From IMG/VR virus record IMGVR_UViG_3300044676_000300, positions 1 through 36,803 of that record: a stretch of DNA of 36,803 nucleotides; one strand, written 5' to 3'. Positions 1-36,803 of this stretch are shown in pieces. The DNA is from a virus (Duplodnaviria; Caudoviricetes). The translations under genes and the position numbers were made by a program. The notes beneath the pieces are model-generated. The model made no database searches. It was not told the origin of the DNA and saw nothing but the letters and a program-made list of their open reading frames with translations. Position 1 is the first letter of the stretch, and each line of letters opens with the position of its first letter.

Positions 1-127
1 GGGCTTTGATCCGCTGCGGAGCAATTTCTGCTTCGATAAAGTCCACCGCATCTTGGATTGCTTTGGAGACAATACCTTCGATCTGTGTTTCATCTAATGG
101 TTCTGGACGCATTTAATTCTCCTAGCG
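1..127 (+). repeat. Terminal direct repeat, copy 1 (assembly circularisation overlap)
   Basis: Identical to 36677-36803; lies mostly inside the portal 5' end; 127 is a common assembler k-mer size. Confidence 0.95.
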
Positions 128-2302
128 CGGTATGTTTATGCCTGTTACACCGCGATACATATCATAGAATGGATCGCCGCCTTGACCACTTGCCGCGGCA
201 GCACCCGCTGCACCAGAAATCGGCTGTGTGGCTCTGCCTAATGGTACATCAAAACTTTTTTCAGCAACAGCACCTGAGAACATCTTAATAAATGGCGCTC
301 TCATACCTAGGCGCACAATAGAAGTCTGACCAAATTTTTCTGCCAACAACCCTAACAAGCTGTTCGCTGTCGTCATCGTGTTACTGTAGTTTTTTGCACC
401 CGCTGTTGCGCGTGTTGCGACTGAGGCAAACCGTGAAATCAACCGCTGTTCTTCTGGACTAAACAAACCTGAAATCAGATCGGGATTGTTTTTTTTCATT
501 TCATTCCAAAAGTTTTGAAACTGACGACCAGAAATAACTGGTTGACCATCATCACCCATTTTACGGGCGCGGTTCGCCATATGAATGAATGCCTCTTGAC
601 GCAATTCGTTCCATTGTTCGTCTGGCAAGTTGGCTTTCATAGTCCGCAAATCACGTACCATTTGTGTCCCCTTGCTCAACTTCGATCCCGCTGCGCCGAA
701 CAAATAGTTTGCCACGTTTTCTGGCGGCTCTTTAAATACAAGTTCCCCGTCCCGCGTTACCTGCTTCGTCAATCTGTTTAAGATACCATCTGATTTCCAC
801 TTTTTAGCAAAATCAGAATAATTACGGATTGCGGCAAGTTGTGCTGTCACCGCTTCGTCGGCACCAAGCAAAAGTTGTTGATCTACAAGAGCCTTTAATG
901 ATGCGTCAAGTTGCTGTCGCACTTCACCTGCCGCACGTTGTGTAACTGAACCCGCATCACCTGCATTGACTAGCTGTCTGCGAAGTTGAAACAAACGTGT
1001 GATGTCGCCGCCTGTCGCCAAAACTTCTTCCATCTCACTTACGATTTGATCGACAGCACGTATCTCCATTGGTGGATAGTTTCTTGTAACACTGCGCAAA
1101 TCATCCGCGACTGCGCCAGCCATATTTGGGCTTACAAACGCATGTCCAGACCGTTTAGCAATGTTGAATAATTCTGTTGCTTTAGACTTTTCTGCTGCAC
1201 GTTGTGTGAATAAAGCCTCTTGCGCTGCCTTGCCGCCTTGACCAGTTGTAATTTCCTCACCGCCTAGGCCGCGTTGAATTTGTTTTAAGTTTTCGGACAA
1301 AGCCTCTTGCTGTAGCCCACGCTGCCTTTCCATAAACAAACGTGTTCCTTCACCAAAGGCACCGCTTTCTGCTTGGTCTTCAAATAACTGCTGTGCGCGT
1401 GATCCTGATGCTTCACCGCGCGTAAGGGGTACAGGTGTTGGTAGGCTTTCGGCTTCTGCAAGTGCCGCAGATGCTTCTGGTTTTCCAACGCGACTAACTT
1501 CGCCTTTAATTTTAGCTGCTAATTCCGCAGTGATGTTATCAGGGTCTAAGCCTAGCTCTGTCAGTTGTTTGCGCACACTAGGCTTAAGATTGCCGCTGCT
1601 ATCTAAAACAGTTGATGGTCTGGTTTTAACTTTTGCAACAATATCACCAAGAACTTGCGCTGCTTTTGCGCCTAGCGCACCACCGAAAAATCCGATTGGT
1701 ATATCAAAAACTTGGAATGGGTCATCACTTAGTTTAGAACTAGCCGCTTCAACGATTGCAGCCTCTGTCATACCGATTAATCCACCACCAAGCATACCTG
1801 CTGTTGGTAGACCCGCTAAACCGCCTGTTGCTGCGATTGCCTGACCAAGCGCCACAGCACCCGCGCCCTGCATAAGATCAACAGCATTTAATCCCTTTGG
1901 GTTTGGATAAAAACGTGTGTACTGCTGCGTTTCCTGACCATCACGGTAAACGGGCGCGATCACAACCAGATTACCAAAGCGATCTTTATCAAACTGAGCA
2001 TTTGGTAAAATCTTCTGGATGCCTGACTGCAAACGGTCATCACTTGCTGTCGTCGCAAGTAGCGCTGTCATTTGTCGCGCCTTATCTTCTGGTAAGCCTA
2101 AGTTTGCGCCCTGAATGAGAGGTATTGTTTCCTCACGCTTTCCACCCTTGAACCAATCCATTAATGACTGTTCTTCGATCTCAGGCTTTGGGCCACCCTC
2201 TAAACCTTGCAGCATTTCTTCTATTGAGAGAATGCGCTGTGTATTCTGTTGTTGCTCTGAGCCGATGCCCTGCAACATTTCCTCAATAGTTAGATTAGCC
2301 AT
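122..2302 (-). CDS. Large internal virion / DNA ejection protein (726 aa)
   Basis: Last of a run of Gly/Ala/Gln-rich helical proteins after the nozzle; Gly-rich hydrophobic stretch at aa ~140-220; N-terminal repeat L(T/S)IEEMLQG x2. Confidence 0.7.
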   Translation of the reverse strand: MANLTIEEMLQGIGSEQQQNTQRILSIEEMLQGLEGGPKPEIEEQSLMDWFKGGKREETIPLIQGANLGLPEDKARQMTALLATTASDDRLQSGIQKILPNAQFDKDRFGNLVVIAPVYRDGQETQQYTRFYPNPKGLNAVDLMQGAGAVALGQAIAATGGLAGLPTAGMLGGGLIGMTEAAIVEAASSKLSDDPFQVFDIPIGFFGGALGAKAAQVLGDIVAKVKTRPSTVLDSSGNLKPSVRKQLTELGLDPDNITAELAAKIKGEVSRVGKPEASAALAEAESLPTPVPLTRGEASGSRAQQLFEDQAESGAFGEGTRLFMERQRGLQQEALSENLKQIQRGLGGEEITTGQGGKAAQEALFTQRAAEKSKATELFNIAKRSGHAFVSPNMAGAVADDLRSVTRNYPPMEIRAVDQIVSEMEEVLATGGDITRLFQLRRQLVNAGDAGSVTQRAAGEVRQQLDASLKALVDQQLLLGADEAVTAQLAAIRNYSDFAKKWKSDGILNRLTKQVTRDGELVFKEPPENVANYLFGAAGSKLSKGTQMVRDLRTMKANLPDEQWNELRQEAFIHMANRARKMGDDGQPVISGRQFQNFWNEMKKNNPDLISGLFSPEEQRLISRFASVATRATAGAKNYSNTMTTANSLLGLLAEKFGQTSIVRLGMRAPFIKMFSGAVAEKSFDVPLGRATQPISGAAGAAAASGQGGDPFYDMYRGVTGINIPR

Positions 2303-2312
2303 TGTTCACCTA

Positions 2313-3932
2313 TTAATTACCTTGAGCCGCCTTTAGTGCGTCACGAAATTGGGTTTTTTGTGTCTCTGTCATATTCGCGTAGCCTGCATATGCGGCATTC
2401 AAATCATCTAGTGACATTCCCGTGTAAGGATTAGTCATACCCTGAGATGCTTGTTGATCTCTACGCGCTTTGACAATTTCCATCCAATCATTTTTTGTAT
2501 TGTTTGGATTTGATAAGAAAGACGCAGCTTCTTCAGTATACGCCCGCAATTTCGAAAGAGCTTCTCTGCGCTTGACCAAAAACTTTCGCAATTCGACTTC
2601 ATTTGCATTGGGCGGATAGGCTGTTGCCATAGCAATGTCTAATTCTGACTGAGACAAGGCACCAAAGGTAACTGATGAAACAATATCCAAGCCCATTTGA
2701 CGAAGTGCTGAGTTTAGGCCACCAGCCCTATCTGTAATATCAGGCAATAGGTTCAGTATGATATTTCTTTTTGCACCAGCATCAATTTCAGCAATCGCAC
2801 GGTCAATCGTAGTAATTTGAGCCGTAAGTAGTTCTGCTTTGTCAAAGGCATCTTGTGCAGATTTTTGCTGGAATTTTGCTGCTTCTGTTGTGCCAGTAGA
2901 TAGTCCTTCCATCGCAATACCGCTTAGTTCAGCTTCACGCAAAACTTTTGCTGCTTCTGGCCCTTCAGGAACTAACATACCTTCTCTGTTGTAAACCTTG
3001 CGACCCTTATCGGTAATTACGTAGTAGGCACCATTTTTAAATTTTACAGACGATCTAATTTTGTCGCCGCTAGTGTCATAAAGTTGCGCTGTGAGGACTT
3101 TGTATGCCTCTGCGGGTGTCATGGCTCCAGACTTCACCGCACCAAGCAATTGCTTCGCCAAGGCCGCACCTGCACCAGTACCGCCAGCAATGCGCTCTAA
3201 TTCTGCAATAGTAGCATTCTTTGTTGCATCTTGTTTTTCGAATGCCGCGCGTTGCAATCCCTGTTCAGCTATCTGCTGACCCATGCCAGTGCCTTGCAAA
3301 ACAAGCGGATCAAGTGATTTACCCACACGACCAAAGAAATTTAATCCTGTATTAGGGTCACGCCGCATAAGTCGTTGACCAAGGTTCATTCCTGAATTGT
3401 CAGGCTGCATAAAGCTAAGAAGTGACATTGGTTTTCTACCATTCATTTTTGCAGTCAGGGGTGTCCCCGCCTCCTGTGGTCTGTTCGCCTTTGCAAAAGC
3501 ATTCAAATCATCCAAGCGCGATCCACGCCATTGAGCAATCCCATACGCACCTTGACCGCCACCCTCTGGATTAAAGGCATTGGCCCTTATTTCTGGGTAG
3601 CTTTCAGCCATAAGATTACCAACTACCCCTGAAGCCTGCGCACCGCTCAACCCTTTATCAGTGAGAAAACGGTAAGCGCGTATTGCATTCTGCGGCAAAT
3701 CTGGGACTTCTTTTTGCATCTCTGTAAAAACAGTAGATGCATTGTTCATTCTTGTATCCATGCCAGAGCCGCCAGCACGTTCATACAGTTGCTCAAATTG
3801 TTTTGCGTATCCACTAGGCGATAGTTGATTATTACCTCTGAATGCTTTCAGGGTACGATTTTCCTTACCCGTTAACTCATCCCATAAGAAAGCTAACTGT
3901 GTATCAAAGGGGATATCAAAAGGTGCCGCCAT
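2313..3932 (-). CDS. Ejection protein with N-terminal, circularly permuted phage tail lysozyme (Phage_lysozyme2-like) domain (539 aa)
   Basis: Motifs KGLSGAQASGVVGNLMAES, GAYGIAQWRGSR, TQLAFLWDEL and FEQLYERAG in the first 150 aa; helical remainder. Confidence 0.8.
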   Translation of the reverse strand: MAAPFDIPFDTQLAFLWDELTGKENRTLKAFRGNNQLSPSGYAKQFEQLYERAGGSGMDTRMNNASTVFTEMQKEVPDLPQNAIRAYRFLTDKGLSGAQASGVVGNLMAESYPEIRANAFNPEGGGQGAYGIAQWRGSRLDDLNAFAKANRPQEAGTPLTAKMNGRKPMSLLSFMQPDNSGMNLGQRLMRRDPNTGLNFFGRVGKSLDPLVLQGTGMGQQIAEQGLQRAAFEKQDATKNATIAELERIAGGTGAGAALAKQLLGAVKSGAMTPAEAYKVLTAQLYDTSGDKIRSSVKFKNGAYYVITDKGRKVYNREGMLVPEGPEAAKVLREAELSGIAMEGLSTGTTEAAKFQQKSAQDAFDKAELLTAQITTIDRAIAEIDAGAKRNIILNLLPDITDRAGGLNSALRQMGLDIVSSVTFGALSQSELDIAMATAYPPNANEVELRKFLVKRREALSKLRAYTEEAASFLSNPNNTKNDWMEIVKARRDQQASQGMTNPYTGMSLDDLNAAYAGYANMTETQKTQFRDALKAAQGN

Positions 3933-4850
3933 CTAACCAAACATGCTTGCGCCAACTTGCATATAGTTGAACAATCCTGGGTTGAAGGTTTGAGATGTAC
4001 CACCACCTGTGGTTGTTTGCGTTGTTCCGTAAGGCACCATGCCAAGAGCTTGTAGAGGTAGCTGCATCTTCTGTGTTGGCGCATTTACATAATTTAAATA
4101 CTGACCTCTTGCTGCATTTATCAAGTCTTGCATTGCCGCTTGCTGCATGCCGCCCTGCTTCATCTGCTGGTTGCCGATAGCTTCACCGTATCCAAACGAT
4201 TGTTGGCCCATACCCGCAAGTTGACCTGCCGCTCCTAGTTGACGACTTAGATCGGCCTGTGAAGCGCCCAGAGCAGTGTTAAATCCTTGTGCGCGTAATT
4301 GTCCCGCCGCATCTGCCATCTGTTGCGTGTAGCCCTTCATCGCTTCTGCTTCAGCGATACCTTGACGCGATCCGCCAAAAGCCCGTGCTTGCTGTGCTTG
4401 TGCGCCAATCTGGTTTAACCCCATCTGCGCTGCCGATCCAACGTCACGCAGTGTTTGCTGCACTACTTGGTTTTCGTAGGGGTTTTGATAAGCTGCCATG
4501 CCGCCCGCTGCGGTTTGGCCCATGCCCGCCGCTGTTCGCGCCATAGATGCTTGCTGAGCCATAGAAGCCTGATTGTACGGATTAGCCATGTTTGTTTGTG
4601 GTGGTTGTAATTGCTGACCAGTTGCACCACCAGCATTTGGGGCTGCGCTTGCAAAACCAAGTTGTCCGCGCTGTCGCGTAATACCTGCGCTATCAACATA
4701 TGTGTCTGACTGATTACCGCCGCTAACAGGCATCATCTTTGGGTTTTCAAATGTTGAATAATTGTTTGGATCATTAAAACTACGGCCACCATTTTGACGC
4801 ATTCCTGTGTTCACACCTTGCGTCATTGCTGGGTTTGCTGCACCTGCCAT
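3933..4850 (-). CDS. Ejection/pilot protein, Gln/Gly/Ala-rich (305 aa)
   Basis: YQNPYENQVV and AFGGSRQG motifs typical of podovirus DNA-transfer proteins; gene position. Confidence 0.7.
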   Translation of the reverse strand: MAGAANPAMTQGVNTGMRQNGGRSFNDPNNYSTFENPKMMPVSGGNQSDTYVDSAGITRQRGQLGFASAAPNAGGATGQQLQPPQTNMANPYNQASMAQQASMARTAAGMGQTAAGGMAAYQNPYENQVVQQTLRDVGSAAQMGLNQIGAQAQQARAFGGSRQGIAEAEAMKGYTQQMADAAGQLRAQGFNTALGASQADLSRQLGAAGQLAGMGQQSFGYGEAIGNQQMKQGGMQQAAMQDLINAARGQYLNYVNAPTQKMQLPLQALGMVPYGTTQTTTGGGTSQTFNPGLFNYMQVGASMFG

Positions 4851-4851
4851 G

Positions 4852-5355
4852 TTACTTTCCTCTACCTTGAACGCTCACTGGCTGAACGCCAAGAGGTGAT
4901 GATGGTTGATATTGCTGAACCGCAAAGTCTGGTGTCCCCTCTGGAACTACATTTTCACCCTGCACTCCTGTTACTGGGTTCATGAAAAAGCTATCCATGT
5001 ATTGCGCTTGCGCTGGGCGATATTGACGTAAGTTTTCTACTGATTGCTCAAATACTGGCGCTGATGAATAGCCCTGTACGCCACCTGCAAATTCGGTTGC
5101 CTCTGGCATATATTGCCCTGCGCCCGTATTCATTCCAAATGCACCTGCGGCCTGCTGAGTATTCTGAAAACCTGCTTGCTGCATTGGGCTAAACGCAGCT
5201 ACGTCTGGCCCGTAATATGGAACGTAACCAATGTTGGACAGCTTGTCTGCCAGAGCTAGGTTTTGCTTGGAAGCATCTTCAATATACTGCGGTAGTTCTT
5301 GCGTCACCGTTTGCGGTGATGCCTGTTGGATTGTCGTTGTGCCACCTTTAGACAT
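4852..5355 (-). CDS. Small ejection-module protein (167 aa)
   Basis: MSKGG-TTT N-terminus and PYYGPDVAAFSPMQ motif typical of pilot proteins following the GNAT-like gene. Confidence 0.65.
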   Translation of the reverse strand: MSKGGTTTIQQASPQTVTQELPQYIEDASKQNLALADKLSNIGYVPYYGPDVAAFSPMQQAGFQNTQQAAGAFGMNTGAGQYMPEATEFAGGVQGYSSAPVFEQSVENLRQYRPAQAQYMDSFFMNPVTGVQGENVVPEGTPDFAVQQYQPSSPLGVQPVSVQGRGK

Positions 5356-5732
5356 TACTCAATTTCCTTTTTGTATGTGGCGTACAATGGTTCCCAACCA
5401 TTTGCCATCAACGGTTTTTTCCAACCAAATCTTCCTGTCATTGTAGCATTTTCACATCCGTGTGCCAACGCCCATGCTTTAACATCGTCATTCATGTCTA
5501 AAATCTGGTCTAATTCACCACCAGCCAAGAACACGTTTAACACCTTTTTTCTAGGATATACCACAATTTCCGTAACAATACACCCCCTTGGGGCAGGCCA
5601 CAATTGCATGTTACCCGTAGCAACTGCATCCACTATATCTTGATATTCGTGTGTGCCGTTAGCGTATTCAAGCGCTGCCTCTATCCAAGGCCGACACCGC
5701 TCCAAGTGATCTATGGGTGTTAGATCGTTCAT
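5355..5732 (-). CDS. Putative GNAT-fold (acetyltransferase-like) virion assembly protein (125 aa)
   Basis: Start reassigned to ATG 5732 (ATGA overlap); IVTEIVVYPRKKVLNVFLAGG and GRFGWKK motifs; typical position ahead of ejection genes. Confidence 0.6.
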   Translation of the reverse strand: MNDLTPIDHLERCRPWIEAALEYANGTHEYQDIVDAVATGNMQLWPAPRGCIVTEIVVYPRKKVLNVFLAGGELDQILDMNDDVKAWALAHGCENATMTGRFGWKKPLMANGWEPLYATYKKEIE

Positions 5733-6388
5733 CCATGTATCCTTGTAATATGAAGCGTTGTGGCTGGCGCTGCTGGGGAAAAAGTTGTTGCCGCTGCTGC
5801 CTCTAGGAAACCTGATGTGTTGTCTACTGCCCACATAACCTGCAAATAGTCACCTGCACTAACGTCAAATTTAGCAGAACGCGAAACGACAACGGTAGCA
5901 TCGTTTTGATGCAGTGAGTAAACAATAGTGTTGTTTGGCGCATCTGTACCATTCAATCTGGGCCAAAAATAAAACTTTACTGTGCTAGATGACGTTGACG
6001 AAATCTGTGCTGAGAACATAACAACATATTCGCCAGCTTCGCTAAACACGATCTTACTGTTGTCTGTAGCGTCACGATCTATCCCCACATTCCCTGTAGG
6101 TGCATCGTATGTAACCGCATATGCAATATTTATTGCTGCTGCTGTGACATCTGTATTGCGATAAAAGGATGCATGACCATCCTCTAAAACAACCTGAACA
6201 AACGCGCCATCTTTAGACACAACAGGATATTTGTTTGTGCGATCCCACAAGATAACGCCATCCTCAGATGGATTGTCGTCTGCTGTCTTTTGTCCTAACT
6301 TTGCAAGATTGCGTTGCAAATATGACGAAAGTTGCCGCCCCCACTGGCGTAGGTCTGGGCCAAGAGGGGGTAATATTGGGCTTGGCAC
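5729..6388 (-). CDS. Tail-associated structural protein, beta-rich C-terminal domain (219 aa)
   Basis: Coupled to the nozzle gene; N-terminal helix then a C1q/TNF-like pattern (GEYVVMFSAQI, GDYLQVMW). Confidence 0.6.
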   Translation of the reverse strand: MPSPILPPLGPDLRQWGRQLSSYLQRNLAKLGQKTADDNPSEDGVILWDRTNKYPVVSKDGAFVQVVLEDGHASFYRNTDVTAAAINIAYAVTYDAPTGNVGIDRDATDNSKIVFSEAGEYVVMFSAQISSTSSSTVKFYFWPRLNGTDAPNNTIVYSLHQNDATVVVSRSAKFDVSAGDYLQVMWAVDNTSGFLEAAAATTFSPAAPATTLHITRIHG

Positions 6389-8349
6389 TAGCGTTTACCC
6401 CCAGCAATTGTGTCTATTCGCATGTTCCCAACTTTCCATTGGGTTGCGCTTTGACCCTCAACCCGCATACGAAGCTGACGACCAGAAAAACGTACACTTG
6501 TCGGGTTAGCAGGCGTATATGGCCCGTGAGTAGTTTCGGTTGCGTTTGGATAAAAACGTGTCTTGAAGGTTACGTTTACGTCACCCTGCGTTATTTCATC
6601 AGGTATTAACTTTGTAACCTTCGCAATATTGTCGCCCGCCCCAAGGCTGATAGGCCCACTTTCTGCAAAAGTTGTTTCGTTATCAAAGTTATATCCCACT
6701 TCGTGATCATACAAATCACTGTCTGCATTGTGACCTGCCATGATAGGATATTGGAAAACGCCGCCCTGAATACCTGCCGTGCGGGACATTTCGCCAATCA
6801 ACCAATGGTTTTCTTTGTAATCAAACGCAACATAACGGTCTATTTCTATGCTTCCAGAGGACGGATAGAACCACCATATTTCACCATTTTGACCGTTGGC
6901 AAACGACCATACCTTTGAAATCTGGCCCACGTTAATATCGCCAAACACATAATCGTGAACATCGCATGGTATTTCTTGGACAGAGTTTCCGTCAAACCTG
7001 AAGAAACCGCTTTTACCCATCCAGAAAACGCCGATGTCTACATCAGATGCAGATTTCCGTGAAATAGCTCCACAAGCCGTTCCTACGCGCTCAAATCCGT
7101 AAACGTAGGGTGGGCCTAGATAACGTGCTGTATGCGCGTCTGTGTCCGTTATGATTAGTGTCTGACCGCGTGTACGAACACCCTGCATAATTTGACCAGA
7201 TGTTTGCAAATCAATGTCGCCAGCTTCGTTTGTTGCCGCGGCTGTCCACAACGTATTGTTTTCACGATCACACCATTGAACGCGCCGTGGATTACCGCCT
7301 GCACCAAGAGCAAAAACAAATCGTTCCTCTGTCACGACCATGCCAACATTGTTAATCGGCGCATTAGGTAATGGTCTGGCGTGAGTGACATTACCATCTG
7401 AATTGATATCTAACGAATAAAACGTGTAGTTAAATTGTATGCTATCACTAGCAAGCGCACCGAAGTAAATTGTTGCAGTACCATCATCATCAGCGACAAA
7501 AGTGCCATCCACTGATGGTGTAGGCGGTACGCCCGAACTAGGCTGATAGTTGTCATAGAAATATTGGGTTGTAGTCCCATTATCGTAATCAACCTGCACA
7601 TAAAAAACGTAAGTTGTATTACTGGCTTGCCCAAAAATTACTTTAGTAACGTACTCTGCGCCCCTTTTTATAGGAATATTTGAGTGACGACGAAATGTGT
7701 TACTATATGTAGACGTAACCATGTTCGCACTCTCTATGCCAGAGTTTGCTGGATTTTGGTTGTCTGGGAAAAAGCTAGTTGACCAACTAAAATTAGGATT
7801 TGTTGATGTCGTAGTTGTAACCGCAGCGTCATCCATCGGGAAATAAGTTCCAGATGTAGGAACACTTAAATCCCATTCCAATATTCTGCCATCGTCATAA
7901 TGAAGGCCCAGAAGGTATTCTCCCCAGTTATCCAAGGCCCACGTTGTCGCCTCTTGCGGCACCGTGTTTTGTGTTACTTGTCTTGGCTGACCGTAAATAC
8001 CATAGTTATAACTTCCACCGCCATAACCGACATTCGCCGCAGCATCTTCACGACCCGTTGCAAGATCATCTGGGGTGACGTTGTACAAGGTTCCGCCACC
8101 TGTCATTACCATCAATGCATCATGTGACGCGCCAGAAAGCCATACGCTACCGTTGTTTGTTTCCCACGCATGTAAGCCACGAACTGGATTGGTTGCAAAG
8201 GATGTTTTGCGCTCACGCCACCCACCAATTGGACGCAGTGAGTTGTCACGCCACCGCACTAGCGATCCATCACGCCAGCGCCCAGCTTGCTCTAAATCAG
8301 TCCCGTTTCGATAGAAGCCTGCGGGTATGTCTAGCGGTACTAACGTCAT
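6388..8349 (-). CDS. Tail nozzle / packaged-DNA stabilisation protein (P22 gp10-like) with inserted domain (653 aa)
   Basis: Beta-propeller-type motifs (WALDNWGEYL, RRVQWCDREN, GEIWWFYPS, RFSGRQLRMRVE); position before ejection genes. Confidence 0.75.
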   Translation of the reverse strand: MTLVPLDIPAGFYRNGTDLEQAGRWRDGSLVRWRDNSLRPIGGWRERKTSFATNPVRGLHAWETNNGSVWLSGASHDALMVMTGGGTLYNVTPDDLATGREDAAANVGYGGGSYNYGIYGQPRQVTQNTVPQEATTWALDNWGEYLLGLHYDDGRILEWDLSVPTSGTYFPMDDAAVTTTTSTNPNFSWSTSFFPDNQNPANSGIESANMVTSTYSNTFRRHSNIPIKRGAEYVTKVIFGQASNTTYVFYVQVDYDNGTTTQYFYDNYQPSSGVPPTPSVDGTFVADDDGTATIYFGALASDSIQFNYTFYSLDINSDGNVTHARPLPNAPINNVGMVVTEERFVFALGAGGNPRRVQWCDRENNTLWTAAATNEAGDIDLQTSGQIMQGVRTRGQTLIITDTDAHTARYLGPPYVYGFERVGTACGAISRKSASDVDIGVFWMGKSGFFRFDGNSVQEIPCDVHDYVFGDINVGQISKVWSFANGQNGEIWWFYPSSGSIEIDRYVAFDYKENHWLIGEMSRTAGIQGGVFQYPIMAGHNADSDLYDHEVGYNFDNETTFAESGPISLGAGDNIAKVTKLIPDEITQGDVNVTFKTRFYPNATETTHGPYTPANPTSVRFSGRQLRMRVEGQSATQWKVGNMRIDTIAGGKR

Positions 8350-8354
8350 TTACT

Positions 8355-8609
8355 TCACCATTTACCCAAAGGGCATTCAGAACCATTAATGCGTGTCTTT
8401 GCTGGCATGATGCAATTACATTCACCGCACATAAACAATAGAGATTTGTACGACGAACATGCCTTGCAAATATCCATTCTTTGCGCAGCTTTTTCAGAGG
8501 ATGCAAGCGTACCCTCTGGGCAATCTATCTCCACTTGCTCACCATCAATATCTTGCCAGCAACGAAGCCCGTGAACTGGGAAGTCTTGTGATGTGTTGTC
8601 GTCTACCAT
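8355..8609 (-). CDS. Small Cys-rich protein (DUF6171-like, 84 aa)
   Basis: RMDICKAC...CGECNCIMPAK...CPLGKW pattern. Confidence 0.7.
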   Translation of the reverse strand: MVDDNTSQDFPVHGLRCWQDIDGEQVEIDCPEGTLASSEKAAQRMDICKACSSYKSLLFMCGECNCIMPAKTRINGSECPLGKW

Positions 8610-8619
8610 CTGTTTGCCC

Positions 8620-9606
8620 TTACGTTGAACCGTAGATTGTGCCGTTGTTTGTTAGGGTTGCATATGTGCCAGAGATTGCTGAACCACCTGCGCCAGCGCC
8701 TGAACCCGTGCCAGCCGCACCCCAGCCGCCACCGCTAATGGTGACATTCTCTGTTGCGCTGAGAATAGAACCGCCCGTGCCGCCGTACCCTGTAGCAACG
8801 ATTACGCCGCCGTAGTTAATTGTGACACCTGACACCGTACAAGGTGGTGGGCCTCCACCCGTGCCAGAGCCAACACAAGAACCACTAGAACCCGTTGTCG
8901 TACCACCTGACCCCGCGTATGCACCTTGATTGCCACCTGCCGCATATGTGATTGTAGCCACTGATGGGCCACAACAACTTGCAGTAACTGTACCGCCCTC
9001 TGAACAGCCAAAAGTAACACTGCCGCATGAGCTAAAGGTTTGGTTGACTGAACTGGCTGCTGGGCCTGCGGTATTAGGCAGTGATTGGCCTGCGCCACCG
9101 CCCCCACCTGTCGATGCCCCTCCACCCCCTCCGCCAGCAATAAATGCCCCAGAGTTGTTCGTGACCGTAACACTGTCGGTTGTAGTAATCTCTAATGCAT
9201 CGCCACCGTCTTGACCCGCTGAACCGCCCCGTCCAGTGATCGCACCACTGTTGTTAATGGTAATGCCATTTGGGAAGCTGCCAGCAACGACCATGCCGCC
9301 TGTAGAGGTTGTCGTGGAATATACAGTTGTGCCTGACGTAACATTGACAACTAACGGTTCATTTCCATCCCAGCCATCAGAAATTGCCAATGCTCTGACA
9401 TCTGCGTTTGCAACATCGTCAACAATAGAAAAAGCATATTCTCTTGCCGCGCCATACCATTCTGAAAAACGCGCTTGCGCACCAGCACCTTTGCTTATCA
9501 AGTCACGGATGTCTGCGTCATTAAGACTAACCTCAGTACCCGAAGTACCACCAGCCTCAACGTGCATGTCATTTAGGGATATTGCACCACTGGTTTGTAG
9601 AGCCAT
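8620..9606 (-). CDS. Gly-rich tail-tip adhesin (T-even gp38-like, 328 aa)
   Basis: MALQTSGAISL N-terminus, INNSGAITGRGG, IAGGGGGG and NNGTIYG glycine-rich motifs. Confidence 0.7.
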   Translation of the reverse strand: MALQTSGAISLNDMHVEAGGTSGTEVSLNDADIRDLISKGAGAQARFSEWYGAAREYAFSIVDDVANADVRALAISDGWDGNEPLVVNVTSGTTVYSTTTSTGGMVVAGSFPNGITINNSGAITGRGGSAGQDGGDALEITTTDSVTVTNNSGAFIAGGGGGGASTGGGGGAGQSLPNTAGPAASSVNQTFSSCGSVTFGCSEGGTVTASCCGPSVATITYAAGGNQGAYAGSGGTTTGSSGSCVGSGTGGGPPPCTVSGVTINYGGVIVATGYGGTGGSILSATENVTISGGGWGAAGTGSGAGAGGSAISGTYATLTNNGTIYGST

Positions 9607-10100
9607 TAGATTGTTCCGTAAGCTGTGACGTTTCCGACTACTGTTAAATCACCGTTTGCTTCTAGCTTCATTTTATTTGTGCCGCCTGTAGCAAAATAAA
9701 GAACACCTGAACTTTCTGTAATAGTCCAATCACCTAAGTCTACAGTTGTTATGTTGGCTGTTGTAATGGTTGCTGTAGGGATTGTTGCAGTCCCTGTAAA
9801 TGTCGGACTAGCCAAAGGTGCTTTTGCATCTAACTGCGTTTGTATATCGCTTGTAACACCAACAACACGGTTTATCTCTGCTGTTGAGGCTGTTACGCCA
9901 TTCAGCTTGTTTAGTTCTGTGGCAGAGGCCGTTACAGCGACACCATCAACTTTCCATCCCGCTCCTGATGTAACCACATTTGGCGTGGTTTCTTCACCAC
10001 CATTGTGCGCACTAACTATGTCGTCCAGCGCGGTATTTAACTTTGTCCCCCAACCATCTGCGTCACCACCGACTGTTGGCTTTGTCACACTAAAAGTCAT
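9606..10100 (-). CDS. Short tail fibre shaft protein (164 aa)
   Basis: KPTVGGDADGWGTKLN anchor, TASATELN repeats, KAPLASPTFTG, C-terminal GDLTVVGNVTAY. Confidence 0.7.
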   Translation of the reverse strand: MTFSVTKPTVGGDADGWGTKLNTALDDIVSAHNGGEETTPNVVTSGAGWKVDGVAVTASATELNKLNGVTASTAEINRVVGVTSDIQTQLDAKAPLASPTFTGTATIPTATITTANITTVDLGDWTITESSGVLYFATGGTNKMKLEANGDLTVVGNVTAYGTI

Positions 10101-10122
10101 GTCTCATTCCTTTGTTACAAGA

Positions 10123-10151
10123 ACAATACCACGCTAGGCAGCATCCGTCCA
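10123..10151 (-). promoter_or_regulatory. Putative internal late promoter
   Basis: TGGACG-N17-TATTGT with extended -10 TG, in the intergenic gap ahead of RBS AAAGGAA. Confidence 0.45.
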
Positions 10152-10976
10152 TATTTCTGCCGATACAGCTTGCTCTGTCCAAGTTTCTCCACCAACAACA
10201 GGCTCCAACCAACCGCGAACAATGATGTCTTTTCCTGCATAGACATATGACCCTGCATTTGCAGCTATATTCATGTTCTTGGTAAAGTTGAAGTTTTGTC
10301 CCGTTGTGGTGTAAGAGCCACTTGCAACAATCATTTTAACGCCAACAGAGAAAGCCGCATCTGCGCCTGTCAATGCAAACGAACCTGACGCTAAGTCAAC
10401 ATTCATCGATATGACTGTGCCTATGTCGTTACCAGTTAAAGCAAACGATCCAGCGTCAAAACTTTCAGAAATATCAACGTCTATTTCTTGGCCAGTTACT
10501 GTAAACGTACCGCTGTCTGCGCCTATGTTGTATGCGGCAAACAATCCGACATCTTGACCAGTTAGCGTGTACGATCCCGCCGACACAACTTCGCTGATGT
10601 CTACATCAATTTCTTGGCCTGTGACGGTAAATGTACCTGCGTTTGCCAGAATACTGACATGCACAATGTACGTCTGATCTTGCCCTGTGACAGTGTATGA
10701 CCCTGTTGTAGTCTTTAACGCATAACCGCGTGTTGACCCTGCGTCCTGACCAGTAAGGTTAAACGTGCCAGCATCAACCGCCACGCTCATTACTTTTGTA
10801 AGATCAACCGCGCGACCATCAAGCGTAAATACGCCTGTCGGTGCTACGTCTGTAATTAGCTTGCCTGCACCCTGATAGCTTACCGCATAGCTGCCCGCGT
10901 CTACTTCGAACGTCAGACCCTGTAGGGCGCTTGTTGCGCCTAGCGGGGTTGCAGCTATGGGGGTAAAGCCAAGCAT
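10134..10976 (-). CDS. Repeat-rich tail structural protein (280 aa)
   Basis: About 11 copies of a ~22-aa unit with consensus (A/S)G(S/T)(F/Y)xxTGQD; C-terminal W(T/L)E/D repeats. Confidence 0.65.
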   Translation of the reverse strand: MLGFTPIAATPLGATSALQGLTFEVDAGSYAVSYQGAGKLITDVAPTGVFTLDGRAVDLTKVMSVAVDAGTFNLTGQDAGSTRGYALKTTTGSYTVTGQDQTYIVHVSILANAGTFTVTGQEIDVDISEVVSAGSYTLTGQDVGLFAAYNIGADSGTFTVTGQEIDVDISESFDAGSFALTGNDIGTVISMNVDLASGSFALTGADAAFSVGVKMIVASGSYTTTGQNFNFTKNMNIAANAGSYVYAGKDIIVRGWLEPVVGGETWTEQAVSAEIWTDAA

Positions 10977-10986
10977 GTTTTACATC

Positions 10987-11382
10987 CTATTCAGGTTTCG
11001 TGGGCCAAGTAATGTCTAATGGGAAGCCATCTTGTGCTGGCACATCACGCAATGCCTGACGATAGTCTATTTCGGCTTGTGTCATTGTGCGGTCACTTAC
11101 AGCCCACCAATCTGTTTCTGCTAGGAGGGTGTTGCGTTCTGTGCGTTGTTCTTCTGATAACTTCAGAAAACCACCTGACAATGAAAATTGCTCACCATCA
11201 TAAGAATACTTAAAGCAGGTAAAATCTTCAGGCACATTCACGTTATCGTAAACCACTATGTTGTCGGATTTACCTTCAGAATACTTGACGTTATCTACGG
11301 TCAGAATGCCATCATCATCGAAACTATGTGTGGCTGTTCCATGATAGAGGCAAAGGTTTGTATTTGTTGTTATCAAATTCAT
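10987..11382 (-). CDS. Tail fibre assembly chaperone (131 aa)
   Basis: RTERNTLLAETDW...YRQALRDVPAQDGFP..ITWPTKP signature. Confidence 0.85.
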   Translation of the reverse strand: MNLITTNTNLCLYHGTATHSFDDDGILTVDNVKYSEGKSDNIVVYDNVNVPEDFTCFKYSYDGEQFSLSGGFLKLSEEQRTERNTLLAETDWWAVSDRTMTQAEIDYRQALRDVPAQDGFPLDITWPTKPE

Positions 11383-11393
11383 CTCTACTACTC

Positions 11394-12974
11394 CTAGAAT
11401 AACAATACTGACGTTGAACTAATTGCAATCGCTTTTGCGTTATCAAGAGTTGCGAAAAGACTACCCGATGACAAATTTATTCCATATGATTTGCCAATAT
11501 TTAAGTTTGACAACCCCCCTGCCGTGCCGCCTGATACGGCAATTTTCCCAGTTGAATTTGCGCTTATATTTTCTTTAGCAATCCCAACAAAAGCATCGTT
11601 TACAAAATCACCTTTATTGAAAATATGAATGTCAGATCGTACTGTATTATAAGTAGAAGTGTTATACCACACTTGACCCAAAGCAATCTTTCCATCGCCA
11701 CTGTAAGTTGATCTATAATAACTAAGAGAGGCAGTATCAAAACTGCTGTTTACTTGAATTGGGTTAAACGCTAGAGAGAAAGTTCCATCCCCATTATAGT
11801 TTTGTTTTAATAGAACAAATCTACTTGTTGATGTCGCAAACCCAATAGCCCACAGTTCATAGGTATCATAATCCATACCATAGTTCGAAGGAAAGCCATA
11901 ATAACTATGTACGTTCTCTGGTTTTTCTAATGTTGTGACAGAAGAGACAAGTTCACTGACAGTATTGCTTGCATTTATTCTATAAACATATTGCGTGCTG
12001 CCTTCCCAAAAATCTGTGTCACTTAACCACTGACTACCGTGAGCAGTGGCTGACCAGCTACCACTTAAAGTTGTAGTAGTGTATGATAGTGTTGTTCCGC
12101 TAACTGTACCGACCACATAGTGTTTTCCACTGCTAACCTGTGTGGCTATAACAAACTTTCCTGTATTTGGATTGACCGAAACAGCCGCATTAGCAAGGGT
12201 ATTAGCGTCGATAGTGTACTGAGTTCCAGCCGTAAGAGTTGTGCCAGAAACACTTAAGGCCCTAAAACGCTGCCGTGTTCCAGCAGAATTAGCATTATAT
12301 GTTATAATTATTTGGCCTGTTGGAAAAACGTCCATCATATGACCATATGAATTATATGAAGTTACTTGGTAAGGCGTTCCAATAGTTAAAGCCCCAGAGC
12401 TGCTAACTTGTATTGCCCATGTTTTAAGGTAGCTGTTAGTAGCACCTTGGTTGTTAACGGACACTGCCCATGTGTTATTATCAGTTGGTATATATTCAAT
12501 CGCACCAGCATAACCAGGGGCATTGCTCATTTGGTATATGAGCGATCTAGTTCCCCAAGTGATTGTTCCATCAGAGGCAACACTACCACCGCACACATAA
12601 TAACCAGCATTACCATAATAACTGCTAGTTGTTTGAACTGCAGTCAGCCATAATACTCTTGTGTTATCATGGTTAAATTTTATTTCATTATACATAGGCT
12701 GATATGACGAACCCATAAAAATGCCAGTGAAAGCACTTGCACTTTCTTCACTACCAGCGGTGTCTAAAGTCTCCATCGTTTGTACTTTGCCATCTGAACG
12801 TAAGCCAACAATGTCACCTGTAGAAACGGCAGCGGCAGCAGTGAATGTTTGCTCTCCACCGCCGCCAACACCCCCAGCACTAATCGCCGCCGCTGTAGTG
12901 GCATCAACACCCGTAATGTTCGTAAGGTTTCTACTATTGTTTACGACTGTATAGCCGCTAACTTGTAAAGCCAT
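11394..12974 (-). CDS. Receptor-binding / tail-tip protein, probable beta-propeller (526 aa)
   Basis: Ser/Thr/Tyr-rich, visibly AT-richer; repeated VSGTTL blades; located between fibre and chaperone. Confidence 0.65.
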   Translation of the reverse strand: MALQVSGYTVVNNSRNLTNITGVDATTAAAISAGGVGGGGEQTFTAAAAVSTGDIVGLRSDGKVQTMETLDTAGSEESASAFTGIFMGSSYQPMYNEIKFNHDNTRVLWLTAVQTTSSYYGNAGYYVCGGSVASDGTITWGTRSLIYQMSNAPGYAGAIEYIPTDNNTWAVSVNNQGATNSYLKTWAIQVSSSGALTIGTPYQVTSYNSYGHMMDVFPTGQIIITYNANSAGTRQRFRALSVSGTTLTAGTQYTIDANTLANAAVSVNPNTGKFVIATQVSSGKHYVVGTVSGTTLSYTTTTLSGSWSATAHGSQWLSDTDFWEGSTQYVYRINASNTVSELVSSVTTLEKPENVHSYYGFPSNYGMDYDTYELWAIGFATSTSRFVLLKQNYNGDGTFSLAFNPIQVNSSFDTASLSYYRSTYSGDGKIALGQVWYNTSTYNTVRSDIHIFNKGDFVNDAFVGIAKENISANSTGKIAVSGGTAGGLSNLNIGKSYGINLSSGSLFATLDNAKAIAISSTSVLLF

Positions 12975-12992
12975 CTTCGTGTCCTTCCACTA

Positions 12993-15230
12993 TTAGCCAT
13001 TAAGTTGTTTCTTCAGAGCGTCGATTTGCTCCTGCTGTTCTTTGATTGCTTCCACCAAGTGACCAATCATGCCGATGTAATTGACAGACTTCATGCCTGT
13101 GTCTTCATCAGTGTTCACAAGGTCTGGCAGAATGGGTTCTACCTGTTGAGCAATGAAGCCATGACCGCGTGTGCCTGTGTCTTTCCAATCAAACGAAACA
13201 CCTTCAAGCTGCGTTACATCTGACAATGCATTTGTGATTGGCTTGATGTTGTCTTTTAGACGTTCATCTGAGGTGCTGTTTAGGTCACCAGACACTAGGA
13301 CGTGAGGTGAACTATTCTTGACCTCTAGTCGCTCTGATCCACCTACGACAACACGCCACTGATCATCCGCGTGGAACTGCATGTAAGTGTTGGTGTCACC
13401 GTGGTGGAATATTTGGTCGCAACCATAGATATCATAGTTATTCATATCTAGGTGTTGGAACATCTCCATGTAGGTGTTGCCGATGGTTACCTTGTTAACA
13501 CCATTGTAATAAAATGATGTGCCTGCGTTTTCTGTCCACTGAACATGCCAATCGCCATTTTCGTCATCGTAGATACCAGCAACCGCACCGTCAGTCATAA
13601 ACGACCAGCGACCTTCGTTTGAACTATTGCGGATTTGCAAGCCGCCCCAACCTGATGTGCTAGACGATATCTGAAGCAAGTCTGCGCGGTCACCACTTTC
13701 AGATAAGGTTACGCCTGATCCAAATGTCGCAGATGTAAATGACGGGGTAGACGATCCGTTGAACGTGATAGTTTCGTTCGAACTTTGGTCTGTCGTAAAG
13801 TTACCGCCGCCAGACAGGTTTGTCCCTGCGCTTAGTGTGATTGTAGCGTTGTTAGGAATGGTGTCTGTGTTTGTTACTGTCTCAGTAGCAGATGTAATAC
13901 CTGTGATGTGACCGTATGTATCAAGCGTAATGTCTTGGATATAGGTACGACCAGAGTTGTTCACAGAGCCTTGGCTTGACGTATCAGCGTGGCTGATGGT
14001 TACCGCGCCAGATGTACCACCGCCAGTTAAACCAGAGCCAGCAGTAACACCTGTAATGTCTCCCACGTTTGTAGTGTAACCATTTGGGTTAGATGCGGGA
14101 TAATAATAGCTGCCATGTTGGCCATCCAGCAAATCAGCATCTAGGCCAGAGCCTGAACCATCGTTGCCAGCATGCCAGACGAAAGTTGTGTTATTTCCTA
14201 CTGTAAAACCACCGTCTGCACGAATGCGCCCAGGTGAGTAAACACCATTAACAAACTCACTAAGCTGGTTTAAGCGTAGATAGCCATCATTGTAATCCGC
14301 TGACAAAGCTGTACGGTTGTTAAATGCTATACCTCTTGCGTCATTGGTGTCATTAGCACTAAAGTTAAGTACATCTTGACCATCCTGAGATAGTGTAAGC
14401 GTACCTGTCATAGTATCGCCAGAGGCATTCACAAAACGGCTGTCTGCTTCTGTCTCTGTGTAGTAACGACCATCGTGAGTGTGACTATCGTTTGCCACTG
14501 TCACGTTAATTGACGTAGTGCCAGAACCGCTTGCATCGCCTGTCAGTGTGATTGTCTGGTTGCCTGTCAAGAATGCACTTGCATGGTTGCCGTCTAGTGT
14601 ATCTGCGTCTAAGCCTGAACCAGAGCCATCGACGGTCTTGATTGCTGTTAGTATCTCACTGGCAGATTGGTCTGCTGTAGCACCGCTTTCGATACCGTTC
14701 AGTTTCGTATGGTCAGCATCAGTAAATACGTTACTGTCTGTCGCGCTTTCGACCAATGTGCGTATCTCTGCTGCTGTTTGATCCGCTGTAGCACCGCTTT
14801 CGATGCCATCTAGCTTTGTGCCATCCGCAGCGACATCGCGCCCGTCTACCGTGCCAGTGACAGCCAGATTGCCTGTTACCGTAGCACCCGTTGACGTAGG
14901 CTCAACCTTAGTAGACCCTTCGTGCTGCAAGCGATTGAGGTCATCAGCTACCGCCGTGATCGACACTGTTGCCGCCCCACTCAAGCTGATAGCTGCGCCT
15001 GAATTACTGCTTTCTGTCGGGCTGCGTGTTAGTGATGTGCCAGTTGAGCTATAAGTACCAGTGCCAATTTCAAAGTTGCCACCTTCCTCAATAACGTATT
15101 GAACGACATCACCATTAGAAACACCCGCATCTGCGAATGATTGGTAGCCCACAGACGCACCACCAAGAGTGACTGTGCCGCTACCAGTAGTGGATGTCGT
15201 CATCTTGGCCCTGTTAAAAAGTTTAGCCAT
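12993..15230 (-). CDS. Long tail fibre with C-terminal intramolecular chaperone (peptidase S74) (745 aa)
   Basis: SDERLKDNI, GFIAQQVE, VNYIG and coiled-coil end; GSGSGLDAD and KLxGIESGATADQ fibre repeats. Confidence 0.9.
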   Translation of the reverse strand: MAKLFNRAKMTTSTTGSGTVTLGGASVGYQSFADAGVSNGDVVQYVIEEGGNFEIGTGTYSSTGTSLTRSPTESSNSGAAISLSGAATVSITAVADDLNRLQHEGSTKVEPTSTGATVTGNLAVTGTVDGRDVAADGTKLDGIESGATADQTAAEIRTLVESATDSNVFTDADHTKLNGIESGATADQSASEILTAIKTVDGSGSGLDADTLDGNHASAFLTGNQTITLTGDASGSGTTSINVTVANDSHTHDGRYYTETEADSRFVNASGDTMTGTLTLSQDGQDVLNFSANDTNDARGIAFNNRTALSADYNDGYLRLNQLSEFVNGVYSPGRIRADGGFTVGNNTTFVWHAGNDGSGSGLDADLLDGQHGSYYYPASNPNGYTTNVGDITGVTAGSGLTGGGTSGAVTISHADTSSQGSVNNSGRTYIQDITLDTYGHITGITSATETVTNTDTIPNNATITLSAGTNLSGGGNFTTDQSSNETITFNGSSTPSFTSATFGSGVTLSESGDRADLLQISSSTSGWGGLQIRNSSNEGRWSFMTDGAVAGIYDDENGDWHVQWTENAGTSFYYNGVNKVTIGNTYMEMFQHLDMNNYDIYGCDQIFHHGDTNTYMQFHADDQWRVVVGGSERLEVKNSSPHVLVSGDLNSTSDERLKDNIKPITNALSDVTQLEGVSFDWKDTGTRGHGFIAQQVEPILPDLVNTDEDTGMKSVNYIGMIGHLVEAIKEQQEQIDALKKQLNG

Positions 15231-15242
15231 GATGACCCTCCA

Positions 15243-15674
15243 TTATGCCATTGTTAGGATGCCGTTTGTCCCAATGTCGATTGTGAATGTATCACCATCG
15301 TTCAAGGTCAAGGATGTCCCATAGTCGTAATATCCGATCACAGGATCGGCTGGTGATGTTGGCGTGTCGTTGTAGATCACAACATAGCGAAACGCTGCTA
15401 CTGAGCCACCTGATGCAGTTAGCGTCAAGTCATCCGCAGATAGCTTGTATGTGCCGCCTGTCTGTGTGCTTGTGACCGTAGTCAGTGTGCGCGATGACAG
15501 GTTTGTGTAAGAGATTTCGCTGATGTTCGCTAAAACGCCGTTGCCATCTGCTGTTACATCTGTTCCCGCTGTTGGATCAGTGTTTGACAACGCAACCGCC
15601 AACGTGTCTGCGTCTAAGTCCATCGCATTCGCCATGTTTTTGACGAAATCATTTACCTTGGTAAAACTAGCCAT
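15243..15674 (-). CDS. Conserved tail structural protein (143 aa)
   Basis: FRYVVIYNDT...IGYYDYG..LTLNDGDTFTI motif; between adaptor and fibre. Confidence 0.65.
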   Translation of the reverse strand: MASFTKVNDFVKNMANAMDLDADTLAVALSNTDPTAGTDVTADGNGVLANISEISYTNLSSRTLTTVTSTQTGGTYKLSADDLTLTASGGSVAAFRYVVIYNDTPTSPADPVIGYYDYGTSLTLNDGDTFTIDIGTNGILTMA

Positions 15675-16295
15675 TTAGTAACTCCTAATCTTTAAACGAC
15701 GACCTGAACCGCCTGACTTGGCTCTTTCATTCTCTACGTTTATAGCATCAATTGAACTCTGAAACAATGCTGCCCATGTTTGCATACGTGCGTCTTCACC
15801 TAAGAATGGTGCAGAGTGTATTAATGCACCATAAAGATATGCGTCTGGGTGGTATTGTAAGACCCAGTTTGATGCATTTGATCCTGACAATTTATCTATT
15901 GCTGAATAGTATACCATTTCCAAGGTATATTGTGTGTCAGGCGTAGGGAATAGCTCAATGGTGCCATCTGTGATCGCATAGTACCGTGGCTTACCTGCTG
16001 TGTCGCTAGTTGATTGGCGACGATCCATAATCTCACCCTGACCAACTAACTCTACTGCGTGTGGTGGATCAGCTTGCAGAACAAAACGTACAGGCTCTAG
16101 AAAATCACTAGGAAGCGCAGTATATTGAGTGTCTACCGTTGCGTTCGATCTACGCTCCATGCGCCAGTGACGCAATTGACGATCCATCGTAGCCTCTGCC
16201 AGATCGATGAAAGTCTGTATGCGTGTTGTTTGATCATCACGGTCTAGGAAGTCCGCAATAACCGTTTGTAGCTCTGAGTATGTGGTAATTGGCAT
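15675..16295 (-). CDS. Head-tail adaptor protein (206 aa)
   Basis: ITTYSELQ..IADFLDRDD, LPSDFLE, GKPRYYA, HPDAYLYGAL motifs. Confidence 0.8.
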   Translation of the reverse strand: MPITTYSELQTVIADFLDRDDQTTRIQTFIDLAEATMDRQLRHWRMERRSNATVDTQYTALPSDFLEPVRFVLQADPPHAVELVGQGEIMDRRQSTSDTAGKPRYYAITDGTIELFPTPDTQYTLEMVYYSAIDKLSGSNASNWVLQYHPDAYLYGALIHSAPFLGEDARMQTWAALFQSSIDAINVENERAKSGGSGRRLKIRSY

Positions 16296-18107
16296 TTATT
16301 CTTCCTCTTGCAGCGCTTGTTGCGTGACCATCATGGCTACAACCCACTGTGGCGCACTCATCTTCTTAGCTTGCTTTATCAAAGCGTTTGTGACTTTGCC
16401 TTCTGATAGCACTTTTTGCGCAAATGCGTAAGCCACATCACGACCCTGCGTTTTTTCAATATCAATAAAAGTATTAACTGTATCCGTATTGATTGCCCGC
16501 CACGGTTGCTTTGCTTTTGTCGGACTACTTTCATAAACTTTGTAATCCGCACTATTCATTAACAAACCGCCGCCAGTACCCTTTTCGCGCTGCGCTGCTG
16601 ACAAATCCGCAAATGCTAAGTTGGCTGGAACACCGCGACTTCCATCTAAAAATGTAACCGCTGGGCCTATCTTCGCTACGCCTGTATCGTATGTTGTAGA
16701 CATTTCAGGGGTAGTTTCTAGTAACCCACGCTGCAAATCTGGGGTGAACCCACGATAACCTATTGTTCCCCAATCCATACCCATTTGGGCTTCGTCTGCC
16801 ACTGCTAAACGGGCATCATGCACTTTCGGCATTCCGCGTTTATAAAGATTGGTTTTATCCAGACCCTTCAGGAAATATGCCCTTTGAGTGCCTGTTGGCA
16901 AAGATCGCATATAGCTAAGAATTGCTTCTGGTTCCGCTACTGACGTAAAGTCCCTAAAGGGATATGTCGTAACTGATTTTGTTTTTGGCGTACCGTCTGC
17001 TTTTTTTATGATATTGCCATCAGCATCCCGAACCTTAACTAGCTCTGGAACCCCAATGTTTCGTATAGCATTGTCAATGTATTCTAGGTCTTTACCCTCA
17101 ATGTCGCCCATCTCAACGGCTTTTCGCACCATTTTTCCATATGTTTCACCTGTATGCAGCGCAAAGTCTGATGACTTTTCACCCATCAAAAAAGACATAT
17201 AAAACGGATCAGTGCTTTCTAATGCTTCGTTTAGCTTTGAAGATGTAGCAGATTGTGCGCCCGCATACCCCTGAAGTGGGTTGTCTACATCTATATATTC
17301 GAAACCAGCCAAACTTCTTTGCGGGTCATCACTTAGATCGTATTTACCAACAGACAAAATATCATGTCTACCTGTTTGATCCCCCACAATCGCTAGAACA
17401 TCCCTACCTTCTAAGTCAGCAAAATCACCAACAACTGGTGAAACTGTTTCACCTGTCGGCCTAACTACGCTTTCATGCTCTAATAGCGCTATAGGTTTTT
17501 GTGATTTCAAATTAGAAGTGTTGGACATCGGAACATACGGTTCGCCTGTCATATACTCTATGACGTTAGGTGTTTCTTCAAGACGTGCTTTTATTTCGGC
17601 ACCGCTTCGGACACGATCAACTACAGCATCCGCACCAACACCCACGGGTACACCGCCCTCATAGAATGCATCTCTTACGCCCTCTAGATCACCTTCTAGC
17701 AATGATCGGGTTGCGTACTTTACATCAGATGGTACAGCATCAGCTAGTCTTTCTGCGCCAGAAACAATGCCACGGGCCACAGTATCACCAACAACAGGAA
17801 CAGCACCAGCGACAGTAGCAAGGCCCAGCGCGGCAGCTAAGGGATAGTTTGGATCATCCTTTGATAGCTCTTGCCCTAAATCCATTGCACCAGTGATCTC
17901 ACCTAGGACAGGTAAAAAGTCACCATAATCCTGTACAAATTGTACGCTTGCTGGCGTTTGTGATCTGTCACCTAGAAGCGTTGTGCGGTTAGCTGGTGGC
18001 GTGTAATTGACCAGTTCATCACGATCTTGCACCAAGCCACCCAAAAATTCACCTAAACGCTCCCGACGATCACGCGCTGGCAATGTCAAAAACTCTATAA
18101 AGTTCAC
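16296..18107 (-). CDS. Putative virion-associated effector with pre-toxin (PT-TG-like) N-terminal motif and unknown C-terminal domain (603 aa)
   Basis: GDFLPVLGEI...GAVPVVGD paired motif at aa ~62-108; ~430-aa globular region; GTGA overlap with upstream gene. Confidence 0.5.
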   Translation of the reverse strand: MNFIEFLTLPARDRRERLGEFLGGLVQDRDELVNYTPPANRTTLLGDRSQTPASVQFVQDYGDFLPVLGEITGAMDLGQELSKDDPNYPLAAALGLATVAGAVPVVGDTVARGIVSGAERLADAVPSDVKYATRSLLEGDLEGVRDAFYEGGVPVGVGADAVVDRVRSGAEIKARLEETPNVIEYMTGEPYVPMSNTSNLKSQKPIALLEHESVVRPTGETVSPVVGDFADLEGRDVLAIVGDQTGRHDILSVGKYDLSDDPQRSLAGFEYIDVDNPLQGYAGAQSATSSKLNEALESTDPFYMSFLMGEKSSDFALHTGETYGKMVRKAVEMGDIEGKDLEYIDNAIRNIGVPELVKVRDADGNIIKKADGTPKTKSVTTYPFRDFTSVAEPEAILSYMRSLPTGTQRAYFLKGLDKTNLYKRGMPKVHDARLAVADEAQMGMDWGTIGYRGFTPDLQRGLLETTPEMSTTYDTGVAKIGPAVTFLDGSRGVPANLAFADLSAAQREKGTGGGLLMNSADYKVYESSPTKAKQPWRAINTDTVNTFIDIEKTQGRDVAYAFAQKVLSEGKVTNALIKQAKKMSAPQWVVAMMVTQQALQEEE

Positions 18108-18529
18108 CGCTCAACTCCGCGTAGATAGTCAATCAAACTAAGCATTGCACTCATACGTCTTACTGGGGAAGCTGATACACCCTGCGATGCTGCACTACCA
18201 AGAGACATCAACGACTGCATTGTGTCGCCTGCATCACGGGCTGTTCTGAAGTCCCGCAAGTCTTCTTGCGCATTTTCATACGCAACCATTGGGCTGTTGA
18301 CGTAGCGCATACGGCCTACTGGAACCCCAGCGCGTGGGCCAAACTCTGACATGGCTTCGCTGTAAACAGGACGCGCAGACAGACGACTGTTGTTCAGTTC
18401 ATCCATCGCCTGCATGATTGTATCGTCGCTATAGAAGTAACCTTCGGTGTCATCTTCGCGCAAACGAAAAGCGTTTTCGGTGTCACCCGTCATTTGTGCG
18501 TAGTTTAAACGTAATTCGTAGCTGTCCAT
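18104..18529 (-). CDS. Hypothetical protein (141 aa)
   Basis: Start reassigned to ATG 18529 (TAATG overlap, RBS GAGGGG); coupled at both ends. Confidence 0.7.
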   Translation of the reverse strand: MDSYELRLNYAQMTGDTENAFRLREDDTEGYFYSDDTIMQAMDELNNSRLSARPVYSEAMSEFGPRAGVPVGRMRYVNSPMVAYENAQEDLRDFRTARDAGDTMQSLMSLGSAASQGVSASPVRRMSAMLSLIDYLRGVER

Positions 18530-18741
18530 TAGCCCCTCACCGATTTTTTTCCACGGCATCCCCATGCCTTGCGTCTGACTTTGACTTTTTCAGTTTGTTT
18601 CTGGCCCGAACTACGCGCACAATACGCGTCACCGCGCTTGGTGCCTTTCGCAGATGTTCGCTTATGTGTACGGCCCTTGCTATCCTTGTATGTCGTTCCA
18701 TTCGCGTACTTTACTGATGCAGGGGTCTTCTTGCGTGGCAT
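18529..18741 (-). CDS. Small basic protein, DUF6321-like (70 aa)
   Basis: AYCARSSG...RRKAWGC motif; Lys/Arg-rich; TAATG-coupled. Confidence 0.65.
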   Translation of the reverse strand: MPRKKTPASVKYANGTTYKDSKGRTHKRTSAKGTKRGDAYCARSSGQKQTEKVKVRRKAWGCRGKKSVRG

Positions 18742-19502
18742 TAGTACATTCCTAGCAGTGACCGTGCGATTTTGCGTTTTGGCTTCATGTTGCCGCGACT
18801 GTTGTAGATACTTGGCAATGCAGGTGGAGCAATCAAACCTACAGAGGCGTAATCTGTTTCTGGTTTATATAACTCACGCTCACCGCGCTCACCCGCTAAC
18901 ATATTGGCAAACTCACTATAATGCCCAGCGCCCTCAAAGCGACCACCCTCTGCCTGCGGCCCGCCACGGTCATACATATCTCTGATATTGCGATAACCGA
19001 TGTCGGCGCGATCAACTAGATATTCTCCTTCATCATCCTTCTCACGGGCCATGCCTAGCGGTCTTATCTTCATCGCGTTACCGATCATAGACAAAGGCCC
19101 ACCGCCGTAGAATGCTGTACCGTACTGATCCTGACCACCACCATCGAATGCGTCTGTCAGTGCGCCTACCCATTGTCCGTTGTTTGCATAATAACCAAAG
19201 TTGCCATCGTTATTGTATTTGGCCCGTGCTTCTAGGAAGTTTTCACGCTGCTTGGGATCAGTTAAATCGTATGATTTTTTTCCACCTTTACCACCGCCAC
19301 CTAGAACGCTTTGCGCTTTAGGTTTTGCGCCTGATACTGGGCCTGCACTTACTACATTAGGCAACGCTGGTGCATTGCTTGGTGCGCCATTGGAATATGG
19401 ATCACCCAGACCACTACTTGCCAAGATTTGTCTATGGCGCGTTACTCTTGGATCGTCGTCTTTTAATCTTGTGCCGCTTGGGCCACCATACGTTACAGGC
19501 AT
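18741..19502 (-). CDS. Gly-rich hypothetical protein with internal duplication (253 aa)
   Basis: DAFDGGGQDQYGTAFYGGGPLSMIGN versus DMYDRGGPQAEGGRFEGAGHYSEFAN; TAATG-coupled. Confidence 0.75.
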   Translation of the reverse strand: MPVTYGGPSGTRLKDDDPRVTRHRQILASSGLGDPYSNGAPSNAPALPNVVSAGPVSGAKPKAQSVLGGGGKGGKKSYDLTDPKQRENFLEARAKYNNDGNFGYYANNGQWVGALTDAFDGGGQDQYGTAFYGGGPLSMIGNAMKIRPLGMAREKDDEGEYLVDRADIGYRNIRDMYDRGGPQAEGGRFEGAGHYSEFANMLAGERGERELYKPETDYASVGLIAPPALPSIYNSRGNMKPKRKIARSLLGMY

Positions 19503-19555
19503 TATTTTTTCTTCCCGCCCTTACGACCTTTTTTCTTATATCCGCAGCCCATCAT
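19502..19555 (-). CDS. 17-aa basic micropeptide MMGCGYKKKGRKGGKKK
   Basis: Not in the ORF track; fills the gap exactly, with ATGA overlap upstream and TAATG overlap downstream. Confidence 0.65.
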   Translation of the reverse strand: MMGCGYKKKGRKGGKKK

Positions 19556-19740
19556 GCTTTCCTTTTCTTCTGTACAACTTTCTTGGCAACTACAGCCATG
19601 TTGTCGATTAGGTTAGGATAGGGGCGACCAGCATCTGCTGCGCGGCTTCTAGCGCGGGCAACCTGACCTTCTGTCATTTTCTTGCGCTTCTTCTTAGGCT
19701 TCGGATTGTCCGTTTCCCAAGGTGCCTTTTGCTTTGCCAT
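19552..19740 (-). CDS. Small basic protein (62 aa)
   Basis: Lys/Arg-rich; AGRPYPNLIDNM motif; RBS GGGGA. Confidence 0.75.
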   Translation of the reverse strand: MAKQKAPWETDNPKPKKKRKKMTEGQVARARSRAADAGRPYPNLIDNMAVVAKKVVQKKRKA

Positions 19741-19764
19741 ATCGATGTCCCCGTGTTTGAGGCC

Positions 19765-19793
19765 ACTTTAGCACACTAGGCAATCCCGCGCAA
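19765..19793 (-). promoter_or_regulatory. Putative internal late promoter after terL
   Basis: TTGCGC-N17-TAAAGT with extended -10 TG. Confidence 0.5.
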
Positions 19794-21056
19794 ATTCCTT
19801 CTGATGGGTGGCCCCCACTGCTGTGTCGGGCTGTATCCAACAGCTAAATATCGGAATGCATCTGCACCGTGTGATGTCCAATCGTGCAACGGTCTACCCC
19901 GCCATGCCTTGTTCTTTTCATCGAAGCCTCTGCGATATTGTCTAAGCGCCTCAATGCCGCGATGACACTTTTCCTCATCAAACCAGCATCTGGCAAGCAT
20001 AGATCGTGCTGCCTGTATACCATCATCTACAGCTAGTTTCGGCGCAATCTCAATGTTCCGTATGCCCAGCGCGTCAAGCGTTTCAAGTCGGCTCTTTCCC
20101 GTACCCAATTCTTTGACCTGAACATCGTGCGGCAGAATGTGTTGTTCGTAGTGGTATGGTTTCTCCGACAGAACTTTTGCATAATGATCTAAGCCAACCC
20201 CGCTGTTTTCGTAGTAGTCAATGATCCGTGTTTCACCGCTTGATAAGTGCTGCGACCACCATATTGCGGTGCTATCTCCAATTCCTAAGTCCCATGATGT
20301 CACAACGCCCAGCGCGGGATCGTATGGCACCATCGTAATACGACCACTATCCGTGGCCTCTTTCATCTCATTACCGTAATACGCGCCCTGTATCGCAGCC
20401 TCAAAGCTGCACTCAAATTCTTGATCGTATCGATCCTCACCCATCATTGCGCGGGCATCGCTTAGTTCGTCAGGGTCTAGCAGGTTTGTTTCCGATGCCT
20501 TGTACATCGCTGTAAACCATTCGTCATTACGCTTGGCTGCGTCCCACATTTCCCAGAACTCATTCTTGCCCTTGGGTGTGCCAATGATTGTAATCTTGCC
20601 CTTCCTATCGACTGTAGCTGGTCTGATAACGTTTGGATACGCTGATGCGGGGAAGTCAGCAAATTCATCAATGCACACGTAGTCGAAGTACAATCCACGC
20701 ATAGCGTTGAAGTTATCACCACCGAATAAGCGAAACCGTGAGCCATTGTCAAAGTCCACACGCAGTTCGCTATGGTTAACTTTTACGTTGGGAATGTCTG
20801 AGGTGTATTGCAGCACGTAATCCCACGCTACAGCTTTTGCTTGGGAAAGGTACGGGGCAATGTAAGCCACCCGCACATTGTCTAGTGGACATTCAAAGCA
20901 GTATTTTATCAGATCGTTAATAACGGCTACGGTCTTACCAAAACGCCTGTGAGCTACGATAATAGCAAAGCGTTCCTTCCTGTTGTGGAAGTCCATTGCG
21001 ATCTTGCGCGGGCTGTATGCGGTCTGTCTGACCTCTACTAATGCGGGGGTTGCCAT
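19776..21056 (-). CDS. terL: Terminase large subunit (426 aa)
   Basis: Walker A AHRRFGKT, Walker B YVCIDE, coupling motif IGTPKG, nuclease motifs WDLG and HGADA. Confidence 0.96.
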   Translation of the reverse strand: MATPALVEVRQTAYSPRKIAMDFHNRKERFAIIVAHRRFGKTVAVINDLIKYCFECPLDNVRVAYIAPYLSQAKAVAWDYVLQYTSDIPNVKVNHSELRVDFDNGSRFRLFGGDNFNAMRGLYFDYVCIDEFADFPASAYPNVIRPATVDRKGKITIIGTPKGKNEFWEMWDAAKRNDEWFTAMYKASETNLLDPDELSDARAMMGEDRYDQEFECSFEAAIQGAYYGNEMKEATDSGRITMVPYDPALGVVTSWDLGIGDSTAIWWSQHLSSGETRIIDYYENSGVGLDHYAKVLSEKPYHYEQHILPHDVQVKELGTGKSRLETLDALGIRNIEIAPKLAVDDGIQAARSMLARCWFDEEKCHRGIEALRQYRRGFDEKNKAWRGRPLHDWTSHGADAFRYLAVGYSPTQQWGPPIRRNLRGIA

Positions 21057-21397
21057 TCTACCCTCACCACATGATCGATCTCACCATCAATGTCTGCTTT
21101 GACCTGTAGAGGTAATACCTTGCCCATGAGGCTCATGAATGCTGTTGGTTGTGCTTCTGCCATGATTTGCAGGTAAGCTGTCATGCCATCTTTTCTGGCT
21201 TGTTCCACGAAACGCTGGTCAGCTTCTTCTTTGCTTTGACCATATAGCTTTTCTACCATTGCCTGCCCTGATCTCTCAGCAGCAAGTAAAATGCTTTCTT
21301 TCATCAGCTTTGTTGTTTTGTTGGGTGTGCCTCTCTTACGGCCTGAACCCTCTACTTTAGAAGAATGTTCCTGTTTCGTACTCATAGTACCGTCCAT
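21038..21397 (-). CDS. terS: Terminase small subunit (alternative start 21385)
   Basis: GRKRGTPNKTT and FMSLMGKVLP motifs; overlaps the terL start. Confidence 0.8.
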   Translation of the reverse strand: MDGTMSTKQEHSSKVEGSGRKRGTPNKTTKLMKESILLAAERSGQAMVEKLYGQSKEEADQRFVEQARKDGMTAYLQIMAEAQPTAFMSLMGKVLPLQVKADIDGEIDHVVRVEWQPPH

Positions 21398-21441
21398 TGT
21401 GGGTGCGTCTATATGTTGTAGATAATAGCGTAGAAGATACT

Positions 21442-21492
21442 AAAAAAAAAGACCCCCTGATGCACATAGAGAAAGGAAGCGATCAGAGGGCC
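21442..21492 (-). terminator. Intrinsic terminator (3' hairpin of the sRNA) upstream of terS
   Basis: GGCCCTCTGAT/ATCAGGGGGTC 11-bp stem (two G-U pairs) followed by 9 T. Confidence 0.75.
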
Positions 21493-21538
21493 AGTTATAT
21501 GAGGCAGACATAACAGGGAGGGTTTCATGTCGCCCTGT
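21442..21538 (-). ncRNA. Putative ~95-nt two-hairpin small RNA with anti-Shine-Dalgarno loops
   Basis: Extended -10 TGgTATTGT at 21543-21551; hairpin 21502-21536 with loop AACCCUCCCUG; hairpin 21451-21492 with loop containing UUCCUUUCUCU, followed by U9. Confidence 0.7.
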
Positions 21539-21561
21539 CATGACAATACCATAATTTATCA

Positions 21562-22056
21562 TTATTCTCTATGGGTCAAGGGTCTGTGTGCGTCGATATA
21601 TACCAAGTATGGCGCAAGTTCGTCTTCAGTCACCAAACCCTCCCGAACCATACGCTCTGCCAGCTTTCCTTGGATGTACATCTGACCTACTGGCTCACCT
21701 GCTTTGATCCGCTTTGCATTGATCTCTAAGCTATCTGGCTTCCACGTAGCGTTACCGCTTGGCAGTGACGACTTGGATGTACTCATAGACTTGGATACCG
21801 CTGCGCTAATATCTGCCGCTGTGGGCCATGTACGGGACTTGTGCGCTTCTTTGAGTTTTAGCATTGCCCGATCCATTGTGCCACGAATGTGATCCTCTGT
21901 GGTATCGTTAGGGAACTTCTGATTTAGCATACGCACAATGTTACGCGCTTCGTCTTCTTGCTTTGCTTGTGTATTTAGGTGCTTGGGCGTTGCATATCCC
22001 TGCATCATCTTAATTAGTTCGCTTAGAATAACTCTTGTTCTTTCTTCGTAAGTCAT
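21562..22056 (-). CDS. Replication-associated protein, putative helicase loader (164 aa)
   Basis: ATGA-coupled behind the initiator (lambda P position); RTWPTAADI resembles the xPTxAxI motif of loader-type proteins. Confidence 0.5.
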   Translation of the reverse strand: MTYEERTRVILSELIKMMQGYATPKHLNTQAKQEDEARNIVRMLNQKFPNDTTEDHIRGTMDRAMLKLKEAHKSRTWPTAADISAAVSKSMSTSKSSLPSGNATWKPDSLEINAKRIKAGEPVGQMYIQGKLAERMVREGLVTEDELAPYLVYIDAHRPLTHRE

Positions 22057-22706
22057 ACTTCTACCTCATCTTCCCAGCGTTCCCCGTTTAGCCATGTCGC
22101 TAAGTGCGGGATAAATTGTTTATCTTTACCTTCTAATGTTTGCACATAATCCATCAGCTTTGGAAGTAGATCATAAAAATCTTTCTTCTTCGAAGCTGCC
22201 TTGAATGCCTTACGTGCCTGACCCTTGCCAACCTTTCTAGGATACAAAGACCATAACTGATCAAAGTAATAATCTACTTCATCGTCAGATGATGATTTAT
22301 TGTTATTACTTCCAAGGTTATTTATTCCAAGGTTATTCATGCGCAGATTTTGCGTATACCCATGCGCAGATTTTTCGCATACCATGCGCAGATTTTGCGT
22401 ATCGGTGTCCGTCGAACTATTATGCTCAGTAGTTCCCAGTAATTCTAATACGTAACTATTAGAGGTTTTGCCCCCACGGTCACGAAATTGGTTGAAGCGT
22501 TTAATTAATCCTATCTGTTCTAAGACTGTTAAATGACCCTCAACTGATCTGCGCGACATTTCGCAGACGTTTGCAAGATGTTTGATGCTGGGGAAACATT
22601 GGCCTGTTTCTTGATTGTGGCAATCGGCTAACCAATACAACACAATCTTAGTCGCAGGTTTCAAACCTTGTTGCTTCATAGCTAAAGCTGTCATATAGTG
22701 GGACAT
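22053..22706 (-). CDS. Replication initiator / replisome organiser (lambda O-like; winged HTH) (217 aa)
   Basis: CFPSIKHLA..CEMSRRSV wHTH; FDQLWSLYPRKVGK and PHLATWLNGERWED C-terminal domain; internal iterons. Confidence 0.85.
   Translation of the reverse strand: MSHYMTALAMKQQGLKPATKIVLYWLADCHNQETGQCFPSIKHLANVCEMSRRSVEGHLTVLEQIGLIKRFNQFRDRGGKTSNSYVLELLGTTEHNSSTDTDTQNLRMVCEKSAHGYTQNLRMNNLGINNLGSNNNKSSSDDEVDYYFDQLWSLYPRKVGKGQARKAFKAASKKKDFYDLLPKLMDYVQTLEGKDKQFIPHLATWLNGERWEDEVEV
22310..22403. repeat. Iterons of the putative replication origin
   Basis: Three tandem CATGCGCAGATTTT(G/T)CG(T/C)AT units starting at 22338, 22361 and 22383, plus two TTCCAAGGTTATT at 22310 and 22325 next to an AT-rich tract. 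Confidence 0.85.
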
Positions 22707-22744
22707 GAGAATACTCCTTGCTATTGTTCTCTTATATCGCTCTT

Positions 22745-22772
22745 GACCCTCAGTTCACGCTGGGGGTCTTCT
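22745..22772. terminator. Hairpin between the cro-like gene and the initiator
   Basis: GACCCTCAG-TTCACG-CTGGGGGTC; weak U-tract; pairs better on the + strand. Confidence 0.4.
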
Positions 22773-22957
22773 CATTCTGCATCCATCAAATAGTCTGACA
22801 ATGCTTTCACAGTATCATAGCTAACATTGCCGACATTGTCACGAACACGATAGAATGTGTGGCGCGAAATGCCTGTAGCATCACATACCCGCGCGGGCTG
22901 TCGATCCTGAATTGCTTTTCGTACATACTCTAAGTTGTACATCATATGTGCGTTCAT
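22772..22957 (-). CDS. Cro-like HTH regulator (61 aa)
   Basis: Start reassigned to ATG 22957 (RBS GGAG); VCDATGISRHTFYRV HTH and TVKALSDYL terminal helix. Confidence 0.8.
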   Translation of the reverse strand: MNAHMMYNLEYVRKAIQDRQPARVCDATGISRHTFYRVRDNVGNVSYDTVKALSDYLMDAE

Positions 22958-22985
22958 TTTTTTCTCCGTTCGATAACATATAGGG

Positions 22986-23017
22986 TTGTATCTAGGATAC
23001 TTATCGATTATGTACAA
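22986..23017. promoter_or_regulatory. Overlapping divergent promoters with palindromic operator
   Basis: + strand TTGTAT-N17-TATGTA; - strand TTGTAC-N17-TAGATA; dyad GTATC-TAG-GATAC at 22988-23000. Confidence 0.5.
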
Positions 23018-23043
23018 GAGACAATTTGTAGTATGAGGTAAAA

Positions 23044-23259
23044 ATGTCAGAAAAAATAACACCAGCAATTGTTAATCTGTTTGTTGCTAGAATGATTGCA
23101 GCACACACAGAAGCAGCAATCAGAGTAGGCGCATCACAAAACTTGCAGTTTCCAATAAATGCAATCGATATGGTGGAACGCGCGGTAATAGATGCGTTTG
23201 ATGAGTTTGAGAAACACGGCATATGGGCTGGGCTAGTAGAGGACAAAACAGATGGCTAA
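23044..23259 (+). CDS. Hypothetical protein (71 aa)
   Basis: RBS GAGG; first gene of the recombination operon; overlaps the next start. Confidence 0.7.
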   Translation: MSEKITPAIVNLFVARMIAAHTEAAIRVGASQNLQFPINAIDMVERAVIDAFDEFEKHGIWAGLVEDKTDG

Positions 23260-23836
23260 AATACCAGAGAAATTACAAGCGATCATTCAGGAAGTTGGTT
23301 TGACAGAACGCCAAGCGACTTGGGATTGCCACGGAACACCTGTTGTATTGCACAAGGCATTAGAAAAGATTGCAGCCGCGAAGAACATTGTGTTTGATGC
23401 ACCACAGATCATCGAATGCTCTACTGAAAAGAAGTATGCAGTTCTGTGCGTCACAGGCCACATGGAAGGGGCCACAGAGTGGTCTATTGGAGAAGCTGCA
23501 CCCTACAACAATAAAAACAGTTACCCCTTTGCTATGGCAGAGAAGCGGGCCAAGGATCGCGTTATACTGAAGTTGGTAGGTTTGCATGGCGATGTATACA
23601 GCCAAGACGAAGCAGATGAATTTAATCTGACGCAGGCGTTACAAGAATTATCACCAGAGCTACGTGCCGCTGTGGAGAAGTGGCGCAAAGGTTTCAAATA
23701 TTGTGACAATCAAATCGCAATGGATGAAAGTATAGAGCAATGGCGTAGATGGCGTGACAAGTGGCTGGAGAACAGTGATGTCGCGCAGTACGTCGAAGAA
23801 ATGATTGATGCTAGAAAACTGGAGTTAGGATTATGA
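23252..23836 (+). CDS. Putative single-strand annealing recombinase (Rad52/Sak-like fold, 194 aa)
   Basis: GEA...YPFAMAEKRAKDRVILKLVG..VYSQDEAD motif; directly upstream of ssb. Confidence 0.6.
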   Translation: MAKIPEKLQAIIQEVGLTERQATWDCHGTPVVLHKALEKIAAAKNIVFDAPQIIECSTEKKYAVLCVTGHMEGATEWSIGEAAPYNNKNSYPFAMAEKRAKDRVILKLVGLHGDVYSQDEADEFNLTQALQELSPELRAAVEKWRKGFKYCDNQIAMDESIEQWRRWRDKWLENSDVAQYVEEMIDARKLELGL

Positions 23837-24207
23837 AAGCTATCACAATTGTCGGGACTATCGGTAGAGACTGTGAAGTTCGTGAGAACAAGGGCGGGGA
23901 GTTTGCAACCTTTTCTGTCGCGGTTAACAAAGGCTATAGCCGCGATGCAGGCACAGACTGGTTCCAAGTGAACTATTATAACACAAAATTAGCACCCTAC
24001 CTAACCAAAGGTAAAAAGGTAGTTGCATCAGGCAGCTTGGATATCGTGGATAAGGATGGCAGAACATTCTACAACATCCGCGCCAACCAAGTAGAGTTTG
24101 CTGGCGATCCCAAGCCACGGGAACAGGTGCAGCACACAGAACATTCGGCACCATCACCACAAATGCAGCCAGCAATGGCAGAGATGGACGATGAAATCCC
24201 GTTCTAA
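23833..24207 (+). CDS. ssb: Single-stranded DNA-binding protein (124 aa)
   Basis: ITIVGTIGRD, TDWF, YLTKGKKV OB-fold motifs; acidic tail MDDEIPF. Confidence 0.95.
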   Translation: MKAITIVGTIGRDCEVRENKGGEFATFSVAVNKGYSRDAGTDWFQVNYYNTKLAPYLTKGKKVVASGSLDIVDKDGRTFYNIRANQVEFAGDPKPREQVQHTEHSAPSPQMQPAMAEMDDEIPF

Positions 24208-24592
24208 GATACAGGTGTTAAAGGTAGAGGGGGCGCTGGTTCCCCTCACCGAACACGATGCAAATCAGTTAGAAGACACCGCAATCAACACAGTCTTTAA
24301 CATGACCAGTACACAAAAGCGATCTAACCCGCACCACAATATGTACTGGGCGGTATTGCAAAAGGTAGTCAAGGCGACAGGTAAGTGGCCCACAAAGGAT
24401 CACCTGCACGATGAATTGAAATGGGCATGTGGATACGTGCGGATGCGCTACAACAGTTTCACGGGGCAGCATATGCGCACTGTGGACAGTATTAGCTTTG
24501 ATGACATGAGCCAAAAAGAGTTTAACGACTACTTTGATATGGCGATGTCTACGTTAGCAGAAGGGATTGGTTATGACCCACTCTCCCAATAA
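24191..24592 (+). CDS. DUF1367/NinB-like recombination accessory protein (133 aa)
   Basis: KRSNPHHNMYW and SISFDDMSQKEF..YF motifs; start ATG 24191. Confidence 0.7.
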   Translation: MKSRSKIQVLKVEGALVPLTEHDANQLEDTAINTVFNMTSTQKRSNPHHNMYWAVLQKVVKATGKWPTKDHLHDELKWACGYVRMRYNSFTGQHMRTVDSISFDDMSQKEFNDYFDMAMSTLAEGIGYDPLSQ

Positions 24593-25130
24593 GGCACCAC
24601 TATATACAGATGAAAAAAACGAAGCTCACGAATTGGCTGTGCTTGCCTGCATTTCTATGACGAAACCAGAATGGAATTTCACAAGATCAATAGAAAAAAA
24701 AGCCAGCTTTGACGGGTTCATGCACAAACGGCATGAAAAAATAGGGGTTTGGTATGATGCTCCATTTCAAATGTACGAAATTAGACGTTTGAATTGCAGC
24801 CATGAAGAATATGAAACTGCAATGATCAGCTACACCAAAATCCAGCAATGGCAGACGTTTTATCCGATCACACAGATCAAATGTTACTTTGCAGTGAATT
24901 GGAATGATCGATTGGCTTATGCAGACATCGAAGACATAGCACAGTATCGGGACATCCGCGTAAGTCCATTCAGCAAAAACAGAAAAAACCCAGCGCATGA
25001 CAGAGAGATAGTTTTCCATTACCCTGTCAATAAGTTCATAACCATTACAGATGCTAACACAGCTAGAGAACTTCACAATGTCAAATCTCTTGAACAAGCC
25101 GCCCCTTGGGTTAAAGCCGCCAAAGGATAA
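24573..25130 (+). CDS. Putative PD-(D/E)xK-fold nuclease-like protein (185 aa)
   Basis: E...FD...YEIRR...YETAMISYTK...FAVNWND pattern; the canonical Lys position reads Arg. Confidence 0.5.
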   Translation: MTHSPNKAPLYTDEKNEAHELAVLACISMTKPEWNFTRSIEKKASFDGFMHKRHEKIGVWYDAPFQMYEIRRLNCSHEEYETAMISYTKIQQWQTFYPITQIKCYFAVNWNDRLAYADIEDIAQYRDIRVSPFSKNRKNPAHDREIVFHYPVNKFITITDANTARELHNVKSLEQAAPWVKAAKG

Positions 25131-25422
25131 AAAAGATGAAGCATACCTCAAAAAAATCAGAGAACAGCCGTGCTGCGTCTGCCGAAAGTTTGGAGAAATC
25201 CAACGATCCCCGACCACTGCGCATCACGTTATCCATGATAGAGCGGGATTTAGACGATCTAACGACAGACTTGCAATCCCTCTATGCGAAGATCACCACC
25301 AAGGCTTGTGGGGTACTGACAAAAGCAAAATCGCTATTCACCAGCAACCGCTGAAGTGGCGTGAAAAATACGGCCCTGATTGGTCTTATTCGTCGGGATC
25401 AGTCCACGACACTGACACGTAA
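25078..25422 (+). CDS. Ref/DUF968-like Zn-binding HNH-type nuclease (114 aa)
   Basis: YLKKIREQPCCVC...AHHV...D..AIPLCEDHH...IH pattern. Confidence 0.75.
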   Translation: MSNLLNKPPLGLKPPKDKKDEAYLKKIREQPCCVCRKFGEIQRSPTTAHHVIHDRAGFRRSNDRLAIPLCEDHHQGLWGTDKSKIAIHQQPLKWREKYGPDWSYSSGSVHDTDT

Positions 25423-25823
25423 AGCACAGGCCCACGGTCTGGGTGGCAATAAGTTTTCTTGACCCGCAAACTAGTGACCTGTCGGTCATCCGCATAGATC
25501 GTGTTGTTTAGCCCGTCTGCGACGATTTTTGCGATGTTATCACAATCTGGGGTACTCATAGGACTGATGGCCCCGTACTCAGCTTCCAACCGTTTTTTCT
25601 TTGACCATGACTTTGGAATATCCATGAACGCGATAATGTCCAAGGCTACTGGCCTATCGGTCTGATCGATGCCGTGCTTTGCCATAGCTGCCCACGCAGC
25701 CGCGTGAATACGCCGCTCATACTCTTTTGTTTTCTGTGGGGTGTAGGTATGGCCCGCCTTTGTAAAGCGCGGTCTACCCTTGCCTATTGGCTGTCCTGTT
25801 ATTTCTAGTTCTATCTTATACAT
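25386..25823 (-). CDS. rusA: RusA-family Holliday junction resolvase (145 aa)
   Basis: GKGRPRF, YTPQKT, PDCDNIAK..ADGLN...DDRQV catalytic motif. Confidence 0.92.
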   Translation of the reverse strand: MYKIELEITGQPIGKGRPRFTKAGHTYTPQKTKEYERRIHAAAWAAMAKHGIDQTDRPVALDIIAFMDIPKSWSKKKRLEAEYGAISPMSTPDCDNIAKIVADGLNNTIYADDRQVTSLRVKKTYCHPDRGPVLYVSVSWTDPDE

Positions 25824-25890
25824 GCCCGATCCTCTGTGTAGGAACTGCTGTCAGTTATTACCTTTACTTAACTTTTTTGCAAATACCCCC

Positions 25891-25919
25891 TTGCATTGTA
25901 TCACACATGATACTATTAT
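25891..25919 (+). promoter_or_regulatory. Early sigma70-type promoter P1 with spacer operator
   Basis: TTGCAT-N17-TATTAT; perfect dyad GTATCA-N4-TGATAC at 25898-25913; AT-rich upstream region. Confidence 0.75.
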
Positions 25920-25951
25920 AATTGTATAAGCTACAGAGAAAGGGGCTTTTT

Positions 25952-26662
25952 ATGAAAAACGTAATTCCAAATCCAGTTAACAACGGCACAGCCAAAGCAC
26001 ACCGCAACCGCTACTGCGGCCCAGCAGTCATCAGTTCACTAACTGGCATGACTACTGCCGAAGCTGCCCGCCTATTGCGTCACGTATCAGGCAAGCGTTC
26101 TATCACTGGCGTTGCTACCCGTCACCTTTTGCAAGCGTTGAAGATGTGCGGCATTCACATCACCAACAAAACCTTTGACCTGTCAGACAACCCAACACTC
26201 ATCCGCTTTATCGAAAGCGACGACAGATCACCTTGCGTCACACACCTGATCGTTGCTGGAAATCACTTCCAGCTAGTGCGCGACAACAACTTCGTCTGCG
26301 GTAAAACCAAAGACTTGGTGTCATTCAAAGACAGCCGCGTCAAACGCCGCGCCCGCGTTAAACAGGTGTTCGAACTTGTGACCGATGGCATCGTGATCCC
26401 TGACGAAGCCCGCAAGCCTGTGCGCACCGTGCAGAACAACGAAACACGCATCAAGTGCCACAAACTAGCCAAGCAGCTAGGCATGACCATTGACGTGACT
26501 TACAACGTCTACGGCTGGAACTACTGCATCTGCGCCGAAGAAGACTACACTGCAATGGGTGTGATCGATGGCTGTAACTGCGACGATTGGGATGAGGTGT
26601 ATGCCAAGCTCCAGCAGATCGAAGAATATGAGATCATGCAATTGGTCAGTTCACTAGCGTGA
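25952..26662 (+). CDS. Early protein with papain-like (C39-type) Cys/His peptidase motifs (236 aa)
   Basis: NRYCGPAVISSL helix and LIVAGNHFQLV strand; ATG 25952 behind RBS AGAGAAAGGGG. Confidence 0.55.
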   Translation: MKNVIPNPVNNGTAKAHRNRYCGPAVISSLTGMTTAEAARLLRHVSGKRSITGVATRHLLQALKMCGIHITNKTFDLSDNPTLIRFIESDDRSPCVTHLIVAGNHFQLVRDNNFVCGKTKDLVSFKDSRVKRRARVKQVFELVTDGIVIPDEARKPVRTVQNNETRIKCHKLAKQLGMTIDVTYNVYGWNYCICAEEDYTAMGVIDGCNCDDWDEVYAKLQQIEEYEIMQLVSSLA

Positions 26663-26757
26663 TGTGGGGGTCTAACCTGCGTGAGTTCATTCAGGCCATG
26701 TTTGATTACGACATGGTCTGGATGCCAGAAAATCCCGACGACGAACCCCCATTTTAA
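26662..26757 (+). CDS. 31-aa microprotein ending in SSB-tail-like DDEPPF
   Basis: MWGSNLREFIQAMFDYDMVWMPENPDDEPPF; TGATG overlap with the upstream gene; not in the ORF track. Confidence 0.65.
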   Translation: MWGSNLREFIQAMFDYDMVWMPENPDDEPPF

Positions 26758-26794
26758 AAAGTAAGAAAAAATCAAATTTAGTATCTTATAGCTA

Positions 26795-26825
26795 TTGCAA
26801 TGTCTCACGTATGCGACTATATAAT
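26795..26825 (+). promoter_or_regulatory. Early sigma70-type promoter P2 with spacer operator
   Basis: TTGCAA-N17-TATATAAT; dyad GTCTCA-N4-TGCGAC; 20/26 identical to P1. Confidence 0.75.
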
Positions 26826-26853
26826 AGTTATAGCAGAGAGAAAGGAACAAGCT

Positions 26854-27267
26854 ATGAACGTATGTAAGAAGCACATTGAGAAACGCATTAATGAAATCGA
26901 AGCAATCTTTGCATCTTATCCAGAGGGCCGCATCGAACGGGCACACGCTGATTGGGAAACATGGAAGCATATGATGGATGACCTACCAAATCTTTCAAAA
27001 GATGACATTGAACGCTTTAAGACATTGGATACTGAACCTGTTCGTTTAGAAGGTGAATTGACTGAGTTAAAAAAAACTATGGGTCAAGAACTTATGAAGG
27101 TTGAAACACGTTATGTTGTCACCAATGAAGAACTGATCAACCCTGCGGGCTTTAACATGGAAGATCGTGTTTTTATTCAGACACAAATCGCAATTCACAC
27201 AAACGATCCCAAACGTGTGCCACGCTCAAATCAAACATTATACGTCTACGATGTAGAAAAAGCGTAA
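26854..27267 (+). CDS. Early hypothetical protein (137 aa)
   Basis: Start reassigned to ATG 26854 behind RBS AGAGAAAGGAA. Confidence 0.75.
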   Translation: MNVCKKHIEKRINEIEAIFASYPEGRIERAHADWETWKHMMDDLPNLSKDDIERFKTLDTEPVRLEGELTELKKTMGQELMKVETRYVVTNEELINPAGFNMEDRVFIQTQIAIHTNDPKRVPRSNQTLYVYDVEKA

Positions 27268-27273
27268 TTAACA

Positions 27274-27289
27274 GGGGGCTTTGGCCCCC
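27274..27289. terminator. GC-rich intergenic hairpin
   Basis: GGGGGC-TTTG-GCCCCC; no U-tract on the + strand. Confidence 0.4.
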
Positions 27290-27314
27290 CCCACAACAAA
27301 AACAGGAGAGCGAT

Positions 27315-27566
27315 ATGCGCGGACGTTTACCACATCACTTTAACATGAACCTGTACGTCAAGGGTTCACACTTGCCACTAGTCTTTGAGGGCGTATTGGA
27401 CATGGACGAAGGTTACTTTGAGCCAACCGATGTTTACCTGCAAAATGCGCGTGGGCGCGTAGAGGGCAAAGAAGATTACAAGCTGTCAGAGGCAGTGTTT
27501 AATCAAATCATGTCGGGTCAGTATGACGAAGACATCAACGATGCAGCATGGGGGGCGGGCTATTGA
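27315..27566 (+). CDS. Hypothetical acidic protein (83 aa)
   Basis: RBS AGGAG; ORF track. Confidence 0.75.
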   Translation: MRGRLPHHFNMNLYVKGSHLPLVFEGVLDMDEGYFEPTDVYLQNARGRVEGKEDYKLSEAVFNQIMSGQYDEDINDAAWGAGY

Positions 27567-27664
27567 AGTATGGTAAGTGGACATGGGAAGATGTAATTAT
27601 TGGGATCGCCTTTACAGGGGCGGTCATAGTTTGGACAACAGGAACAGTGAAAGGATGGTGGTAA
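27563..27664 (+). CDS. 33-aa single-pass membrane microprotein
   Basis: MKYGKWTWEDVIIGIAFTGAVIVWTTGTVKGWW; TTGA overlap upstream and TAATG overlap downstream. Confidence 0.6.
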   Translation: MKYGKWTWEDVIIGIAFTGAVIVWTTGTVKGWW

Positions 27665-27867
27665 TGGAAACGTGGCATCAAATGTTACGAAGACATCAAC
27701 GCGAAAAAATAGAAGCATTAGAAAGTCTCAATCAATCTGGATACACTCAATCAGAGGCAGCAAAAATAATGGGCATGGGACTTTCAGCTTTAAACAATCA
27801 GGTAATCAGATCAGGCATACACTGGAAAGTTAAGAGACAAGGGCAGAGAAAAAGAAATGACCGATAA
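27664..27867 (+). CDS. Small HTH DNA-binding protein (67 aa)
   Basis: TQSEAAKIMGMGLSALNNQV HTH; start ATG 27664. Confidence 0.7.
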   Translation: METWHQMLRRHQREKIEALESLNQSGYTQSEAAKIMGMGLSALNNQVIRSGIHWKVKRQGQRKRNDR

Positions 27868-28030
27868 TCAATTAGCCAAATACATTGAACACACGATCAA
27901 AGACTGCATCGCAGCACGGGCAAACCCCACCGCAGCTTTAACGCACATTGACGCGATACACTCACGCATGAAGCACGTATTAGATAAATTGAAAGAAGAA
28001 CGCCAAGACGTAACAGGCGCACCAGTATAA
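27857..28030 (+). CDS. Hypothetical protein (57 aa)
   Basis: MTDNQLAKYIEH...GAPV fills the gap in the operon; below the ORF-track cutoff. Confidence 0.6.
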   Translation: MTDNQLAKYIEHTIKDCIAARANPTAALTHIDAIHSRMKHVLDKLKEERQDVTGAPV

Positions 28031-28039
28031 GAGGGAACA

Positions 28040-28396
28040 ATGGTAAACTATTTTGATACTTTGACGCGGGTATTAGAACGTCCACCGACAGAACAAGAAT
28101 TAGGAATGTTCATGGAAATGAAGCGTGAACAAGAGGGGTGGAGATCGGGCAAGATGAAAATCAAGGAACAAGAGGAAAAGCCAAAGCCGATGCGCGAACC
28201 AAAGCCACCAAAAAAAATCAACGACAGATCACTTTACCGCTGGCCCAGACGCGCCCCAGTAAGGGCAAAGATGATCAACCGTATGCTGAAGGATAACGTC
28301 ACGATAAAAAACATAGCCTATTATCTGGACACAACAGAAAACCAAGTGATGGCAGATATTTCTAGGTGGGACTTACCACAAGCTAAAAACAAGTGA
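28040..28396 (+). CDS. Hypothetical protein with C-terminal HTH (118 aa)
   Basis: TIKNIAYYLDTTENQV HTH-like segment; RBS GAGGG. Confidence 0.65.
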   Translation: MVNYFDTLTRVLERPPTEQELGMFMEMKREQEGWRSGKMKIKEQEEKPKPMREPKPPKKINDRSLYRWPRRAPVRAKMINRMLKDNVTIKNIAYYLDTTENQVMADISRWDLPQAKNK

Positions 28397-28503
28397 TCGT
28401 GTGGGCGGCTGCTTAGTGTCGGGATAAGCTGGGGATGACCAACAAAAACGATGGTATCAACCGCCCACCGCGACAAGATAACAAAAACAAAAGTGAGGAC
28501 AAG

Positions 28504-29406
28504 ATGTCTGTTATACAAAGATACGAAAAAACAGTAAATTATTTGCGTGAAAACTTGCACATAAACTCTGAAGCATTGTTTGACCAAACAAATGACCCAA
28601 ACCCACACATTCCATGCCCCAAAATGACACAGGGTCAATTAAACCAACTTATTTTGCACGATTTAATGCAAGATACGCATTGCTTTGAAATACCCCCAGA
28701 AGTTTATAACGTCACACGCGATTTTGTAGACGACAAACTTCTTAAACATTCTGATCAAATTTTAGACGAAGAATACAGACCTTTAGCTGACAAAATGTTT
28801 GTGACGTTTGTTACGCAAAGCATACCTGATAATATGCTGTCGTTTTGGATCACGCAAACTGAACCAAACATGTACGAATTTCATTACGTCCACAAAGATG
28901 GTAAAATGTCTGATATGGGTCAAGTAAGAATTGGTGGGGCTAACATATGGTATCCATCGGGCAAAATCGGTATTCCAGAAGAAGAGGCGCAGGCAAATTT
29001 AACGTGGGAAAAAAATATGATCCCACACGTTTTAACTACCATTGCTGCGATAAAAAACACAAATTTCGTAAAGTATGAACCAGCAGGTACACGACAACAA
29101 AGAAAATCAGCACATCGCGGTATGGGAATGGCAATGGACGCTTGGCACCGTGTAACTTGGAACATTGACGACGCAAAAAAAGCAAAAGTACCTTACGATG
29201 AAGGCTACCACAAAATGCCATTACACTGGAATAGAGGCCACTGGAAGCGCGCAAAGGAACACCACCCTAAATCTCAGCAAAGACCACACGCATTAAACGC
29301 AGAAGATCGGAATATGTGGTGGACATGGGTTGACGGTTATTGGGCTGGACATCCAGCTTTTGGCTTCAAAAAACAATACCATGCACCAAAGCTAAAGGTG
29401 AACTAA
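28504..29406 (+). CDS. Phage protein with HxxRGHW motif (300 aa)
   Basis: LHWNRGHWK...WVDGYWAG C-terminal motif; start ATG 28504 with RBS GAGGA. Confidence 0.7.
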   Translation: MSVIQRYEKTVNYLRENLHINSEALFDQTNDPNPHIPCPKMTQGQLNQLILHDLMQDTHCFEIPPEVYNVTRDFVDDKLLKHSDQILDEEYRPLADKMFVTFVTQSIPDNMLSFWITQTEPNMYEFHYVHKDGKMSDMGQVRIGGANIWYPSGKIGIPEEEAQANLTWEKNMIPHVLTTIAAIKNTNFVKYEPAGTRQQRKSAHRGMGMAMDAWHRVTWNIDDAKKAKVPYDEGYHKMPLHWNRGHWKRAKEHHPKSQQRPHALNAEDRNMWWTWVDGYWAGHPAFGFKKQYHAPKLKVN

Positions 29407-29407
29407 T

Positions 29408-29623
29408 ATGGAATTTTTCACGTTACTGTACATAGAATATGCGCTGCGTGGGATTGACATTAAGACGTATTTGATTTTGCCAGACTATGAGGCTTGTCAA
29501 ATAGCAATCCGCGACAATGAAGATATGTACAAGTATTTCCGCTCAGATAGCGATGTTGATATGTATTGTATACGCACCAACACGCTATCCAGATCAATAA
29601 AACCTGTCTTGCGCTCTAGTTAG
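29408..29623 (+). CDS. Hypothetical protein (71 aa)
   Basis: Adjacent to the upstream stop; two-Cys pattern (YEAC...MYC). Confidence 0.65.
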   Translation: MEFFTLLYIEYALRGIDIKTYLILPDYEACQIAIRDNEDMYKYFRSDSDVDMYCIRTNTLSRSIKPVLRSS

Positions 29624-29685
29624 AAAAATGCAATTGTAAGACATACATCGATTGGTTTGGTCATCAATCGCTGTTTAGGTAAGTG

Positions 29686-29716
29686 GCCCTCAAACTTCGG
29701 TTTGGGGGCTTTTCTT
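29686..29716 (+). terminator. Intrinsic terminator at the convergence of early and late regions
   Basis: GCCCTCAAAC-TTCG-GTTTGGGGGC followed by TTTTCTT; C(UUCG)G tetraloop. Confidence 0.85.
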
Positions 29717-29719
29717 ATA

Positions 29720-30190
29720 TTAAACGATAAGTTCAAAGTGCGGGGCATCTATAAATGGTCTGCGTGATTGTGAACGTCGCAGGTCAACATAGGCGTTCAT
29801 AGCATCTTCTGCCGATCCAGCATAATCAGTGATCGAACCCTCTGACCATGCAGCGCCCCATTTGATGTTGCATCCGACTTCACGGGCTGCTGCCGCCATA
29901 GCATCACAGATGTCATCGTACATGTTCAATTCCCAAACAGGCGATGGGCCATCATATGCAACCAAATCAACAGCGTGAGACATGCCATCAGCCTGCGGAA
30001 TGTGCTTACTGTTCATGGTTTGGCTACGACCAGATGCGACCAAACGCTCTTGCTCTTTAACGGTTCTTAAACCACACGTCACGCCGAAGTCGATTGAAGT
30101 CAGCTTGATAGCGCGTTTTACTGTTTCGGCCATGTCGGGGTGTACGCCCTCTAAACGACCAAGGCTGCGTGTTGATAAACTAAATGGCAT
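29720..30190 (-). CDS. Endolysin, M15-family Zn peptidase (L-Ala-D-Glu type, 156 aa)
   Basis: LEGVHPD, GLRT..EQ, SKH......AVD, WG..W and DAPHFEL motifs. Confidence 0.92.
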   Translation of the reverse strand: MPFSLSTRSLGRLEGVHPDMAETVKRAIKLTSIDFGVTCGLRTVKEQERLVASGRSQTMNSKHIPQADGMSHAVDLVAYDGPSPVWELNMYDDICDAMAAAAREVGCNIKWGAAWSEGSITDYAGSAEDAMNAYVDLRRSQSRRPFIDAPHFELIV

Positions 30191-30576
30191 TACTTTCTCC
30201 CAAAGAATTTTGTTGCAGAACGCACAGCGAAGCTACTAGCTACAATCACACCCAAAGTGTACTGATACCACTCTGGCATCGTTTCCAGCGCTGCAAACCC
30301 CTCTGCAACGGCTGTGCGGCCCCATTCACCTGTGAAGCAGAGTATTAAAGGCACCGAAAAAAGCAAAACCAGATATTCGTCTTTCCAGCTTGCCTGTGTA
30401 CCCTGCGCCATGATCCGTTCCCAATCAGCAACGGACGTTTCCTTTGACAGCATGATCTTAGCTTTGGCTTCTGCTTCTGTCAGTTTCAGCTTGGCTTCGG
30501 CAGCTTGCTTATCTGCCTTACCCTTCAACCAGCCACCCGCCAGTTCAGTCAGCGGCCCAATAAGTGCCTGTATCAT
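30190..30576 (-). CDS. Putative holin (128 aa)
   Basis: SWKDEY followed by two TM segments and PEWY; adjacent to the endolysin. Confidence 0.7.
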   Translation of the reverse strand: MIQALIGPLTELAGGWLKGKADKQAAEAKLKLTEAEAKAKIMLSKETSVADWERIMAQGTQASWKDEYLVLLFSVPLILCFTGEWGRTAVAEGFAALETMPEWYQYTLGVIVASSFAVRSATKFFGRK

Positions 30577-30878
30577 TTCTTGGCCCCCATATTGCTAAAT
30601 CCAAAATAAGCACCCACCAAAGCGCTAACCGACACGACATATATGTTCGCTATGTCTGCAATTAGACCCGCAGCGGTGCTTAAACCCGCTATAGAAGCCC
30701 CCAGAATGGCCAAAGGGTATAAAACCATGCCAGACAGCGCAAACCAAGTCATGCGCCTCTGTGCGTCCCTTTTAGCGTCTGCATCTTCCATTGCGCGGCG
30801 ACGATCTTCCAACATGATTTCCCGTTCGTCAGGATCAATTTTTCCGTTTTGGTTTAGATCGTAGTTTTGTTTTTCCAT
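30573..30878 (-). CDS. Two-TM membrane protein with N-terminal EF-hand-like loop (101 aa)
   Basis: DLNQNGKIDPDE loop; two hydrophobic helices; VGAYFG motif. Confidence 0.7.
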   Translation of the reverse strand: MEKQNYDLNQNGKIDPDEREIMLEDRRRAMEDADAKRDAQRRMTWFALSGMVLYPLAILGASIAGLSTAAGLIADIANIYVVSVSALVGAYFGFSNMGAKK

Positions 30879-30981
30879 GAACGTACCTTTCGGCTATGCG
30901 CTTATGTGTCGTGATGATAACGATCACATTGTCATCTGTCAAAACTACCCATTGATTGCGCTTACGTTCCACTAACCTCAA
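30835..30981 (-). CDS. Small hypothetical protein (48 aa)
   Basis: MRLVERKRNQWVVLTDDNVIVIITTHKRIAERYV...; fills the operon gap; TTG or GTG start. Confidence 0.5.
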   Translation of the reverse strand: MRLVERKRNQWVVLTDDNVIVIITTHKRIAERYVHGKTKLRSKPKRKN

Positions 30982-31138
30982 GACAAACCACAGTCTGGCT
31001 GTTGTGTACCACCAAACCCTCTTTTGCCTTTCTGCGTTCCTGTTCGCATTCTTCGTATGTACTGTATGACGGGCCTATTTGATAATACTTCAATGAAGCT
31101 GACGGAATGTACTGTATAAACACAAGTATATACAACAT
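30962..31138 (-). CDS. Hypothetical protein (58 aa)
   Basis: Start ATG 31138 (TGATG overlap); hydrophobic N-terminus; YEEC...VVC. Confidence 0.6.
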   Translation of the reverse strand: MLYILVFIQYIPSASLKYYQIGPSYSTYEECEQERRKAKEGLVVHNSQTVVCLEVSGT

Positions 31139-31626
31139 CACCACCGCCCCTGCGCTGAACCAATTAACCAAATCGCACCGCCGACGATAACAGCACCAAC
31201 AATCGCAAAGACTGACCCAATGACCCAGCTTAGAATAGCATCTATCGCTTCTTGTTTGCGGTATAACTGTTCTTTGCGCTCTTTCCTTATTTGGCCCTCT
31301 AATCGCACTAATTCTTCCCAGTGCGATGGCCCCCAATAAGCTGAAATATACGACTTCAATTCTGACCTGAGATGATCTGCCTGTTTCTTTGCGGTAAAAG
31401 CCTCTAACGCCTCTGCTTCAACAGACCCACGCATGGTTTTCCATAGCGACGGTTTTTCTTTAGCTTTGCTTTCAAGGTAAGTAATGTCCGACATTGCAGA
31501 AGCCCACTTGGAAAGTTGACCTGCGCAATCTTGTATTTCACGCCCTGTTGCGATCATGGATTTCAGCCCATTAAAAGCCACATTCGCTGCTGATAATGCT
31601 GCGCCTATGGTTATGGGATCGGGCAT
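31138..31626 (-). CDS. Hypothetical coiled-coil protein with C-terminal TM (162 aa)
   Basis: MPDPIT N-terminus, helical body, hydrophobic C-terminus. Confidence 0.75.
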   Translation of the reverse strand: MPDPITIGAALSAANVAFNGLKSMIATGREIQDCAGQLSKWASAMSDITYLESKAKEKPSLWKTMRGSVEAEALEAFTAKKQADHLRSELKSYISAYWGPSHWEELVRLEGQIRKERKEQLYRKQEAIDAILSWVIGSVFAIVGAVIVGGAIWLIGSAQGRW

Positions 31627-31892
31627 TATTTTTTGCTACCGCGTTCGTCTATTCTTTGAACGCTTTCACGAATTGCTGACATATCACCCGCAATTCTTGC
31701 TAATAGAACCTCTTGCGCATGAACCGATTGCTCTAGCGTATCGATCCGCTGCATGTTGCGGTCAATGTCCCGCACCGCTGTTTCTACATCTGACGCAATG
31801 CCAGTGATGTAGCCCACCAAGAGTATCGTTTGAACAATAATTGCGAAGCCAAAAGACATGGCTTGCAAATTAACCTTCACGGGTGTGGTCAT
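31626..31892 (-). CDS. TM plus coiled-coil protein, lysis region (88 aa)
   Basis: N-terminal hydrophobic helix then heptad repeats; start ATG 31892. Confidence 0.65.
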   Translation of the reverse strand: MTTPVKVNLQAMSFGFAIIVQTILLVGYITGIASDVETAVRDIDRNMQRIDTLEQSVHAQEVLLARIAGDMSAIRESVQRIDERGSKK

Positions 31893-31893
31893 G

Positions 31894-32175
31894 TTAAAAT
31901 CCGTTAGCAATTAGTTTACCAAAGTCACCAGACATTAACTTCTTTTTAACATATTCTGCGAACTCTGGCGACCCCAGTTTCAGGCCGCTTTCCTTCATCC
32001 ACATTTCGATAACCACAAAGGGTACTGATCCAGCCAAACGCATGTCGCTGCGCACATTGTGACCGTCGATGTTGCGCTCCTTATTGAAGTCCAAGATGTC
32101 TTGGATGTCTTGTGAACGCTTCACAATCAGCTTGTCGTCTTCTGTGTGGTAAGTAGTGTTCAGGTAGTTATCCAT
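31894..32175 (-). CDS. Conserved head-region hypothetical protein (93 aa)
   Basis: QDIQDILDFNK...AGSVPFVVIEMW motif; start ATG 32175. Confidence 0.7.
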   Translation of the reverse strand: MDNYLNTTYHTEDDKLIVKRSQDIQDILDFNKERNIDGHNVRSDMRLAGSVPFVVIEMWMKESGLKLGSPEFAEYVKKKLMSGDFGKLIANGF

Positions 32176-32434
32176 TCTTCTTTGGCCTTCCCCGCTTCTT
32201 AGGTGCCTTCCCACCTTCCCACGCTTCGTTTACATCTGGTGTAGAAGGGTCATCAGCTTTTAACTTGCCTTTAGCAGTACGGGCGCGTTTCGGTTTTGGA
32301 TCATCGATGCGCTGGGCAAATCCGTTTGCAAGCATTGCTTCTCCCGCATCATCAGGAACTTCAACGATGTCGTCCATTGCGGCCTTGCGACCATCAACGA
32401 ACGGGCCACGATCTGTAATAATCTTTAACTTCAT
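32168..32434 (-). CDS. Small basic head-region protein with AT-hook (88 aa)
   Basis: RARTAKGKLKADDPSTPDVNEAW and KKRGRPKK; follows the capsid gene. Confidence 0.75.
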   Translation of the reverse strand: MKLKIITDRGPFVDGRKAAMDDIVEVPDDAGEAMLANGFAQRIDDPKPKRARTAKGKLKADDPSTPDVNEAWEGGKAPKKRGRPKKNG

Positions 32435-32449
32435 TTCAAACTCCCATGT

Positions 32450-32473
32450 AAAGAAGGGGGGATTGCTCCCCCC
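32450..32473 (-). terminator. Intrinsic terminator after the capsid gene
   Basis: GGGGGGA-GCAA-TCCCCCC followed by TTCTTT. Confidence 0.85.
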
Positions 32474-32481
32474 AACCAGTA

Positions 32482-33441
32482 TTATGAACAGTCAGCAATC
32501 ACACCGTGTGCTTTTTCTGATGTTACCTCTAGACCCCATTCTGCTGAGATCAAGCGGCGCTCTGACAAACCAGTGCGGGCAAGAGGCTTCTGACGTGCTG
32601 TCTGCAAGTACGCGATTTTTGCGTAGCTTGGGTCTAGTACGAATACATCTCTAGCGCGAATGTGGCGGGCTGGTACAATCTGAAGTGTACCAAAATCTGA
32701 TACATAGATATCTACCGCTGCTGTCAAACGCTTTCCGTCTACTTCTTGGTACTTAGTCGCATTACCAGTGAAGCCAGAGATTGTTTGCTTTTGTGAAGAA
32801 CCACAAAGAACAACAGATGGGTCAGCACCTTCATCCCAGCATGAAGCAATTACAGACTTCAATAGGGTTTCAGTGATTGCACGGGTTGTACCGTCTGTCG
32901 CTGCTGCGTTTGGATAACCCGCAGAACCTGAACCAGATGTAGTACCGTTGGCACCACCTGTTCCGCGCTCTACGTTAGTAGTCAAGAACGCTGGTAGACC
33001 TGCAGTTGTACGTGCAGTACCAGAAGCACCCGCACCGCCAGCTACGTTGTCCAATGCCATTTTTTCCATGTCACGCTTTAGCTCAGACAATTTATAAGCA
33101 ACCTGCTTGGCAACTGTTTGAGCGTTTGCAACACCATTGACGTTTTGGTTCGTATCGGACACCTCAACAACTTTTGCACTGATGGCGGTATAATTTCCTT
33201 TGCGAACCGCGTTTGTTGGCGCATTGTTAGATAGGCCCGCGTCACCTTCGATTTGGGTGTTAGTCGCAGCCGCTGCTAGATCGACTTCAGACCATTCGAA
33301 GTATGTGTTGTCCACGTTGCGTGTACCAATTGTAGACATGAAGATTGTCTCAGTTGGTGAGATAGAAGCCATTGCATCTGCTAGGTCTTCACGAATTGTT
33401 GAAACATCATATGTTTCGTTTGTATTTGCTGTCACAGCCAT
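32482..33441 (-). CDS. Major capsid protein (SU10/DUF5309-like, 319 aa)
   Basis: REDL.D....ISPTET, FEW..V.L, GNYT.I, ELKRDME, YVSDFG motifs; follows the scaffold; terminator behind. Confidence 0.92.
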   Translation of the reverse strand: MAVTANTNETYDVSTIREDLADAMASISPTETIFMSTIGTRNVDNTYFEWSEVDLAAAATNTQIEGDAGLSNNAPTNAVRKGNYTAISAKVVEVSDTNQNVNGVANAQTVAKQVAYKLSELKRDMEKMALDNVAGGAGASGTARTTAGLPAFLTTNVERGTGGANGTTSGSGSAGYPNAAATDGTTRAITETLLKSVIASCWDEGADPSVVLCGSSQKQTISGFTGNATKYQEVDGKRLTAAVDIYVSDFGTLQIVPARHIRARDVFVLDPSYAKIAYLQTARQKPLARTGLSERRLISAEWGLEVTSEKAHGVIADCS

Positions 33442-33465
33442 TGTCGTTTTCCTTTAGACAAAAGA

Positions 33466-34452
33466 TTAAGATAGTAGGAAATTAGCGACACTATCGATGT
33501 CACCTTTTTCCCGCATTGCCGCCTCTGCCTTTTTAGCGCGTGATACTTTGCCTGCTTGTGCCGAACGCTTCGCTGCGGATTTTACTACTGGACGCGCACC
33601 CTCTACCTTTTGCTTGGCTTTGGTTTTGCCCGCTTGTAGCTCCCGCCACTTCAGTGCGTCATTAAGGATCAAAACTTCCTCTGCTGTTTTAACAGTGCTG
33701 ATCTGTTCATCAGTTAACTGGTAATGCCTTTTTGCTTTGGTTGTCATGTCCTGAATAATAGCAGATCGTTTTTCTACGTCCGCGAAATCAGGCATCCACT
33801 CCGCTAGGCGCATAGCCTGTTGGGTTAGAAATTCCTCTTGCAAGCGATTATTCTCTTGCTGTTCGCGTTGTTGAACGTATTGAACCTGCTGTTCCCATCG
33901 CTGACGCTGTTCGACTGCACGGCGATATTCTTCTGCTTCCATCTGAAACCTGAAAGGGTCACTTTCTTTGAGTTCCTCTGCTGGGTATTCTGGAATAACA
34001 GGAATGTTGCCCTGCTGCATACGCTGCATCATTTGCTGTAGCATCTGACGTTCCTGAGCCGTTTCGCTAGTTAGCTGTTCGTATTGTTTACGTTGTTCAG
34101 CTACTTCACTCATGCCCTTTTGGATGTACTTTTGCCCTGAGTATCCACGGGTTAACTCCTCTAAGGATACCTGACGTTCCTCACCATCAACCTTGACAGT
34201 GTACAATTCAGGCTCTTGTGGAGCTTCGTCTACTTCAACCTCAACATCCTCAACATCATCATAATCATCGTCGGATGATGCTTCGACGACATCCTGATCG
34301 TCATCTACATAATCATCATTATCGGGCTGAGTGTCCTCAGTTGCCTCTAATGTTTCTTCCGCAGGTGCTTCAGAATTACTAGGCGTATCCATGATCAAAT
34401 TATCGGCAACCGCCTCTAGGTCATTGCCATTGATTGGGTTAGTCGTTTCCAC
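33466..34452 (-). CDS. Capsid scaffolding protein (328 aa)
   Basis: Acidic N-terminus, YTVKVDGEERQVSLEEL..GYS motif, coiled coils. Confidence 0.85.
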   Translation of the reverse strand: METTNPINGNDLEAVADNLIMDTPSNSEAPAEETLEATEDTQPDNDDYVDDDQDVVEASSDDDYDDVEDVEVEVDEAPQEPELYTVKVDGEERQVSLEELTRGYSGQKYIQKGMSEVAEQRKQYEQLTSETAQERQMLQQMMQRMQQGNIPVIPEYPAEELKESDPFRFQMEAEEYRRAVEQRQRWEQQVQYVQQREQQENNRLQEEFLTQQAMRLAEWMPDFADVEKRSAIIQDMTTKAKRHYQLTDEQISTVKTAEEVLILNDALKWRELQAGKTKAKQKVEGARPVVKSAAKRSAQAGKVSRAKKAEAAMREKGDIDSVANFLLS

Positions 34453-34687
34453 GGTGCTTTCCCTTCCGTTTTATGAGAGCTACGGCATCTACATCTGCCT
34501 GTAGTGATCTCTCTATTGCTGTTAATGCCCGTAAGATGGCGTGAGCATCCTCACGTTTTTCCACCTCTTGGGCGCTGCTATCTGCGAAAGTCCTCATTTG
34601 GGTGTCCCGCAAATCTTTTATGGTTTCTACGAACCATTCATTCTCTAAAAGTGACTTTGAGCGTTTAGCCCTTTGCTCAATATCCAC
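34439..34687 (-). CDS. Small helical protein between portal and scaffold (82 aa)
   Basis: Overlaps both neighbours; typical position in this head module. Confidence 0.75.
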   Translation of the reverse strand: MDIEQRAKRSKSLLENEWFVETIKDLRDTQMRTFADSSAQEVEKREDAHAILRALTAIERSLQADVDAVALIKRKGKHRGND

Positions 34688-36788
34688 CTTGCATTCCCAT
34701 CATCTGCGCGTTGTGTTCACGTACCGCTGCCTGTTCTTCTTTGACCTGCTGTACGTCTACCGCTGTGCCGTATTTACCCAGTATCTCAGCTACCTTGACC
34801 GCTAGGTCTTGCACCATTTCGTCACGCTGTAGATCGTCTTCCATGCCCAACTTGTGCATTTTGTACTGTTGATCCATCTGTGCTTTCGCCATGTCTACTT
34901 GCGCACGGGTCTGGGCTTTCATTTGTTCAGCTTGCATAAATGCCGCATTCGGGTCTGGTTGTTGCGCTTGCTGTTGTGCCATCATCTGTTGTTGCTGCTG
35001 TTGCTGCATCAACATCTGCTGTTCCATTTCTGGTGTCATTGGCATGAAGTGACGATCCACGTTGCGCACACCGCCCAGCGCCATGATATCTGCCATTGTG
35101 TTGCGTATCTGTGTAAGCGTCACAAGGCCGTTCTGAGGCCCGTATTGCTGATAAAGCTGCTGCTGTATGCCAAACGCCATTTGCAGCACTGCTAAGCGCT
35201 CCTGTTCGCGCCCTGTGCCGATCCCCACATTGACCATCAAGTCCATCTCTGTAGACCATGCCCGTGGGTCTACTGGGACAAACTGACCGTTCATGCGCAT
35301 CACTTCGTCTTTGTCAGTGTTCTTGACGTAAAGTTCTAACATAAGTTTGAACAGTCGGCGCATACCGCCCTCCGCCAAGTTACGTGCAATGACCTCTGCC
35401 TGACCCGCCTGACCTTCCATAGAAGCCGCCACGGATGTAGCTGTCGCGCTTTTCAGCACCTCTGGGTCTAGCCCCTGCGCCATCTTCGATACGCCAGTTT
35501 TGTTATCTACTAGCTGGTCAAAGTATTGTAGCGCGGGCAGCGTTTGTGCCGCAGTGAACGGGATAGCCATTTCACCGATTGCGCCCATGTTCTTAACTCT
35601 GATAACCCGCCCGATCTCATTTGATAGCAAGTCATCTACCGCAACCTGACCTTCCACAATCTGCATCGCTGGGTTATTCACAAGTGCCGCGTTATCTAGG
35701 ATGCCCCGTAGCATCGATGTAGCCGCGTCCTGATCGTTGATAACTAGATCGACAAGTGATGTGCCAAAGAATGCGTGTGGCTCACTGTCCACCTCAAAGA
35801 TCGCGTATGGCGCTGTATCTGCTTCATAGAAGTTTAACAGGGTGTAGTTAGCACCTGCGCAGATGAACTGATACAGGCGCGGGATGCCAGTACCCTCAAT
35901 GTCCAACTCCATGTAGGCTTCAGTCACTGTGATTTTCTTAGAGGCGTATGACGCGTTTTCGTCTTCACCTTCGTCAACAGTATACCCACGGCGCTCAAAC
36001 TCTGCTTCGTCATCCATGACAGAGTATTCTGTGCTGTCTAAACCGTCTAAGTCTTCAGGCTTAAATCCCATTGCTAGTAGGTCAGCTACGCGCATTTCTG
36101 TGCTATGACCGCACACATAGAACTGATCGATGCTGCGGGCGTTACGATCCACGAAAAAGTCTTCTGGCGGAATGCTCTCAATGCACAAATCACCGTCTGG
36201 GATTTCCCGCGAAATCTTTACGTCATGTACAGGCAACTCAACTTCTGTACCCATTTCATCTACGGAAATAGAAACCTTTACCTCATGCTCTAAAACATTT
36301 ACATCGTCTTCGTTTACCAGAAATGTAAACTCATCGTCATCTAAACCTGTGAAAGTATGGATTTCAGAACGCATACTTTCGTCATAGTAAACGTGCGCAA
36401 TCCCGACTTTTTTGACCAGTGCATCTTGGAATACATCATTAATTAGCTTGTATCCGTCATGCTGCTGGAACTTGTAGCTGATGAACTGTGTCGCCTGTTC
36501 TGCCGCCATGACATCTTCTGGCCCACGGGGTACAAATTCTACTGGCTTATCGTTAGCTAGGAATACACGTTGCAGCGATGGCTTTATGCCACGAACAACC
36601 TCACGGCACTTTGTTGCCACAACCGATGACCGACCTTCTTCATGGTCTAGATCAGTTTCCATATCAAAATAGCGCTGGGCTTTGATCCGCTGCGGAGCAA
36701 TTTCTGCTTCGATAAAGTCCACCGCATCTTGGATTGCTTTGGAGACAATACCTTCGATCTGTGTTTCATCTAATGGTTCTGGACGCAT
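34677..36788 (-). CDS. Portal protein (P22-like, 703 aa)
   Basis: EEGRSSVV, VEFVPRGPEDV..AEQAT, IPPEDF, TAT motif, Gln-rich C-terminal helix; RBS AGGAG. Confidence 0.92.
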   Translation of the reverse strand: MRPEPLDETQIEGIVSKAIQDAVDFIEAEIAPQRIKAQRYFDMETDLDHEEGRSSVVATKCREVVRGIKPSLQRVFLANDKPVEFVPRGPEDVMAAEQATQFISYKFQQHDGYKLINDVFQDALVKKVGIAHVYYDESMRSEIHTFTGLDDDEFTFLVNEDDVNVLEHEVKVSISVDEMGTEVELPVHDVKISREIPDGDLCIESIPPEDFFVDRNARSIDQFYVCGHSTEMRVADLLAMGFKPEDLDGLDSTEYSVMDDEAEFERRGYTVDEGEDENASYASKKITVTEAYMELDIEGTGIPRLYQFICAGANYTLLNFYEADTAPYAIFEVDSEPHAFFGTSLVDLVINDQDAATSMLRGILDNAALVNNPAMQIVEGQVAVDDLLSNEIGRVIRVKNMGAIGEMAIPFTAAQTLPALQYFDQLVDNKTGVSKMAQGLDPEVLKSATATSVAASMEGQAGQAEVIARNLAEGGMRRLFKLMLELYVKNTDKDEVMRMNGQFVPVDPRAWSTEMDLMVNVGIGTGREQERLAVLQMAFGIQQQLYQQYGPQNGLVTLTQIRNTMADIMALGGVRNVDRHFMPMTPEMEQQMLMQQQQQQQMMAQQQAQQPDPNAAFMQAEQMKAQTRAQVDMAKAQMDQQYKMHKLGMEDDLQRDEMVQDLAVKVAEILGKYGTAVDVQQVKEEQAAVREHNAQMMGMQGGY

Positions 36789-36803
36789 TTAATTCTCCTA
36801 GCG
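36677..36803 (+). repeat. Terminal direct repeat, copy 2
   Basis: Identical to 1-127. Confidence 0.95.

Follow-up and report, generated by a model that had tools for sequence, protein, structure and literature searches.

Genome context of the locus

The window, i.e. the whole virus record of 36,803 bases, has 58 ORFs whose PHROG matches follow the layout of a short-tailed marine phage; portal, capsid, terminase, O-like replication initiator, SSB, NinB, RusA and endolysin genes were assigned in this way. Neither an integrase (by PHROG) nor an antirepressor was found among the 58 ORFs. No close cultured phage was detected: the best TerL match reached 48%, capsid matches stayed below 45% and the 164-aa protein had none. 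Five cellular relatives of the replication initiator come from Donghicola, Roseovarius, Thalassobacter, an uncultured member of the Rhodobacterales and one alphaproteobacterium; the host therefore likely belongs to the Roseobacter group.

The element described here follows a minus-strand operon with genes for a Cro-like protein, the replication initiator and the 164-aa protein, and precedes terS (Table 1). Its predicted targets are genes of the opposite strand, which we call 'early' on the basis of their putative promoters and position. One of them encodes a 236-aa protein (25952-26662), common to 49 viral loci, with a conserved NRYCGP motif and a later His; it has no Pfam or PHROG match, and a Cys-His catalytic pair is a guess. 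Another early gene, coding for 323 aa (28480-29408), is skipped in contigs from two RNA runs and is therefore regarded as an accessory cassette gene.

Table 1. Features of the locus and its predicted targets, in window coordinates
Feature	Position	Strand	Remarks
U9 tail	21442..21450	-	sequence
Predicted primary sRNA, ~95 nt	21442..21536	-	ends predicted; fold z = -4.06; match to model R1 at 21438-21554, by construction
Terminator hairpin	21451..21492	-	z = -5.96; both sides changed in 5/12 pairs; 92% of cells paired
Loop 2 (seed 2), UUCCUUUCUCUAU	21466..21478	-	UCCUUUCU within it is identical to the 16S tail in the probable host family
Pairing part of loop 2, UUCCUUUCUCU	21478-21468	-	
Stem-loop 1	21502..21535	-	primary-transcript fold; loop 21524-21514 exposes CCCUCCCUG
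Alternative helix	21509..21542	-	21542-21533 pairs with 21518-21509 in 5′-extended (read-through) RNA; hides seed 1
Anti-SD seed 1, CCCUCCCUG	21522-21514	-	in loop 1; family-wide CCUCCC
Extended -10, TGGTATTGT	21543..21551	-	sequence; without consensus -35 at 17 bp; predicted start ~21536
Upstream operon	21562..22957	-	read-through ending at the element's terminator predicted from gene order
164-aa gene	21562-22056	-	upstream operon
Replication initiator gene	22053-22706	-	upstream operon
Cro-like HTH gene	22772-22957	-	upstream operon
Putative early promoter 1, TTGCAT-17-TATTAT	25891..25919	+	palindrome GTATCA-N4-TGATAC between boxes, 25898-25913
Predicted target 2	25935..25945	+	RBS of gene 25952 (236 aa)
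Putative early promoter 2, TTGCAA and AT-rich -10	26795..26825	+	imperfect palindrome copy, 26802-26817
Predicted target 1	26837..26847	+	RBS of gene 26854 (137 aa, no Pfam match)

Anatomy and conservation of the element

The preliminary description, made from the sequence alone, placed an extended -10, two stem-loops and a U9 tail on the minus strand of this gap, and all of them were found within 21551-21442. Folding of the 99-nt minus strand returned the two hairpins at -32.3 kcal/mol (z = -4.06, with none of 200 shuffles as good); the z-score of the plus strand of the same region was -0.69. The promoter resembles an ordinary extended -10 and lends no support to the late timing that the preliminary description proposed. 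Another promoter proposed by a scanner, TTGACC-17-AATTAT, was set aside because its TTGAC lies within coding sequence and the spacing is not conserved among relatives.

Assembled contigs from three RNA runs cover small parts of the region; cover of the neighbouring genes is patchy too. One contig of 154 nt (21368-21521) spans the U tail, in a form that gives neither ends, strand nor level.

No gathering-level Rfam match was obtained for the window or for 17 loci; weak matches to Methylobacterium-1, NsiR1, sX11 and anti-hemB were terminator-like and far below threshold. A BLAST search of the element against 50,697 phage records gave no match, nor did a search of 61 genomes of the probable host family with model R1, run without a positive control.

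Relatives were collected with three proteins as queries (TerL, the 164-aa protein and the first early protein) and with two DNA patterns. The 305 loci with the 164-aa gene yielded 150 distinct downstream (junction) regions, of which 110 contain CCTCCC. In 63 of the 150 a TGnTAnnnT sequence stands 15-45 nt upstream of CCTCCC, as compared with 4.3% of random windows; the spacing from the -10 to CCTCCC was 17-26 nt in the 47 measured. CCUCCCU is invariant across 17 aligned members. Five of the 12 pairs of the terminator stem changed on both sides in relatives, a check that the preliminary description had proposed; we cite co-variation for the terminator helix only, the register of consensus helix 1 being different from that of the single-sequence folds. 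In four genomes (L021, L025, L276 and L141) the upstream gene is replaced, yet the element still precedes terS and therefore behaves as a gene of its own. We conclude that it is a real, conserved and previously undescribed sRNA-like element.

The same four genomes have the early/replication block inverted or moved relative to the terminase, and their early leaders share CGAAGGGAAA, for which no matching loop was found there. After the 164-aa gene, L140, L147, L152, L161 and their relatives carry promoter-hairpin-terminator units in two tandem copies, the first of which overlaps the stop codon of that gene. In terminator loops of L164, L196, L147 and L021 the pyrimidine seed is replaced by GCUCC (anti-GGAGC). 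A wider architecture, a CCUCCC loop followed by AACU and a GC-rich terminator (L202-L316), was matched in at least 119 viral stretches, among them numerous contigs of unrelated phages and prophages, both GC-rich and GC-poor; it has no Rfam family.

Predicted pairing of loop 2 with early ribosome-binding sites

The preliminary description had loop 2 pairing with the RBSs of two early genes. The pairing was reproduced at both sites: with the RBS of gene 26854 all 11 of 11 positions are Watson-Crick pairs, and with that of gene 25952 nine are Watson-Crick and two are G-U. The window contains two exact copies of AGAGAAAGGAA and no more, at 21468 and 26837; the site at 25935 differs from it by two A-to-G changes, both compatible with G-U pairing. 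Under a simple interaction model that includes opening energies (accessibility), genes 26854 (-14.4 kcal/mol) and 25952 (-10.2 kcal/mol) took first and second place among 51 called start regions, the ranking that had been expected. Late genes with AAAGGAA scored weaker (capsid, -4.4; 167-aa gene, -4.7; 164-aa fibre, -2.7 kcal/mol).

The earlier reading had missed that loop 2 holds an 8-nt copy of the ribosome's own anti-SD: the 16S gene in the probable host family ends with GGATCACCTCCTTTCT, and AGAAAGGA is simply a strong SD. Matches with at most two mismatches show no excess in the window (nine, against a shuffle mean of 9.0). A shuffled loop reached 11 nt in 50 of 5000 trials; when the 8-nt 16S-tail core was held fixed in the same shuffle, 11 nt was reached in 519 of 5000 (P ~0.11). 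Because eight of the 11 bases copy the 16S tail, the 11-nt match in this genome alone is only suggestive. The window by itself makes a weak case, which therefore rests on comparative data.

The 8-nt copy (the 16S genes of the probable host family end GGAUCACCUCCUUUCU, with six matches continuing CTTTCTA) is also what a general anti-Shine-Dalgarno sRNA would carry, one that mimics the 16S tail, acts on host messages and matches phage sites only as a by-product of strong host SD sequences. For the element as a whole we consider this unlikely, on account of the comparison described below.

Co-variation of loop 2 and RBS across lineages

Genomes were compared if at least 6.2 kb of upstream sequence was available; among the 79 distinct ones, 14 have a terminator loop of pyrimidines and 65 lack it. 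All 14 pyrimidine-loop genomes carry an 11-14 nt perfect complement of the loop at an RBS of their own, which bears out the loop/RBS co-evolution anticipated from the window. The matching start regions are leftward, i.e. oppositely transcribed to the element, and belong to early or recombination genes. Four types of complement were distinguished: type A, GAGAAAGGAA (six genomes including the window); type B, AAGAAAGGGAA (one genome); type C, GG-A5/A6-GGA (six genomes); and type D, AAAGGAAAGAA (one genome). The 14 genomes thus represent four lineages only, two of them single genomes, and start codons were called by a heuristic.

Loops paired with sites of another type never exceed 10 nt, so that 0 of 122 cross-type cells reach 11 nt; types A, B and C had been noticed before this matrix was run. 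In a quick TerL tree of 56 genomes with TerL (13 of the 14 loop genomes among them), the four types occupy separate lineages: A and C form clades with support, B branches as the sister of A, and D falls among loop-less genomes. Type B has GAAAGGG in at least seven early leaders, where type A leaders have GAAAGGA.

In type C the best target, also missed earlier, is the gene that opens the leftward recombination operon. Here a change of loop length by one base is accompanied by a change of the site: a 5-U loop goes with a 5-A site (L205, L253), and a 6-U loop with a 6-A or G+5-A site at the same orthologous gene (L244, L415, L416, L420, L418, L342). The L418 match requires one G-U pair; L343 is an exception, with a pairing base lost and a match of 10 nt.

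Outside the element, 26 matches of at least 11 nt were found in 273,245 bases; 20 of them are antisense and immediately precede a start codon, 19 of these 20 on the leftward strand. With the 16S-like core held fixed, the match beyond the core is not significant for type A (P = 0.11-0.25). The corresponding values are 0.082 for type B and 0.009 for type D; the 6-U form gives 0.006-0.064, and the 5-U form, for which the probe was extended to the whole loop, 0.0003 or less. Multiplication of the least favourable P per lineage gives ~1e-5, if the lineages are independent.

When the whole junction region of loop-less genomes was compared with their own leftward start regions, 0 of 65 showed an 11-nt match. 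The loop probes themselves do match some of these 65 genomes (type A, 2; a second type A probe, 0; type B, 0; 5-U, 1; 6-U, 13, eight of which are one related group; type D, 3), and such RBSs can therefore exist without the loop.

The failure of cross-type pairing, the length change U5/A5 and U6/A6 that tracks a phage gene, and the matching of types B, C and D to their own sites in bases that are not 16S-like all stand against loop 2 as a mere imitation of the ribosomal tail. Self-targeting of early genes by loop 2 appears well supported by comparison, and we regard the element as a probable self-targeting phage sRNA.

Pyrimidine loop 2 is absent from most family members, and early leaders are repeated within each genome, even where the matching loop is missing (L041). 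Both facts would fit an ordinary terminator of the replication operon whose functionless loop was copied by recombination from the repeated leaders. The identity of loop and leader is limited to the loop and ends at the stem, though, and the best match of lineage C lies outside the repeated cassette. Termination, moreover, needs neither a conserved extended -10 nor an invariant CCUCCC loop, and the element persists when the upstream gene changes. Such an origin is therefore highly improbable.

We give the least credence to a brake in cis, where the 3′ tail of the cro-rep message would fold back onto the RBS of its own operon's first gene. Start regions of the own operon do match the loop over 6-10 nt (9 at the cro-like gene of L161, 10 at the last gene of L126), but in every one of the 14 genomes the best leftward match in trans exceeds them in length (11-14 nt) and in strength; in the window the energies are -16.0 kcal/mol in trans and -7.7 kcal/mol for the own operon.

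A third loop, ACUGCUUUUU, is conserved in two lineages (the L033, L346, L452 and L460 groups). It has no consistent phage target, with two start-region matches; in L346 and L452 one start region is matched by 12-13 nt.

Loop 1 and its predicted gating

Fold predictions suggest that the exposure of seed 1 depends on the 5′ end of the RNA. For the window, the unpaired probability of CCUCCC was 0.36 with the 5′ extension and 0.98 without it, and 26 of 38 distinct 5′ domains were predicted to switch seed 1 likewise. On average, CCUCCC had an unpaired probability of 0.42 when the true extension was present; a shuffled extension gave 0.83 and that of another member 0.79. In the predicted read-through helix, CCCUG and its 3′ flank are paired with the stretch that separates the -10 box from the start site; across members the alternative helix is formed by several pair types. 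In the fold model, then, CCUCCC is hidden in read-through RNA and exposed only in RNA from the element's own promoter, which adopts another helix.

CAGGGAGG does not occur elsewhere in the window, leaving seed 1 without a phage target there. For this reason seed 1, present family-wide, is probably host-directed, and the 16S-tail reading probably holds for loop 1, not for loop 2. Start regions in two Rhodobacterales genomes match ACAGGGAGG in 11 cases and GAGAAAGGA in five, against none in the controls for either; the 11 start regions are evidence for the existence of such sites and no more.

In the L147 group, loop 1 is a longer pyrimidine stretch, but it does not follow the early sites (best matches of 6-9 nt in seven genomes).

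Putative promoters and operators, and the late motif

By eye, a palindrome between the -35 and -10 of early promoters was seen in nine of the 14 genomes, in types A, B and C, and a related half-palindrome is present in the divergent cro region (22985-23001). The palindrome is likely the operator of the Cro-like protein. Its position at early promoters suggests that this protein represses early transcription separately from the sRNA.

Just before the first late gene the minus strand carries GACGCACCC-N4..8-GGACGG (21390-21409), kept in nearly all relatives and whichever gene follows; an AT-rich -10-like box precedes it, with no good -35. It is a candidate late-promoter, translational or packaging signal.

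The arrangement of these sites bears on a further alternative, according to which a phage protein binds the purine motif as DNA, repressing the early promoters and activating the late one, and RNA pairing is incidental. The motif stands at positions ~+5 to +16 of early promoters and ~60 bp upstream of the late promoter, the targets are mostly first genes behind promoters, and 13 of 14 genomes have the loop at a distance of 67-73 nt from the late GCACCC motif; co-variation within a genome would be seen with a shared DNA site too. In L161, however, this distance is 176 nt, and the late motif is kept in lineages that lack the purine motif. The purine motif is non-palindromic and exactly fills the loop of a co-varying hairpin, types A, B and C all have a separate palindrome between the -35 and -10 of early promoters, and the tolerated differences include A-to-G, as G-U pairing would allow. 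We therefore hold a protein-binding DNA site to be quite improbable.

Proposed mode of action

The reading that we favour, and consider reasonably probable from the sequence comparisons, is a phage-encoded sRNA with two seeds, whose terminator loop would pair in trans with the phage's own early RBSs and block their translation. Loop 2 would bind the short leaders of strong early transcripts, preventing ribosome loading. Two sources would supply the RNA: transcription from the element's extended -10 promoter, and the cro-rep message, of which it would form the 3′ end. With loop 2 predicted open in both forms, it would build up as the replication genes are expressed and the genome is copied. Damping of early leaders would come on top of the repression of transcription exerted at the palindromic operators. 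Loop 1, which is predicted to be open in the own-promoter form alone, is probably directed against host messages that carry GGGAGG-type sites, in the manner of AbcR1/2.

A bolder and rather doubtful extension is a two-way timer in a lytic phage family: co-evolving loop 2 would shut off the early programme of the phage itself as well as that of superinfecting kin of the same type, and the gated CCUCCC would act on the host.

Relation to known systems

The preliminary description likened the element to cuckoo/CcsR-type sRNAs, a label that does not hold. Cuckoo, CcsR (RSs0680) and alpha-r14 are described as having CCUCCUCCC in every loop of two to four hairpins (PMC4615179); that sequence is absent here, the loops being CCCUCCCUG and UUCCUUUCUCUAU. 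Adjacent hairpins, C/U-rich anti-SD loops, variable (here co-varying) stems and an alphaproteobacterial setting are shared with the sRNAs so described, whereas the second hairpin of the element is a terminator (PMC4615179). The cuckoo/CcsR/alpha-r14 Rfam models gave no match in the window at E up to 10 or in 20 loci at E up to 0.5.

AbcR1/AbcR2 (alpha-r15) of Sinorhizobium meliloti come closer. By the account in PMC8844928 they act on RBSs through the independent motifs CUCCUCCC (aSD1) and UUCCCCUC (aSD2) and repress transporter and metabolic mRNAs. Like the element they are ~100-120 nt long with two single-stranded anti-SD motifs, the first in a 5′ hairpin loop (PMC8844928), and both loops of the element are predicted by the fold model to be open in the primary transcript. 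AbcR1/2 as described are chromosomal with host targets, while the element has different motifs and no Rfam match; the second seed, which lies between stems in AbcR1/2 (PMC8844928), occupies the terminator loop here and matches genes of the phage itself. By analogy, the element may work like AbcR1/2 without being a member of that family.

Phages P1 and P7 encode the C4 antisense RNA, which acts in trans by pairing. Small ImmI differences are described as the basis of C4 heteroimmunity (PMC6906374), and in this shift of specificity between relatives C4 resembles the element. P22 sar and lambda OOP are likewise phage RNAs that silence phage genes by pairing, both described as cis-encoded (PMC12197685). 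Sar, OOP and C4 control lysogeny or antirepressor genes, unlike the element, in whose genome no integrase was found among the 58 ORFs; the Rfam C4 model had no match in the window.

VpdS of VP882 is described as affecting host and phage mRNAs (10.1101/2024.10.31.621285) and lambda PreS as targeting mainly host genes (PMC12197685). Both are encoded by phages, base-pair with mRNAs and contribute to the lytic cycle, as the element would; by their descriptions, an anti-SD seed co-varying with phage early sites distinguishes the element from them (10.1101/2024.10.31.621285; PMC12197685). The T4 endoribonuclease RegB is reported to inactivate early phage mRNAs at an SD motif (PMC1702504), with a protein nuclease in the place of the base-pairing RNA proposed here (PMC1702504).

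No paper on the element, or on a phage sRNA seed co-varying with early RBSs, was found in the mostly open-access literature covered. Four short probes were absent from six supplementary files of a large viral RNA screen (PMC10690425).

Few phage sRNAs have known targets, and in the cases compared above the targets are mostly host genes or antirepressors, or the action is in cis. An RNA silencing the phage's own early leaders in trans would, if true, be an RNA counterpart of T4 RegB. The gating of the family-wide CCUCCC loop by the 5′ end is a new prediction of the fold model; if real, it would let one locus produce two RNAs of different reach. The four seed/RBS types and the one-base length change are natural compensatory pairs, an allele series that can therefore be tested by reporters without culturing the phage.
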